DNA from: Candidatus Heimdallarchaeota archaeon
GTDB taxonomy: Archaea > Asgardarchaeota > Heimdallarchaeia > Heimdallarchaeales > Heimdallarchaeaceae
Length of the DNA stretch: 64,000 bases
Direction of reading: 5' to 3'
NCBI GenBank assembly: GCA_019057375.1
Contig: DXJF01000050.1
Coordinates: forward strand, 72,895 to 136,894
Shown here: one piece after another, positions 1 through 64,000 of the stretch
How the letters are laid out: each line of letters starts with the position of its first letter
How positions within the stretch are numbered: position 1 is the stretch's first letter
Program-made: the position numbers and the translations under genes
Notes under the pieces: model-generated
What the model was told of the DNA's origin: nothing
The model's input: only the letters and a program-made list of their open reading frames with translations
Databases searched by the model: none

Positions 1-148
1 TTATAGAAGTTTCAATCAATGAATCTAAGGTTTCGATAAATTGCACCCTAATGGCATTACATAACTTTAACATATAAATAAGTAACCAAATGGTATATTT
101 TGAAGGTATATAGGAAAGCTTTTCTTATCCTAATTGAAGACTAGTGTA

Positions 149-805
149 ATGAACATTGCTATTTGCTGTGATTTTGATGGAACTATAACTTTGACAGATA
201 CAGGAAAAGAAATGTTAACTTCTTTAACAACTAAAGACTGGCAATATTATGACAAATTAGTAATAAATGGTGAAATTGGTACCAGAGCAGCCTTAATCAA
301 GCAATGGGGTATGATTGAGCATACAACGATGGATGAAATATACGAAATCGTTGATAGAATAAAGATAGATCCCACATTTTTAGATTTTTACAACTGGGTT
401 AAAGAAAATGGAATCTTTTTTATCATTCTCTCAGATGGTTTTCATACCTATATTACCAGAATTCTTGAGAATCATGGAATTGATAGTAAGAAGCAGGAAA
501 TAAAAGCTAATGACATGGAATTAATTGATAATAAAATTCATCTAAAATTTCTAACTGATAATTGTGAACATGATTGTGCAAACTGTAAATATTCGCAAGT
601 ATTGAGAATCAAAGAAGAACATGATAAAGTGGTTTACATTGGTGATGGACTTTCTGACATCCTTCCATCTGAGAAGTTGGCTAATCATATTATTGCTAAA
701 AGAAATGAAGACTTAGCCAAAAAACTCCATAAAGATCCAAGATTAGTAGAATTTTCTAATTTTAAGGATATTCAGAACTTTCTAGAAAAAATACTGGATG
801 GTTAA
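149..805 (+). CDS. HAD-superfamily phosphatase, MtnX-like
   Basis: Motif I DFDGTIT, motif II SDGF, motif IV GDGLSD and a Cys cluster CEHDCANCK; ATG at 149 preferred over TTG at 134. Confidence 0.85.
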   Translation: MNIAICCDFDGTITLTDTGKEMLTSLTTKDWQYYDKLVINGEIGTRAALIKQWGMIEHTTMDEIYEIVDRIKIDPTFLDFYNWVKENGIFFIILSDGFHTYITRILENHGIDSKKQEIKANDMELIDNKIHLKFLTDNCEHDCANCKYSQVLRIKEEHDKVVYIGDGLSDILPSEKLANHIIAKRNEDLAKKLHKDPRLVEFSNFKDIQNFLEKILDG

Positions 806-811
806 TTTATA

Positions 812-1453
812 TCACATATCATCTATCGAAATGAAAGGATTTTCTAGTTTTTCATTGCCAATATAAGTGGTTGGTCCATGACCTGGATAAACTTTCGTTT
901 CATCAGGGAGATCATATAAACCCATAACTGATCTAAACAAAGTATCATAATCTCCACCATGCAAATCAGCTCTTCCAATACCCTTGTTAAATAGCACATC
1001 ACCTGAAATCAAGTACTTATCGAAATAGTAACAGATACTTCCTGGAGTATGCCCAGGAGATAAAATCGCTTTAATTTCTATATCTCCCACATTGAATGTG
1101 TCTCCATCTTTAACAAAAATATCACATTTTCCTATTGATTTTGATTTGAAACCAAACATTCTAGCAAAGGGACCTAAACTTTTGAGAACTTCTTCTTCTT
1201 TTTCATTATACACTAATTTAGCTTCAGGAAATAACTCTCTTAAGTCCTCCAAACCTAGCACATGATCAAAATGTAGATGAGTACAGAATAAATACTTAAC
1301 AACCAATTGTTCTCTTTCAATAATTGATAGAATTTGGTTTATCTCCCCACCTACATCAAATAGAGCTGCTTCTTTCTTAACTTCATCATAGAGAAGGTAA
1401 CAATTAGTCTTTAAGGGGCCTGTTTCTTCTGTAACAATATTAATTTTGCTCAT
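812..1453 (-). CDS. MBL-fold metallo-hydrolase (glyoxalase II-like)
   Basis: THLHFDH metal motif, PGHTPG, SGDVLF, PGHG. Confidence 0.9.
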   Translation of the reverse strand: MSKINIVTEETGPLKTNCYLLYDEVKKEAALFDVGGEINQILSIIEREQLVVKYLFCTHLHFDHVLGLEDLRELFPEAKLVYNEKEEEVLKSLGPFARMFGFKSKSIGKCDIFVKDGDTFNVGDIEIKAILSPGHTPGSICYYFDKYLISGDVLFNKGIGRADLHGGDYDTLFRSVMGLYDLPDETKVYPGHGPTTYIGNEKLENPFISIDDM

Positions 1454-1541
1454 GAACAGCTATTTTATCTCTCTTTTTTAAGCTCTTCGTAATGAAATGA
1501 TAGCTTTTTTAATCACCAAGTTATAAAGAACGTGAGAGAAA

Positions 1542-2429
1542 TTGACTTACTATACTCTAAATTCAGAGGAAGATGAAGTGGAGATTTTTTTAGAAGAATT
1601 AGAAGAAGATTCTGAAGAGTTTGTCAAATCAAGTGAGTATAAGAAAAAAAACCTAGAAATCAAGGATACAAATATTATCGATACTTATGAATCAGAAGAA
1701 GTTCTAGATTCCCATATTGAAGAAATTCAAGCTGAAAAAAGAATAATAACATCATCAGAGGAAATTCAAGAGATTCTTAATGAGTATGAAAAAACGCGAA
1801 AGAACAAAGATAGAGTCCTGATAATTGATAAGATAGCTGAACTCCTCCCAAACAGTGATTTAGAGGAACTTCTCAAAGAGATTGCCTTCAAAGATTCTTA
1901 TTCTCTCTGTAGAGTAAAAGCTGTTTCCCTGCTAGCCGATCTTAATGATAAATCTGAAGTTAAGAGATTATTAATTAGGAAATTAGACGATAGTTCTCCA
2001 AAAGTAAGATTGTGGTCTGTATGGGGATTAAGACCCATTATCTATGACACTGAAATTCAAGAAGTTTTTATTAATAAAGCTAAATATTTTGAGAAATCAA
2101 AACGAGTTAAACTTTGGTTGATTCGGGCTTTAAGTGATCGAATTAATGATAATAAAATACAAGATACTTTTCTGCTTTTGCTTAAATCGAAACCAGATAA
2201 TGAGACTAGAAAACTTCTACTTTTCTATCTTCTTCAAAAAGCAAACGAAGAGAATATAGCTTATGAATTGTCTCGTTATGTGTTGAAAGAAGCTAATCGA
2301 GATATTCGCAAGGAAATTGTAAAAAAACTTGTAATGCTTGATAATGAGGATGTCAAATATTCTCTTGAAAAATTGTTCAAAACTGAGAGAGATGAAGAAA
2401 TTAGGGAGATTTTACAGACCACCCTTTAA
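1542..2429 (+). CDS. HEAT-repeat protein with acidic N-terminus
   Basis: Repeated helical units (LDDSSPKVRLWSVWGL, ESKRVKLWLIRAL); Glu-rich N-terminus. Confidence 0.7.
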   Translation: MTYYTLNSEEDEVEIFLEELEEDSEEFVKSSEYKKKNLEIKDTNIIDTYESEEVLDSHIEEIQAEKRIITSSEEIQEILNEYEKTRKNKDRVLIIDKIAELLPNSDLEELLKEIAFKDSYSLCRVKAVSLLADLNDKSEVKRLLIRKLDDSSPKVRLWSVWGLRPIIYDTEIQEVFINKAKYFEKSKRVKLWLIRALSDRINDNKIQDTFLLLLKSKPDNETRKLLLFYLLQKANEENIAYELSRYVLKEANRDIRKEIVKKLVMLDNEDVKYSLEKLFKTERDEEIREILQTTL

Positions 2430-2551
2430 TAAAAAGTTTATCAATTTAATTTCATCTTGAGCCTTAGATATATCTGAGAAGGTTATTCTAGCTAAAATGA
2501 AAATCGAGATATCAAGCAAAGTTAACTGAATATTATAATAGAATCACCAAT

Positions 2552-4084
2552 TTAGTTATTGGTAATTTCATTTTTTTGATTTAATGAATTATTGTTTCTA
2601 AAGTTAATTTTTCCTCTTAAGTAAGAAGAAATGACAGCTAAAATACCTAACCCAACAGCTACGAAGAACGCTATTTTGATGCTCATCAATAGAAGAGGAC
2701 TATGTTGTGAGATTGATAAGTTCGATGGAATTACAGGTAGTAGAAATTCTGTTTTAAATTGAAAAGCAGAGGATGAAATATTAGGACCAAGAAATATTGA
2801 AAACAGTAAAGTTGCAAAACCTAAACTAATAGATTGTCCAATTGTTCGCATTGTCCCTATTAAAGCTGAAGTAACACCATACATTTTCTTTGGAACAGAA
2901 CTCATAATAGAATTCGCATTAGGGGAAGAGAATAAGCCAAACCCTATTCCACCAAGAAGTAAACCAAAAATCACTAATAATATGTGTGTTTTCTGATTAA
3001 CAAAAGCAAGCATAACTAGTCCGACTAATCCTGTTGCTACACCTATTGTTGTTATAGTTCTATGTTCTATTTTGTCAGAAAGTCTTCCACCTATTGGAGA
3101 TAAAATAGCTTGTGCAATTGGTCTAGCTAAAAGTATCACACCTGCCAGGGATACTGAAAGATAAAGCACATCTTGTAGATAATAATTCAGTAAAAGTGAT
3201 GTTGAGGATGTAGCCGTGTAAAAAAGAAAAGCTGTTAAATTAGCAAACGTGAAAAACCTGTTCTTCTTGAACAGTTTTAGCTCCAATATAGGTACTTCTA
3301 CTTTTCTCTCCCAGAATATGAAAACAATCAGAGTTAAAACTGAAGCACCAACCAAATAATATCCATAACTTGTATTAATAGATCTGAAACCGTATAATAG
3401 TAGAAACAATGTTATAATATAGATAACAGCTCCTACAAAATCTATCTTCTCCTTTTCTTCATTTTTCCATTCTCCTTTCAAAACAAATGTCATAAGGAAA
3501 GCAATGATGATCCCAAATGGGACAACACTGAAGAAAACACTTCTCCACCCTAAATGTTCAACAATAACTCCTCCTAGTGAAGGACCGACAGTTAAACCTA
3601 GATAAACTGAACCTATGCTAATTCCAAATGCTTTTCCTCTTTCTTCCTGTGGGTAAATAGATGTCAGTATGGCTGTTCCAGTAGCAAATATTAAAGCTGA
3701 ACCTGCTCCTTGAATGAACCGAAAAATTACTAACGTTGTTTCACTGTTCATAAACCCTAAGACCAAAGCTGCTGAAGTAAAAATTATTGTTCCAATAATG
3801 TAGATTTTTTTCCTCCCATAATTATCGGAAATTTTACCAAAAGGAATCTGAAGCATGGCGGTAGCTAAAATGTATATGGTAATAATCCACCCCATTCCAG
3901 CTTCATCAAGTCCTGGAACATGTTGAGGACTGAGAGGATTAGTCATTACAGGTGCCGCAACTGAAAATGCAGAGCCACTAAAAGCACTGACAAATGATGA
4001 TAGAGAAATAATCGAAAGAGCGGTGATTCTTTGTTTTCTAGCATTAGGATTAGATAATTGATTTGTCATGGGAAGACCCAGCAT
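2552..4084 (-). CDS. MFS transporter, 14-TM DHA2-like drug/H+ antiporter
   Basis: MFS motif A GKISDNYGRK, RFIQGAG, motif C GPSLGG, many hydrophobic segments. Confidence 0.9.
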   Translation of the reverse strand: MLGLPMTNQLSNPNARKQRITALSIISLSSFVSAFSGSAFSVAAPVMTNPLSPQHVPGLDEAGMGWIITIYILATAMLQIPFGKISDNYGRKKIYIIGTIIFTSAALVLGFMNSETTLVIFRFIQGAGSALIFATGTAILTSIYPQEERGKAFGISIGSVYLGLTVGPSLGGVIVEHLGWRSVFFSVVPFGIIIAFLMTFVLKGEWKNEEKEKIDFVGAVIYIITLFLLLYGFRSINTSYGYYLVGASVLTLIVFIFWERKVEVPILELKLFKKNRFFTFANLTAFLFYTATSSTSLLLNYYLQDVLYLSVSLAGVILLARPIAQAILSPIGGRLSDKIEHRTITTIGVATGLVGLVMLAFVNQKTHILLVIFGLLLGGIGFGLFSSPNANSIMSSVPKKMYGVTSALIGTMRTIGQSISLGFATLLFSIFLGPNISSSAFQFKTEFLLPVIPSNLSISQHSPLLLMSIKIAFFVAVGLGILAVISSYLRGKINFRNNNSLNQKNEITNN

Positions 4085-4214
4085 GGTTTACAGTTTTTGA
4101 ATTCTTAATTGACAGTTATAAATATTCTTCCTTGTTTCAAAGAATTTCTTAGAATGTCTAGTTGTAAAACAATCTCATTTTCTAACCTAATACAAAAAGA
4201 AAGAAAAAAAGAAA

Positions 4215-4880
4215 TTATCTCACTAAAGCTTTTTGTACCATTCTTGCATGGAAAATAGCTAACTTATTAGAGACTTGCAATACAACTGGAATTAGAACTA
4301 TACCTAATAAGCCTCCAACTATCATAATTGCAATAGTACCACCACTTGATATATTGGCTATTAGCCAATCTAAAGCTACATCAGATATACCTTGAGTCCA
4401 GTGTACAAGAAATACTATAGGCATTGCTATTAAAGCTCCAGATAACGATAAGAGAAATGTCATTATTGAAAAAACAAATGTCCCATATGGTAAGGCCAAG
4501 AACATTGAATAAACTAATGACTTGCCAATTCTTTTATCTTTTAATGCGTTTAAAGCTTTTGTAAAGAAACTACCTACTATTTCTTTTGGTATATCATCCT
4601 TTATAGGTACAGGGAGTCCTACAAAGAATTCTGTTAAATATCCTATAACTAACACTAACCGAGGTAAAGACCAAAGGAAGAGATACAGAATAGGTAAGAC
4701 AATTACAAAAACAGACAACCCTACAAATAAAGGAAGGCATACCCATGCATAAATGAAGAATGTTAACCCAATTGGGAAAGTTAGAAATACATATAGTAGA
4801 TTAGTATAACTCCTTGGATACCTTAGAACACCAAAATATGAGGCAGTTTCTAATTCATGTAAAGAATCTTCGACTGTCAT
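4215..4880 (-). CDS. Membrane protein with putative sensor domain
   Basis: Two similar hydrophobic hairpins (YVFLTFPIGL / YSMFLALPYG) resembling the putative-sensor domain family; no kinase domain. Confidence 0.55.
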   Translation of the reverse strand: MTVEDSLHELETASYFGVLRYPRSYTNLLYVFLTFPIGLTFFIYAWVCLPLFVGLSVFVIVLPILYLFLWSLPRLVLVIGYLTEFFVGLPVPIKDDIPKEIVGSFFTKALNALKDKRIGKSLVYSMFLALPYGTFVFSIMTFLLSLSGALIAMPIVFLVHWTQGISDVALDWLIANISSGGTIAIMIVGGLLGIVLIPVVLQVSNKLAIFHARMVQKALVR

Positions 4881-4973
4881 AGTGTTTTTTTGAGAAGGTT
4901 CTATATAAATGTATAATCTTCATTTAAATAGAATAAGCTAATCTTGAAAAAATGATTTTCAATAAAAAAAAGA

Positions 4974-6761
4974 TTATAATCCCGATTTTTCTAATTTTGC
5001 ATCTGTAGGGATTCCTTCATCATTCCATTCTCTTAACTTATAATACTCAAGCTTAGCTTTCTCAAATTGATCTTTATCTACAACCAACCCTTTTGCGTCC
5101 CCTTCAGGCATCTTTTCACTGTAGAAACGTTTTGGAAGAACATCATCATCAGCTGTTATGCCCTCGCGTACATTAAACATCCTTGTCAGATTCCATATCC
5201 TTTCCCCTACCGCTAGATAACTTTCAGGTGTGTAAGAAAATCCTGTAGCAGAATTCAACATTTCAACCATTTCAGGGACATTAAAGGGTAAGAAATCGCA
5301 AACTACTAGTGAAAAACAAGCAGCTCGTTCATCTTGAGATTCCTTTACGAATTTGGGAACACCTTCAAATGAGAATCTTGGTAAATCACCACGTAGTTCA
5401 GCACTTGGAGTCCATGTTCTTTGGTGACAAGCACCTCTATCTGATGTAGAATAGGCTAATGCCATCCCCCAAGACCCTCTTGGTTCAACTCCCGCTAATT
5501 CGTTTCCCTTTACTTGAATAGCAAAATCCATTGAATCATGACCAATTTTCAAGGCCGCGGATTTTGATCCTTGAGCAAACAGATCACCTATTTTCTCTCT
5601 ATGTGAAATAAGTTTTATCATCTCAAGTACTGCATCATCATTTCCAAAAGCTAGATTATCAACATCTGATTGTTGTAGATATCCTTTTTCTATACATTCC
5701 ATTGCAAAACTTATAGTCGCTCCTGCAGTGATTGTATCAATTCCTAGATCATCGCACATTTCACTTGCTTTTGCAACAGCTCCTAAATCTTTGATTCCGC
5801 AGTTAGAACCTAGCAAAGCTGTTGTCTCATACTCTGGACCATCTACATCTAATCCAGCAAATTTCCCAGTTGTGAATTTGTTAGCTTTTCCACAAGCAAT
5901 TAAACATCCATAACAAGCTCTGTTAGCATAGGTATAATTCTCTAACATAGTTTCTCCTGAGATAGAATCAGCTTCTTCAAAGACTCCACTTTGATAATTT
6001 TTTGTAGGTAAGAATCCCCCTTGGTTAGACATATTCACCCACATCATTGTTCCAATTCTATTCCTATTCTTTACTCCATCATCATTTTGTACCTTAGTTC
6101 GAAAAGTTCTAGTAAGTTCTTTGAAATTATCATGAACAGCATCTATTTTTTCATTACCACTCACTACGACAGCTTTCAGATTTTTTGAACCCATGACAGC
6201 TCCTGATCCTCCTCTTCCTGCCATATGAGATCTGCCTGTCATTACATTTGCATAGGAAACTAGTTTTTCTCCAGCTATACCAATTGATGCCACTTCAGAT
6301 TTTGGATGTTTTCCTTGAAGTATTTCTTCTGTTGCAAAAGTTCCTCTTCCCCAAACTTCTTTTGCTGAAATGATTGTAGATCCCTCTGAAGTAACTAACA
6401 AATAGCATAGATTTGCTGCTTTTCCTCTAACTAGGATGAAATCATAACCAGCTTTTTTCAAACGATGACCAAAGTTTCCACCGATTTGGCTATCAAGATA
6501 AATTCCAGTATGGGGAGATTTAGTGACTATACACCATCGACCAGAAGTTACAACAGAAGTACCTGTTAGTGGTCCAGTCATAAAAAGAATGATATTTTCT
6601 GGACTTAAAGGATCAACTCCAGCTTCTAATTCATCGTAGAGAATTTTAGCTCCTAATCCTTTACCTCCAATGAATTTTTCTGCTAATTCCTTATCTAATT
6701 TCTTCTCTTGAATTCTTTCAGATGTTAGATCGACATCTAGATACTTATGCATATAACCCAT
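4974..6761 (-). CDS. aor: Aldehyde:ferredoxin oxidoreductase (tungsten AOR family)
   Basis: FIGGKGLG, AGRGGSGAVMGSKNLKA, CYGCLIAC, CDDLGIDTI, EPRG, DRGACH motifs; ATG at 6761 preferred. Confidence 0.92.
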   Translation of the reverse strand: MGYMHKYLDVDLTSERIQEKKLDKELAEKFIGGKGLGAKILYDELEAGVDPLSPENIILFMTGPLTGTSVVTSGRWCIVTKSPHTGIYLDSQIGGNFGHRLKKAGYDFILVRGKAANLCYLLVTSEGSTIISAKEVWGRGTFATEEILQGKHPKSEVASIGIAGEKLVSYANVMTGRSHMAGRGGSGAVMGSKNLKAVVVSGNEKIDAVHDNFKELTRTFRTKVQNDDGVKNRNRIGTMMWVNMSNQGGFLPTKNYQSGVFEEADSISGETMLENYTYANRACYGCLIACGKANKFTTGKFAGLDVDGPEYETTALLGSNCGIKDLGAVAKASEMCDDLGIDTITAGATISFAMECIEKGYLQQSDVDNLAFGNDDAVLEMIKLISHREKIGDLFAQGSKSAALKIGHDSMDFAIQVKGNELAGVEPRGSWGMALAYSTSDRGACHQRTWTPSAELRGDLPRFSFEGVPKFVKESQDERAACFSLVVCDFLPFNVPEMVEMLNSATGFSYTPESYLAVGERIWNLTRMFNVREGITADDDVLPKRFYSEKMPEGDAKGLVVDKDQFEKAKLEYYKLREWNDEGIPTDAKLEKSGL

Positions 6762-6766
6762 TAAAA

Positions 6767-7807
6767 TCAACTCTTAGAAAGTAGTCGATTAATATCAAGA
6801 ATGTCAGTGAGTAAAGCAAAACCTGTGGGAGTTTTTCCTGCACCAGGTCCCACGATAGTCACGTCATCAACATACTTAGTAGAATAAGTCAGAGCATTAG
6901 TTGGTCCCATTATATTGGCTAATGGATGAGTTAGTAGGATTTTTTCTGGTCTGACATATGCTTCAACAGAGCCATCCTCCTTAATCTCTGCACCTGCAAT
7001 CAATTTCCATCTATATCCTTCTTCCTTAGCCTTAACTATATCTTCAGCTGTTATTTTTGTTATGCCTTCACAGGGTGGTTCATCTTTGCTCAAATTAGCT
7101 CCCATGACTGTATTTGCTAAAATAACGATTTTTCCTAATGCATCATAACCTTCAACATCAGCTGTTGGATCTGCTTCTGCATATCCCAGTTCTTGAGCTT
7201 GTTCTAGCGCATTCTCATAACTAAGTCCTTTCTCCATCTCTGTTAGAATGTAGTTAGTAGTACCATTTACTATGCCCATTGCCTTAGTTATTCCTGCCCC
7301 TGCTAGATTGTATAATCCAAGATTCAATGCTGGAGTTCCACTCAGCACAGTTCCTTCATATCTCATTTCAACACTATTCTCTTTAGCTAAATCTAGTAGC
7401 TCTCTGACAGCTAAAGCAATAGGTCCTTTATTTGTTAAAACTACATGCTTCTTATTTTTCAGAGCAGTTTTGACATGAGTAATTGCCGGTTCTCCAGTCT
7501 TGAGATCAGTCCAAGCAACTTCTAGAATAAGATTAGCGTTGGTTTCCTCAATTGTCTTAATCGAATCCCAACCTTCAATACCATCTCCATAACCCTTTAA
7601 ATTGCCATTTTCATTTACTAAATCGAGTAATTTTCGCAAATCTAAACCAGTTCGTTTATACCAAGACCCTTTCATCGTATCTGATATTGCAACCACTTTG
7701 AAGTGGAAATCATAATTCTTCTTTAGATATTCTTCTTGTTCGAGTAAGATTTCTGCTAATCCTTGACCAACAACTCCAAATCCAATAAAAGCTATATTAA
7801 ATTCCAT
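6767..7807 (-). CDS. hom: Homoserine dehydrogenase (no ACT domain)
   Basis: GFGVVG Rossmann motif, NKGP, GIVNGTTNYIL, GYAEADPTADVEGYD, GPGAG. Confidence 0.92.
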   Translation of the reverse strand: MEFNIAFIGFGVVGQGLAEILLEQEEYLKKNYDFHFKVVAISDTMKGSWYKRTGLDLRKLLDLVNENGNLKGYGDGIEGWDSIKTIEETNANLILEVAWTDLKTGEPAITHVKTALKNKKHVVLTNKGPIALAVRELLDLAKENSVEMRYEGTVLSGTPALNLGLYNLAGAGITKAMGIVNGTTNYILTEMEKGLSYENALEQAQELGYAEADPTADVEGYDALGKIVILANTVMGANLSKDEPPCEGITKITAEDIVKAKEEGYRWKLIAGAEIKEDGSVEAYVRPEKILLTHPLANIMGPTNALTYSTKYVDDVTIVGPGAGKTPTGFALLTDILDINRLLSKS

Positions 7808-7923
7808 TTTGAGCCCTCAATAATCTTTCACGCCTACTTTAAGTGGAATTGCTTATAAATTTGTTGTCACGGAGTCGCTTTGACAGTACAAAAGGTATAA
7901 AAGAACAATTAACTAAATAGAAT

Positions 7924-8520
7924 TTGAATTCTATGTCACGATTCTTCAGCTCAAAAAAACGATCCAAGAGAAACATCACATCAGCTGAGCAGTACTATAG
8001 AGAGAAATATGGGGAAGTAAAGGACGCATCTCCAAGTGATCGAGATACTGCAATAATGCAAAAATTAATTGAAATAGGTGCAGATAACATTAAGAAATCC
8101 TCAGGATACTTGACAAAATACTCATTTGATTTACCTATTGAACATGAAGATGATGTAACTCAAAGAATTACATTAGTAGAAGAAAGCGACAAAGATGTTC
8201 ATATAGATGCTGAATTAATACATGAGTTCCCTTTATTTCTACATGTTACAGTTAAGGAAGATTCAAAAAACAGAGAATTCGAATCAGTAACTGGAATGAG
8301 TATCATCAACTTTGTTAACGTAAGAACTAACAATGATAAACTTGCTGTGAAGATTTTAGATGATTCTTATGTTAGTGAATACTTCTTCCAACTTGTGAAG
8401 GATTTAGTTCTAATATCTGCAAATAAAAGCACTCTATCTGCAAAGCTAACCTCTATTGACAAATTAAAATACTTCTTCAAATTAATAGCCAGAATGGTTA
8501 ATATTGCTGAAAAAAGATAG
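7924..8520 (+). CDS. Hypothetical protein
   Basis: 198-aa ORF filling the gap with normal composition; no motif recognised. Confidence 0.6.
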   Translation: MNSMSRFFSSKKRSKRNITSAEQYYREKYGEVKDASPSDRDTAIMQKLIEIGADNIKKSSGYLTKYSFDLPIEHEDDVTQRITLVEESDKDVHIDAELIHEFPLFLHVTVKEDSKNREFESVTGMSIINFVNVRTNNDKLAVKILDDSYVSEYFFQLVKDLVLISANKSTLSAKLTSIDKLKYFFKLIARMVNIAEKR

Positions 8521-8536
8521 CTTTGGAAGTAATAGA

Positions 8537-9571
8537 ATGACGTTGAATGATCATGCTTTGGAAGTACTTGAAGAATTAAAGAAAAAAGATGTTATTTCAG
8601 ATGATTCCAAAATAAAAAGCTACGAACAATTACAAGGGGGGGCAGATACAACTATGTTCGAGATAAGTATCATTAACCAGCCTAGAAGATACATTCAAAG
8701 AATTTTTAGATCTTTAGCATCAAATAAAATAGCAGAATATGAATATAATGTTCAAAAAACACTTTTTGAAAACAATGTAAATGTTCCAGAAACTTATCTG
8801 ATTAAATTAACTCCAAACTCGCGTGAAAGACCATATTTTGTTATGGAAAAAATTGAAGGTACAAGACTAGATCAAGTATTTTACAGAAATCCCGAGAAAT
8901 TGGAGCAACTAATTGAAATGTTACTATAAGAATTATACAAAATTCATTCTATCGAGCCAAAATTATTTCCCCTAATTCCATCAGCTAACATTCAAAAGAA
9001 TCCCTTTGAACCAATTGAACAAACAATATCAAGAAGAAAGTACTTTCTTGACAAGTATCCAAAAGAATTATCTGAGCTAAAGCCAGTTATAGACTGGTTG
9101 GAAACAAATAAAACTGAAAATCCCTGTAAAAAACTTGTTGTTACTCATGGAGATTACCACTCACAAAACATAATTGTTCAAAAAGATTCAAAACTCAAAA
9201 TTCTAGATTGGTCAAACATTAATATCTGTGATTTTAGAGAAGATTTAGGATTTACAACTGTTATATTAAGTATTGGAGCAAAAAGGAATTTAGCATCAAC
9301 AATTGCAAGTTCATATGAACAGATTTCAGGAACTAAAGTAGAGAATTTAGAATATTTCATGATATTGGCAAATATATTTAATATGATAAGATTCTATAGT
9401 TGTATAAAAAATCCTGAGATTACAAATGAGACAGAAGATACGATAAATTTCTTCAAATCGATTAAAGAATACCCATTATTTCTTGTCGAATTAGTTGAAA
9501 ATACATGCGATATAGAACTTCATCAAATTTGGGATTATTTTACTATTAATGGTAAAGATGAGATAAGATAG
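8537..9571 (+). pseudogene. Aminoglycoside/choline phosphotransferase (APH-like kinase) interrupted by one in-frame TAA at 8927-8929
   Basis: ORFs 8504-8929 and 9098-9571 share a frame and the gap is open (LL*ELYKIHSIEP...DWLETNK); Gly-rich QGGAD, YFVMEKIEG, HGDYHSQN, ILDWS. Confidence 0.85.
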
Positions 9572-9588
9572 TTCAAGGATATGAACAA

Positions 9589-10404
9589 ATGATAATAGAT
9601 GGTCATGCTCATGCTTTTGGAGAATTTGCTTATACAAAGAAACTAATTCCACTTATGGATAATTTAGGAGTCGATAAAGTTGTTCTATGTCCAGGTGGAA
9701 CTGATCCTGATTTTGAATTCAAAGTTCCTAAAATTGCTTATAGAAAATCTTCATACAACCATTATTTTCACATCTTGGGGAACGTATTCTTCTTACGTCT
9801 TTTTCATAAAAAAATGAACAATATTGACAATGAATATGTTTTTTCACTAGTGAAAGATTATCCTGATAGATTGATTCAATATTTCTGGACCAATCCAAAT
9901 GATCCTGAGTTAATCTCTACTTTAGAGCAGAACTTTGAGAAAATGTCTTTTGCTGGAATTAAGCTTCATCAATGCTTAAACAAATTCTCAAATGAAGATG
10001 AAGGGATGAAACTCATTTCTCAATTTGCAATAGAAAAGAACATACCAATTTTTATCCATCTTTATAACTTCAAAGAAACAAGAAAATTAGTAAAACTAGC
10101 TCAAGAATTTCCAAAAGCTAACTATATCATAGCTCATTCTATGGGGCTAGAAACTATTGCCAAGAAAGGGGAGAGACTAAAAAACGTCTACTTTGATATT
10201 TCAACTTATTTCATCATTTCTGAGAAGAGAATACGTTTTGCTATGGATAAGTTTGGTGAAGATAAAGTTTTACTTGGTTCAGATTCACCGCTAGGATATA
10301 GGAATCTTGAACTAAACATAGAGAAAATTAGAAAAATGGACTTAGCAGAAAAACAGAAAAATAAGATTTTAGGAGAGAATATTGCCAAATTACTAAATTT
10401 GTAA
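9589..10404 (+). CDS. Amidohydrolase_2 family protein
   Basis: IIDGHAH, GIKLH, PIFIH, IIAH, LLGSDSP. Confidence 0.88.
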   Translation: MIIDGHAHAFGEFAYTKKLIPLMDNLGVDKVVLCPGGTDPDFEFKVPKIAYRKSSYNHYFHILGNVFFLRLFHKKMNNIDNEYVFSLVKDYPDRLIQYFWTNPNDPELISTLEQNFEKMSFAGIKLHQCLNKFSNEDEGMKLISQFAIEKNIPIFIHLYNFKETRKLVKLAQEFPKANYIIAHSMGLETIAKKGERLKNVYFDISTYFIISEKRIRFAMDKFGEDKVLLGSDSPLGYRNLELNIEKIRKMDLAEKQKNKILGENIAKLLNL

Positions 10405-10409
10405 CATTC

Positions 10410-11582
10410 TTACTCGAAAGAATCCTTGATTTGTTGAACAGCTTTTTGGATGGTTTCTATGGATGTAGCATAACTAAATCTAAGATAACCTTCTCCACCT
10501 TCTCCAAAAGCTGATCCGGGTAAACAACATACTCCAGCTTTATACAAAATATGATCTGCCATCTCTCTAGAATTCATCCCTGTATCTTTGATATTTGGAA
10601 AAGCATAGAAAGCTCCTTGTGGATGTAAACATGTGAAGTTTGGTATACTATTTAATCCTTCAACTATCGCATTTCTTCTTTCAAGAAAAGCTTTCATCAT
10701 TTCAGTCAAAGGGTCTTGACTTCCTTTTAGAGCTGTTATACCAGCTTTCTGAACGAATGATGTTGTACAAGATAAAGCATTAATCATTAATGTACCCATT
10801 CTTCCTATTACTTCTTCAGGACCTATTACATAACCTAATCTCCATCCAGTCATAGCATATGATTTTGAGAACCCATCTAGAATTATTGTTCTCTCTTTTG
10901 ATTCATCAAGAACTGCAGGTGAATGGAATGAAGCTTCATAAAGCATCTTGGAGTAAATCTCATCTGATAAGATGAAAATATTGTTTTTGTCCGCTAGTTC
11001 TGCAACTCTGTCTATTTCCTTTTTCGTCATTACAGAACCTGTTGGGTTTTGTGGGCTATTCAGAATGATTAGCTTTGTTTTATCAGTGATTCTTTCCTCA
11101 ATATCATTGGGATTTAAACGAAATTCGTTTTCTTCTTTCAATTGAATTGGGACATCTCCAGCATTAAGATATTTAGCAACTGAACCATATGTGGGAAAAC
11201 CTGGATCTGGATATATTACCTCATCACCAGGATTAACTAACCCGAGCATTGTAAAGAAAATTCCTGGCTTAGCACCAGGTAAAATCAAAATTTGCTCAAT
11301 TGAAGGTCTAAATCCTCTAGTTTGCTCAATTTCATCTTGGATTGCTTGTTTTAGTTCTAAAATTCCAGTAGCTGATACATAACCAGTGAAATTGTTCTCA
11401 ATTGATTCATAAGCTGTATCCTTAATATTCTGAGGAGTGGGAAAATCGGGTTGTCCTATTTCGAAATGAAGTACTTCTTTTCCTTCTCTTTCCTGAGCTT
11501 GAGCTTTCGCAAGATATTCAAAAGCTCCTTCTCCTTGAATTCGATACATTCCGTTTGCCATTTCCTTCATACTATCACTCAA
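10410..11582 (-). CDS. PLP-dependent aminotransferase class I/II (aspartate aminotransferase-like)
   Basis: IGQPDF, LNSPQNPTG, SDEIY, FSKSYAMTGWRLG (PLP lysine), YLRFSY. Confidence 0.93.
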   Translation of the reverse strand: MSDSMKEMANGMYRIQGEGAFEYLAKAQAQEREGKEVLHFEIGQPDFPTPQNIKDTAYESIENNFTGYVSATGILELKQAIQDEIEQTRGFRPSIEQILILPGAKPGIFFTMLGLVNPGDEVIYPDPGFPTYGSVAKYLNAGDVPIQLKEENEFRLNPNDIEERITDKTKLIILNSPQNPTGSVMTKKEIDRVAELADKNNIFILSDEIYSKMLYEASFHSPAVLDESKERTIILDGFSKSYAMTGWRLGYVIGPEEVIGRMGTLMINALSCTTSFVQKAGITALKGSQDPLTEMMKAFLERRNAIVEGLNSIPNFTCLHPQGAFYAFPNIKDTGMNSREMADHILYKAGVCCLPGSAFGEGGEGYLRFSYATSIETIQKAVQQIKDSFE

Positions 11583-11585
11583 ATC

Positions 11586-12884
11586 TTATCTATGATGGAG
11601 TTTTCTTGCAGCAATAAAACTCAAACCTTTTTCTGTAAGAGCTTTAGCAGTGTTGTTAATAGCTGTTTGACGATCGTAATAATTTTGTTCAAGATGTCCC
11701 CATAAATTTTGTTCTGTTATCTGTTCTTTTGTAAGGAAATAATCCAGAATATCAGAAGGATGTTCCCGTGTCTGATCTATTTTCACAGGTCCTCCTTCAT
11801 GCTTAGCACTAATGTTTCTAACTTTCGGGGCAAGTTCAAGTAATTCTTGTGTTCTATCATATGGTTGTCTCACAATTGATTTCTGTGTTTCGATTATATG
11901 ATGTTCTAACCTAACAACATCTTCAAAACCAAAGTTATTTCTTATATCAGAGCTCATTTCAATTGTCCAATTATTCACTGCATTAGACAGATTGAATCCA
12001 ATCAGAGGGGAAGTACCATCATCTCTTGCGAATAATTTTGCAGTCATTAAAGTCCAAAGGACTGAATAGGGGTTATCATTTCCCATATATACAGAAATCT
12101 TAAACTCATTATTTATTCCGAGCTTGTGTAGCATGTATCCTAAGATTACAGTACCAGGATTTATATTCAAAACTTGCTTAATACCATAGTTGGTATAGTA
12201 ATAGAGAAACTCGTCTACCCATTTTAAAGCCAACTCATTTCCCATTCCCACTCCTCCAAAATATCCAGTTATCGTATCAGGCCCTCCTAAATGTATATTC
12301 ATAGGCAATCCATCTGGTCCAGGCATTGTTCCTTTTGTATCTAAAGTTTCTACAATTGATGCACCAATTATATTTACAGCTGCTTGCATTGCCAAGAGAT
12401 CCCCATCTTTTTCTTGCTCTTTCATATATCTGACACGGATTATCCTTCCTGGTAAAAGATCTTGTTTAGGAATGGCCTTTTGTGCACTTTTAATTAGAAA
12501 CGGGAAGTATTGGCATGCTGAAAGCTCCAAAGTCACAGCAAAAGAATCATCAAACTTGATTCTATCAACCGCATTTCCTAAGATTTTTCTTCGATAATTA
12601 TCAACGCTAATAAAAACTTCATTATCTCTCTGTTTTGTTAACCACTCAAGATCGTCAATATATTCTGGTTTGACTGTTTCGAGTTTTTTATAGATGGTTT
12701 CAATTTTACTTGATTCTTTGAATTTGTTATTAATTTCATCTACTCCTCCATATTTATCTATTAACTGGAGAATGTCATTAACAAAGGGGTTGTTTTCATC
12801 AATTAAGAATTTTTGAATCTCATCTATATTCTCTTTAGAAATGCTCAATCTATTTCTTATATTTTCCATATAATATTCCTCCAT
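11586..12884 (-). CDS. Uncharacterised enzyme-like protein
   Basis: 432 aa with conserved-looking segments (ETLDTKGT, NIHLGGPDTITGYFGG, RLEHHIIET, SAKHEGG); 3 nt from the aminotransferase start. Confidence 0.8.
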   Translation of the reverse strand: MEEYYMENIRNRLSISKENIDEIQKFLIDENNPFVNDILQLIDKYGGVDEINNKFKESSKIETIYKKLETVKPEYIDDLEWLTKQRDNEVFISVDNYRRKILGNAVDRIKFDDSFAVTLELSACQYFPFLIKSAQKAIPKQDLLPGRIIRVRYMKEQEKDGDLLAMQAAVNIIGASIVETLDTKGTMPGPDGLPMNIHLGGPDTITGYFGGVGMGNELALKWVDEFLYYYTNYGIKQVLNINPGTVILGYMLHKLGINNEFKISVYMGNDNPYSVLWTLMTAKLFARDDGTSPLIGFNLSNAVNNWTIEMSSDIRNNFGFEDVVRLEHHIIETQKSIVRQPYDRTQELLELAPKVRNISAKHEGGPVKIDQTREHPSDILDYFLTKEQITEQNLWGHLEQNYYDRQTAINNTAKALTEKGLSFIAARKLHHR

Positions 12885-12955
12885 GAGAGTTCAGGAATTT
12901 TTCACTCATGTTGATTATCCTAGTGAAAATATATACAATTTTAAATATATCTCTA

Positions 12956-13810
12956 TCAATATTTGATATTATGTTTGGATTTTATTCTTTCTAGAGCTTC
13001 CTTTGCACTTTCACTAACGAATCTATTATCATCTTCTATCAAATTCTCTAAAATATTGATTACAAATATATCCTTAGAATGGCCTAAAGCAGATGTAGCA
13101 CATTTTCTGATAAACCAATTTTCACCCTTTAAAGCTTGTTTAAGAAGTAATAGTCCTTCGTCACCTCCAATCTTTCCAATTGCTGATGCAGCTTGTTCTT
13201 TTACATCTTGAAAATTATCATTCATCAAGAGGTTAAAGAGAAGCTTAATAGATATATCACTTCGAATTTCACCCAGAATCCAAGCAATTTTAGATCTAAC
13301 ATCCTTGTCAGGATCATTTAAGAAGTATTCTAGAAGCTGCACATCAAGATGTTCTTGTTCTAGCAGCTTTTCCCACTTCTCCTTGGCAATAAGAGATAAA
13401 GCTTCTTCTTTCTGACTAGAAGGAACCCAGCCCAAATGTTCCAACACTACAATTGACTCAGATCTTACTTCCCAACTGGTATCTTCTAATTTGTTTACTA
13501 GGGAAGGAATAGCATCAAAAGCCATCATATCTCCTAATGATCTGGTAGCATTTTTCCTTACTTCTGGTTCTTCATCATTTAAAGCAAGAATCAAAGGATT
13601 GATTGTTCTCTCATCCGCTATTTTACCTAGAGCCCAAGCGATACGGCTCCTTACTGGTGCAACATCTTCCTTGAGCATTTTTATAAGAACAGAAACTGTT
13701 TGCTTTTTGCCAGGATTATCAACAATGGAATTAATTGTAAAAACACGAACATGAAGATCTTCATCCTTTAAACTTTCAAGCAAAGATTCTACATCATCAT
13801 CTTCAATCAT
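12956..13810 (-). CDS. HEAT/PBS-lyase repeat protein
   Basis: Repeats such as LNDEEPEVRKNATRSLG, LNDPDKDVRSKIAWILG, VKEQAASAIGKIG. Confidence 0.88.
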   Translation of the reverse strand: MIEDDDVESLLESLKDEDLHVRVFTINSIVDNPGKKQTVSVLIKMLKEDVAPVRSRIAWALGKIADERTINPLILALNDEEPEVRKNATRSLGDMMAFDAIPSLVNKLEDTSWEVRSESIVVLEHLGWVPSSQKEEALSLIAKEKWEKLLEQEHLDVQLLEYFLNDPDKDVRSKIAWILGEIRSDISIKLLFNLLMNDNFQDVKEQAASAIGKIGGDEGLLLLKQALKGENWFIRKCATSALGHSKDIFVINILENLIEDDNRFVSESAKEALERIKSKHNIKY

Positions 13811-13838
13811 CTGTTTTCCACTCTCTGACAGAAATTAA

Positions 13839-14144
13839 TCACTCTATGCATTCCCATGAATCTACCAGAAGCTGATATTCCTGATATGTTTCATCATCTA
13901 TTTTTTGCGGTCTTTTGGAGCTTCCTTTAGTAAGAATTACTTCTCCATTAATTTTCATTTTTCCTCTGCATGAAATTGGTTCTCTAGAATAAATAACGAT
14001 TTGTTCTCCGTTTTCTAAATCAAAATAATTTATATGGTCCCTATCACTAACAAATTGAATTAAATGCTGCCATGGGATTTTTGATATATTCCCAGTTAGA
14101 GTTATTTCTTCTCCTACAGATTCTGTAAAATTATATCTCAACAA
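13839..14144 (-). CDS. Small hypothetical protein (beta-rich, possibly OB-fold)
   Basis: 101-aa ORF co-directional with the HEAT gene, alternating hydrophobic pattern; fold is a guess. Confidence 0.6.
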   Translation of the reverse strand: MLRYNFTESVGEEITLTGNISKIPWQHLIQFVSDRDHINYFDLENGEQIVIYSREPISCRGKMKINGEVILTKGSSKRPQKIDDETYQEYQLLVDSWECIE

Positions 14145-14248
14145 TCATCAACTTTTATGTTATAAGTTAAAACTTAGAAGTATTTTTGTTTTTCCTTAAG
14201 AAAAAACAATTATAGCTCTTTGAATATATGTAATAGGAGGTTGTTCGA

Positions 14249-17200
14249 ATGGTGAAATCTAATAAAGATGAAAAAGATGAATTTTCACCTGATGTAATCA
14301 GAGTATTGCATATTGATGACGAAGAAGATTTTCTTTTCTTAACAAAGGAATTTATTGAAAAAATGAGTGAAGGAGAGATACAAGTAGAATCTTTAAGGAT
14401 TCCCATAGAGGCTTTTGAGAGAATAAAAGATGATAACATTGACATCATAGTCTGCGATTATCTGATGGAGGATCTGAATGGGCTAGATTTGTTGAAGCAA
14501 ATAAAGCAAAAAGAGCTTCAAATACCTTTCATAATCTTTACAGGTAGAGGAAGAGAAGAAGTTGTAATTGATGCTCTTAACCTCGGAGCAGATTATTACA
14601 TCAGAAAAGGTTCAGATGCAAGAAGTCAATATACTGAACTTGTACATCAAATTCGTACAGTTCTTAGACATAAGAAAGCTGAACAAGCTCTAACTGAAAG
14701 TGAAAGAACTATCAGAAGAGAGAGGGACCTTACTCAACATTATCTGAACGAAGCAAATGTCATGTTTGTAATCGTAAATGAGAATGAGATCGTTGAATTA
14801 ATGAACAAAGAAGTAACCTACGTATTAGGTTATACTGAAAAGGATTTAATAGGTAAAAACTGGTTCACAACTGCTTATTCATCAGAATATGTAGATGAAT
14901 TAAGGTTCAGTTTTCAACAAGTTATTGTAGGTATGCAAAAACCAACCCCATATTTTGAGATTGAAATGGAAACAAAAAATGGAGATAAAAGAATAATTGC
15001 TTGGCGTAATACAACTATAAAAGATGAAAATGATAAAGTGATTAAAATATTGGGAGTAGGAGATGACATTACTCAAAGGAAGGAAATAGAAGCAGCTTTG
15101 CAACAAAGTGAAGAAAAGTATCGAAAGTTAGTGGATACATCCCCTGATTCTATTGTTCTAGCAGACTTAACAGGTATTATTACATTAGCTAATCCACAAG
15201 CTGCAATCATGCACGGAGTAGACAAACCTGAAGAATTAATTGGACGTTCAATGCTGGAGTTTACTGCTCCTGAAGATCATGAAAAGGTAATGAGGGGGAT
15301 GAAAAAACAAACGTTTTCAACACAAAAAGGATATGTTGAATATACAATGCTTAAAAAGAATGGTGAAAGTTTTCCTGTTGAACTTAATGCTGTAGTCATT
15401 ACTGACAAGTCAAATAAACCAATAGCAATGATGGCCATAGGCAGAGATTTAACCCAAAGGATAAAAGCTGAAGAAGCCTTGAAGGAAAGTGAAGAAAAAT
15501 ATCGAGGTTTTGTACAGAACTTTGATGGGATAGCTTTTAGAGGTTCAATTAATTTTAAACCATTCTTTTTCCATGGGGCAGTAGAACAAATAACTGGTTA
15601 TACAGAAGACGATTTCGTTATAGGTGAATTAACTTGGGACAAGCTAGTATTACAAGAGGATATTGAACAATTACTAGCAATTAATGAAGATCTGGAAAAT
15701 ACACCAGGATTTAGCAATGTGATGGAATATAGGATACGAAATAAGACTGGTGAGATAAGATGGATAAGACAACATATCCAAAACATAGGCTCGAAGGAAG
15801 GAGAATCATTTATTGTTCAAGGTAGCTTATATGATATAACAGAAAAGAAATTGTTTGAAGTGAATCTACGAGAAAGTGAAAACAAATTTAAGAGCTTGTT
15901 TGAAGGGATTCCTGATGCGGTATTTGTAGCAGATCCTGAAACTCAAGCAATTATTGATTGTAACAAGCAAGCAGAAATGCTCCTAGGATGTCCAAGAGAG
16001 AAAATAATAACTATGAATGCATTAGAACTACATCCAGAGGACCAAAGAGAAGCAATCAATCAAAATTTTAGAAGACATGCTCAAGGACATGAGGAAATTA
16101 TAGAAAATGAAGTATTAACATGTAACAATAAGAGAATCCCGGTCAGTATTAATGCAAATTTAATTACAATCAAAGGGAAGAAGTATTTACAAGGGATTTT
16201 CAGAAACATAACACACAGAAAAGAAGTGGAAGAAAAACAAAGAGAATCTGAAAAACTTTACAAGATTACTTTTGAAAGCACTGGAACAGCAAATTTGATT
16301 GCTAAAAGTGATAAAACTATAAATCTAGTGAATTCGAGATTTGAAGAATTAACTGGTTTAAAGAAAACTGAAATTGAAAACAAAATGAAATGGTCAGATT
16401 TTATTTCAGAGGAAGAAACGACAAGATTTGAAAAAATTCAAGAATTACACTTCCAAGACCCTACTCTAGCTCCAGATTATTTTGAAACTTCCATAATCCT
16501 AAAAGATGGAACTAGCATAAATGTATATCTAACTGTAAAAACCATTCCAGAGAGTACGGATTTCATCATTACTCTAATCGATATTTCGCAAATGAAAAGA
16601 GCTGAAGAACAACTCAAAGAATCTGAAGCTCTTTATAGAACACTTTTCGAAGCCACAGGTACAGCAAATGCTATCGCTAGAGCAGACTCTATAGTAGAAA
16701 AAATGAATGATCGTTTAGCAGATATATCTGGCTATTCTAAAGAGGAAGTTGAAGGAAAACTTTCATGGCACACTTTTGTTGATGAATCTGAATTAGAGAG
16801 ATTGATGGAATATAATAGAAAAAGAATGATAGACCCTACTAGTGTTCCAACAAGTTATGAAGCTAAGCTTAAGGATAAAAACGGAAATATCGTTCCTTGT
16901 TTGATTCATGTTGGTGTAATTCCTAGTACTGAGAAATTTATAATTTCATTGATTGACATTTCAGAGACTAAAGAAGCTGAGAATGAATTATTGAAATCAG
17001 CTGAATTATACAAAACAATATTCGAAGCTACTGGAACTGCTAATATGATTGTAGGACCTGGTAGAACTATAAAACAAGTTAACTCTAAACTTGAAGAAGT
17101 TTCAGGATATTTGAGGGGCGATTTAATTGGCAGGAATTGGAGTGAGTTTGCCCCTGAATCTGAAATGGATAATTTGCTGGATTTCAGCAGAGCTAGGAAA

Positions 17201-18382
17201 ACAGACCCCAGTAATCTACCAGCATTTTATGAAACAAAATTTGTTAATAGAAAAGGTAATGTAAGAAACACAATAGTTAACCTAACCCCCATTCCACTTT
17301 CGGAGGATTACATAGTATCTTTATTTGATATTACTGATATGAAACTGGCTGAAGAAGAACTAAAGCAGTCGGAAATTATGTACAGAGATTTATTTGAGAG
17401 CACTGGTATGGCTAATGTCATTTATAACTTGGAAGCAAGTATTGTTTTGGTTAATTCAAGAATGGAAGATCTATCAGGTTATACAAAGGAAGAATTAGAA
17501 GGACGAAAATGGATAGAGTTTATTCCACAACCTGAACTTAATCTAATGTTAGAATATAACAGAAAGAGAATGCTACAACCTGAAAGTGTTCCAGAACAAT
17601 ATGAAACACGTTTCATAACAAAGGAAGGAACACCAAAAACCATAGTAATCAGTGTTAACCCTCTACCTAATTCAACGAATATTCTAGCCTCAGTTTTTGA
17701 TATTTCTGATAGAAGAAAAATTGTAGATACTCTCACTAGACAGAAAAAAGAGCTTAGTAATTTTGTACACTTGATGGGTCATGATATAAGGAACTGCCTT
17801 TCATCAATTGAGGGATATACAGATTTACTTGAAGAAAATGAGCAAGAAAAAGAATTAGTTCTTAAAAAGATAAATAATCAAACTGATTACCTCCAAAAAC
17901 TCTTAAACAGGTCTATTGAACTTGCAGATGCAGGACAAACTGTAGAGAAATCTGAAAAAGTAAATCTGAATAAGCTCGTAGAAACCATAGGAGCAATAAC
18001 AATTCCACAAAATATTAAGCTCAGTCATGATCCTCTTGTAGCTGTCAGAGCAGATAAAGAGAAACTATCACAGATTTTCAAAAATCTTTTCGAAAATGCT
18101 GTTATTCACGGAAAACCCAGTCAAATAGATGTGACAAGTAAATTGTTAGATAATGAAATAGTTTTAACTATAGAAAATGATGGACTACAAATAGAAGCTA
18201 AAACTGTGGAAGAAGCTTTTGAATCAACATTCACAACAAAAGAAAAAGAATCGATTCATGGTTTAACTATTGTCAAGAAGCTAGTGGATGCTCATGGATG
18301 GAAAATAAGATTAGCTGATAAGCAAGAAAAAGCATGTTTTGAAATACTAATTCCAAAAGAAGATGTCACAGAAATTTTCTGA
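14249..18382 (+). CDS. Hybrid sensor: receiver + 8 PAS domains + HisKA/HATPase
   Basis: REC (HIDDEE, VCDYLM, FTGRG); eight PAS-linker starts (e.g. SEEKYRKLV, SENKFKSLF, SEALYRTLF); H-box GHDIRN; N-box NLFENA; SD AGGAGG. Confidence 0.92.
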   Translation: MVKSNKDEKDEFSPDVIRVLHIDDEEDFLFLTKEFIEKMSEGEIQVESLRIPIEAFERIKDDNIDIIVCDYLMEDLNGLDLLKQIKQKELQIPFIIFTGRGREEVVIDALNLGADYYIRKGSDARSQYTELVHQIRTVLRHKKAEQALTESERTIRRERDLTQHYLNEANVMFVIVNENEIVELMNKEVTYVLGYTEKDLIGKNWFTTAYSSEYVDELRFSFQQVIVGMQKPTPYFEIEMETKNGDKRIIAWRNTTIKDENDKVIKILGVGDDITQRKEIEAALQQSEEKYRKLVDTSPDSIVLADLTGIITLANPQAAIMHGVDKPEELIGRSMLEFTAPEDHEKVMRGMKKQTFSTQKGYVEYTMLKKNGESFPVELNAVVITDKSNKPIAMMAIGRDLTQRIKAEEALKESEEKYRGFVQNFDGIAFRGSINFKPFFFHGAVEQITGYTEDDFVIGELTWDKLVLQEDIEQLLAINEDLENTPGFSNVMEYRIRNKTGEIRWIRQHIQNIGSKEGESFIVQGSLYDITEKKLFEVNLRESENKFKSLFEGIPDAVFVADPETQAIIDCNKQAEMLLGCPREKIITMNALELHPEDQREAINQNFRRHAQGHEEIIENEVLTCNNKRIPVSINANLITIKGKKYLQGIFRNITHRKEVEEKQRESEKLYKITFESTGTANLIAKSDKTINLVNSRFEELTGLKKTEIENKMKWSDFISEEETTRFEKIQELHFQDPTLAPDYFETSIILKDGTSINVYLTVKTIPESTDFIITLIDISQMKRAEEQLKESEALYRTLFEATGTANAIARADSIVEKMNDRLADISGYSKEEVEGKLSWHTFVDESELERLMEYNRKRMIDPTSVPTSYEAKLKDKNGNIVPCLIHVGVIPSTEKFIISLIDISETKEAENELLKSAELYKTIFEATGTANMIVGPGRTIKQVNSKLEEVSGYLRGDLIGRNWSEFAPESEMDNLLDFSRARKTDPSNLPAFYETKFVNRKGNVRNTIVNLTPIPLSEDYIVSLFDITDMKLAEEELKQSEIMYRDLFESTGMANVIYNLEASIVLVNSRMEDLSGYTKEELEGRKWIEFIPQPELNLMLEYNRKRMLQPESVPEQYETRFITKEGTPKTIVISVNPLPNSTNILASVFDISDRRKIVDTLTRQKKELSNFVHLMGHDIRNCLSSIEGYTDLLEENEQEKELVLKKINNQTDYLQKLLNRSIELADAGQTVEKSEKVNLNKLVETIGAITIPQNIKLSHDPLVAVRADKEKLSQIFKNLFENAVIHGKPSQIDVTSKLLDNEIVLTIENDGLQIEAKTVEEAFESTFTTKEKESIHGLTIVKKLVDAHGWKIRLADKQEKACFEILIPKEDVTEIF
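16243..17720 (+). repeat. Four tandem paralogous PAS units, period about 375 bp
   Basis: Unit starts near 16243, 16618, 16993 and 17365 share YxxxFE(S/A)TGxAN at protein and DNA level. Confidence 0.8.
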
Positions 18383-18471
18383 TTTTCTTCAATCTCAGTT
18401 TCCTTTTAAAACTTCGCATGAAAAATTCTTCAGCTAGGTATCCTTTTATGCTTCGATATTGACTTCAAATC

Positions 18472-19395
18472 ATGACCATACGAATTGTTACTGATAGTGC
18501 TTCAGACCTTTCATGGGATTTTGCAAGAGAAAATAATATCAAAATTGTACCACTTTATATGATGGTACATGACGAAGTGCTCAAAGAAGATGAAAATTTC
18601 GATAGGGATAGTTACTACCAACTCTTCGAAGACGAAAAGGCTTTTCTTCACATACCTAAATTAAATTTGCATTCCTTTGTTCCTAGTACTTCCCAACCTA
18701 ATCCTCAAGATTTTGAGAAAGCATATCAAGAGCAGATTGACGAAGGTGCCAAAGAAATACTAGTAATTAATGTTACAGCTGGATTATCAGGAACTACCAA
18801 CAGTTCAAATTTAGCAGCTAAAAAGGTTATGAGAAAACAATCTGATATCAAAATATACATTATTGATGCTAAGTCTGCATCTTATCCTGAAGTTATTTTA
18901 ATAAGAATGGCGCTAAAGTTAATTAAACAGAAAAAATATACAGGAGAGCAAATTACAGAAATTCTCAGAGAACAAGCAATAAAGATTCGTACAATCATTC
19001 TACTTCCAACAATAAGATATCTCTGGAAAGGTGGAAGACTAGGAAGATTTGGAACAGCTAAATTTGCACTAGGGTCTTTATTGAAAAAGAAACCCATAGT
19101 AACAATGAATGAAGAGGGATTCGTTGAAACTGCAGGATCTGCTACTGATGTTGAAGAAGGACTGAAAGAGTCATTAAGACTTAGTCTTGAGAACGCACCA
19201 AAAGAACCTAAAGCTTTTACTATCGTTTATGGTAGTAGGAAGGACTATGCTGAGAATCTTGCTAATCTAATAAAAGAAAAGTATCCTAAGATTGAAATTG
19301 AAATTGGTCAGAGTGGAGGTTCAGTTCTTTCGCATTTAGGACCTGAATCTATTGGGTTAATAACTGATTACACTGATGATGAACACTGGAAATAA
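18472..19395 (+). CDS. DegV family fatty-acid-binding protein
   Basis: IVTDSASDL, STSQPNP, LSGTTNS, YLWKGGR, HLGP. Confidence 0.92.
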   Translation: MTIRIVTDSASDLSWDFARENNIKIVPLYMMVHDEVLKEDENFDRDSYYQLFEDEKAFLHIPKLNLHSFVPSTSQPNPQDFEKAYQEQIDEGAKEILVINVTAGLSGTTNSSNLAAKKVMRKQSDIKIYIIDAKSASYPEVILIRMALKLIKQKKYTGEQITEILREQAIKIRTIILLPTIRYLWKGGRLGRFGTAKFALGSLLKKKPIVTMNEEGFVETAGSATDVEEGLKESLRLSLENAPKEPKAFTIVYGSRKDYAENLANLIKEKYPKIEIEIGQSGGSVLSHLGPESIGLITDYTDDEHWK

Positions 19396-19497
19396 GTGAG
19401 AAACCATTCCACACGAAGTATAGGTAAGATCTTCTTGGAAAGGGTTCATTCCGAAAAGGAATCATCTAATAAGGTAGGATAGGGTTAAACATTCACT

Positions 19498-20016
19498 CTA
19501 CCTTCTAACAAGGTCTAAATTCTCTTCTGCTTTCTTTTTCTTTGCATATTTCAAATAGTATCTTATTCCTAAAATTAGAAAACCAACTATGAACATGATT
19601 CCTAGAATTAGATAATCAGTTCTTGAAGACATAATATTATACAATATCCCGTTTTTCTGCGAAAATGGATAGAAGAACATTATCTCAGGATAAAGGATTG
19701 CATCAAAAAAAACATGAGAAAACAAACCTATAATACTTGATATAAGAGACAGATAAATATTATATTTTGGGAGATATCTATCTAGTTTCAAAAATCTGTA
19801 GCATAACCAACTTATGATTGATGCAGGTATAAAGAAAACAATTACACCAAGAGTACTATGCATAATTCCATGCATTCTCCCTATACCAGTTATAAGATAA
19901 AAAATTGGTTCAAGATCAATAATTACAGTTCCAATCAATAGTGCAATTGGATCCAAAAATGGCAATATACTAAAAAGAAAGATTCCAAAACCTAAATGCA
20001 TTGGAGTAAAAGGCAT
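19498..20016 (-). CDS. Membrane protein, DUF4184 / metal-dependent hydrolase-like
   Basis: MPFTPMHL start, IDLEP, HGIMHS, SHVFFDA. Confidence 0.7.
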   Translation of the reverse strand: MPFTPMHLGFGIFLFSILPFLDPIALLIGTVIIDLEPIFYLITGIGRMHGIMHSTLGVIVFFIPASIISWLCYRFLKLDRYLPKYNIYLSLISSIIGLFSHVFFDAILYPEIMFFYPFSQKNGILYNIMSSRTDYLILGIMFIVGFLILGIRYYLKYAKKKKAEENLDLVRR

Positions 20017-20051
20017 CTTGGTTTAATAGCTGTAATCAGCTTATATATCTT

Positions 20052-21365
20052 TTATCTAATCAAGCTGTGACATTTTCTTTTCCTGATTATAAAAACCACA
20101 ACATAGAAATTTACTAATCCAGTAAAGATCAAAATACTGAAGCTTGTTTTCTCTGTAGGAATCTCTAGTAATGAAGTAAAATCATATACAACATCATCTA
20201 AACTAACACTTGTTCGGTTCAAGACAGTAATTACAGAAGATTCATTGTTGAACATTGGTGCTTCACAATGATATAGAGTTGAAGTTGAAACATATTTCTC
20301 TTCATGATGTTCATGACCATAAAGCATAACTTCTATATTGTAGCTTGCTCTTAGATTTGAAGCATGATTCTTGTAGTCTGAATGATAAAATAGTACATTC
20401 GGTTTTTCCTCTTCAGTTGATAAAATATCCACTACACTATCAAGATCAGATACACTTAAACCTCCATTAGTACAAGTGTATCCAATAAATGACCAATCTA
20501 GAAAATTAAAATTCATATAGTTCTCTCCAAAGTAATTCTTCCAAACAACTGCTGGGTTATCAGGAAGGAGAGATGAAGAATCCAAATCGTGATTTCCCCC
20601 AATAATGTAAATAGGTAGATTAAGTAAATCAAACACCCATAAACTTAGCTTTACTTGCACTTCAGCAGCCAAGGGTTTTCCTGTTATAGGATTAACATAT
20701 TCTGAAGCTGGTGCTCCTTCTATTAAATCTCCAGTGAAGATTGCAAAATCTACATCAAGACTCTTTATTGAATCTATATAATTTAAAACTATATCAGTTG
20801 TGTTCATTCCTGCAAACGAAGGAATATGTGAATCAGAAATATGGAGAATATTAAACGGATATGACTTCTGCACTACTATTTTAACTGAATTTGTTTGATA
20901 ATCATCACCAATACTGCAATTCAATTGTAAATCGTATAATCCAGCAATATTCTCTGAAGGATTAACCTCAAAATACCAAAGAGCATCAATCTCATCATAT
21001 GTTGATTCTAAGATATCAAGAGTAATATTTGCTCCGGACGAAACTAATGAAAACTGCCAACCAACTGTATCTGAATCAGCTTGAGCTGTGATTGATATGT
21101 TTTGACTATAATCGATAATTGCAGGGAAACCTTTGTGGGGAGATCGAATTATTGAAAGAGGTCTAGCTACAAGGTGATATCGAGGAAAACTGGTTTCATT
21201 GAAATATTCTGTTGGAGAGGTAGCATTAATACTTGTTAGAACGGGATTATTGGTTGGGTTATCTAGAAATATTAAACCATTTATAGTTTGAGATTGAGAT
21301 ACAAATAAGCTTGAAAATAAAATAATAATTGTCAATAAAAACCAAAGTCTAGATTTTATTTGCAT
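20052..21365 (-). CDS. Secreted, membrane-anchored metallophosphoesterase
   Basis: Signal peptide; HISDSH, FTGDL, GGNHD, YGHEH calcineurin-like motifs; C-terminal TM followed by RKRK. Confidence 0.85.
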   Translation of the reverse strand: MQIKSRLWFLLTIIILFSSLFVSQSQTINGLIFLDNPTNNPVLTSINATSPTEYFNETSFPRYHLVARPLSIIRSPHKGFPAIIDYSQNISITAQADSDTVGWQFSLVSSGANITLDILESTYDEIDALWYFEVNPSENIAGLYDLQLNCSIGDDYQTNSVKIVVQKSYPFNILHISDSHIPSFAGMNTTDIVLNYIDSIKSLDVDFAIFTGDLIEGAPASEYVNPITGKPLAAEVQVKLSLWVFDLLNLPIYIIGGNHDLDSSSLLPDNPAVVWKNYFGENYMNFNFLDWSFIGYTCTNGGLSVSDLDSVVDILSTEEEKPNVLFYHSDYKNHASNLRASYNIEVMLYGHEHHEEKYVSTSTLYHCEAPMFNNESSVITVLNRTSVSLDDVVYDFTSLLEIPTEKTSFSILIFTGLVNFYVVVFIIRKRKCHSLIR

Positions 21366-21441
21366 AATTATTTCATTATTCTAAATAGAAATAAATCTTA
21401 CTGTGATTTTACGAATATATTTATGGATTCTACAAAACAAC

Positions 21442-22056
21442 TTATAAAGGATCTTCAGGAAACTTTCCAAAACTTAAACACAAGTCCCAGAGCAAGTTTT
21501 GAGCTTGAGGGTTCAGATAATCATATGGAGAAACATGTTCTCTTACTCCAATAAACTTGTAGAAGCTGATAGTCCAATGAATATGTGGAAATTCAGCGCT
21601 AAGAACAGGAATCAAGAAACCAAGAGACTGATTTACTTCAACCCTATCACCTTTTTTTACAGTTATTGCAGCTAATTGATCATCTATCACAGATTCTTCA
21701 GTCGTCCATGGTTCAAAAGCAATGAACATTGTCCATTTCATATTTATTTTGATGTTTACATCTATTAACCAATAACCATTTGACATCCTAAACTTCTTCA
21801 CATCTGTAACTTTGCCTGAAATTGGTGTAAATATTTCAGTATCATTATCAAGTTTAAAATCAAAACCAATGTGTAATTGAGTAGACATATTATCATGAAA
21901 AACTTGAACACCAGTAACATCTTCTAAATTATGAACAGGTAAAGAAAATTCAGGTGTTTCTGCTAGTGTAAAAGCAATAGCAAAACCAGCTGAAATACCA
22001 CCAGCAAGAATAATTGTTGATATGAATATGAAAAAGATTAGTTTGATTTTTTTCAT
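21442..22056 (-). CDS. M23-family (LytM-like) zinc peptidase with N-terminal membrane anchor
   Basis: HIGFD (HxxxD), TPISGKV, VKKGDRVEVNQSLG, PHIHW (HxH). Confidence 0.72.
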   Translation of the reverse strand: MKKIKLIFFIFISTIILAGGISAGFAIAFTLAETPEFSLPVHNLEDVTGVQVFHDNMSTQLHIGFDFKLDNDTEIFTPISGKVTDVKKFRMSNGYWLIDVNIKINMKWTMFIAFEPWTTEESVIDDQLAAITVKKGDRVEVNQSLGFLIPVLSAEFPHIHWTISFYKFIGVREHVSPYDYLNPQAQNLLWDLCLSFGKFPEDPL

Positions 22057-22174
22057 TGCATCTATTTTAAGGAAAAGATAATTATAGTTTTCTAAAGTTT
22101 CTGAAGGTTTGCAACAATGTTTATCATCACTTCCTTTTGTACCATTGTACTTGAACTGCAGTAGAAGTGGTCAG

Positions 22175-22476
22175 ATGGAGAAGAAAAATAAAATAAAACA
22201 GTGTATCAAAAAGTGTTTGCTGGTTTTCTGTGGACAATTCAATATATTGTCTCCATAAGAAGATCAATCAAAATTGCATTTTTAATGATTATATCTGGTA
22301 TAATTTCTATTACAATGATTATTGGAACTATATTTGGTTCTCTGGTTTGGACATCAGGTCTAGCTACGGTGGCTTGGGGTTTTATAGCTATCATTTCAGG
22401 ATTAACTTGCATAATTACAACTACTATGTTTGTTAGAGCAATTAAAAAAGAAAGAGAAGTCGTAACTAATCTATGA
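22175..22476 (+). pseudogene. Small 2-TM membrane protein, probably frameshifted near its 5' end (alternatively GTG start at 22201)
   Basis: ATG at 22175 behind GAAGTGG; adding one A to the run at 22195-22198 joins MEKKNKIK to TVYQKVFAG... Confidence 0.5.
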
Positions 22477-22477
22477 G

Positions 22478-23371
22478 TCATAATTTCTTTGTAAGTATAT
22501 CGTAGGAAGCTGATTTCTCAAATCCAACAGCCATGAAATCTTCTGCTTCTTCTTTCTCAACTGGTGTTTCAGGATTAAGATAAACAGCTACTTGTTTGAA
22601 ACCTGCTTCATTAATTTTTGTTAAGAGATCAGAGATTATGTGTTTTTTGAGTTCAGAACTTTTACCTATAAGGAGTGAAATCGTCGCAATTCCCTCATTT
22701 TGAGTTGAAGTTGCTGCACCATAAGCTAAAATCTCACCATCTTTCTTAATTACTCTATAACCAAGTAAATTTTCATTTTCTGCTATTCTTTTGACATAGT
22801 TTTCTAAATTATCTCCAGCAAGATTTGGATAAGTTTCACCAAGCTGATTTTTAACTTGTTCAACATCAGTTTCATGGTTATAATCAGCAATAGAATTTTC
22901 TGTTTTAAAGTGTTTAACATCTGATGGGTCACAAAGATAAATTTCAGTAACTGTTCTAGTTTTGGAAAATCCTAGTTTTTCTGCTATTTCATAATAATTA
23001 TCATTAAGTATAGTTTGGGGAGTTTCTATTTCAGTAACTTCCTTTTGTTTAAGAACCTCAACTAGTTGGTCAAACAACAGGTTAAAAGCTCCCTCATGTC
23101 CTGGAAGAACAAAAGCTAAACGAGTCTGAGCTCTTTTGATTTTTTCTTCCTCAACATCAACAATATTAGCCCCAATGTAACCAACCATTTCGTCTCCTTT
23201 GAAACAATATAATCTTGTTTCAGGATCGAATGTTTCTCTAGAATAAACTTCCTTTACTTGTTCAACTGAAGATTGGCCATAAGCAATCCATTTTTGAGCA
23301 AAGTGATTACCGATTTCTACCTGCTTTTCTATGAATGATTCATTATAAGGTTTAATTGTATAATCTGTCAT
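22478..23371 (-). CDS. GNAT-fold acetyltransferase (tandem domains)
   Basis: FKGDEMVGYIG, LGFSK and VGFEK motif-B segments; about 300 aa two-domain length. Confidence 0.7.
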   Translation of the reverse strand: MTDYTIKPYNESFIEKQVEIGNHFAQKWIAYGQSSVEQVKEVYSRETFDPETRLYCFKGDEMVGYIGANIVDVEEEKIKRAQTRLAFVLPGHEGAFNLLFDQLVEVLKQKEVTEIETPQTILNDNYYEIAEKLGFSKTRTVTEIYLCDPSDVKHFKTENSIADYNHETDVEQVKNQLGETYPNLAGDNLENYVKRIAENENLLGYRVIKKDGEILAYGAATSTQNEGIATISLLIGKSSELKKHIISDLLTKINEAGFKQVAVYLNPETPVEKEEAEDFMAVGFEKSASYDILTKKL

Positions 23372-23448
23372 AGCAAGCGATTCAGTTAAGACACTTATAA
23401 TAGTTACCAGTTATTATAAAAAAAGCATATTAGAATAACACTCACTTA

Positions 23449-25422
23449 CTAGATTTTTATTGAGAAAAGCTTTTTTGAAACTTCTACCTCTCTTGAAATT
23501 GTTTTGGTTAAGCTAGTTTTCTTAATATCTTCAACTGTATCTTCGAGCTTAACAATTGACATTCTATGAGAGAGTGGTGAGGATATTTGTTCTAATTTCT
23601 TTAGATATATAGATTGTTTAGTTAAGTCTTCCTGCTGCTTTAGTAGATCTAGGACTAATCTATCCAACCCATTCTCTTGTGCTATATTTAGTGCTTTGAA
23701 TAGAAGGGTTCTAGCACTTTCTACATCAAATTCAAGAAGTGCCAATTGTGCTTTTAATCTCAGTGTTTCAACTAGTAGTACATGAGATTTGTTCTTTTCA
23801 GATAATTCCTGAAGTTTGTTAACTTGTTTGTATATTTTCTTTAATACCTCGGGCTCATTAGTTTCTTTCATCTCAAGTAGAAGAATATCACATAGATATA
23901 GCAAAACTTGAATTAATACGGGATAGAGAATGTCTTCTTCAACTAATTGCTCAAATAACAATTCTGCTTTAATTCTATCCCGTAAATTTGAACTTGTTTT
24001 TAGAATTAAAGCTTCTGAATATTTATGATATTGACTGACATGTTTATTTTTTATTTCTTTATTAATCAAATCTAAAGATTCGAAGTATTTTTCAGCTTTT
24101 TCTATGTTGTGTAATTCTACATTAAACTGGATTAAATATGACAGACTAGCTGCTACAAGAGCTTTGTTACCCGTTTTTTGTCTTATCTCTAAGCTTTCTT
24201 GAATGAAGGATAAAGCCTGTTCTTTCATTCCTTTTTGCCAGTAAATCTTTCCTTGCTCTGAGAGTACAGATGAAATACCAAGTAGATTCTGTAAGCCTTT
24301 ATGTATTGTCATCAATTGATTTAAGTATTCCAGTGCTTTATCTAACTCTCCTTTTTGAATATAAACATCAGCAAAACCAGAAAGAATTTCATACCAGCCT
24401 TGAGGTTGGTTTTCTTTTAAAACAGGATAAGCCTTGTCATAAAATTCTAGTGTTTTATCAAAATCTCCCTTCAAGAAGTAGACATAACCACAATTATGCT
24501 GTGTAGAAGCAATAGCATTCTCATTGTTTAGTGCTTGATAAGTTTCGAGACCACGATTGTAATTATATAATGCTTCATCATATTCCCCAATTACTAAATA
24601 ATAGTGACCTATGTTGTTGTAAGTATTAGCTATCATACCATCAATTTCTAATTCTTCTGCAATAACCAATCTCTCTTTACTCAATTCATAAAACTTTTTA
24701 TAATCATTTTTCTGGTAGTAAGACCGAGCTAGAAAATCTAAACTATGAGCAATAGCTAATTTATTCTTAGCTCCTTTACATATATCGACTATTTTTTGAC
24801 TTATTTCTAAAGCTGAATCTAGTTCTCCTCGATTTGTCAGAATAAATCCTATATTCGTAAGAATAGATAGTTGATAAATCGACAGATTATTTTTCTCACA
24901 AAATTTCTCCCCTTCAATTAATATCTGAAAACCTTCTTCTTGTTCTTCTTCTGTAGCGCTCTTTCCAGAATAAATTCTTAGTAATGGGATTATTCCTTTA
25001 AAATTAAAAATCATAGCTTTACGTTTTAAATAATCTAAATCCTTGCTAGGTTCAAGTTCATCAAACATTGGTATGATTTCATCATGTAATTTTTGTAATT
25101 CTTGCCATTCATTTAAGTGAAAATAACTTAATTGTAAGTTTAGAAGTGAATCAAATTTCAGATTCTTATCTTTAATATCTCTGCTTTCTCGTATTACTTC
25201 CTGAGCTAATTTCATTCCGTAGTCAAAAGAGCTATGTTCATAACCTAAATTTGTAAGAGCAATGACTATTTGGCTTTTAAGTATTTTAGCTTTTATTCTT
25301 TCTTCTATTGTAATTTCATCTTTTTTCAACAATTCATCTAGTTCATCAATTGAATTTAGAAAATCTCCCCTTATGAAGTCTTGCAGAATTCTTTCTAACT
25401 CTTTTTGAATGGGAGTGACCAT
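23449..25422 (-). CDS. Tetratricopeptide-repeat protein
   Basis: Multiple TPRs (ANTYNNIGHYYLVIGEYDEALYNY, HNCGYVYFLKGDFDKTLEFY). Confidence 0.9.
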   Translation of the reverse strand: MVTPIQKELERILQDFIRGDFLNSIDELDELLKKDEITIEERIKAKILKSQIVIALTNLGYEHSSFDYGMKLAQEVIRESRDIKDKNLKFDSLLNLQLSYFHLNEWQELQKLHDEIIPMFDELEPSKDLDYLKRKAMIFNFKGIIPLLRIYSGKSATEEEQEEGFQILIEGEKFCEKNNLSIYQLSILTNIGFILTNRGELDSALEISQKIVDICKGAKNKLAIAHSLDFLARSYYQKNDYKKFYELSKERLVIAEELEIDGMIANTYNNIGHYYLVIGEYDEALYNYNRGLETYQALNNENAIASTQHNCGYVYFLKGDFDKTLEFYDKAYPVLKENQPQGWYEILSGFADVYIQKGELDKALEYLNQLMTIHKGLQNLLGISSVLSEQGKIYWQKGMKEQALSFIQESLEIRQKTGNKALVAASLSYLIQFNVELHNIEKAEKYFESLDLINKEIKNKHVSQYHKYSEALILKTSSNLRDRIKAELLFEQLVEEDILYPVLIQVLLYLCDILLLEMKETNEPEVLKKIYKQVNKLQELSEKNKSHVLLVETLRLKAQLALLEFDVESARTLLFKALNIAQENGLDRLVLDLLKQQEDLTKQSIYLKKLEQISSPLSHRMSIVKLEDTVEDIKKTSLTKTISREVEVSKKLFSIKI

Positions 25423-25590
25423 ACAATCACCAATATAAAGAAATTAAACAAAACTAGGTTAAAACTTTTGCTTCCAAGAAAATTAAGATAAATACTACGA
25501 ATACGAATAACAGCTGAACTTATTTGTTAGGTTGCAAGTAACATTATAAAAAGAACTTAAACATCACACAATAGGGAATAAGAGGTTAAA

Positions 25591-26928
25591 ATGAGCGATG
25601 TAATAGTTGATAAAAATGCAACCTCAAAGATTTCTCTTGGTATTATAGCTAATAAAAGGAAATATAAGCTAGATAATGCTGCAGAAGGCTTTAGCTTAAT
25701 GTCCAGTAGAAAGATTCCATGTGTTTTTAAAATAGCTTGTACCTTGAAGGAAAAGGTAGATGTAAAGAAACTCCATAAAGCTCTAGCTAACATTCTTCCT
25801 CGTTTTCCTTATTTTAGAGTTAGTATAAAGAAAGGATTCATATGGGGAAAATGGATTACTAATTTATCAATTCCTGAAATTATGCCTGTAGGACAATATA
25901 CTAACCAATATATTCCAATAGGAAGAAAGAAACTCCTCTATAGAATATTAGTCAACCAAAATAGAATCGCTATAGAGTGTCATCATAGTTTGACAGATGG
26001 TCATGGGGGGTTAATTTTTCTAAATTCACTAATAGCTGAATATTTCAATATAAAGAAAACAGAAATCGATAATTGGGAAAATATTTTCAATTCCAAAAAA
26101 GAACCTGATTTTCAAGAATTTGAAAATGCTTTTGATCAGCATTATAAGAGAAAAGTGAAGAGAAAATCAACAAGATTTGGAAAAAAAAGCTTCAATATAC
26201 CATTTAAGACAGAGCCTCCAGGAGTAATTCATACCTCTAAAGTAACAGTTTCTGTGAAAGAGGTCAAACAAAAAGCCAAAGAGTTTAATGTTTCAATAAC
26301 TGGATTTCTATCTGCTCTTTATATGGATTCTTTGAAAACAATACAAGAAGATATCTGCAAAAACAAAACTCGAAGAATGAAACCTATCCGTCTGAATGTT
26401 CCTGTGAACTTAAGAAGAGTTTTGCCTTCAATAACAATGAGAAATTTCACTTTATGTGTAACACCAAATATTGATCCAAAAAAGAAACAACTTACTTTAA
26501 AAGAAATTGTTTTACAAGTTAATGATTGTTTAAAGAATAAGATTATACCAGAAACATTTTATCAAATGATTGCACGAAATACCAGAAGCTTGAGTTCACC
26601 AATAATGCAAATTGCACCTTTTCAGGTAAAGAGATTCTTCGCAAGAAAAGGATATTATTTCTTTAGAACGCCATATTATGGTGGCATTCTTACAAATCTT
26701 GGTCAAATTACTTTGCCAAAAAGCTTAACTGATCGAATAGATAATTATGATATTGTAATAGGTCCAGGTCCTGTAAACAAGGTAAGAGTTGGAGTAGCAA
26801 GTTTTGAAAACAAATTAATTCTTACATTCAGCAGGGTGATAAAGGAACCGATTTTAGCTGAAGTTTTCTGCAAGAAACTAGGAGAACAAAATGTAGATTT
26901 CAATCTTGAACCATACAAGATTTCTTGA
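25591..26928 (+). CDS. Alcohol acetyltransferase / condensation-domain (CAT-fold) acyltransferase
   Basis: HHSLTDG (HHxxxDG) catalytic motif, VPVNLR, LTNLG. Confidence 0.82.
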   Translation: MSDVIVDKNATSKISLGIIANKRKYKLDNAAEGFSLMSSRKIPCVFKIACTLKEKVDVKKLHKALANILPRFPYFRVSIKKGFIWGKWITNLSIPEIMPVGQYTNQYIPIGRKKLLYRILVNQNRIAIECHHSLTDGHGGLIFLNSLIAEYFNIKKTEIDNWENIFNSKKEPDFQEFENAFDQHYKRKVKRKSTRFGKKSFNIPFKTEPPGVIHTSKVTVSVKEVKQKAKEFNVSITGFLSALYMDSLKTIQEDICKNKTRRMKPIRLNVPVNLRRVLPSITMRNFTLCVTPNIDPKKKQLTLKEIVLQVNDCLKNKIIPETFYQMIARNTRSLSSPIMQIAPFQVKRFFARKGYYFFRTPYYGGILTNLGQITLPKSLTDRIDNYDIVIGPGPVNKVRVGVASFENKLILTFSRVIKEPILAEVFCKKLGEQNVDFNLEPYKIS

Positions 26929-26959
26929 AAGCTGTATACAGCTGTTAAAATTAAAAAAA

Positions 26960-27232
26960 TTAGAAAAATAAACCCCTGTGCAAAAGAAAATTGCATAGTG
27001 CTCTATTTTTTTCCAATTTAAGATCTTTCTTAATACGAAAATTATCGTAATTGCTAATATCCTTTTGAGAATATGAAGAGATTTCAGAGTTATACAGATT
27101 TTCTGCCAAATGTTCTTTTATAGGGAAAGTTGATTTTTCTTCAGTAGAGTCAAGTTTCAAGAAGTTCTTCAGAGAATTATATTCCTTTAGTAATTCATTT
27201 TTCAGATTTTCTTTCTTGGTTATTACCGTCAT
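26960..27232 (-). CDS. Small hypothetical protein
   Basis: 90-aa ORF with ATG start filling the gap; helical, charged. Confidence 0.5.
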   Translation of the reverse strand: MTVITKKENLKNELLKEYNSLKNFLKLDSTEEKSTFPIKEHLAENLYNSEISSYSQKDISNYDNFRIKKDLKLEKNRALCNFLLHRGLFF

Positions 27233-27405
27233 GAGCTATACGGATTGCTTTGCTATTATATGCTCTAGTCGAAGAATATGAGTATTCTAGAATTCTAGTA
27301 AAACTGAATTCATGAATATCTTCTAATTGTCATCTACTATGATAGACAGATTCACTTATTTCTAAAAACTGATAAATTTATAATAAACATCAATGAGTAT
27401 TATCC

Positions 27406-28070
27406 ATGAAAGATGTTCTAAAGAGTATAAGAGAGATTGAAGAGAACATTGAAGAAGTTCTGAACAAGTATGAGATAAAAGAGGAAAATGAAAGAGCATT
27501 GGAAGAGTATAAGAAATTAGAAAAAGATTTAACTTCCTTATCAATAAATGATTCAGAACAAGAATGCTTCAAAGAATATAACCGAGTTTTAGCTTATTTA
27601 TACATGAGAGAGGGCAATATTTTAAGGATTTTAGGAAATGCTGAAGAAGCTATTAAAGTGCAAAAATTAGAAATAGAAGCTGCACGGAACTCAGAAGATG
27701 AAATTACTCTCGCTAGATCATTATTTTCATCAGCTGTTCAGAATATCTCCTCAGGAAATATAAAAGAGGGAACTCTTCTACTTGAAGAAGCTTTACAGGA
27801 GTTCAATAAAGGAAATTCTACTGATCATAAGCAGGGAGCTGGATGGATTTGGATAATTCGAGCTGACATTATGAACGCAGAAATAATCGAAGCAAATCAT
27901 GAAGAGATAGTAGAAACCTGTAATAAAGCCATAGAGTTACTAAACCTATAAATAATTGGCAAGGACTAGTTAGAGCATATCAAGCTAGAGCTACAACTCA
28001 TAGAAAAAACAATCTTCAAGATTTAGCTGAAAAAGATGAAAGAAAAGCTGAAAGCTTCAAACCTGAATAA
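27406..28070 (+). pseudogene. TPR-like helical protein with a frameshift at about 27942-27944
   Basis: ORF stops at 27951, but the -1 frame continues KPINNWQGLVRAYQARATTHRKNNLQDLAEKDERKAESFKPE to TAA at 28068-28070, completing a TPR-like helix pair. Confidence 0.72.
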
Positions 28071-28374
28071 GAAAGGAATTACTTGAAATACTTGAATCCC
28101 ATAATAAATCACAAGGATGATAGAAGCACACTCTTCTTCTGATTCTGTAATCTTTATTTATAATCAATAAATGAATCTCTTCTTTCCTCTGCTGTTTTTC
28201 CCCACTTCTCTAACTATGAAAAGTAGAAGAAGTGAGGGGTATAGTTTCTGAAGAGAAACTCAAACTGAATGTGTAGCACAATTTGGTTTAACTACAAAAT
28301 TTGTCATAGAAAAACCTTTAATATAACACAAAGAAGACGGTGCTTTAGACTCTTATCTTTATTAGGTGAAAATT

Positions 28375-29745
28375 ATGAGTGAAAAACAACTTACAAAAGA
28401 AGAATTATTAGCAAAGGCTGAAAAACCTGCAAAAGACGCTTTGATACTTCATCCTTTCTATGAAGGAAAGATTCAAATTGTACCTAAATGCAGTATTTGG
28501 GATTTTTCAGCCTTTGGAGTTTGGTATACTCCTGGAGTAGCAGCAAGCTGTAGAGCTATCGCAGATGATCCAGCTGAATCATTCAGACAAACTAATCGTG
28601 CTAATACAATCGCAGTAGTAAGCGATGGAACTCGTGTTCTCGGACTTGGTGATATCGGTCCAGCGGCTGGACAACCGGTCATGGAAGGAAAAGCATTGCT
28701 CTTCAAATACCTTGGAGGCGTTGATGCTGTCCCATTAAGCATTGGAATGACCAATGAAAGACCAAGTGCTGATGAAATAATTAATTTTGTAAAATTAATT
28801 CAACCTTCATTTGGAGGTATCAATCTTGAAGATATTTCTAAACCAAAATGCTACAAAGTTCTTGAGACTTTAAGAAATGATCCAGAAATAACAATACCTG
28901 TTTGGCATGACGACGCTCAAGGAACTGCCTCTGTTGTCACAGCTGGTGTTATTGGAGCAGCTAAACACGTTGGTAAGGAACTTGATCAAATCAAAGTTGC
29001 TATGTTGGGTGTTGGTTCCGCTAACACTCGGACTGCTTACGTCCTAGAATCTGCGGGTGTTCCTCACAAGAATATTATTATGGCGGACTCAAAGGGTATC
29101 TTAACCAAAGACCGTCCTGATATTATTGAACAAAAAGACTATGATACTTTCAAGTATGATTTAGCCCAAAAGACTAATTCTGAAGGTATAACTGGAGATT
29201 TTGGCGAAGCAATGAAAGGTGCTGATGTCATGATTTCAGCTTCCAAATCTGAACCTGGAACAGTTAAATCTGAATGGATTTCTACTATGGCATCTGACAG
29301 TATTGTGTTTGCTTGCGCTAATCCGCTTCCAGAGATTTATCCTTGGGATGCAAAGGAAGCTGGTGCTAGAGTTATTGGAACAGGTCGCAGTGATTTCGAT
29401 AACCAGATCAATAATAGTCTTGGTTTTCCAGGTATTTTCAGAGGTACTCTTGATGTTAACGCTTCTACCATTACTGATGAGATGTGTGTCGCAGCTGCTC
29501 AAGCTATTGCAGATATAGCCATTAAGAAAGGCTTACGCGATGATTACATTATCCCAACTATGGATGATTGGGAAATCTTCCCTTACGTAGCATCTAAAGT
29601 AGGTATGAAAGCTATTGAACAAGGTGTTGCTCGTAAAGTATTTGAGGAAGAGGAACTCTATAAAATGGCTCAAGAAAGAATCAAGTATGCTCGTAACCTT
29701 ACTAAGAGTATGATGGAAACTGGTTTTATTAAACCTAAAATCTGA
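28375..29745 (+). CDS. NAD(P)-dependent malic enzyme (short form, no PTA domain)
   Basis: [64 protein letters not shown]; SD GGTGA before ATG at 28375. Confidence 0.95.
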
Positions 29746-29748
29746 AAC

Positions 29749-29793
29749 TTTTTTTCTTTTCTTTCTTTTTATTTCCTTTCCTTTAGCCTTTTT
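29749..29793 (+). terminator. Oligo-T archaeal terminator after the malic enzyme gene
   Basis: Long T/C tract immediately after the stop codon. Confidence 0.55.
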
Positions 29794-29833
29794 CAAAGAA
29801 CTTATATTGGAATTTCGGTATATTCTTACTTGA

Positions 29834-31720
29834 ATGTCTGATAAGCACACCCTTACTGATTTTGAGGAATTCTTCGATACTACGCCCATGTCTATTATTA
29901 TCGTTCAGGACATTCACAACATTGTTTATGCTAATCGATCTTTTCTTACTACTACTGGTTATAATTTCAAAGACTTAGAAGATATTACCCTTATCGATCT
30001 TATTCATGAAGATGATCGTCCTATAGTTCAAGAGCGAATGAAGATTCTTGAATCAGGTGGTAAACCTGATGATTCCATGCAAGTCCGTATAGTTCGAAAA
30101 GATGATTCTGTTGCCCTTTCTAGGATTTTTGCTTATGATATTAATTTCAATGATAAGCCTTCTAGAATCATAGCAGGAGTGAATATCAGCGCTGAACCGC
30201 TTATTGAACAGTCTTCTGAGCTTGTTTCTTCAGTACTCCAAACTCTTACTACACACAGTGAACTTGGATTTTGGGTTGATGATATTAATGATCACACTGT
30301 TTTCATTAATGATCGAATGTGTGAGTATCTTGGTTATACACTTGAAGAAATAAGTACTCGTTCTGTAACAGACTTCTTCCATCCTGATTCACAGGAGCTC
30401 TATTATCAGGTTTTAAAGGAAAGAACTGAAGGGCACTTAACCGCTAGCTCCTATGAGCTCGTTTTAATAAACAAAGAAGGACGTCCTAATACTTATCGAG
30501 TCATTGGCTCTTTGTTATATGATAGATTTGGATCCTCAATTGGTTCAGTTGGTTTTTTCACTAATATTGAAGCAACTAAGAAGCTTTCTCTAACCGTTTC
30601 TGTTCTTAACAAATATGCTCTTTTCTCTAGATTTAAAGATTTATCCACATTCTGGAAAAATGTTTTACATGATTTATCAGATATTTATTATGCAGATGGA
30701 GGTATGATCTTTTTAGACGGAGAAGTGTTAGCAAAACAAGGAGACTTTGCTAATAACTTTAATCCTCAAGATATCCTAGAAGATATAGCTAAGAAAGGAG
30801 AAAACATTATCCATTGTCGAGGTAATTGCAAACATATATCCAAAGAAACTAATTCTGCTGTTATCTCAGTTTTACATTTAAATCAACTTCCTGCAGGATT
30901 TATACTGTTATCTTCTAACATAGAAAATCTATTCTACCCAGAAGATCTTGATCTAATTTTAGCATTCAGCAGTCAAATCTCACTTAATTATGAACATCAC
31001 TTTTTATATCTTCAAAGTGAGGAAGAGAGAGAATTTGTTTCAGTACTTTTAGATATACTCTCACATGATTTTCTCAATGCAAATACTTCTGTACACGGTT
31101 ATCTTGAATTGTTGGATCAATATGTTGATTCAGAGGATAGGGAGAGGTTTAAAAGTTACATTAAAAGAAGCATGAGTGTTGTTGAAAGAAGTGAAAGAAT
31201 TCTTCAAACTGTTCAACAGTTAACAAAAATTCAGAAAGAAAGAAAAACTAGAAAGACAGTAATTGTTAGACCATTATTAGACAATGCTATTGATGTTCAG
31301 AAATCGATGTTTTATGATAAAACAGTAGATGTCAAAGTTACTACTATTAAGAATCTCAAAGTAATTACAGGAGATTTACTACAAAATGTATTTGAAAACA
31401 TTATAAACAATGGAATTAAGTACACTAATGATAAAGAAGTACAACTAGACATTGAATGTAAAGTAGTACAAGAAGAAGATGAAGAAAGAGTTGAAATAAA
31501 ATTCATTGATTATGGGGTGGGAATTCCTGATGAAGATAAGCCATTATTCTTCAAAAGACTATCAAGAGGAGATAACCGTTTTCAATCAGGTTCTGGTTTA
31601 GGACTATACATGGCGAGAGTTCTTATTAATTCATACAATGGTACCATTCGTTTTGAAAACAGGATACAAGATGATTATACCAAGGGATCAGCTGTAATAA
31701 TAACACTTCCAAGAGGTTAA
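29834..31720 (+). CDS. Sensor histidine kinase (2 PAS + GAF-like + HisKA/HATPase)
   Basis: H-box LSHDFLN, N-box ENIINNGIKY, G1 DYGVGI, G2 GSGLGL. Confidence 0.92.
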   Translation: MSDKHTLTDFEEFFDTTPMSIIIVQDIHNIVYANRSFLTTTGYNFKDLEDITLIDLIHEDDRPIVQERMKILESGGKPDDSMQVRIVRKDDSVALSRIFAYDINFNDKPSRIIAGVNISAEPLIEQSSELVSSVLQTLTTHSELGFWVDDINDHTVFINDRMCEYLGYTLEEISTRSVTDFFHPDSQELYYQVLKERTEGHLTASSYELVLINKEGRPNTYRVIGSLLYDRFGSSIGSVGFFTNIEATKKLSLTVSVLNKYALFSRFKDLSTFWKNVLHDLSDIYYADGGMIFLDGEVLAKQGDFANNFNPQDILEDIAKKGENIIHCRGNCKHISKETNSAVISVLHLNQLPAGFILLSSNIENLFYPEDLDLILAFSSQISLNYEHHFLYLQSEEEREFVSVLLDILSHDFLNANTSVHGYLELLDQYVDSEDRERFKSYIKRSMSVVERSERILQTVQQLTKIQKERKTRKTVIVRPLLDNAIDVQKSMFYDKTVDVKVTTIKNLKVITGDLLQNVFENIINNGIKYTNDKEVQLDIECKVVQEEDEERVEIKFIDYGVGIPDEDKPLFFKRLSRGDNRFQSGSGLGLYMARVLINSYNGTIRFENRIQDDYTKGSAVIITLPRG

Positions 31721-31724
31721 AGAA

Positions 31725-32090
31725 ATGGCAACAATATTTATAATAGATGATGAAGAAACCATCCAATTTCTTTACAAAGAAGGATTATCTCTTGAAGGAC
31801 ACAAGATTATAGGAACTGCACATGATGGTTCAAAAGCTATTGAAGACATTAATAAATTAAAAAAATATCCTGATATTATTATCCTTGATCACAGAATGCC
31901 AATTAAAAATGGTTTGGACACATTGAAAGAGATGAAACGGTATAAGATTATAGCAAAATCCAAAATTCTTTTTATTACTGCAGATCCTACAGTCAGAGAA
32001 GAAGCTAGTAAACTCGGAGTTACTTCTTTTATTCAAAAACCATTTAGTATTATAAAATTAGGTAAGATGATTAGTGAGATTGTTAAATAA
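31725..32090 (+). CDS. Stand-alone response regulator receiver
   Basis: IIDDEE, LDHRMP (phosphoacceptor Asp), ITA, QKPF; 4 nt after the kinase. Confidence 0.92.
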   Translation: MATIFIIDDEETIQFLYKEGLSLEGHKIIGTAHDGSKAIEDINKLKKYPDIIILDHRMPIKNGLDTLKEMKRYKIIAKSKILFITADPTVREEASKLGVTSFIQKPFSIIKLGKMISEIVK

Positions 32091-32177
32091 CTTACCTGAC
32101 TATTTTGTCTGTTTTTACTACATTTGATAAAAGAACAATATTTTTATTTCATAACTATTTGTAATAGGTGAGGAAAG

Positions 32178-33164
32178 ATGTTATTATTAGGTCCTACAGA
32201 AGATATAGAAGAAGAGGAAGAACAGAGAGAAGGTCCTGTTGAAAAAGATCTAGGGATAATTGGACTTGGTCCTGCAGGTTTAACTGCAGCACTCTATGCA
32301 TCTAGAGCAGGTTTGTCAGTAGTTGAAGTAGGTCTAGATTATGGAGGACAAATGGGTTTAGCTATGGAGATAGAAAATTACCCAGGGTTCGAAATGATTA
32401 CTGGGATTGAACTTGCAGATAAGATGAAAGCTCAAGCTGAAAAATTTGGAACAAAAGTAGTCTTTGGAGAAGTTTCTACTGTAGAAAAACTAGAAGACGG
32501 TAAATTCTTTATTAAGAGTGATATGGGGGATTTTATTGTTAAAGCCCTGATTCTTGCAACAGGAGGTAGGCATAGAGAACTAGAAGTTCCTGGAGAGAAG
32601 GAGTTTATTGGTAGAGGAGTTTCTTACTGTGCAACATGTGATGCAGCTTTCTTTAAAGAAAAAACTGTCATTGTTGTTGGATCAGGAGATGCTGCAGCAA
32701 CAGGAACATTAGCTCTAAGTGATGTTGGAGCAAAGATGACCTATTGGGTTTCAAGATCAGATTATCTCAAATGTGAGAAAATCTATATTGACAGAGCAAA
32801 AGAACGCAGTAATATAGCTATTCTTTACAAAAAGCAAGTCACTGAAATAAAAGGTACTAACACAGTAGAAGAAGTTCTTTTTAGTGATGGAACTTCTCTG
32901 AAAGTTGATGGTATTTTCGCTGAAATCGGAGCTATCCCAAACATCGAACTAGCAGAATCTCTAGCGTGTGAAATCGAAGATGGTTTAATCAAGATTGATG
33001 ATGGCTGTGGTACAAACATTGCTGGAGTGTTTTCTGCAGGTGATGTGACAAGTAAAATAGTTAATCCACTTATGAGACAGATTACTACATCAACAGGTTT
33101 AGGTACAATTGCAGCTCTTAGTGCAGCAGAATATTTACAAGGCTTAAAAACCAAACAAAACTAA
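32178..33164 (+). CDS. trxB: Thioredoxin reductase-like FAD oxidoreductase
   Basis: GLGPAGLTAA, ENYPGF, GRGVSYCATCD, SAGDVT; SD GGTGAGG. Confidence 0.88.
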   Translation: MLLLGPTEDIEEEEEQREGPVEKDLGIIGLGPAGLTAALYASRAGLSVVEVGLDYGGQMGLAMEIENYPGFEMITGIELADKMKAQAEKFGTKVVFGEVSTVEKLEDGKFFIKSDMGDFIVKALILATGGRHRELEVPGEKEFIGRGVSYCATCDAAFFKEKTVIVVGSGDAAATGTLALSDVGAKMTYWVSRSDYLKCEKIYIDRAKERSNIAILYKKQVTEIKGTNTVEEVLFSDGTSLKVDGIFAEIGAIPNIELAESLACEIEDGLIKIDDGCGTNIAGVFSAGDVTSKIVNPLMRQITTSTGLGTIAALSAAEYLQGLKTKQN

Positions 33165-33208
33165 AAAAATGTTGGAAGAAAGACATTTATCTTTCTCTTT
33201 TTAAATTT

Positions 33209-34633
33209 TTAATCAAGCTTTTTGTTTTCCTTGTAAATGTCTTGAAGCACGTTTACTTTTTTTCTATTAAGAGGATAAATTAACAAGAAGATGACTCCTA
33301 ATATTAAAGCTCCAGCTGGGAACCAAGAGACAAGTGATTTTAATCCAGTAATTGGAGGATTGTTAACATCAGCGGCTGAAAATATGTTATAATCTGTTCC
33401 TGCAAGAATTATAAACATAGATATAATTGCTAAAATGGATGATAATCGAATTATTAAAGCATGAACACCGAAAAAAGAAGCTTCTCTTCTTTGACCTGTC
33501 TTCAATTCATCATCATCTGCTATGTTGGATATATGTCTATCTATGAAATATGGAGAACCACCAAGTCCAATACCGTTCAAAGCCATGATTCCTAAAGCAA
33601 CAAAATAATTGTTTACAAAGAACATTGGAATCAATACAACAATCCAGAAAATCTGTGATAAAAGGAAACCAACTTTACTACCAAGTTTGTTGTCTACTTT
33701 TGACCAAATTATAACTCCTAGACCTGAGAAAAGAAAAGCAACTAACAGAAGTAATGCTGCAAAGATACTAGTATTATCACCCATCCATGGTTGTTCAAGT
33801 ATAAATTTGTGATAAATGTTCATAACCATTGGGAAAAGAGCAAAAACATACCAGTTCATCATAGAACAAAGCACAAAGATAACAAACCGCCAATTTTTCA
33901 ATGTAATCCAAATTGATTTGAAAACTCCAGTAGTTTCTCTAGTTTCCAATTCTTCTAGTGGAGGCTCTTTTACACCCCATTTGATATTAATCCAAGCTGT
34001 TATGAAGATTATAACTCCAAGAACTGCTCCTGCAATCCAATATTTGTATAAGTTATTGGAATCTGATAAATCTCCCACAATGAAAGTTGGTAATCCCATA
34101 GCCAAAACTAACCCAAGAATCATCATGATTCTTCTTCCAGCACCTGCTTCTTCTCTTTCTTTGTTAGTTCTGAACATTTCAGGATAAAGAGAAGTTCTAT
34201 TCAATGAGAAAGCTGTATAGATTGTATCAAATAAACAGATTATCACAAAGAAGTATATTGAAACCCAAACTGGGTTCTGAGCATAAGTGGTAAATGGTGT
34301 GAAAAGAAAGAACATAATAATTGACAAAGGAACCCAAGCAGCTATCATCCAAGGTCTTCTTCGTCCCCCTCCAAATCTTTTTGTTCTTGTTTTATCAGAT
34401 ATACCTCCAAGAATTGGATCATTAAATGCATTATATATTGACCAAAGTGCATAAAGTAGAGTTATATAGAAAATATCCATGTCTACTACAAAATAATAGA
34501 AATTGAATATTAGAAATGAAAATCCCTGATAAGCAACTGCATCTGTGATTTCTCCTGTTGCAAAAGCTAAGTTAAATTTTAAAGGAACAGCTCTTTTAGA
34601 TTTAGATTTTTCTTGTTCCATAGATTGCATCAT
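33209..34633 (-). CDS. MFS transporter, GPH (glycoside-pentoside-hexuronide) family
   Basis: NAFNDPILGGISDKTRTKRFGGGRRRPW, GQRREASFFG. Confidence 0.88.
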   Translation of the reverse strand: MMQSMEQEKSKSKRAVPLKFNLAFATGEITDAVAYQGFSFLIFNFYYFVVDMDIFYITLLYALWSIYNAFNDPILGGISDKTRTKRFGGGRRRPWMIAAWVPLSIIMFFLFTPFTTYAQNPVWVSIYFFVIICLFDTIYTAFSLNRTSLYPEMFRTNKEREEAGAGRRIMMILGLVLAMGLPTFIVGDLSDSNNLYKYWIAGAVLGVIIFITAWINIKWGVKEPPLEELETRETTGVFKSIWITLKNWRFVIFVLCSMMNWYVFALFPMVMNIYHKFILEQPWMGDNTSIFAALLLLVAFLFSGLGVIIWSKVDNKLGSKVGFLLSQIFWIVVLIPMFFVNNYFVALGIMALNGIGLGGSPYFIDRHISNIADDDELKTGQRREASFFGVHALIIRLSSILAIISMFIILAGTDYNIFSAADVNNPPITGLKSLVSWFPAGALILGVIFLLIYPLNRKKVNVLQDIYKENKKLD

Positions 34634-34740
34634 GACTGTGCTTAAATAAAAACTTTATCGCAAAGAATCGAAAAACTAGGAAGAATGGTATCTAAGACAA
34701 ATCTTCTCCTTCTTTCTGTTCTAGAAACTTTTCTCTTCTT

Positions 34741-35568
34741 TTAGTCAGATAGCTCTTTCAGAGTCATACCTTGCTTTTCAAGCATCTCTAAAAGCCCATC
34801 AAACAATTGTACTTGAAAATGTAAAGCTACAGGATGTTTAATATTTATTAAAACACTGCTAAAATCATCAATTGGTGGAAGCAACATATTCATAGATGAA
34901 CAGGATTTCTTCTCAAAATCAACATCTGTATAAAACATTGTTGGCTTTTTTGCTAATAACCCGCTAAATCCATCTGTACTCATCAATTTCTTTATTGGAG
35001 GAATTTTGAGAAGTTTCTCATTTGCTGTAAGTTGCAGAAGTTCTATTCTAGGATTTTCTTTTCGATAATCATTAAATAAGCTGAGAATAAGCTCTTCATC
35101 AATTTCGTTTACTATGACAATTATGATATTCTTTTGTACTTTATCCACGACTGTTTTTAATCCAGCAAAGACAGTTTTTTTACCCTCATAATAAGAGAAT
35201 AGATCCTCAACTTGTCTCTCTTTTTCCTTTTCCTTCACATCTTTAAAGTAGTTATTTGCTGCTTTTATTTTTGTATAGATTTCATTTTCAAGTGTTTCCA
35301 TCACTATTTCATATGGTACAGCTGTAAAAGTATCAGGTGTTCCTTCTTTCTCTTGTCTTGTTACAAAAGTACGTTTGACTAAGTCTTTCAAATAACCATA
35401 TACCTTTGGTTGTAGAACACCTGCTTCACTTGCTATCGTAGATGCATGTGTAGGACCTTCACCTACTAACCAAGTATAAATCTTAGCTTCTCCTAATGAC
35501 AATTCTAAGCTCGTTAAAGCCTTAATAGCTTTTTCCCTGGAGAATGAAGAGGAGGTTGTTTTATTCAT
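34741..35568 (-). CDS. TrmB-family transcriptional regulator
   Basis: LELSLGEAKIYTWL...ASTIASEAGVLQPKVYGYLKDL wHTH followed by an effector domain. Confidence 0.85.
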   Translation of the reverse strand: MNKTTSSSFSREKAIKALTSLELSLGEAKIYTWLVGEGPTHASTIASEAGVLQPKVYGYLKDLVKRTFVTRQEKEGTPDTFTAVPYEIVMETLENEIYTKIKAANNYFKDVKEKEKERQVEDLFSYYEGKKTVFAGLKTVVDKVQKNIIIVIVNEIDEELILSLFNDYRKENPRIELLQLTANEKLLKIPPIKKLMSTDGFSGLLAKKPTMFYTDVDFEKKSCSSMNMLLPPIDDFSSVLINIKHPVALHFQVQLFDGLLEMLEKQGMTLKELSD

Positions 35569-35577
35569 AAATTAACC

Positions 35578-36738
35578 TCAATCTCTCATCCTATTTCTAA
35601 CAGAAATTACTGCTAGAACAAAGAAAATCAAACACATGCCACCAACCACTAGGAAATCTACCCATAGTTCTTTGAAACCCCATCCTTTTAACATAATTCC
35701 TTCAAATAAATTAATTCCATATGTTAAAGGTACTATATATGAAACAGGTTGGAGCCAAACAGGAAGACCAACAACTGGGATTAACAGGCCACCTAAAGCC
35801 ATACTAGGAATAGCTGTTAATGGTGCAAATTGTATTGCTTGTAATTCATTTTGAGCAAAGTTCGCTAGAAAGACAGACATGAATACATGGGCTAATCCAA
35901 AGAGCAAAGCTGCAAAAATCAATAAGAACGCATTTCCTCTAACTTTAGCTCCGAATACGAAGATTCCAAATATCAAAATAATTGCTACCATAATCGTAGC
36001 TATAAGAAGTAATCCTATTACATATCCTAGCAATCTTTCTGATGATTTCAATGGAGTTGCAAACAGACGATCTTGTGTTCCTTGAATCTTTTCACGAGTA
36101 ACTGTAATAACTCCTACTATAACTAGCAAAAAAATAAGTTCGAATGCTATTATCGCAGGAATTCCTACATCTAATCCAGTAAATTCAGCACCATCATGAG
36201 CTAATGTTTGAACAAGATTAATTCCTTTATCTCCTATCGATTCCTCCATAGCTTCTCGAACAGCACCTAATACACTAGCTCTGACTGTTGGGCTCGTTGC
36301 ATCAATGTAGACATAGAAACTTGGAGTGACATTCCCGAATGCTAACATATGGGCAATGGATTGAGAAAAATTAGCAGGTATAAGAATAGATGCATAGGAT
36401 TTTCCCTTCTCAACTAAATCAATTCCGGAGACATATGTATCATAAGTAATTGTAACTCTATTATCTCCTTCAAGCACGGTAGTAATATTAGAACCCAGGT
36501 TGATTCCAGAATAAAGCACATCATTGTTTTCAATGATTATTGGAACATTATTCACTTCTCCACTAAGAGCTAAGCCAAACACTAACATTGTAATAACAGG
36601 AACTATTGTCAGTAGAACTAGAGTTCTACGATCTCTTCTAAATTGATTAATTGTCTTAAAAGCAATTGCTAGAGTTCTCTGCAAGGAGAAAGTAGGATTC
36701 TTGGGTTTGAATTCCATTTCCTTTTTCTTATTCATCAA
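35578..36738 (-). CDS. ABC-2 type transporter permease
   Basis: RRDRRTL, VTREKIQGT, LFATPL, IVPLTYG; six TM segments. Confidence 0.9.
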   Translation of the reverse strand: MMNKKKEMEFKPKNPTFSLQRTLAIAFKTINQFRRDRRTLVLLTIVPVITMLVFGLALSGEVNNVPIIIENNDVLYSGINLGSNITTVLEGDNRVTITYDTYVSGIDLVEKGKSYASILIPANFSQSIAHMLAFGNVTPSFYVYIDATSPTVRASVLGAVREAMEESIGDKGINLVQTLAHDGAEFTGLDVGIPAIIAFELIFLLVIVGVITVTREKIQGTQDRLFATPLKSSERLLGYVIGLLLIATIMVAIILIFGIFVFGAKVRGNAFLLIFAALLFGLAHVFMSVFLANFAQNELQAIQFAPLTAIPSMALGGLLIPVVGLPVWLQPVSYIVPLTYGINLFEGIMLKGWGFKELWVDFLVVGGMCLIFFVLAVISVRNRMRD

Positions 36739-37483
36739 CAATCACTCCTTCACTTAATTTAATGAAAATCTCTTCTATTGTGCTTGAATTATGCTCTTTC
36801 TTTAACTGGTCTGGAGTTCCTTCAGCAATTAATTTTCCAGCTCTCATCAACCCAATTCGGTCAGCTTTCTCTGCTTCATCCATCACATGAGAAGTTAAAA
36901 CTAGAGTAACACCATTTTTCTTTAGAGATCTAAAATATTCCCAGAAAAACGTTCGAAGGACAGGATCAACTCCGACTGTTGCTTCATCGAAGAATACTAT
37001 CTTTGGGGAATGAATTAAAGCACAAGCTATACTAGCTCTTCTCTTCATTCCACCAGAAAGATTCTTAGCTAGAGCTTTTCTTTTTTCTTCCAGACGCAAA
37101 ATTTGCATAAGTTCATTATATTTTGGTACAAATTCTGCTTTCTTCATTCCATATAATCTAGCAAAAAAACGTACATTTTCTTCTAGGTTTAGATCATAGT
37201 AGATAGAGTAATCTTGAGGAGCAACACCGATATAATTTGTAATCAATCGTCTATTCTTTGGTATTTCTTGACCTAAAACTTTGATTAATCCAGATGTTGG
37301 AAAAAGAGCTCCAGTAATCATGTTTAAAGAAGTTGTCTTGCCACTACCATTTGCACCTATTAAAGCATAAATCTCTCCTTTTTTTATCTTCAAGTTTAAG
37401 CCATTTACAGCTTTCACTTTTCCTGTCTTGTAGATTTTTACAAGATCTTGAGTTTCAATTACGTATTCACTCTCAACTGTCAA
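36728..37483 (-). CDS. ABC transporter ATP-binding protein
   Basis: Walker A GANGSGKTT, signature LSGGMKRR, Walker B FFDEAT, H-loop TSH; TTG start with SD GGTGA. Confidence 0.95.
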   Translation of the reverse strand: MTVESEYVIETQDLVKIYKTGKVKAVNGLNLKIKKGEIYALIGANGSGKTTSLNMITGALFPTSGLIKVLGQEIPKNRRLITNYIGVAPQDYSIYYDLNLEENVRFFARLYGMKKAEFVPKYNELMQILRLEEKRKALAKNLSGGMKRRASIACALIHSPKIVFFDEATVGVDPVLRTFFWEYFRSLKKNGVTLVLTSHVMDEAEKADRIGLMRAGKLIAEGTPDQLKKEHNSSTIEEIFIKLSEGVIVDE

Positions 37484-37503
37484 TTTATCACCTAAACAAT
37501 CAT

Positions 37504-37645
37504 TACTACATCAAGTTAGTTAATTCAAACTAATAAATGTTTCGTGTGCTACTCCCGAAGGTAGTAGTGAAAAATGTTAGAATTGTTTAATATTTCATTT
37601 GATGAAATCTGAGAATCATCTCAGTAAATGTTTCGTTTCACACGA
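37504..37645 (-). ncRNA. Candidate structured cis-regulatory RNA in the ABC operon leader
   Basis: Hairpins 37549-37567 (cUUCGg loop on minus strand), 37592-37608, 37609-37624, 37516-37533; long-range 7-bp stem 37542-37548/37639-37645. Confidence 0.45.
37534..37636. repeat. 12-bp direct repeat TAAATGTTTCGT (37534-37545 and 37625-37636)
   Basis: Two exact copies 91 bp apart in the divergent intergenic region. Confidence 0.85.
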
Positions 37646-37697
37646 CTTTTCATAATATAGAAATTTCAAATATTCATCTGTATAGGAGGTTATCCAT

Positions 37698-38780
37698 ATC
37701 TTTGCAATTGGGACTAACTTATTTATTTGGTTGAAACTGTTGTTTGAGAACAAACTAGATATTTCATGGAAAAAACTTCCTCATGTTTTTGTAATAACTT
37801 TTATAATTATACTTTTTACACCTCTTGCTATAATTGAAAGATTGCTTGTTTGGCGAAAACTAGGTGAAGTTGAACTGAAACATCAGCCAATATTCATACT
37901 TGGACATTGGCGCCAAGGAACAACATTTCTACATGAACTCTTTAACTGTAATCCAGAATATGAATTTATGACACTATTTGAGAGTGTGTTTCCTAATCAC
38001 TTTCTCTATTCTTCCGAGTTTTTAAGATGGTTTCTTAATCTTTTTCTTCCCGAAACAAGACCTCAAGATGACTTGAAAATTACTGCGGATTTACCTAGTG
38101 AACATGATTTTGCAATCGCTAACCTAAGCTCTATGTCACCCTATTCCGGAGCATATTTTCCTAATAACCAGGATGCTTACAACAAGTATGTTACTCTTGA
38201 GGGATTATCTGAAAAACAAATTGAGAAAATAAAAAGCAGTTTCAGATATATGATGAAAAAATTGATAGTTAAGAAAAAATACAAAAGATTAGTTCTAAAA
38301 AGTCCTGTTGATACTGCTCGGGTTGGATTCCTGTTGGAGCTGTTTCCAGACGCGAAATATGTTCATATTGCTCGTAATCCCTACGAAGTTTACTACTCAA
38401 CAAAAAGAATGCACCAGAAATTAGTTCCTATTTTTCAGCTTCAAGAGGGATATCCAGATCTGGATAAATTTGTTCTTGAAATATTTGAAGGGATGTATAC
38501 TAAGTTCTATAATGAAGTAGATTTAATACCCAAAGAAAATTTCATCGAAATTAGATATGAAGAGTTCATAGCAAATCCAGTAGATGAAATGGAAAAAATA
38601 TATGATTCTTTATCACTACCAGGATTTAATGAAGCTAAACCACATATAGAGAATTATATTGAAAGAAATAAGAATTACACTCCAAGTAAATACAAAATTC
38701 CTCTTGAAGAAAAGAAACGAATTTTCACACGATGGCAAAGTATTTTCGAAAAGATGAAATATGGAAAAGCGTTTATCTAA
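37698..38780 (+). CDS. Sulfotransferase family protein (PAPS-dependent), paralog 1
   Basis: GHWRQGTT PAPS motif, RPQDD, LKSP, HIARNPY; N-terminal similarity to paralog 2 and SD AGGAGGT put the start at ATC 37698 (ORF track uses TTG 37731). Confidence 0.88.
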   Translation: MFAIGTNLFIWLKLLFENKLDISWKKLPHVFVITFIIILFTPLAIIERLLVWRKLGEVELKHQPIFILGHWRQGTTFLHELFNCNPEYEFMTLFESVFPNHFLYSSEFLRWFLNLFLPETRPQDDLKITADLPSEHDFAIANLSSMSPYSGAYFPNNQDAYNKYVTLEGLSEKQIEKIKSSFRYMMKKLIVKKKYKRLVLKSPVDTARVGFLLELFPDAKYVHIARNPYEVYYSTKRMHQKLVPIFQLQEGYPDLDKFVLEIFEGMYTKFYNEVDLIPKENFIEIRYEEFIANPVDEMEKIYDSLSLPGFNEAKPHIENYIERNKNYTPSKYKIPLEEKKRIFTRWQSIFEKMKYGKAFI

Positions 38781-38827
38781 AATTTAATAAGGTTTAGAAA
38801 GTAACTTAGTATTTGTAGGTTTTTACA

Positions 38828-39913
38828 ATGTTTGCTGTTGGTGCAAACTTCAGAACATGGATGAGGTCATTGATTGAGAATAAGTTTAACCTATCTCTAA
38901 AAAGAATACTACAAATTTTCTTTATCACTCTACTTGTAGTATTTTTCACTCCTTTTGGTTGGATAGAATCTTTGCTTTTCAATCGCAAAGTAAAGAATAT
39001 AAAATTAGAAGAAGATCCTCTCTTCATTCTCGGTCACTGGAGAAATGGAACAACCTTTCTCCAGGAATTACTTATTCGAAACCTCAATCATAATTATATG
39101 ACTGTGTTCGAGTCAATATTCTCCAATCATTTTCTGTATTTTGAAAAACTGATGAAATGGTTACTTGGTTTGTTTTTACCAGAAACTAGACCTCAAGATG
39201 ATGTTAAATTTGGTGTAGATTCACCACATGAACATGAGATTGCAATTGCCAATCTGTGTTCAATGTCTCCATACTTGGGTGGTTATTTCCCTTTGAATGT
39301 TGAGTTCTATAGTCGATATGCTTTATTTAAAGACTTATCTCAGAATCAAATAAACAAAATCAAATTTTATACAGAATATGTTATCAAAAAACTTTATCTG
39401 AAAAAAGGGAATAAATTACTAATTCTAAAAAGTCCATTTGATACAGCAAAAGTTGACCTTCTTATAGATCTTTATCCCAACGCCAAATTTGTTCATATTT
39501 ATAGAGACCCATACGAGGTTTTTTTTTCAACAAAACGATTGCATGAAAGAACAGGTAATCTCCTTAGATTACAAAAAGGGTATCCAGATCTAAACAAGTT
39601 TATTCTCAATTCTTATAGAGATATTTATGAGAAATATTACACAGATAAAAAACTAGTTCCAAAACATAATTTAGTTGAAATCAGATATGAAGATTTCATA
39701 GCTGATCCTATAGCTTTCATAAAGCTGATTTATGATAAATTTAATCTCAAAGGTTTTGAAGAAGCTTTACCTGAAATTGAAGAGTATCTTACAAGTGAGA
39801 AAGACTATAAAAGACATAAGTATAACATTTCGTTAAAAGACAAACAAAGGATTTATTCTTATTGGTATACAATAATTGATAGAATGGGATATAATAAACC
39901 AAAACAAGCTTAA
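38828..39913 (+). CDS. Sulfotransferase family protein, paralog 2
   Basis: GHWRNGTT, RPQDD, LKSP, HIYRDPY; colinear with paralog 1. Confidence 0.9.
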   Translation: MFAVGANFRTWMRSLIENKFNLSLKRILQIFFITLLVVFFTPFGWIESLLFNRKVKNIKLEEDPLFILGHWRNGTTFLQELLIRNLNHNYMTVFESIFSNHFLYFEKLMKWLLGLFLPETRPQDDVKFGVDSPHEHEIAIANLCSMSPYLGGYFPLNVEFYSRYALFKDLSQNQINKIKFYTEYVIKKLYLKKGNKLLILKSPFDTAKVDLLIDLYPNAKFVHIYRDPYEVFFSTKRLHERTGNLLRLQKGYPDLNKFILNSYRDIYEKYYTDKKLVPKHNLVEIRYEDFIADPIAFIKLIYDKFNLKGFEEALPEIEEYLTSEKDYKRHKYNISLKDKQRIYSYWYTIIDRMGYNKPKQA

Positions 39914-40048
39914 GAATGCAATTATTCAAACTTCTGACAGTTTGAACAGATATAGTTGTTTGTGCTTGAAACACTTATTTTTTCAATTTTAGTACTGCAG
40001 TTTGGACAAGTTTTTCATGCCCTCTTTGAACTAATTATTCTCTCATAT

Positions 40049-40561
40049 TCACCTTTCAGGAGGGATAGTAACAGAATATCCACCTTCAGTGTGAGAACTT
40101 CTTAGCTTCCAGATATTAAAACCAACTCCAAAACATAAAATCTTTGGATCTGGTTCGATTTTAATATAAACATATTCTTCATCTCTCTCAAAATCAATAT
40201 CTGCAATTATCATTTTCAAAATTCTCTTCTCTGAAAAGATATCAATTATATCCTCTGTATTTACGGGTACTAATTTAGCTACTCCGTTCAATGTAATCGT
40301 ACCAGAGGGAACAAAACGTAGATGATGATGTGGGAAAGGTATAATGAAAGATACTTTCGGGTTTCTCTGTATGTTTCTTACTTTCCTATATTTTCCTGAA
40401 GTTAATAGGTACAAAGCAAATTCAGTATCAGGTTTTGAAACTCCATAAAGAATTCCAGTTGTATGTGGAGTTCCATCTGAATTCAAAGTATGAAGTATTC
40501 CAAATGTTTTTTTTCGTATTTCTTTCTCAACAAAAGAGAAGTTGAACTTAGTCATGTGCAA
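40049..40561 (-). CDS. Pyridoxamine 5'-phosphate oxidase-like (split-barrel flavin-binding) protein
   Basis: GILHTLNSDGTPH, RKVRNIQRNPKVSF. Confidence 0.8.
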   Translation of the reverse strand: MHMTKFNFSFVEKEIRKKTFGILHTLNSDGTPHTTGILYGVSKPDTEFALYLLTSGKYRKVRNIQRNPKVSFIIPFPHHHLRFVPSGTITLNGVAKLVPVNTEDIIDIFSEKRILKMIIADIDFERDEEYVYIKIEPDPKILCFGVGFNIWKLRSSHTEGGYSVTIPPER

Positions 40562-40661
40562 ACATTTTCACCTACAACTAAAGACATTTCAAAGGATATA
40601 AGCTTATTTAATTTTCCTTCTGCTTAAATGACTTTTTAAAGTAAAAACTACTTGTTATACA

Positions 40662-41135
40662 ATGAATAAAATGAATGAAGAGACTAAGCAATTATTGGAA
40701 GAATTAATGGAAAGGCCTTACTCAGCATATCTAGCGACGATTGATGAAAATGGTTTTCCATCCATAAGAACTGTTTTCAATTTGCGGTGTAAAGAGAAAT
40801 TTGCTCATCCTGCTAAAGTAATTGAAGATTATGACGATAATCCTTATACTGTCTATATATCTACTAACACATCTTCAGTCAAGATGAAACATATCTTAAA
40901 TGACCAGAGAATTGCTTTGTATTTCAGTATTCCAGATGAAGTTAAAGGTATCATGTTACAAGGGAAAGCTGAAGTATTGGAAGATAAGGAATTTAAAAAG
41001 AATATTTGGATGGATAATTGGAAAATCTATTACCCATTAGGATATGATGATCCTGATTTTACAATTCTCAAACTAAAGCCTAAGATTTTGAGAGGATGGT
41101 TCAGAGGACCCCATAAACACAAATTTACTGACTGA
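40662..41135 (+). CDS. Pyridoxamine 5'-phosphate oxidase-like / general stress protein 26 family
   Basis: YLATIDENGFPSIR, STNTSSVKM, YYPLGYDDPDF. Confidence 0.82.
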   Translation: MNKMNEETKQLLEELMERPYSAYLATIDENGFPSIRTVFNLRCKEKFAHPAKVIEDYDDNPYTVYISTNTSSVKMKHILNDQRIALYFSIPDEVKGIMLQGKAEVLEDKEFKKNIWMDNWKIYYPLGYDDPDFTILKLKPKILRGWFRGPHKHKFTD

Positions 41136-41200
41136 TTTTTTGTTCAACTTACTGAATAGATTTCAAGCAGCTTTATTAGTAGAAAGGAGATAGAACACCT

Positions 41201-41740
41201 ATGACATCCAGAAAGGAAACAAATGTTAAGGATGTATGCATTGATTTACTAGAGATAGCAGATATTAATTTTCTAGCAAATTTACATGGTTTAAAACCGG
41301 AAGATGTAGAAGTTAAAGCCCACTCTGATATAAACTCAATCAAAACAATAGTAAGACATTGTGTCCGACAAATGGATAGGACTATTGAAACTTATACAAA
41401 TAATAGAGTAATGAAAGATCAAAAGGAGTATTCATTCAAGGAAATAATAGATATGTATCTTCAAATCTCTCAAACTTTCTTTGGAATGCTAAGAAAATTT
41501 CCACTAGAAGCATATAATGATAATCCTGGAGGAACTGGGGAAATCCTAAATAAGAGGATACAAAGGATAGCTCTTCATTATCTTGGACATACTGGTCAAG
41601 TCGTTCTCATCAGGAAAATGCTAGGAAGAGGAATATCTGGTGCTTATAGCTTTGTTAAAGCAATGTCAATACCGACTAGAAAGAAAATAAGAAAAGAATG
41701 GTTAGAATGGTGGTCTGAAAGCAAAGAAGATTTTTCCTAG
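41201..41740 (+). CDS. DinB-like protein
   Basis: SIKTIVRH and HYLGHTGQV..IRKMLG His motifs. Confidence 0.75.
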   Translation: MTSRKETNVKDVCIDLLEIADINFLANLHGLKPEDVEVKAHSDINSIKTIVRHCVRQMDRTIETYTNNRVMKDQKEYSFKEIIDMYLQISQTFFGMLRKFPLEAYNDNPGGTGEILNKRIQRIALHYLGHTGQVVLIRKMLGRGISGAYSFVKAMSIPTRKKIRKEWLEWWSESKEDFS

Positions 41741-41812
41741 TTCTAATCCACAGATAAAGTAATTTTATTCTAAAGTAAAGGTTTTAAATGCAACTTTTTG
41801 CATTCTCTTGTT

Positions 41813-42673
41813 ATGTCTCAGCAAGAGCAAGTATTCAATAATGTACTCATATCAGAGTTCGAAAAAACTGCTAAAGAACAATATGTAGAAGTTTCAGATG
41901 GTTCTGAAATTAGAATCTTAACCACTAAAGCTCTTGAAGAAGAAGTAAATGGATATACTCTTTTGCTTATTCCAGGCTGGGGTACAGTTGTACCTGGTTG
42001 GGAAGAAGTTTTCATGGAAGCTATCAAAGATTTTGATATACTATACGTTGAATCTAGAGAAAAACTTTCTTTTCGACCAGGGGAAGGGAAGATCAAAAAT
42101 GATTTAGAAAGACTTGCTTTGGATGTTCAGGAGATTGTAGAATATCTAGAAATTGATCAAAATAAAATGGTTACTCTTACTTCTTCTTTCAGTACTTTAA
42201 CAATTGCAAATCTTTTGGGTTCTAAGAAGATTAAACCAGCTTTATCTGTTCTCATTGGACCTGTATTTCAATTTAATATGCCTCCAACAACTAGATATCT
42301 AACGCATATTGTACCTCTCTTCCTCGTTTCTATGACTAAACCAATATGGCGGTGGTGGGTTAAGAAATTCAAAAGTGAGGATCCTGTTCAAGCAGCGAAG
42401 TATATCAGAACTTTAGAGGAAGCTGATTTTAAGAAGTGGAAAGCTGTTGCCAAAAGGGTTTGTTTTACTAAAGTTTGGGATTTATACAGACAAATAGAAG
42501 AAAATTATGTTGTAGTCATAGGAATGGAAACTGATAAAATGCATGCTGTTGAATTATCAAAGGATATAGCTGCAGCAATCTCTAATGCTGAATACTTAGA
42601 TATGGGAACCAATCGAGCTACACATTCAGCTGAAATGGTAGTTGTTATAAGAAAACTCTTGAAGAAAATTTAG
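41813..42673 (+). CDS. Alpha/beta-hydrolase fold protein
   Basis: LIPGWG oxyanion loop, TSSFS nucleophile-elbow variant, ETDKMH, ATHS. Confidence 0.72.
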   Translation: MSQQEQVFNNVLISEFEKTAKEQYVEVSDGSEIRILTTKALEEEVNGYTLLLIPGWGTVVPGWEEVFMEAIKDFDILYVESREKLSFRPGEGKIKNDLERLALDVQEIVEYLEIDQNKMVTLTSSFSTLTIANLLGSKKIKPALSVLIGPVFQFNMPPTTRYLTHIVPLFLVSMTKPIWRWWVKKFKSEDPVQAAKYIRTLEEADFKKWKAVAKRVCFTKVWDLYRQIEENYVVVIGMETDKMHAVELSKDIAAAISNAEYLDMGTNRATHSAEMVVVIRKLLKKI

Positions 42674-42774
42674 TAAATTAATCAATTTATTACAGAATTA
42701 AATAAGAAATCTAATTCCTATTCTAAAGAAGAGAAAAATAAAGTGGGTGATAAGGGTGCATATTCATCCAATCC

Positions 42775-44070
42775 TCAATCACCGATAGTATGTATTGTTT
42801 CTATAGTTTGTTTTGAAAAATTAAACATCCTTGTTCTTAGGGTCAAAAACAAAACACCGATGAATATAACTATACTAGCTGACATCATTGTATTTGTTAT
42901 ACCTATAGCATCTGATGTTAATCCAGATAAAGATAAACAAGTAAAACTAAATATCTGGAGGTAGGCATTGGTTGCACTGTATGCCCTTCCTCTTACTTCA
43001 TTAGGTACTTCTTCTGCGAAATAAGCATTGATGCTCAAACCCATCATTCCATTTAAGGTACCCATTATTAACCCCAGAGCACCTATTACATAAATAGAAG
43101 TTGTAAATTGGAAGATAAAGTAGTATATTACTAGAGAAAAAGCACCCATAGTTATTGCTCTTGAACGACCAATTTTTTTCTCAAATTTACCAAATATTAG
43201 ATTTCCTGCTACAGTTCCAAATGCAATGATAGCTCCCACTATACCATATTCTGTTTGAGCAAGCTGTTCGAATAATTGATCCCCCCCATGGCGTATTTCG
43301 AATACCCAAGGGTAGAGTAAGGGACCTGCAAACGAAGCTCCAATTGTAGTAACTGTATATAATAAGATTAAAACCTTGATTATCTTGTGTTGGAATAAGT
43401 AAACAAATCCCTCTCGCATATCTTTGAAAATAGTTTTCACGGTCAAGCGTACTTTATCTCTTGAAGCTGAAGGTATCATTGTGAAGAATATAAATATTCC
43501 AGATACAATATAGCATCCACTTGTTATCCAAAAAGTAGGTGCTCCAAAGAATGCATAAACAGGTGCCGCAATTAATGGCCCCATCACAGCAAAGGTTTGA
43601 AAGATGAGTCGGCTAATACTAATTGCTTTAACATAAAGATTCTTACCTACAATCTCGGGTATAGCAGCCGAACGAGGAGCAGCAAAGCTTGATGAGCCCA
43701 CTCCATCTAGAAAAGCAATAATCAGTAATGGATACATAGTACTAATGAAGGGGATAGCTATGATCGAAACAGCTCTTAATAAATCTGAAGTAACCATAAT
43801 TGTTTTTCTGCTAATCCTATCTGCAAATACACCAGAAATGGGTCCTATTAATATCCAAGGTAGGGTTTGTGCTGCTAAAACTAAAGTCATCTTTGTTGCA
43901 GATCCAGTGATACTATAAACATAAAGAACAATAGAGATTCTAAAGACAGCGTCACCAATATTACTAAAAGTTTGACCTGCTAGTAACTTCACGAAATTTT
44001 TGTTTTTGAAAACATCTGAGAAAGAGGATTCCTCTTTCAATTCTAAATTAGCTTCACTCATCTTTTTCAC
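42775..44070 (-). CDS. MFS exporter (DHA3 / macrolide-efflux-like)
   Basis: GQTFSNIGD, GVFADRISRK, SDLLRA, EVPNEVRGRA. Confidence 0.9.
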   Translation of the reverse strand: MKKMSEANLELKEESSFSDVFKNKNFVKLLAGQTFSNIGDAVFRISIVLYVYSITGSATKMTLVLAAQTLPWILIGPISGVFADRISRKTIMVTSDLLRAVSIIAIPFISTMYPLLIIAFLDGVGSSSFAAPRSAAIPEIVGKNLYVKAISISRLIFQTFAVMGPLIAAPVYAFFGAPTFWITSGCYIVSGIFIFFTMIPSASRDKVRLTVKTIFKDMREGFVYLFQHKIIKVLILLYTVTTIGASFAGPLLYPWVFEIRHGGDQLFEQLAQTEYGIVGAIIAFGTVAGNLIFGKFEKKIGRSRAITMGAFSLVIYYFIFQFTTSIYVIGALGLIMGTLNGMMGLSINAYFAEEVPNEVRGRAYSATNAYLQIFSFTCLSLSGLTSDAIGITNTMMSASIVIFIGVLFLTLRTRMFNFSKQTIETIHTIGD

Positions 44071-44089
44071 TCACTTTTGAAAAAAAGAT

Positions 44090-44194
44090 TTAATGTAAGC
44101 TTCCTCTATGCAAAACATGTTTTTCTAAGGAAGCTAACTTTTTCTTACGCCATTCCATTTGAACTAAATCCTGTTTCTTTGCCTTTCTTACCAT
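44090..44194 (-). CDS. 34-aa basic micro-protein MVRKAKKQDLVQMEWRKKKLASLEKHVLHRGSLH (not in ORF track)
   Basis: ATG at 44194 preceded by GGTGATAAAA, the SD and spacing used by clear genes here; TAA at 44092-44090. Confidence 0.6.
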   Translation of the reverse strand: MVRKAKKQDLVQMEWRKKKLASLEKHVLHRGSLH

Positions 44195-44228
44195 TTTTAT
44201 CACCTTTCATTTTATGCCATATACCAGG

Positions 44229-44396
44229 TTAAATGTAAGATACATTATGCCCTACTGGATACCTAGAACGAGCTTTTACTCTTCTAGCGCGACGAGCTCT
44301 TTTGAGCTGATTCAACTCTAATTCGAGTGCCTTAATCCTTTCATCTAATGAGTTATCGATCATCAGATTTTCCATGTTAATGAGTTTAGAGGTCAT
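44229..44396 (-). CDS. 55-aa coiled-coil / Arg-rich micro-protein
   Basis: ATG at 44396 preceded by TGTGATAAAAAA; ERIKALELELNQLK heptad followed by RARRARRVKARSR. Confidence 0.6.
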   Translation of the reverse strand: MTSKLINMENLMIDNSLDERIKALELELNQLKRARRARRVKARSRYPVGHNVSYI

Positions 44397-44413
44397 TTTT
44401 TTATCACATACTT

Positions 44414-44555
44414 TCCTCAACAAGTTTTCTCAACTTGCTGAGAATTGTTCTCAAACACAGTATATGCGGTCTAGTATTTAAGGGTTTCTCAATACGTTGA
44501 GAAATGCTCTCGCTTTAGCAAGATTGTTGCCCATTCGAATGAGAATGTTTATATA
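44414..44555. promoter_or_regulatory. Divergent promoter with TTCTCAA-N4-TTGAGAA palindromes
   Basis: Perfect TTTCTCAA-TACG-TTGAGAAA at 44485-44504; one-mismatch copy at 44427-44444; half-sites at 44414, 44448 and 44540; TATA-like TTAAATA (minus, 44475-44481) and TTTATATA (plus, 44548-44555). Confidence 0.75.
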
Positions 44556-44589
44556 GGATTGTAAAAATGTTAACGTGGAAGTCTAATTC

Positions 44590-45225
44590 ATGAGTGACAG
44601 AACTTATAGTGATTTCGAGCAATTAGCTGTTAAAATTATTGTAGAAGATGAAGCTTTAAAGCTTTTAGTCAATCCAATATATCGTCCAATTTTACTTGTG
44701 CTGAGAGAAGGAATCAAAACAGCAGAAGAGATTGAGGAAGCACTACTAACGAAAAAAGAGTATCAAGTAGTTACTGTGAAAGCACCTAGTTTGAAGACAA
44801 TATATAGACACCTAAAAGCTTTGACTAGTGCAGGATTAGTTACTCAAGCTGGAACTAGAGGAACACAAAGACTCTTTGCTAGAACAGCTAAATTCTTTTA
44901 TCTTAAAGATAGTAAAAAGGAACATTTAGTACCTGAAAAAATAAAAACAAAAGCTAAATTGCTAAGCACGATACTGCAAATTGGACTTGATATTCCAAAA
45001 CCACCCTTGGATTGTTTAGGTAATTTAATAGAAAAAATATACAAATTTGAAGCTGATTGTGGTGAAGATCTTTTTACTGAACATGCTGAAGAAATAGCAG
45101 AGTTTCTAGGAGATGTTCCCCTAGAAGATTTACAAAGTATTCTAAACATGTACAGTACTATTAATTTCCTTTTGAGAAAAGATAAATTTACTAAGGATTT
45201 CAAAGATTGTTTAAAACTAACTTAA
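44590..45225 (+). CDS. Winged-helix (ArsR-like) transcriptional regulator
   Basis: NPIYRPILLVLR, TAEEI, TIYRHLKALTSAGLV. Confidence 0.85.
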   Translation: MSDRTYSDFEQLAVKIIVEDEALKLLVNPIYRPILLVLREGIKTAEEIEEALLTKKEYQVVTVKAPSLKTIYRHLKALTSAGLVTQAGTRGTQRLFARTAKFFYLKDSKKEHLVPEKIKTKAKLLSTILQIGLDIPKPPLDCLGNLIEKIYKFEADCGEDLFTEHAEEIAEFLGDVPLEDLQSILNMYSTINFLLRKDKFTKDFKDCLKLT

Positions 45226-45259
45226 TCTAAGAGGATTTTGATTATTGGGGGAAACCAAA

Positions 45260-45922
45260 CTACATATCTTCTTTATCTAACAATATAATTGCTGTAAGAT
45301 TCACCATCAAAGCTACTTTCTGAGTTACTATGTCTAAACCAATATTGATAATATGACATGTCTCCAATAAACAAGCTAACAAATGTATGGCAAAGGCAAG
45401 AAATACTAGCCAAACAAAGATAAAATCATTCCAGAAATCAAGACTTTGTCTATTTAATTCTGGTTTGTGTTTTCTCATATACCTTAAGATTTGACATACA
45501 AAGTTGAAAGCAGCAAAAGAAAGCATAAAGATAGCAGCACCTATACTATGAAATATTGCAAAAGAAGGATGGTCCCAAGGAAGCGATATTCCGATCCCTC
45601 CAACCATCATTATTAGAAGAAGAGCTCCTTTAACATAGTTATATCGTAATTTTCTCAGGATGAAGTAAGATATGGATAACCCTAGAGCAAATATACTAAC
45701 AAAAATAAAACCAATCATCATAATTAAAGAGGATTTAGTGTTATCCAAACCGGTATCACTTTCTATCCCGCCTAAATGGCTTATAGTTTCACTAAAGAAA
45801 TCATATTTCTCTGAATAGAGAGACCATGCTAAAGCTATTGTAATTACTATTAAGAACCCTAGAGACCAAATGATGAAACGAAGATTTCTCTGAATTCTCA
45901 TGATTCTATTCGAATCAATCAT
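45260..45922 (-). CDS. Polytopic membrane protein, DUF998-like
   Basis: ETISHLG near the N-terminus, five hydrophobic segments, FHSIGA. Confidence 0.6.
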   Translation of the reverse strand: MIDSNRIMRIQRNLRFIIWSLGFLIVITIALAWSLYSEKYDFFSETISHLGGIESDTGLDNTKSSLIMMIGFIFVSIFALGLSISYFILRKLRYNYVKGALLLIMMVGGIGISLPWDHPSFAIFHSIGAAIFMLSFAAFNFVCQILRYMRKHKPELNRQSLDFWNDFIFVWLVFLAFAIHLLACLLETCHIINIGLDIVTQKVALMVNLTAIILLDKEDM

Positions 45923-46001
45923 AATATTAGCATTATTTCTATTCTATATATCTGTTTCACATATTTCCATTAACTAAATGAAAATAGTTGCTAAATTACG
46001 A

Positions 46002-47267
46002 TTACTCCTTTGTTCTAAGATAGTTACATACAGATTCATAGGAAAATTTCTCTAGATTTTCTAATGCTTCACTTTCTCTATTAGCAATATAGTCTTCAAT
46101 ATAATGCATTATTCCGTAATCAATTACTGTCTGTTCTCTTTCTTCATCATTCAACTTAGAAAAATCTCTTTTGTAAGTATTCAGAAATCTTGCAGCTTCA
46201 TTTAATTGTCTTATTTCATATTTTGAGCTTTTGACAAAGAAACTCTTAAGATATGCTAACCTCTGAAAAAGAGCTGAAAGCTCCAAATTAGTCTTTATTC
46301 TACCTTCTGGCACATATCTTTCTGATGTATAATCTAACCCTAACTCATATCCTAGTTTATATCCTTTAATCTCAGGCCAAATTAAACCAAGTTCCTTAAA
46401 TTCAGCTCTATCTAGATTCCCATATTTATCTTCATTTCCATAGAGAATCTTGTATTTTGGATAGATATCTGGGAAATGTTCTTTCAAGGTATTCATGAAT
46501 TCAGTTTTGTTTCTTCCAGGTTTAAGCGTTAACCCCCAACAATAAATGAATTCAGCGTCTACTTCTTTTGCTGTCCTATAGATAGCATTCAGATTTTCAT
46601 CTGTATCTCCGATAAATGGTAATGTTGGATAGAAGTAAATTCCTGAATGAATCCCCTCAGATCTTAATTTATCAATAGCTTCAAACCTTTCTTGAGATGT
46701 GCTCGCATTAGGTTCAAAGATTTTCTGTTTTTTCTCATCAGCTAAAGTAATTGTGAAACTGGCACAAGCGTAGGTATCTTCATTGATTTTCTTTAAAAGA
46801 TCTAAATCACGAAGAATTAGTGTATTTTTAGTAAGGAAGAAAACAGGAATCTTATAATCATAAGCTATTTGCAGAAGCTTTCTAGTCATTTTCACTTCTT
46901 TTTCAGCTGGTTGGTAAACATCACATACTCCACCACCGATGAATAGGACAAACTTCTTTGTTTTGGAAGAATCTGCAGCTTCTCTTAACTTCGGAAAGTA
47001 ATCTACGAGTGTGGATGTTTTCTCACGGTTTACCGGAAAAAAACCTTGTTTTTTAAAATAAAGTTCTAATAACTCCGGAGCATTTTTCTTTACTCTAATT
47101 CTTTGACCAAAATCGTCATGCATGTAATAACTTTCAGCTTTACCATCACAATAAACGCAATCATGTTCGCACCCCTGGTAAGGATTAAGATAGACTTCAG
47201 CCCATGAAAACAGTGATGTTTTTGCAGTTCGAACTAAAGATTTAGCATCATATTCTTCGATTATCAT
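46002..47267 (-). CDS. Radical SAM protein (spore photoproduct lyase-like / Rv2578c family)
   Basis: NPYQGCEHDCVYC (CxxxCxxC), DVYQPAE, LTKNTLILRD, FEPNAST. Confidence 0.88.
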   Translation of the reverse strand: MIIEEYDAKSLVRTAKTSLFSWAEVYLNPYQGCEHDCVYCDGKAESYYMHDDFGQRIRVKKNAPELLELYFKKQGFFPVNREKTSTLVDYFPKLREAADSSKTKKFVLFIGGGVCDVYQPAEKEVKMTRKLLQIAYDYKIPVFFLTKNTLILRDLDLLKKINEDTYACASFTITLADEKKQKIFEPNASTSQERFEAIDKLRSEGIHSGIYFYPTLPFIGDTDENLNAIYRTAKEVDAEFIYCWGLTLKPGRNKTEFMNTLKEHFPDIYPKYKILYGNEDKYGNLDRAEFKELGLIWPEIKGYKLGYELGLDYTSERYVPEGRIKTNLELSALFQRLAYLKSFFVKSSKYEIRQLNEAARFLNTYKRDFSKLNDEEREQTVIDYGIMHYIEDYIANRESEALENLEKFSYESVCNYLRTKE

Positions 47268-47385
47268 AGCACGACCTTTTCAAGTCAAATAAGATTTCAT
47301 TATAAGAATATGCTCAAGAGAATAATAATATTACGAAAAAGAAAATAATTTATGTTAGCTCAGTTCTATTCAACATAGTGGTTTT

Positions 47386-47829
47386 ATGCACAAACTAGAA
47401 TTTGAAATAAATGTAGCAACGGAAAACCAAATCAGTGATATTAAATCCCTTCTAAAGAATTTAAACTTAGTATATGAAGATGTAGATAAATATGTTGAAA
47501 ATTTTATAGTTGTGCTGGAAAACAAACAAATAGTTGGATGTGCTGGTTTCGAAAAATATGAGGAAGTAGGCCTTTTAAGATCAGTAGCTGTAGATTCTAA
47601 ACATCAAGGTAAGGGGATAGGTCACAAATTAATTAAAGAGATAAATGCAAATGCTAGTAAAAGAGAAATAAAAGAGTTCTACCTTTTAACTGATTCTGCT
47701 AGCCAATTCTTCCATAAATTTGGCTTTGAAGAAGTTTCTAGAGCGAATGTTGATATAAGGATTAAGAAAACATATGAATACTCTGAAGCCTGTCCCGAAT
47801 CTGCAATTGTAATGAAGAAGATTCTTTAA
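47386..47829 (+). CDS. GNAT acetyltransferase (ArgA/ArsN2-like)
   Basis: VGCAGFE, GLLRSVAV, QGKGIG, YLLT, FFHKFGF. Confidence 0.85.
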   Translation: MHKLEFEINVATENQISDIKSLLKNLNLVYEDVDKYVENFIVVLENKQIVGCAGFEKYEEVGLLRSVAVDSKHQGKGIGHKLIKEINANASKREIKEFYLLTDSASQFFHKFGFEEVSRANVDIRIKKTYEYSEACPESAIVMKKIL

Positions 47830-47911
47830 TTATTTTTATACCAAAAACATATATTTAACATAACTTGAAAAACTGAAGAATTGTGTGAAATTATACAAGT
47901 GAGAGTTAGCT

Positions 47912-50269
47912 ATGGAAGACAAGGCCATTATTCAGACATCTATAAGGAATCTAGTGGAATATGTACTCAGAAAAGGAGATATTTCATATGGATTCTTCAG
48001 TCAGTCTAGATTGGTCGAAGGGACTAAAGTACATCAAAAGATTCAAGCTTCAAGAGGGAAAGAGTACCAGAAAGAAGTTCATATTGCTGAAGATATTGTA
48101 AGAAGAAGCGCAATTATAAGTCTTAGAGGTCGCATAGATGGTGTTTTTGAGAAAGAAGGTGTGATTTTCATTGAAGAAATTAAAAGCACATCACAGAATT
48201 TTATCGGTTTATCAAAAGAATCAAATGAGAACTATTGGGCTCAAGCTAAATTCTATGCGTTTCTGTATGCTAGAAAACACAAAATGGAGGAAATTAATGT
48301 TCAACTGACATATTATCAAATCAATACCAAACAGATTAAATTATTTACAATTAAGTATACTCTTCAAGAACTCGAAAAGTTCTGTTTAAACATCATTGAT
48401 CAATATCTAGAATGGGCAGTTACTTTATCAAATTGGTTGAAAAAGAGAAGTTCGAGTATTAAGAATCTATCTTTCCCATTTCCATCCTTTCGAAAAGGTC
48501 AAGAGAAGATGATTAAAATTGTTGAAGAGGTTCTTTCAGATAAGAATAAGCTTCTATGTCAAGCTCCTACAGGAATAGGAAAAACTATTGGAGCTGTTTA
48601 TCCTTCAATAAAATTACTTAGAACTAGCTTTGACTCAAAAATCTTTTATCTAACTGCAAAAACGACTACACGATTTATAGCAGAAGAAACACTAGATATG
48701 CTTAGAAAAGTAGGGTTGAGTTTGAAATCTGTTTCAATCACAGCTAAAGCAAAAATCTGTTTTAAAGAGAAAGACATATGTGACCCAAATTACTGTGAGT
48801 ATGCTAAAGGACACTTCAACAGAGTAAATACAGCTATCAAAGATATATTTCAAGAAGAAGCTTTTACAAAGTCGATGATCGAAAAATATGCAAGGAAACA
48901 CAAAGTATGTCCCTTTGAGTTGTCTTTAGATTTAGCTCTCTGGTCTGACTGTATAATCTGTGATTATAATTATGCATTTGACCCAAGGGTTTTTCTCAAA
49001 CGTTTCTTTGCTGAAGAAAAAGGAGATTATACTTTCCTGATTGATGAAGCCCATAATTTGGTAGATAGAGCTAGAAAGATGTTCTCTGCAGAACTTCTGA
49101 AGAAACCTTTCATGAAACTAAGAAGAGCAACTAAAGAGGAAATACCTGAAATCTCCAAAATTCTGAATAAAATCAACCAATATATGATTAAAATTAGGAA
49201 AAGATGTGAGGAGAAAGAACAATTTTACATTGTTCAGAAAGAGCTACCAGAAGAGGAACTTTTCAAGATGTTAAGAAAATTCTCAAACTTAACTTCAGAT
49301 TGGTTGGAGGTGAACATTCCTACGGATTTCAGAGAGGAATTGTTAGAGTTGTTTTTTGATGTTAGAAATTTCTTGCGTGTTGCAGAAGAATATGACAGTT
49401 ATTATGTAACATACTTTAGGAAATATAGAAGCAATGTGATGATTAAATTATACTGTATAGATCCTTCAAAATTGTTGAAGAAAGCTCTCAATAGAGGAAA
49501 TACAGCAATATTCTATTCAGCCACTTTAACCCCTTTAGATTATTTTGCTTATCTTCTTGGTGGAGATAAAGGAAGCACTAAGATGCAGCTACCATCACCC
49601 TTTCCAAGGGAAAATTTAGCTCTAATGATAGAAGATCACATTTCTACTAGATATGTTGATAGAGAACAATCTTACAAAGAAGTAGCTGATCTCATTCTTA
49701 GAGTGACTAAACCTAAGATAGGGAATTATCTGATCTATTTTCCATCATATGTGTATTTAGAGAATGTTTTAGAGGAGTTCGAGGAAGTTAAAGAAGAAGC
49801 TGAAATTATTGTTCAAACTCAAGGAATGACAGAACAACAAAGAGAAGAATTTTTAGAAAAATTCTCAGATTTTGGAAAGACAACACTGATTGGATTTGCA
49901 GTGATGGGAGGAATATTTGGAGAGGGTATAGATCTCATTGGTGAAAAATTGTCTGGCGCTGTTGTTGTAGGAGTCGGATTACCTAAAGTAAGTCTAGAAC
50001 AAAATCTCATAAAAGACTATTTTGATGCAGAAAATGGTAAGGGATTTCTGTTTGCATATACTTATCCTGGAATGAATAAGGTGATGCAAGCAGCTGGTAG
50101 AGTTATTAGAACAGAAAAGGATCAAGGAGTTGTTCTTCTGATTGGGGACAGATATTCAACAAATACTTATACAAAGCTCTTTCCTGAAGCATGGCAAGAT
50201 ATTAAGCTAATAAACAATAAAAACCAGTTATCTAAAATGATAGAAAGTTTTTGGAAAGAAGAATATTAA
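47912..50269 (+). CDS. DinG/Rad3(XPD)-family Fe-S helicase with N-terminal PD-(D/E)XK nuclease
   Basis: GRIDG...EEIKST nuclease motif; Q-motif FRKGQ; APTGIGKT; Fe-S Cys (CFKEKDICDPNYC...CPFE); DEAH; QAAGRVIR. Confidence 0.92.
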   Translation: MEDKAIIQTSIRNLVEYVLRKGDISYGFFSQSRLVEGTKVHQKIQASRGKEYQKEVHIAEDIVRRSAIISLRGRIDGVFEKEGVIFIEEIKSTSQNFIGLSKESNENYWAQAKFYAFLYARKHKMEEINVQLTYYQINTKQIKLFTIKYTLQELEKFCLNIIDQYLEWAVTLSNWLKKRSSSIKNLSFPFPSFRKGQEKMIKIVEEVLSDKNKLLCQAPTGIGKTIGAVYPSIKLLRTSFDSKIFYLTAKTTTRFIAEETLDMLRKVGLSLKSVSITAKAKICFKEKDICDPNYCEYAKGHFNRVNTAIKDIFQEEAFTKSMIEKYARKHKVCPFELSLDLALWSDCIICDYNYAFDPRVFLKRFFAEEKGDYTFLIDEAHNLVDRARKMFSAELLKKPFMKLRRATKEEIPEISKILNKINQYMIKIRKRCEEKEQFYIVQKELPEEELFKMLRKFSNLTSDWLEVNIPTDFREELLELFFDVRNFLRVAEEYDSYYVTYFRKYRSNVMIKLYCIDPSKLLKKALNRGNTAIFYSATLTPLDYFAYLLGGDKGSTKMQLPSPFPRENLALMIEDHISTRYVDREQSYKEVADLILRVTKPKIGNYLIYFPSYVYLENVLEEFEEVKEEAEIIVQTQGMTEQQREEFLEKFSDFGKTTLIGFAVMGGIFGEGIDLIGEKLSGAVVVGVGLPKVSLEQNLIKDYFDAENGKGFLFAYTYPGMNKVMQAAGRVIRTEKDQGVVLLIGDRYSTNTYTKLFPEAWQDIKLINNKNQLSKMIESFWKEEY

Positions 50270-50844
50270 AGTTCTCCACGCAAGTAATGATGAATCGCTT
50301 CTGTCTGAGTACTCTTTATGATTTCGCTGACTAAAATCTGAAAAGCATCATTAACATTGTCTCCAAACTTTGCAGATGTTTCAATGTATGGGATGTTATA
50401 TCCACTCCAATTTGAGAGGGATTTTGCGTATTTTTCTCCATATTCAGCAGGAATGGTATTATATAATGAACCACGTAAATCGTTTTTATTCCCAATTAAA
50501 ACTAATGGAACTTTCCTATTTTGATTATTCTTAAGTAATTCTCGAACCCAATCTGAAAGGTGTTCATAAGAATCAGGACGAGTTAAATCAAAGACTAGAA
50601 GAGCACCTTTAACTCCTTTGTAAAATCCTTCACGGACAGCTGAAAATCGAGGTTGACCAGCAAGATCCCAGATAATTAATGTAACTTCGTAGTCATTAAC
50701 ATTCAATGTTTTGGTAGCGAAATCAGCACCTAAAGTCATTTGATAATCGCGATCGAATCCTTCCCCTATATAATTTTTCCGCAAACTTGTCTTTCCGACC
50801 GCGCCTTCACCAAGTAGCGCTATTTTAAATTTTTTTGTTTCCAG
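50266..50844 (-). CDS. Rab-like small GTPase
   Basis: G1 GEGAVGKTS (upstream of the ORF-track start), G2 YQMTLG, G3 WDLAGQ, G4 GNKND, G5 ETSAK; probable start CTG at 50844. Confidence 0.92.
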   Translation of the reverse strand: METKKFKIALLGEGAVGKTSLRKNYIGEGFDRDYQMTLGADFATKTLNVNDYEVTLIIWDLAGQPRFSAVREGFYKGVKGALLVFDLTRPDSYEHLSDWVRELLKNNQNRKVPLVLIGNKNDLRGSLYNTIPAEYGEKYAKSLSNWSGYNIPYIETSAKFGDNVNDAFQILVSEIIKSTQTEAIHHYLRGEL

Positions 50845-51141
50845 TTAAGACACCATGTTTTTTACTCTAATTACTACTAGTAATTCTAATATATTATATG
50901 CCTTTTGGTTGGTTTAAAATATAATCTGTGTATATTTAGGAGATTTTAGATGATTTCCCGACAAAAAGAGTATGTAAGTATGTTTCCTCTCATAAGTCTG
51001 CTTTCATTCGTGTGTGATTTTGTCTTCCACTTTGCATTACATATTGTTGTAGAAGGCATTTTTACCTTCATTTATTTTTCAATACAGGAAATTCTACAAT
51101 AGTTTCATTTCTCAAAAAAAAAGAAAGGAAAGTTTTCCTTT

Positions 51142-52053
51142 TTATTTTTTTACTGGGAAGTATAAAATGAATGGGATTTTATTTCCATCACTTATTTTAG
51201 GGTTAGTATTTTCTTCTAAACATTGATGTGGTGCAAATTTGTATTCTTTACTTTCCTTAACCCAGTCACTTAATTCTTTCCAAGCTCTTCCCAAATCATG
51301 TACTCCAACACAACTCTTAGTTACGAATAAGCCTTCAGGAATTGTTTTAACTGTCAAATTATCATCAACTTCAAAATCATCATCTATGGTCATCCAAAAT
51401 TCATAACCATATGGATTTTCTTTGTTTACGATAAACGATCCACTTTCTTTATCATATTTTGGATCTGGATTATTGAAACCGAATACTCTATGTTTTTCTG
51501 GTTCATCATATAGTCCGTGTGGTTCAGCCCATGCATACAATTTTCCCCCTGCTTTTGGTTCAGGGTCACCTAAAAATTCTCCCATAGCGTGAAAGGATAC
51601 AACTTTCATTTCCGGTAAATTTACTATTTTGAAATCATTTTCTTTAACCATTTTTGTTTCACTACCTAATACTGTGTATTTATTGATTAACGCTTCATAG
51701 CGTAATCTAAGGGTTTCAAGCTTTTCCTGTTCTCGAATTTTTATCTCAAGAAAAGTTTTAGCTGAACTTGTAAGAATATCTTCACCATCAAAAGAAATCT
51801 GATAAAATCCTCTTTCTCTCTTTTCAACTAAGCCACAATCAACTAAAGTTGTAAGGTGGTTAGCTAGTGAAGTCTTAGCTATTCTCAGTTTTTCTTGTAG
51901 ATCACTAAATTCCATAGGTTCAGTTAGCAATCTAGCGAGTATTTCTAGTCTTGTAGGATGATCTAATGCTTTATGGAGATTAGTTATTTCCTCTAAAGAT
52001 TCGAGAATAAACAACTGAATTGATTCTTTGTTATGAAAAGGCATGTTACCCAT
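51142..52053 (-). CDS. ArsR-type HTH fused to a GyrI-like effector-binding domain
   Basis: ALDHPTRLEIL...LANHLTTLVDCGLV, then FKIVNLPEMKVVSF, FGFNNP, YGYEFW. Confidence 0.85.
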   Translation of the reverse strand: MGNMPFHNKESIQLFILESLEEITNLHKALDHPTRLEILARLLTEPMEFSDLQEKLRIAKTSLANHLTTLVDCGLVEKRERGFYQISFDGEDILTSSAKTFLEIKIREQEKLETLRLRYEALINKYTVLGSETKMVKENDFKIVNLPEMKVVSFHAMGEFLGDPEPKAGGKLYAWAEPHGLYDEPEKHRVFGFNNPDPKYDKESGSFIVNKENPYGYEFWMTIDDDFEVDDNLTVKTIPEGLFVTKSCVGVHDLGRAWKELSDWVKESKEYKFAPHQCLEENTNPKISDGNKIPFILYFPVKK

Positions 52054-52200
52054 TCTATACCATCTCTTGTGTATTCATAAGCTTGGGTTAGTGAATTAAT
52101 GAATACTAGAATAGATGAACATATGAATAAATACATTTTGCACAAATTTTCCATCAACTGAAAAACTAATAAAGCCTTTTTCTTTCTGAGACTTGATACT

Positions 52201-53673
52201 ATGTCAAAAGAAAAGATGAAAGGTATTTCGGTTAAGAAAAGTGAGGACTTTTCTAGATGGTACACAGAACTAATACAAAAGGCAGAACTAGCAGATATAC
52301 GCTATAACATTAAAGGTCTTGTTCCTTATCGAGCTTGGGCTTCTGTCTCTATAAAACGAATGTATGAAAAATACGAAAAATGTCTCGAAAAGAAGGGGCA
52401 TCTGCCATTAATAATGCCTACCTTAATACCGGAAAGAAACTTCTTACTGGAAGCAGATCACGTTGAAGGCTTTTCACCCCAAGTTTTCTGGGTTACACAC
52501 GGTGGAGAGAAGAAACTAGAAGAAAAACTGGCTTTAAGACCAACTAGTGAAACTGCTCTTTATCAAATGTATTCGCTATGGATAAGAAGTTACAATGACT
52601 TGCCTTTCAAGAGATATGTCTCTGGACAAGTTTTCAGATTCGAAGGTGGAGACACCAGAGCTTTCTTCCGAGCCAGAGAGTTTCATTGGATTGAATCTCA
52701 TGATGTTTTTGCAACAGAAGAAGAAGCTAGACAACAAGTCATTGAAGACATGGAAACAACATATGAAATGCTTCAAGATGAATTTGCTATTCCAATCATC
52801 TTTTTCCAAAGACCAGAATGGGATAAGTTTGCTGGAGCGGTTCACACATATGCAGCCGATGCTTTAATGGATTCAGGAAGAGTATTACAATTACCTTCAA
52901 CACATCTGTTAGGACAAAATTTCTCTAAACCATTTAATGTTACATTTATGGATGAAAACAATGAAGAGAAGTATGGTTACATCACTTGTTATGGTCCAGC
53001 AATAAGCAGAATCTATGGAGCAATGATCTCATTACTCGGAGACGATCAAGGTTTAGTACTTCCATGGGATTTAGCGCCTATTCAGATTGTGATTATCCCA
53101 ATCTACAGAGCTGATACAAAGGAAATGGTTTTAGAAAAAGCAAGGGAATTAACACACCTCATCCAAGATTTAATTGACAATGTATACATTAAACTTGATG
53201 ACAGAGACTACGTAAGTCCTGGCGAGAAATTCAATGAATGGGAACTCAAAGGGGTACCTCTGAGGATTGAAATTGGACCTAAAGATATCGAGAATAATCA
53301 GATTGTTGCCGTAAATAGGATATCTGGTGAAAAACTAAAAGTAAAACAAGATGAACTGAATAGTTTTATAGAAAATTATTCAAACAATTTCACCAAACAG
53401 CTGAAGGAGAAATATTCTATTCAGTTTGAATCACAAGTGGAAATAGCAAATACAGTCGAGGAAGTTAAGAAAGCAATTGGTGAAAATAAGATTGCTTGTA
53501 CTGGTTTCTGTTCAATTGATCTTGATGGAGAACCATGCGCTGAAATTATTGAAAAAGAAGTCAAGGCTCAAGTAAGAGGTAAGAGAGTTGATGCTGAAAC
53601 TCACAAATTCGAAAAATGTGTAGTTTGTGGTGGTCCAGCTCATGAAACAGTTTATGTAGCAAAAAGCTACTAA
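52201..53673 (+). CDS. proS: Proline--tRNA ligase, archaeal/eukaryotic type
   Basis: DFSRWY, LRPTSET, FRFE...FFRAREFHWIESH, WELKGVPLRIEIGPKD, C-terminal Zn Cys and YVAKSY. Confidence 0.96.
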   Translation: MSKEKMKGISVKKSEDFSRWYTELIQKAELADIRYNIKGLVPYRAWASVSIKRMYEKYEKCLEKKGHLPLIMPTLIPERNFLLEADHVEGFSPQVFWVTHGGEKKLEEKLALRPTSETALYQMYSLWIRSYNDLPFKRYVSGQVFRFEGGDTRAFFRAREFHWIESHDVFATEEEARQQVIEDMETTYEMLQDEFAIPIIFFQRPEWDKFAGAVHTYAADALMDSGRVLQLPSTHLLGQNFSKPFNVTFMDENNEEKYGYITCYGPAISRIYGAMISLLGDDQGLVLPWDLAPIQIVIIPIYRADTKEMVLEKARELTHLIQDLIDNVYIKLDDRDYVSPGEKFNEWELKGVPLRIEIGPKDIENNQIVAVNRISGEKLKVKQDELNSFIENYSNNFTKQLKEKYSIQFESQVEIANTVEEVKKAIGENKIACTGFCSIDLDGEPCAEIIEKEVKAQVRGKRVDAETHKFEKCVVCGGPAHETVYVAKSY

Positions 53674-53674
53674 C

Positions 53675-53697
53675 TTTCTTTTTATTTTTCTTTTATT
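53675..53697 (+). terminator. Oligo-T terminator after proS
   Basis: T-rich tract directly after the stop codon. Confidence 0.5.
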
Positions 53698-53734
53698 CAA
53701 AAAAAGTCATATATTCATAAGAAATTTCTATACA

Positions 53735-54973
53735 GTGAATATATTGCTTGCGAACCAAGTTAGAGCTCTTTTATCTAAGAACACAATTCAAAAACAGATA
53801 TCTAGAAGGGGCTTAATACACGAAATCACATATACTGCCCCAAGTCCAGGAACTTACGATCAACAGTGGTTTTGGGATTCGTGTCTTCATAGTTTAGTTT
53901 GGTCAGAATTAGGAGAGCAATCTAGAGCTATTCAAGAAATTACTAGTTTAATACTTGGGATGGATGAAAAACAATTCATTCCACACATGATCTTTTGGAA
54001 AAAAATTAAGAATATTTACTGGTGGATTTTTGATAAACTATATCCAACTGATCTTTACTCTGAGTTAATTCAACCACCTTTAATTGGATATACAGTTCAG
54101 AAGCTAACAGAAAAAGGTACTGAATTTGAGATAGAAATTATTGAGAGTATTCTTTCCCATTATAACTACTTAGCTAAATTGAGAGACCCAGAAAAGATGA
54201 ATTTAATTTCAATCATTCATCCTTGGGAAAGCGGTTTAGATTCATCCCCTAAATTCGATTTAGAATTAGCTAATAAGCGATTAATGCGATTTCATCAATG
54301 GAAACGTATGAGGGCACTCCTGAAAGAATCTGCAAAAAATGAGTGGAATCAAGAAATTATTGCAAAAAAATCTTCTTTTAGAGTGAAATGTGTTTTAACA
54401 AACACATTATATGCGTTGGGAATGGAAGCATTTAGCGAGGTTCTAACCAAATACAACCTGAAAGATGCTGCTAAAGAATTAAAGGAAAAATCACAAGCTG
54501 TTTTGGACAGTTTGATACAGAATTCTTGGAATGAAAAAGAGGAACTTTTTTTTGATATAAATTTGAATGCAAGTGAAAATAATCAAATCCATATAAATAC
54601 AATTACAGCCCTACTACCTCTAATGTTGGATATTCCCAAGGGTATCAAAGATAGTTTAATAACTCATTTAACCAATAGAACAGAATATTGGTCTGCTTAT
54701 CCAGTACCAACTGTTTCTATGAACGAGCGTTCCTTTAATCCTAACAACAGCCAGTTACTATGGAGAGGACCTACTTGGGTTAACACTAACTTCTTCATCT
54801 GGAAAGGATTGAAAAAGCACAATGAAAATTTATTAGCTAATGAACTTGCTCAGAAAACAAGAGAATTGGTAGAAAAATCAGGATTTAGAGAATTTTATAA
54901 TCCAATAACAGGAGCAGGTGGAGGAGCTAATAATTTTGGATGGTCGACACTCATTCTTTTAATGAGTAAATGA
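53735..54973 (+). CDS. (alpha/alpha)6 glycoside hydrolase, GH63/MGH1-like
   Basis: QWFWDS, HPWESGLDSSP, WRGPTWVNTN, FREFYNP, FGWS. Confidence 0.85.
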   Translation: MNILLANQVRALLSKNTIQKQISRRGLIHEITYTAPSPGTYDQQWFWDSCLHSLVWSELGEQSRAIQEITSLILGMDEKQFIPHMIFWKKIKNIYWWIFDKLYPTDLYSELIQPPLIGYTVQKLTEKGTEFEIEIIESILSHYNYLAKLRDPEKMNLISIIHPWESGLDSSPKFDLELANKRLMRFHQWKRMRALLKESAKNEWNQEIIAKKSSFRVKCVLTNTLYALGMEAFSEVLTKYNLKDAAKELKEKSQAVLDSLIQNSWNEKEELFFDINLNASENNQIHINTITALLPLMLDIPKGIKDSLITHLTNRTEYWSAYPVPTVSMNERSFNPNNSQLLWRGPTWVNTNFFIWKGLKKHNENLLANELAQKTRELVEKSGFREFYNPITGAGGGANNFGWSTLILLMSK

Positions 54974-54988
54974 GGGGATTTTAAGAAA

Positions 54989-55708
54989 TCAGAGACTTCC
55001 TGTTAACCAAATAACAAATCCAAGAATAATCAGTAATTGACCAGAAATATAGGTAAACATAGTAACAAATCTCGCATATCTAAATTCTTTAACAAATCGT
55101 CCTATTCCATTAAATAGATCAGAAACTGCAAACATCCAAACTCCGAGATACAAAATTATGGCACCTAATTGATAATTGGTCCATCCTTCAGGTAGAAACA
55201 GAAATGTTGAACTGATACACATTAAACTAATAACAAATATATATGCTGTAACAGCTTTAGTCATCTTTCCTGTATTTTTAGTTATGTAAGGATGTACAAT
55301 TGAAGCTGCACCAATAAATGGTAAAGCTAAGAACATGCTCCACCATTGCCAGAAAATAAATCCTCTAGCATTGATAATAAAAGCCACTATATATGAAATA
55401 TGCCCTAGCAAAAAGGCACTAAGACCAAGTTTCAACCCGAGACGTTTCTTTTCAGGATCAGGTATCATTAAGATAACATCCCCTAGAAATCCAAAGACTA
55501 AAGCTATTACAATCCAAATTTCATACATTGAAAAATTCAAAAGAGATGAAACAAGAAACGCTAATAAAAGTGGCATCAATAATGGCTTTGTTATAAATCT
55601 AGCTAGAACAAATTTATCTTTTCCAAAATCAACTAAAAATTCTCCTAGTAAGTGTATAAATGAGACAAAAGCAAATATGATAAGCAGAATAAGACTAGCT
55701 ATTTCCAT
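54989..55708 (-). CDS. Lysoplasmalogenase, YhhN/TMEM86 family
   Basis: KPLLMPLL, FGFLGDVIL, FLLGHISY, FAVSD, TYISGQ. Confidence 0.85.
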   Translation of the reverse strand: MEIASLILLIIFAFVSFIHLLGEFLVDFGKDKFVLARFITKPLLMPLLLAFLVSSLLNFSMYEIWIVIALVFGFLGDVILMIPDPEKKRLGLKLGLSAFLLGHISYIVAFIINARGFIFWQWWSMFLALPFIGAASIVHPYITKNTGKMTKAVTAYIFVISLMCISSTFLFLPEGWTNYQLGAIILYLGVWMFAVSDLFNGIGRFVKEFRYARFVTMFTYISGQLLIILGFVIWLTGSL

Positions 55709-55759
55709 TTAATCTCAAAACAAAGAAAAATGAATAATTTAAAAAACTATGCTCATCTT

Positions 55760-56464
55760 TCAAACATCCTTTGGAAGATGAATAGCTATTTTACAAACTT
55801 CTCCACCATGTATTACAGATTCAAGAACTTCTACCTTAACTTCTTTCTGGAGAATATCTTCCCAAATTCCTTTATAAAATCCTGCACCACAATAGCAGTA
55901 GTGTTCAGGAAGAACATTGTTCTCTTTATCTAGGACATCGCGTATTCTTGGACAGTGACAAAAGATTGAACGCTTTTTTATAGGGTCAGATTCTTCAAAC
56001 CATTCCTTGATATATGCACTTTTGGGGATCTTGGTAGCAATAATTTTGTTACCTTGCAATTTACCTGCTGCTCCCATTCCTCTACTAAGAAGCTCTTCTT
56101 TATACTTATCTTCGATTTTCAGATTTGATTCCAAAAAACCTTCAAATTCTTTCTGAAACTCTTGATGAACAAGTTTCAAGTCCTTAGTTTCAGCATATAA
56201 TTTCTGAAATTTTTCTAATGATTTTGTTGAATAACGACATGCACAACCTGTCATTATATCGATTTTTTCTTCATCATCAATAAGTTCAGAGAGTCTACTC
56301 ATAGCTCCGTTAGACCAATCAAAAACTTCTTGTCTGGTTGACTGGTTAGAGATTTCTTCGCTCCCTTTCATCACTGAAGTTCTAATTTCACTCCCAGCTA
56401 TTTCTTCGATGCAGCGGGAGAATTTGTTAAGCCAGTACTTATCAAAATCAAATTCCTCTGACAT
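55760..56464 (-). CDS. Cys-rich hypothetical protein (DUF6144-like, V4R-like C-terminus)
   Basis: GCACRY, FCHCP, YCYCGAGFY, ESVIHGGEVC. Confidence 0.65.
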   Translation of the reverse strand: MSEEFDFDKYWLNKFSRCIEEIAGSEIRTSVMKGSEEISNQSTRQEVFDWSNGAMSRLSELIDDEEKIDIMTGCACRYSTKSLEKFQKLYAETKDLKLVHQEFQKEFEGFLESNLKIEDKYKEELLSRGMGAAGKLQGNKIIATKIPKSAYIKEWFEESDPIKKRSIFCHCPRIRDVLDKENNVLPEHYCYCGAGFYKGIWEDILQKEVKVEVLESVIHGGEVCKIAIHLPKDV

Positions 56465-56556
56465 TATTATCGAATTTCTGAATGTAAAAGAAGCTTATAA
56501 TCTTATCTCTTCCATTTTGGAAAAAACCTTATTAACTCTCACTCAACCTCAGATTC

Positions 56557-57036
56557 ATGCTCTCTTTAATTCAGCTATATTCTATACTTGAAGAGGAAAG
56601 ATCACGTATTTTAGAAAGATTCACTAAGGTAGCTAAGAAACATTTCAACTTTAAAGAAACTAGAGGAACATGGAGTTCTGAATTGATTTTCAGACACATT
56701 TTAATGAGTAATTATTGGTTACTTCGTAATCTTCCGGGTGGAGAAGAATTAACACCTCCAGCAATAGCTCTTAATCCTGGTCAAGATCCAAGTAATGACG
56801 TCAGCATTGATCATCTTCGCGATGCTTTCCTTCTTGTTTCTGACATTATCAAACAGAGACTTTCATATTTGCAAACTGAAGAAGAGGAAGAAATAATAGA
56901 GACATTCAGAGGAAAAAAACCTCGTCAAACAGTTATCCTGGGTTTTATTTATCATGAGCTTAGGCACTTAGGTCAGATAACCTGGTTATTCAAACGATCC
57001 ACTGGATGGACAGATAAAGAAATCTATTCAAACTAA
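56557..57036 (+). CDS. DinB-like protein
   Basis: WSSELIFRH, HELRHLGQI. Confidence 0.75.
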   Translation: MLSLIQLYSILEEERSRILERFTKVAKKHFNFKETRGTWSSELIFRHILMSNYWLLRNLPGGEELTPPAIALNPGQDPSNDVSIDHLRDAFLLVSDIIKQRLSYLQTEEEEEIIETFRGKKPRQTVILGFIYHELRHLGQITWLFKRSTGWTDKEIYSN

Positions 57037-57102
57037 AATCAAATCCAGTAAGATAAATCTTTGTAGACAACACTTTTTTGTGCAAAAACGCATGATAAAG
57101 TT

Positions 57103-57870
57103 ATGAATGAAATTTCTGTGTGTTTAACATTTGATGTAGATGCTGAAAGTGCTCAAATCAGAAAAGGAGAAGATCCTGTCAAAATCTCAAAAGGACAATT
57201 TGCAATACAGAGAGGAGTTCCAAGGATTTTAGATTTGCTAAAAAAATATAACATTCAATCTACTTTCTTTGTTTGCGGATGGGTAGCTGAAAAATACCCA
57301 GAAACCATTCAAAACATTATTTCTGATGGTCATGAGATTGCAGCTCATGGATATTTACATGAGGAATTGGACACACTTGAGTTTAATGAGGAAACTATAG
57401 TTCATGAACACACTAATCAGATTCTTGAGGATTTAACTGGAAAAATTAAAGGATTCAGAGCTCCCTACTGGAAATTATCAAAGTATACTCTTGCAATTAT
57501 CTCAGAAATGGGATATGTCTTTGATTCTTCCTTAATGGATGAAGATAGACCTTATATCTACTCCGTACCTGAATCACCTAGAAATTTAGTTGAATTTCCT
57601 GTCGAATGGTATCTTGATGATTGGATTCTTTTTGAGCAGCTTCAACAACCACCCACAGCTGTTTTTGAAACATGGAAATCGCAATTTGATGCAATACAGG
57701 AAATTAAGGATATGGAAGATAGTCGTAGAGTATACACTCTTACGTGTCATCCAGCATGTATAGGTCATGCTTACAGGATCCAAATGCTTGATCGATTAAT
57801 TCGATATATGAAATCTAAACAAGCAACATTCTCAAAAATACATCCTATTGCTGCTGAATATCTGCTCTAA
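57103..57870 (+). CDS. Polysaccharide deacetylase family protein (PuuE-like)
   Basis: LTFDVD, STFFV, GHEIAAHGYLH, GFRAP, FDSS, TLTCHP. Confidence 0.88.
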   Translation: MNEISVCLTFDVDAESAQIRKGEDPVKISKGQFAIQRGVPRILDLLKKYNIQSTFFVCGWVAEKYPETIQNIISDGHEIAAHGYLHEELDTLEFNEETIVHEHTNQILEDLTGKIKGFRAPYWKLSKYTLAIISEMGYVFDSSLMDEDRPYIYSVPESPRNLVEFPVEWYLDDWILFEQLQQPPTAVFETWKSQFDAIQEIKDMEDSRRVYTLTCHPACIGHAYRIQMLDRLIRYMKSKQATFSKIHPIAAEYLL

Positions 57871-57999
57871 TCATGCAAATCTTTTTGGTATAAATTACAA
57901 ATGTAAGTATTTAATTCACAGCAGAGATCATATTCTTCTCCATAATTTCAATTGATGTTCTATTAGAAGCTATTGGAAAAAAGAAAGAAAAAGGAGCGA

Positions 58000-59247
58000 T
58001 TACGATACTCCAAATAAGTTTGTAATCCAAGGTACAAATGAATCCCAGAAGAAACTTATCAAACCAGATAATGTTCCAAGAGCAGAATAAACAAATAGAA
58101 CAATAGTTTGCCATTTGGAAATGTTTATTCCGAAAATTGCTTCCATTTTACGTTTGTAAATCTTTATTGGAATGTTAATGGTTTTGAGTATACGATAGTT
58201 CTGTTCAAATTCAATTCTCATACTACTATCCAAGTTCTTTGACCATTTAGTAGGAGTTATAAAGAATTCAACCACAATTTCCTCTAGTTTAGGATGAAAA
58301 TAGATAGTTCTTTGTTGTGGAGCTAAAGATGCAACATTACCAATTGCAATAGGTCTAACAATTAGAGTACCCATCTCAAGTCCATGAATTCTTGTAGTAG
58401 CTTCAATGACCTTTTCACCTAATTTAGTCACGTTCATTGAGAAATACTCAGCAGTCTTTTTGTCAACTGTCAATTCCTCAATTGCTAATTCATCATCAAA
58501 TTGTTCATCTCTGATCAAAGTTATTTTTAAGCGAAAGACTTCATCTAAACACATATTCTTTGGAAGCATAATAGCTAGATCTCTGGAAAAACCATCAAAT
58601 ACTTCTTTTTCAGATGCTTCACCAAGAGTTTCTCCATCATAATCTTCAGCTTCTTCTCTTGGCTTTCTTTGTTGTTGATAGCATTCTCTGCAGTAAACTG
58701 GTCTTTCGCTATCTGGTTTGAAAGGTACTTGAGTTTCATTACCACATTTTGAGCATTTTAAATCATGCATTTCTCTAGGTGGTGCTGCCATTTCAGCTTC
58801 TTCTTCAAGTTCTTTAGGTTCAGCTAACATTTCGACTTCATCATCTACCATCTTAGCTTTTTCCTCGGATTTTGGTGCATGCTCCCTACCAGCTAAAGTG
58901 ACTCTATCAGCTATCGCTTCATAGTATTCTTCATCCTTAACAGGTTCAATGTCTCCTATCCTCTTTGAACTAGGAGGACGAGGAGAGGGTATGCTTTCTT
59001 TAGCTCTTTTCGATTTTTCCTTTCTTTTCATTTTTCTGCTTTCAGTTTCCTCAGAATCCGCAAAAGCAGCTAAAGCTTTATCTCTTACATGTCTCCTTGG
59101 TAACAGTATTTTTCTATCTTTTAAACTGAACAATCTATCACCAAAATCGATCTTTTTTGCTGTAATTCCAATTACTATTGCAAACAAAGCAGTTACAATA
59201 AAAATTATACCTAACAAATAAAATGTTGGTGCCCAATTGAATGCCAT
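58000..59247 (-). CDS. Two-anchor membrane protein with internal CxxC-x17-CxxC zinc ribbon
   Basis: N- and C-terminal TM segments, charged linker, CSKCGNETQVPFKPDSERPVYCRECY. Confidence 0.78.
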   Translation of the reverse strand: MAFNWAPTFYLLGIIFIVTALFAIVIGITAKKIDFGDRLFSLKDRKILLPRRHVRDKALAAFADSEETESRKMKRKEKSKRAKESIPSPRPPSSKRIGDIEPVKDEEYYEAIADRVTLAGREHAPKSEEKAKMVDDEVEMLAEPKELEEEAEMAAPPREMHDLKCSKCGNETQVPFKPDSERPVYCRECYQQQRKPREEAEDYDGETLGEASEKEVFDGFSRDLAIMLPKNMCLDEVFRLKITLIRDEQFDDELAIEELTVDKKTAEYFSMNVTKLGEKVIEATTRIHGLEMGTLIVRPIAIGNVASLAPQQRTIYFHPKLEEIVVEFFITPTKWSKNLDSSMRIEFEQNYRILKTINIPIKIYKRKMEAIFGINISKWQTIVLFVYSALGTLSGLISFFWDSFVPWITNLFGVS

Positions 59248-59384
59248 AAACTATCAATATAACATGTTTTAATTAAAGGTTATGGAAAAAAATTATCAAA
59301 ACCGGAACTAATTTTGTCGGATGTTTTACCAGCGTCATACATGAGTATATAAAAATGCTTTTTTTCACAATACTAGGTCTAAAT

Positions 59385-59678
59385 ATGAAAATGAGAAATG
59401 AAAAGGAAACAATTTTCATTAATCAATTCGGGGTTCGTTTCAGAAGATGTGAAGTCTCAGAATGCATCTATTGTGTGGATAAATATGAGGTTTCAAATGG
59501 AGGAATAATGTCTAATAAAAAAGGAACACCTTATTTCAAAGGTAATGTTTGTAATTGCTCTCTTGAAGATCAAATCAGTCTTATAGAGGCTGCAAAAATG
59601 AATTGTTATCCTGTAGAAGATAAAGTTTCAACAGATTATAGCAATTTAGAATTTATTCGCAAACTGAAAGCAACATAG
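59385..59678 (+). CDS. Small Cys-rich hypothetical protein
   Basis: CEVSECIYC and CNC motifs; ORF fills the gap; start uncertain (59355/59385). Confidence 0.55.
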   Translation: MKMRNEKETIFINQFGVRFRRCEVSECIYCVDKYEVSNGGIMSNKKGTPYFKGNVCNCSLEDQISLIEAAKMNCYPVEDKVSTDYSNLEFIRKLKAT

Positions 59679-59874
59679 CTCACTCAGGGAATTCCAATAG
59701 ATTTCTTAAGAAAAAGTTTCATAACAAATGTCTAACATGGACTTCAATAGTATTAAGAGAAAGGATTTTCTTCATTTTTATATCATTTCCATTTAGACTT
59801 TTATTTACAACTTACAAGGATTAGGGACATGGTTTTATATTCTACGTCAAACCAAAAAGAGCTAGTGAATTGGT

Positions 59875-60594
59875 TTGCGAAGAAAAATAATACTCAAGCG
59901 AGTTTTTATTGGACTAGCGGTTATCACAGTATTAGCCAATCTACTTTTTGGTCTAGCAATTCACTATTATCCAGGAGGTAATTTTCTTGATCCTTCAGAT
60001 GAGGGGTTTGATTTTCTATTTGGAGCTATGAGTGATTTAGGAAGAATCACAGCTTATAACGGGGAGTCTAATACAATTTCGAGGTTTTTGTATACAACTG
60101 CATTAGTTCTTTTGGCTGTCTTTGTTTTAGTCTATAATTCTATAATATGGAAATTCTTCCAAAAGAAAAAGATCACAAAATGGTTGAGTTTATCAGGAAC
60201 AGTTTTTGGTGTAGTTCAAGGAATTCTGTACATTATTTTCGCTTATTCTCCAGCTGATACAGCTTTCTCTAGACACATCATGTTAATTTATACTGCACCA
60301 GTATTTCTGTTTGGTGCAATTTTGGCATATACTATTGTTTTCTTTATAGACAAAGAATTTCCTCGCATTAATGCTTATTCATTTCTAGCGATGGTTATAG
60401 TAACAGTTCTATTCACAATAACTATAGTTATAGGAGCTGTAAGAAAGGATCTTGTCTTTCATACAAGTCGTAGAACAGGGCACACTTTATTTAATTTCAT
60501 AGTACCAATCGTGTATGGACTTCAAGCCGTTGGAGTAATTCTTTTTTTGGGAACCAAACAAAGTGAACAATTCAAAAAAAAGATTGAAAAATAG
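59875..60594 (+). CDS. Polytopic membrane protein, DUF998-like
   Basis: YYPGG, AMSDLG, multiple TM helices; resembles 45260-45922. Confidence 0.65.
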   Translation: MRRKIILKRVFIGLAVITVLANLLFGLAIHYYPGGNFLDPSDEGFDFLFGAMSDLGRITAYNGESNTISRFLYTTALVLLAVFVLVYNSIIWKFFQKKKITKWLSLSGTVFGVVQGILYIIFAYSPADTAFSRHIMLIYTAPVFLFGAILAYTIVFFIDKEFPRINAYSFLAMVIVTVLFTITIVIGAVRKDLVFHTSRRTGHTLFNFIVPIVYGLQAVGVILFLGTKQSEQFKKKIEK

Positions 60595-60760
60595 GTCGAA
60601 CAATAAATATAACCATTTGTTTGTGAATATGGGTCTAGTGAGTGAATCTAATCTACTAACATAATTATGTACAGATAGATGCGGCTATCTTCAGAAGAAT
60701 GCATAAATGTTATATATTTGAATATGAATAACGTGTGTACCACTGTAAGAAGTGACTATC

Positions 60761-61177
60761 ATGGCATCAAAGTATTTTTGTCCAAATTGCGGAGCATCTT
60801 TAGAACAAGGAGCAAAGTTTTGTGCAAACTGTGGGAAACAGATACAAGAAGCAACTCAACAACAACCAGCACAACAACCAGTACAACAACCTCAAGTTCA
60901 ATCAGCAAGTCAAGCAGTTGCAGTAAATGTTGTTGTTCCACAACAACCTGTTTATGCACAGCTACCACCATCCCCTCACAGTCGAACTGTAGCATTATTT
61001 CTATGCATTTTTGCTGGCTATTTTGGATTTCATAAGTTTTATGTAGGTAATGCCGGTATGGGTATTGTATATCTTTTTACCTTAGGATTCTTTGGTATTG
61101 GTCCATTTATTGATTTCTTCTCAATACTTTCTGGAAGTTATAGAGATATTCAAGGACGTTTACTGACTAACTGGTAA
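60761..61177 (+). CDS. Zinc ribbon + Q/P linker + TM2-domain protein
   Basis: FCPNCG/FCANCG; ALFLCIFAGYFGFHKFYVG...LFTLGFFGIG..IDF; SD AGTGA before ATG at 60761. Confidence 0.9.
   Translation: MASKYFCPNCGASLEQGAKFCANCGKQIQEATQQQPAQQPVQQPQVQSASQAVAVNVVVPQQPVYAQLPPSPHSRTVALFLCIFAGYFGFHKFYVGNAGMGIVYLFTLGFFGIGPFIDFFSILSGSYRDIQGRLLTNW
60860..60891 (+). repeat. 12-bp tandem repeat (CAACAACCAGYA) encoding a Gln/Pro linker
   Basis: CAACAACCAGCA CAACAACCAGTA CAACAACC. Confidence 0.8.
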
Positions 61178-61320
61178 CTCTTATTTCTAACTCCTTTTCT
61201 TTTTCTTATTACTCAATAATTGAGAAGAATATTAGCTCTACTTTGTAGATACTTTTTCTGTGATTAAAGTCAAAAAATGGAATAAAAAATACATAAAAAT
61301 AAAAAAGAAAGAAAAAAAAT

Positions 61321-62310
61321 TTAGTATTTGTGTCCACAATTTCCACAGAATTTAACATCAGGTGCGTTTTTAGCTCCACATTCTGTACAGAACTTCACTT
61401 CACCTTTCTTTTCATCGTCTGTTGGGTCTCCACAATTAGCACAGAATTTAGCAGCTGGTGAAACTTTGTTTTTACATTGGTTACAGGTAATGAATGCTGA
61501 TTCAACTTCACCTTTCTTCTCAATTTTATCAGCTTGTTTTAGTTCACTTCTAGAGAAAAGGTTGTTTATCATAACAGCACCAGTTAAACCACTACCACCT
61601 TCAGGCATTTTTTCTACAACTTTAGCCATACCTGCGTATTGTTGAATATCTTGTGCAGCGACACCAGAACGCATCCAAAAAAGTCTGTCCCTGTACTCTG
61701 GAGTTGTATCTATTCCTCCAAACTTCAGATTCTTGAGCTTTATACCCATTTCTGCCAGGTCGCCTTTGACTTCATCTTCTATGAAATCTGATGTTTTACC
61801 CAAATTTGACATTACATCGGTTATGCTTTTCTCGGAAAGTTTACTGATGACTGATTCAACTACAAATGTTCTGAAAAATTCATTAAAAGCTGCTGTTGTG
61901 TAAATACTCCTATTTCCAGCAATTTCAAAAACAAATTTTTGTATACCATCGATTTTATAGTAATAATCCCCGAAGAATTGCAAAGGTGCTAATTCTTGTG
62001 TTTGTGAACGTCCACCGAATTTTCCTTGAAAATCTGCTAGATTGACAAAAATCACTTGACAATTAAATGGACTTTTATCAAACCCAACAATTCTTGAAAG
62101 GAAAGTTGTCAACAGTGGAATGTTCTTTGTTTTCATGAAGTGTCTTCCGCCTTTTAGCACATCATAAACTACAGAATCTTTTATGAACACTGCAACTTGG
62201 TTTGGAAGGACATTTACTTGATCTCCCCAGTTAATTGTATCACGAGGGTGTCTATACATTATTTCGTCGCCTCTACCTAGGGGCCACTCTAATACTTCTA
62301 CCATAATCAT
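61321..62310 (-). CDS. SPFH/Band-7 domain protein (YdjI-like) with double zinc ribbon
   Basis: VLPNQVAVF, KTKNIPLLT, FQGKFG; C-terminal CNQC/CANCG and CTECG/CGNCG. Confidence 0.85.
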   Translation of the reverse strand: MIMVEVLEWPLGRGDEIMYRHPRDTINWGDQVNVLPNQVAVFIKDSVVYDVLKGGRHFMKTKNIPLLTTFLSRIVGFDKSPFNCQVIFVNLADFQGKFGGRSQTQELAPLQFFGDYYYKIDGIQKFVFEIAGNRSIYTTAAFNEFFRTFVVESVISKLSEKSITDVMSNLGKTSDFIEDEVKGDLAEMGIKLKNLKFGGIDTTPEYRDRLFWMRSGVAAQDIQQYAGMAKVVEKMPEGGSGLTGAVMINNLFSRSELKQADKIEKKGEVESAFITCNQCKNKVSPAAKFCANCGDPTDDEKKGEVKFCTECGAKNAPDVKFCGNCGHKY

Positions 62311-62557
62311 ACCTCTTTGATAATTTCTATTATAACCTATAAACGGTTCTAATTTAAAATATTGTAAACCTTATTTTTAAAGGTATTTAATGCGGGATAC
62401 TCGTACTTTCTATCGAAACAATCAAGAATTCATTATTTTCTCCTAATTTCATAATTCTTTTTACATAAATAAGGCATTTTTGGATTTCATAATTGTTCAG
62501 CAAAAGTTAAGTAATTCGAAGAAATAATAAGCAAAACTTGCTAAAATGTGATATCCT

Positions 62558-63886
62558 ATGCCAGTTCTTCTTTTCAGGGACAAAAGTCTTTTCTATCATT
62601 TCTCTCTGATTCTTCTTGCGTCTATAGGTATTGGTCTTGCTAGATTATTGTTACCTTTTCAAGTAGTAGCTGTTGGTGGGAATGAGGCAATTGTTTCTAT
62701 TACTTCTGTATTGTTTTCAGCGGGACAGGTTGTAGGATTATTATTTTTATCAAGAATCTGTGGAAGAAGTGAATCCTCATTTTTTGTTGTTATGTTGATG
62801 TGGTTTTCTAGCCTAACAGTTTTGATATTCCCTTTTCTAGTCCCTGTTACAATAGCGCGTTTTTTTGAAGGCCTAGGAAATGGTTTACTAATAATTGCTA
62901 TTCTTAATTATGCAGATACAAACTACAAAGAAAATAAAGGAGAAGCTGTTGGGACTCTTTTTGGAAGTATTTTCTTTGGTGGAGCAGTAGGACAAGGTTT
63001 AGCAGGATTTTTTGAAGAAGCAATATTTGTAGATCAAACTTTCTGGATTTTCACTCCTTTCCAGATTGTTTTATTAGTCGGAATTTCTCTTGCTTTAATC
63101 TCAGTTATTATTGCCTTTGTTGTGTTAAGAAGATCCGATGCTAAAGTCTTTGAAGTTGATAGCATAGCTATACCTCACTTCCATTTTGGTAACCTTAAAG
63201 ATCTTTTTAAATTCCTTCCTTTTGTTTTGCTTCTATTGATTTATGCGTTTTATGATTTCTCTCATGGAATATATACGCCGAATCTTCCCCTAGTTCTTTA
63301 TTCACATGGGATTTCCAAAATACAGGTTTCAATAATTTTCTTTTTTGGTGACGCAGTTTGGGGACTTGCACAAATTTTTACTGGTAAATTAGTTGATAAA
63401 ATGGGATCATGGATACCAATGGCTCTTAGTATGGTTATAAAAGGAGTTGGTGTTGTTTTTTATAACTTAGTTTATCCTTGGATTGGTGTTCTGTTTCTCT
63501 TTGCTACAGTTGGACTTGGAGAATCTCTGATGGAACCAGCTAGAAATATTGCAGTTCTCAAGATGGAGAATTACTTTGATGAAGAGTTATCAAATGCTAA
63601 AATTCACCATAAACACAGACATCTAAATGTATCATTTGGGAGAGGTCAAGGATTTAATTTTGGAGTTCACTCACACGTCCATGAACATAAACCCAGTAAA
63701 GAATCAATGATTATGGGATTACAAGTAGTTGGTATACTATCATTTGGAATGGGTGGAATTGTAGGAAGTGCAATACTAGGTCTTGGGGGAACAGCTGAAT
63801 TATTGATTTACATTGGAGCTAGTGTCCTGATTTTTACATCTCTTATAGCTTTAGCTGGAAAATTATTCAAGTATGAAAAAAAGTGA
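62558..63886 (+). CDS. MFS transporter with His-rich loops
   Basis: About 12 TM segments, ARFFEGLG, GKLVDKMG; HHKHRH and HSHVHEH. Confidence 0.85.
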   Translation: MPVLLFRDKSLFYHFSLILLASIGIGLARLLLPFQVVAVGGNEAIVSITSVLFSAGQVVGLLFLSRICGRSESSFFVVMLMWFSSLTVLIFPFLVPVTIARFFEGLGNGLLIIAILNYADTNYKENKGEAVGTLFGSIFFGGAVGQGLAGFFEEAIFVDQTFWIFTPFQIVLLVGISLALISVIIAFVVLRRSDAKVFEVDSIAIPHFHFGNLKDLFKFLPFVLLLLIYAFYDFSHGIYTPNLPLVLYSHGISKIQVSIIFFFGDAVWGLAQIFTGKLVDKMGSWIPMALSMVIKGVGVVFYNLVYPWIGVLFLFATVGLGESLMEPARNIAVLKMENYFDEELSNAKIHHKHRHLNVSFGRGQGFNFGVHSHVHEHKPSKESMIMGLQVVGILSFGMGGIVGSAILGLGGTAELLIYIGASVLIFTSLIALAGKLFKYEKK

Positions 63887-64000
63887 AAAAAGAAAAACAG
63901 TTATATTATTTTCTTCTAAATGTTGAAGCTCTACTAAGAAATTAAGGAATTAAGTCTCTTTTATTCTTCCAAATCTGTAGGATTACCGCAAATAGAACAG

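Follow-up and report, generated by a model that had tools for sequence, protein, structure and literature searches.

Two conserved small ORFs and an RNA hairpin ahead of a DHA3-like exporter gene in Heimdallarchaeia: a candidate translation-coupled attenuator

What two very short ORFs for cationic peptides are doing directly in front of an exporter gene is the question raised by a locus of a Candidatus Heimdallarchaeota archaeon, found within the 64,000-nucleotide stretch of DNA that was analysed here (the window; all positions are those of the window). On its minus strand, a 55-aa ORF (ORF A) is followed by a 34-aa ORF (ORF B) and then by the gene of a DHA3-like MFS_3 exporter, and a wHTH gene is divergent from all three. 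The genes and their initiation signals are as follows.

44590..45225, plus strand: divergent wHTH regulator gene, 211 aa, PH1932/ArsR-like
44486..44503, no strand: operator 1, a perfect TTCTCA-N6-TGAGAA palindrome close upstream of the TATA of the minus strand
44475..44481, minus strand: TATA-like TTAAATA, putatively serving the A-B-MFS transcript
44427..44453, no strand: operator 2, TGAGAA-N3-TTCTCA-N6-TGAGAA, covering the site where transcription is expected to start; conserved in all orthologous loci
44403..44407, minus strand: Shine-Dalgarno (SD)-like GTGAT of ORF A, 6 nt before its ATG
44232..44396, minus strand: ORF A, 55-aa cationic small protein; ATG 44396, stop 44229-44231, net charge about +6
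44199..44204, minus strand: SD GGTGAT of ORF B, 4 nt before its ATG; motif kept in all orthologues
44093..44194, minus strand: ORF B, putative 34-codon leader ORF; ATG 44194, stop 44090-44092, net charge about +7
42775..44061, minus strand: DHA3-like MFS_3 exporter gene, 428 aa; likely start ATG 44061, preceded by AGTGAGTGA

Organization of the locus and its recurrence in related species

Both ORFs lie at the coordinates and in the frames that an earlier note on this DNA had claimed, and each is preceded by the ribosome-binding context which that note had called typical (an SD-like motif 6 nt upstream of A and 4 nt upstream of B). Genome-wide, GGTGA shows a roughly sixfold enrichment upstream of starts (6.4% versus 1.0%), and the gap from its end to the ATG peaks at 4-6 nt; the ribosome-binding context of B is thus canonical. 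The divergent wHTH gene and the palindromic operators, also described earlier, were likewise recovered, with two TTCTCA-N6-TGAGAA sites flanking the TATA box.

The comparison set consisted of the 13 species in the genus with a regulator-pump locus, plus metagenome contigs (some counts span 15 loci); as these species are related, counts across them overstate independence. Twelve other species and metagenome contigs show the order A-B-MFS or B-MFS as well, with the ORF lengths kept, and the layout is therefore more than chance. Other neighbours of the unit are a DUF998-like membrane protein and a 291-aa ORF without an assigned family.

Against Pfam, the exporter matched PF07690 (1e-40, 140 bits; cutoff 33) and PF05977 (4e-25, 88.6 bits; cutoff 27). 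Its best NCBIfam match, over the full length, was the DHA3 subfamily TIGR00900, at 214 bits versus a cutoff of 320, and weaker matches were to Mef(A)/Mef(B)/EntS; since the TIGR00900 score is below cutoff, the protein is called DHA3-like and is not placed in the subfamily. The dN/dS of the exporter is 0.04-0.11. Its presence downstream of B was described correctly in the earlier note, but the distance of 19 nt given there corresponds to GTG 44070, which is the less likely start: ATG 44061, 28 nt after the stop of B, aligns with the SD-preceded starts of orthologues and is therefore the likely one. The 28-nt spacer is too short to hold a separate promoter, thus the pump gene, which has its own SD, should depend on read-through.

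The equivalent of operator 1 is conserved in orthologous loci, where TTTATAT/TTTAAAT occurs at the same place between the operators. The motif TTCTCA-N6-TGAGAA has exactly two copies in the 3.47-Mb genome (44486-44503 and 44427-44444), and a regulon search across the genome returned no sites beyond these two at the locus. The wHTH gene is syntenic in every locus with a recovered upstream flank (32-64% identity). Its product matched the Pfam families HTH_20, FUR and HTH_5, all below cutoff, and PDB 1ULY (PH1932) with an E value of 2e-4 over residues 14-197; it is presumed to be a repressor acting on both operators. The unit is best read as a repressor-controlled operon with a single promoter, comprising A (in one sub-clade only), then B and then the DHA3-like MFS exporter.

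Conservation and family relationships of ORFs A and B

On comparative grounds, both ORFs are confirmed as genuine coding genes that are conserved: ORF length is kept exactly (33-35 codons for B across species), SD and ATG are kept, and pN/pS is about 0.15-0.5. The dN/dS comparison that the earlier note had proposed gave conserved coding for A and B alike. Conservation in relatives that keep the regulator-MFS pair, on which that note had staked its case, was found for B, which precedes this MFS ortholog in 13 of 13 species with the locus and also on metagenome contigs, but for A in only 6 of the 13.

Where A is present, it is closely kept. Its length of 55 aa is identical in five other species and two metagenome contigs, GTGA/GGTGA stands 4-5 nt upstream of the ATG in its orthologues, and its dN/dS is 0.14-0.52. 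The sequence runs through a heptad of Leu/Ile and then RARRARRVKARSR; the AF2 model (pLDDT 85) is one long helix from residue 2 to 45; the C-terminal part is rich in Arg and the tail is disordered. A profile of the A family found matches in 20 of 24 species of the genus and in none of 58 other genomes of the class, and the 68 database relatives are, without exception, short hypothetical proteins of Heimdall archaea that have no Pfam domain. A is, by these searches, a member of a genus-restricted family of single-helix, Arg-rich small proteins. Pfam and PDB profile searches for a known family gave chance-level coiled-coil matches only, a search of the ESM Atlas with A gave no usable match, and NCBIfam held no match for A or for B. 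One JGI record labels a relative of A as 'DUF1192 family'; this assignment (PF06698) was rejected for A itself at an E value of 0.086 and 13.4 bits, under the gathering cutoff of 25.5.

The family is present in several copies per genome, with a further small ORF 3′ of each copy, and these paralogues sit away from any transporter; in two species the leader contains a pair of A-like genes. In the second genomic context of the paralogues (contig C54), a Pfam search returned no significant family, and a provirus reading of that context was dropped as the translations of the flanking ORFs read as ordinary chromosomal genes. A probably reached the leader as a copy from a cluster of small proteins specific to the genus.

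The frame of B is open at 33-35 codons in AT-rich genomes without frameshifts, and its indels are whole codons only. Its pN/pS is 0.43 for codons 2-18, which lie outside the hairpin described below, and 0.33 for codons 19-34; variable sites in the N-terminal half number 12, 12 and 14 at codon positions 1, 2 and 3, respectively, a weak bias. Residues K7, W15-R16-K17 and G31-S32 are nearly invariant, and a W-R-K-(K/E)-(K/R) motif stands directly 5′ of the hairpin stem in 10-11 of the 13 B sequences. A B profile matched only eight clusters, all of 34-54 aa, among 1.84 billion proteins, and B had no match in Pfam. No B-like leader was found before paralogous MFS genes of the same genomes, and MFS orthologues of other families likewise had no B-like leader ORF. 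As a candidate source from which B could have arisen by truncation, B-long, an ORF of 85-87 aa found 3′ of A paralogues, showed a weak resemblance to B at its C-terminus (hhalign P 0.001-0.003; probability 11-19%); the alignment is end-to-end with the same R...GS spacing. B-long was not retrieved by the B profile search of the 1.84 billion proteins, and its 3′ ends show neither hairpin nor T run.

A hairpin and an oligo-U tract at the end of ORF B

Two further elements lie at the junction of B and the pump gene.

44095..44138, minus strand: conserved RNA hairpin (AGCUUCCUU...AAGGAAGCU) in the last 15 codons of B, ending 2 nt before the stop
44080..44086, minus strand: T7 run (oligo-U in RNA), 3 nt after the stop of B; candidate archaeal terminator/attenuator tract

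The last ~50 nt of B fold into a hairpin in 15 of 15 loci, and the hairpin is also present in full-leader folds and in metagenome variants. Its minimum free energy (MFE) is −12.9 kcal/mol here and from −7.7 to −15.3 kcal/mol in 13 of 13 orthologues, whereas synonymous-codon shuffles of the region average −4 to −7 kcal/mol. Summed over the 13 species, the MFE is −168 kcal/mol versus −69±8 kcal/mol for such shuffles, a value that none of 500 shuffles reached; moreover, taken singly, all 13 sequences are more stable than their own shuffles (fraction at or below the observed energy 0-0.06). Four of the seven consensus pairs show double-sided changes, and pairing is kept despite differing arm sequences in loci L043, L044, L045 and L046. 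The hairpin is thus under selection at the RNA level, given a stability far beyond that of synonymous-codon shuffles and pairing that persists with differing arms.

A T5-T8 run follows the stop codon of B in 13 of 15 loci, even though these have diverged to saturation at synonymous sites; the other two (L042 and L070/L071) have no run of at least five T, which counts against an attenuator. In the genome, a run of at least seven T is found within 30 nt after the stop for 6.9% of genes versus 0.1% inside genes, and in the first 14 nt of short same-strand spacers for 1.4%. The tract behind B is therefore unusual, as T runs mark gene ends but are rare at the start of short spacers within operons. 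Stem and U tract are 2 to about 11 nt apart, depending on the species, thus the arrangement is not a canonical intrinsic terminator in several of them.

A conserved alternative (antiterminator) structure was also sought: RNAalifold on the 13 leaders returned the single hairpin only, and single-sequence folds of the leaders gave no common alternative pairing, which likewise speaks against an attenuator. Hairpin-T terminators are not a general feature of the region (none found versus 5.2 expected in shuffles). A simple scan for bacterial terminators over 38-50 kb returned nothing, and it misses the B hairpin because the loop is longer than the scan rule permits; an Rfam search with the leader gave nothing significant. 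Translational coupling through sequestration of the pump SD by the pyrimidine tract was rejected, as the pairing probability of that SD is not above the shuffled-spacer null (15 loci).

Candidate functions and comparison with known systems

The reading that we favour, tentatively and at a little short of an even chance, is that B is a translated leader ORF by which read-through at a hairpin/oligo-U attenuator is tied to the translation of B itself, as a layer added to repressor control, with A as a recruited accessory. The 3′ end of B would then double as a cis-regulatory RNA; codons ~20-33 form the stable hairpin, and the stop codon is placed between the hairpin and the oligo-U tract. RNA polymerase at the U tract would terminate, either intrinsically (hairpin-enhanced) or via aCPSF1/FttA, and termination would be avoided when a ribosome on B keeps the hairpin open or shields the RNA; such a ribosome could follow closely behind the polymerase or could pause, either at the conserved W-R-K-K/E-K/R codons 5′ of the stem or at the stop codon. 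Direct occlusion of the stem by the ribosome would need no alternative structure. Transcription of the pump gene would in this way be coupled to translation of B, in addition to on/off repression by the wHTH protein at the two operators bracketing the TATA box. In published work, an oligo-T of 5-6 residues terminates archaeal RNA polymerase, hairpin/U terminators of the bacterial type work in archaeal systems and are enhanced by the hairpin, and U tracts are recognised by aCPSF1 (PMC13675443; see also PMC2253867 and PMC8716108), which fits the attenuator model.

Control by leader peptides or uORFs, one of the proposals of the earlier note, is in this respect sustained for B, by its conserved 3′-end hairpin and the oligo-U past its stop, and not for A; the carry-over of macrolide '+x+' stalling to archaeal ribosomes is doubtful. 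Moderate purifying selection on the N-terminal half of B, outside the hairpin, suggests that the sequence of the nascent peptide matters, as in arrest peptides. A more specific proposal, which we consider unlikely, is that B is an archaeal arrest peptide, by which the ribosome senses a small molecule (plausibly the pump substrate or a translation inhibitor), pauses over the embedded hairpin or beside it, blocks termination by oligo-U/aCPSF1-FttA and switches the DHA3-type pump on.

Several other readings draw on the same evidence. With or without A, B might be a trans-acting microprotein that modulates either the regulator or, from its cytoplasmic face, the pump; this is somewhat unlikely, and the hairpin and U tract would in that case be a leaky terminator and 3′-end stabiliser giving an excess of small protein over pump, with no sensing. 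It would account for the purifying selection on the B peptide along its whole length, including the near-invariant residues, and an internal partial terminator would fix the ratio of both products; archaeal small proteins acting on transporters are known, namely sP36 with AmtB1 (PMC10714827) and MttS/MttQ with MttP (bioRxiv 10.64898/2025.12.02.691841). However, B has no hydrophobic segment, unlike membrane subunits of the MttS/MttQ type, the hairpin arms account for part of its amino-acid conservation (ASL, GSL), and nothing links it to a binding surface; a complex prediction of B with the MFS protein scored under the mark, was made without controls and counts neither way. A microprotein of this kind is also compatible with the leader-ORF model. 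Conversely, B might be untranslated, its frame open by accident over a structured 5′-UTR RNA element (riboswitch-like or a protein-binding hairpin), as the strong RNA-level selection on the hairpin and the weak codon-position bias of the N-terminal half would allow. This is very unlikely, given a canonical SD at optimal spacing from the start codon in 13 of 13 loci, a 33-35-codon frame kept open at all loci of an AT-rich genome with whole-codon indels, a pN/pS below 0.5, no Rfam match and no conserved structure besides the single hairpin. B is accordingly predicted, from its SD spacing, its kept frame and the pN/pS of 0.43 outside the hairpin, to be translated and more than mere structure.

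For A, alone or with B, a role as a small nucleic-acid-binding co-regulator can be imagined, in which a coiled-coil dimer with an arginine-rich helix would target the operators or the B hairpin RNA. The single predicted 44-residue helix, with its heptad Leu/Ile followed by the Arg-rich stretch, and a multi-copy family kept across the genus, with two A-like genes in the leader of two species, are in line with such a role. We nevertheless hold it to be quite unlikely: no match to a known DNA- or RNA-binding family was obtained in Pfam, PDB or the ESM Atlas, and seven of the 13 species in which regulator, operators, B, hairpin and pump are all retained have no A, thus the unit works without a cis-encoded A. 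Under the favoured reading, A is a recruited accessory small protein, separate from the leader device, that may bind nucleic acid. Export of A and/or B as antimicrobial or signalling cationic peptides by the MFS protein as their dedicated exporter, as the earlier note had also proposed, is scarcely credible. The genes are adjacent in one operon, both peptides are strongly cationic and the Pfam title of PF05977 is 'transmembrane secretion effector', yet neither peptide has a signal peptide, a double-glycine leader, a Cys pair or an amphipathic/hydrophobic segment, and no maturation, processing or immunity genes are nearby. Furthermore, DHA3/EntS-type MFS proteins transport small molecules, A is missing from the seven species noted above, its paralogues are not beside exporters, and the embedded hairpin and U tract have no role in such a model.

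Leader-peptide attenuation is a textbook bacterial mechanism that needs ribosomes closely behind RNA polymerase. Archaea also couple transcription and translation, and terminate with oligo-U tracts and a CPSF73-type nuclease; to our knowledge, ribosome-dependent attenuation has no archaeal demonstration, and a literature search for ribosome-dependent (leader-peptide) attenuation in archaea found no example. If the arrest-peptide proposal were true, Archaea would, as far as we found, have here their first described transcription attenuator that depends on the ribosome, in an Asgard lineage whose transcription is eukaryote-like and yet coupled to translation. The locus offers a clonable test of translational control over termination in archaea, in the lineage closest to eukaryotes, with conservation in 13 species, a stop codon set between a hairpin under selection and a U tract, and a promoter-less pump gene. 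Beyond this, it shows 34- and 55-codon genes, of a size often skipped by gene callers, to be under selection in Heimdallarchaeia, and it defines a genus-restricted family of helical, Arg-rich microproteins.

Known ribosome-dependent attenuators of bacterial efflux and resistance operons include the mef(E)/mel leader, bmrB-bmrCD of Bacillus subtilis and the erm/cat leaders. As in those, a short SD-led ORF lies here in the leader of a drug-type pump (DHA3-like, and so of the same family as the Mef pumps of such systems), and a hairpin and U tract lie between the start of that ORF and a pump gene without its own promoter. Unlike in those, the host is an archaeon, whose RNA polymerase is Pol II-like and whose transcription terminates through oligo-U and aCPSF1/FttA; its ribosomes are not expected to show macrolide-type stalling; the folds gave no alternative antiterminator stem; the terminator stem is part of the leader ORF, and the stop codon separates it from the U tract; and the leader is long (34 codons) with a conserved peptide.

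With the metabolite-sensing arrest peptide SpeFL of speFL-speF-potE, B reportedly shares even the length of 34 aa. It resembles SpeFL (bioRxiv 10.1101/604074) and TnaC of tnaCAB (PMC8450073), likewise a metabolite sensor, in its scattered conserved residues including Trp, in a stop codon that adjoins the termination region and in a regulated operon that encodes a transporter; and, like the block of factor-dependent termination in those systems, a ribosome retained at the leader's 3′ end would shield the RNA, FttA/aCPSF1 being the archaeal counterpart of Rho. In contrast, there is no sequence similarity, the domain of life is different, the stalling of B is a prediction, and the conserved RNA hairpin of B is not part of those systems.

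The wHTH protein resembles PH1932-type archaeal regulators (PDB 1ULY) over almost its whole length, comprising the wHTH and a C-terminal domain, and the divergent gene arrangement and the palindromic operators over the promoter are shared; it differs in that similarity is low and its Pfam wHTH matches are under cutoffs. Small ORFs beside or in an operon with a transporter gene are likewise found in Methanosarcina mazei, with MttS/MttQ-MttP (bioRxiv 10.64898/2025.12.02.691841) and sP36-AmtB1/GlnK1 (PMC10714827). Neither A nor B is homologous to MttS/MttQ or sP36, for which cis-RNA features are not reported, and MttS/MttQ form a membrane-spanning complex with the transporter, whereas A and B are cationic and hydrophilic throughout; these systems nonetheless show that such layouts of small ORF and transporter exist in archaea.

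Layout and operators of the locus

The layout was re-read from the sequence, and the earlier note's observation of two small cationic ORFs, an MFS exporter, a divergent wHTH regulator and palindromic operators proved correct. In order along the minus-strand unit (42775-44503), followed by the regulator, the features are:

44486-44503: operator 1, first element of the unit
44475-44481, minus strand: TATA-like TTAAATA, between operators 1 and 2
44427-44453: operator 2
ATG 44396, stop 44229-44231, minus strand: ORF A, 55 aa
34 nt: A-B spacer
ATG 44194, stop 44090-44092, minus strand: ORF B, 34 aa
28 nt: B-pump spacer, starting ATC-T7
ATG 44061 to 42775, minus strand: MFS pump gene, 428 aa
44590-45225, plus strand: wHTH regulator gene, divergent from the A-B-MFS unit

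The pump protein has Pfam matches to MFS_1 and MFS_3, and its top curated match in NCBIfam is TIGR00900 (DHA3 subfamily; below cutoff); Mef(A)/Mef(B) and EntS rank next. Similarity to PH1932 (PDB 1ULY) extends over almost the whole regulator. For A and B, neither Pfam nor NCBIfam gave a match with a meaningful score. Tail-to-tail with the regulator lies a 220-aa multi-pass membrane protein (45260-45922, minus strand) with a weak DUF998 match.

In the genome (3.47 Mb in 159 contigs; 89% complete, 33% G+C), TTCTCA-N6-TGAGAA occurs at exactly two sites, both at this locus, one copy upstream of the TATA and the other over the expected start. In each orthologous locus with a recovered promoter, this operator layout recurs along with an additional inverted half-site; it would form a repressor layer of control. 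A TATA-like GTTTATATAG at 44546-44555 (plus strand), ~35 nt before the regulator's ATG and adjoined by a TTCTCA half-site, would fit a regulator gene that is autoregulated and has a very short leader.

Two genes with separate histories

Both A and B are real genes. The A-B-MFS unit and divergent regulator are kept in five other species of the genus, with lengths of exactly 55 and 34 aa. Nei-Gojobori dN/dS, a check proposed earlier for both small ORFs, was 0.14-0.52 for A and 0.14-0.71 for B, as against 0.04-0.11 for the pump, with deeper pairs near saturation at synonymous sites. Upstream of start codons, GGTGA shows six-fold enrichment genome-wide, with a peak gap of 4-6 nt between its end and the ATG; B's gap fits this exactly.

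Each of the genus's 25 genomes was searched for the pump, and the DNA upstream of it was examined. A pump ortholog of at least 69% identity, with a divergent regulator, was found in 13 species, including one (locus L042) whose contig begins at A, leaving the regulator side off the contig. B lies directly before the pump in all 13. A is present in only six, which form one sub-clade with pumps at least 76% identical to that of the window; in two of these, another A-like ORF lies farther upstream. Metagenome contigs show both orders, regulator-A-B-MFS and regulator-B-MFS. A and B have separate histories. The earlier note named as a refutation that the ORFs are not conserved in relatives keeping the regulator-MFS pair; given these counts, B withstands this fully and A partly. 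No leader ORF was found before more distant paralogous MFS genes of the same genomes, nor before 45-62% identical pumps in other families of the order, where the loci are fragmentary.

Individual relatives show irregularities. At L040 (G024:C5), the closest relative, CTT aligns with the pump's ATG, so that this pump must start elsewhere (at a GTG upstream or an ATG downstream), unless the base was miscalled. L046 (G021:C112) has an internal TAA in its pump ortholog and the most diverged B, with a TTG start; this locus may be decaying. The ortholog at L026 (G035:C205), from another family of the order, is interrupted, with two stops, and adjoins a transposase-like ORF.

The A family away from the pump

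A search of 5.8 billion proteins for relatives of A gave 68, all of them short Heimdall 'hypothetical proteins' that lack Pfam domains and are labelled Candidatus Heimdallarchaeota or Heimdallarchaeaceae. With a family profile, copies were found in 20 of the genus's 24 other species, mostly two to four in a genome, and none in 58 genomes of other genera, families and orders within the class. Conserved among family members is the core L-D-x-x-I-K-A-L-x-x-E-L-x-Q-L-K-R-A-R-R-A-R-R-A-K-A-R-S, and AlphaFold2 on the family alignment predicts a single helix at residues 2-45 (pLDDT >90 over the first 40) with a disordered tail.

The window's genome (G000) holds two A paralogues on contig C54 and a more distant one on C145. 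Away from the pump, A-like genes belong to a cluster of small lineage-specific genes that is duplicated in tandem and ordered as a 62-67-aa coiled coil, the A-like gene, the 85-87-aa B-long, and then tail-anchored and signal-anchored membrane proteins and 120-158-aa Cys-containing proteins; judged from ORF translations, ordinary chromosomal genes flank it. The copy in this genome is:

contig C54, ~27.4-32.2 kb (extracted locus L069:5487-10176; also L002, L003): small-gene cluster

Its members include a 62-aa coiled coil, a 48-aa A-like gene, an 86-aa B-long, a 138-aa signal-anchored acidic-repeat protein, tail-anchored proteins of 49-50 aa, one of which weakly matches Synaptobrevin (E 0.023), and four paralogous 120-158-aa proteins sharing an RxCLKCG motif. 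The C54 cluster is conserved across the genus and received no Pfam assignment. The third A-like gene (C145:97689-97808; L004:1247-1605, minus strand), of 42 aa, precedes a helical, strongly acidic ORF of 50 aa, and most species of the genus have roughly one copy of this type in the genome. A second small ORF seems to accompany A-like genes in every case. Because of these paralogues and this distribution, A is an independent lineage-specific microprotein, probably copied into the pump leader within one sub-clade.

The B family is very small: in 1.84 billion proteins it forms eight clusters at 50% identity, with called lengths of 34-54 aa throughout; its weak resemblance to the B-long C-terminus was not confirmed.

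Hairpin, T run and a putative coupling leader

RNAalifold on the 13 leaders returned one conserved stem, within B's last 15 codons, with double-sided changes in four of seven pairs. The last 54 nt of each B fold at −7.7 to −15.3 kcal/mol, compared with means of −4 to −7 kcal/mol when the same peptides were re-coded with synonymous codons drawn from pump genes; the observed energy was reached by only 0-6% of shuffles in any one species, and the summed energy (−168 versus −69±8) by 0 of 500. At L043-L046, other amino acids stand at the stem arms and the hairpin still forms with different bases. It persists in full-leader folds and is present in metagenome variants. Neither an alternative antiterminator fold (RNAalifold on the 13 leaders; single-sequence leader folds) nor sequestration of the pump SD was found.

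Directly after B's stop stands a T run (T7 in the window; T5-T8 in 13 of 15 loci, L042 and L070/L071 having only a mixed pyrimidine tract). Genome-wide, T≥7 follows within 30 nt of 6.9% of stop codons versus 0.1% of intragenic windows, consistent with oligo-T terminators; it falls in the first 14 nt of only 1.4% of 218 short same-strand spacers, and the run after B is unusual for its position. The B-pump spacer is too short for a TATA-to-start distance, and therefore the pump must be read through the T run.

According to work summarised in PMC13675443, oligo-T terminates archaeal RNAP, hairpin/U terminators of the bacterial type work in archaeal systems, where the hairpin enhances them, and aCPSF1/FttA acts on nascent RNA rich in U. 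The elements at B's end follow the order of stem inside the ORF, stop codon and U tract, with a stem-to-U distance that varies among loci. Because of this geometry and that literature, B is read as a putative leader ORF coupling pump transcription to its own translation. The stem would stay open and the RNA covered if a ribosome were close behind the polymerase, held at B's end, or pausing at the W-R-K-K-K codons immediately 5′ of the stem; without such a ribosome, stem and U tract would be free. The same facts fit a simpler arrangement, a constitutive leaky terminator with B as a trans-acting microprotein, and the two are compatible rather than exclusive. As for the mechanisms proposed earlier, peptide export found no support, and uORF control is supported for B, where the conserved hairpin and T run are RNA-level evidence, and not for A. 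With B as a coupling leader, the system would be a putative variant of an established type of regulation in a domain of life where it was not expected, its nearest functional analogues being bacterial efflux and resistance leaders and the arrest peptides TnaC and SpeFL.
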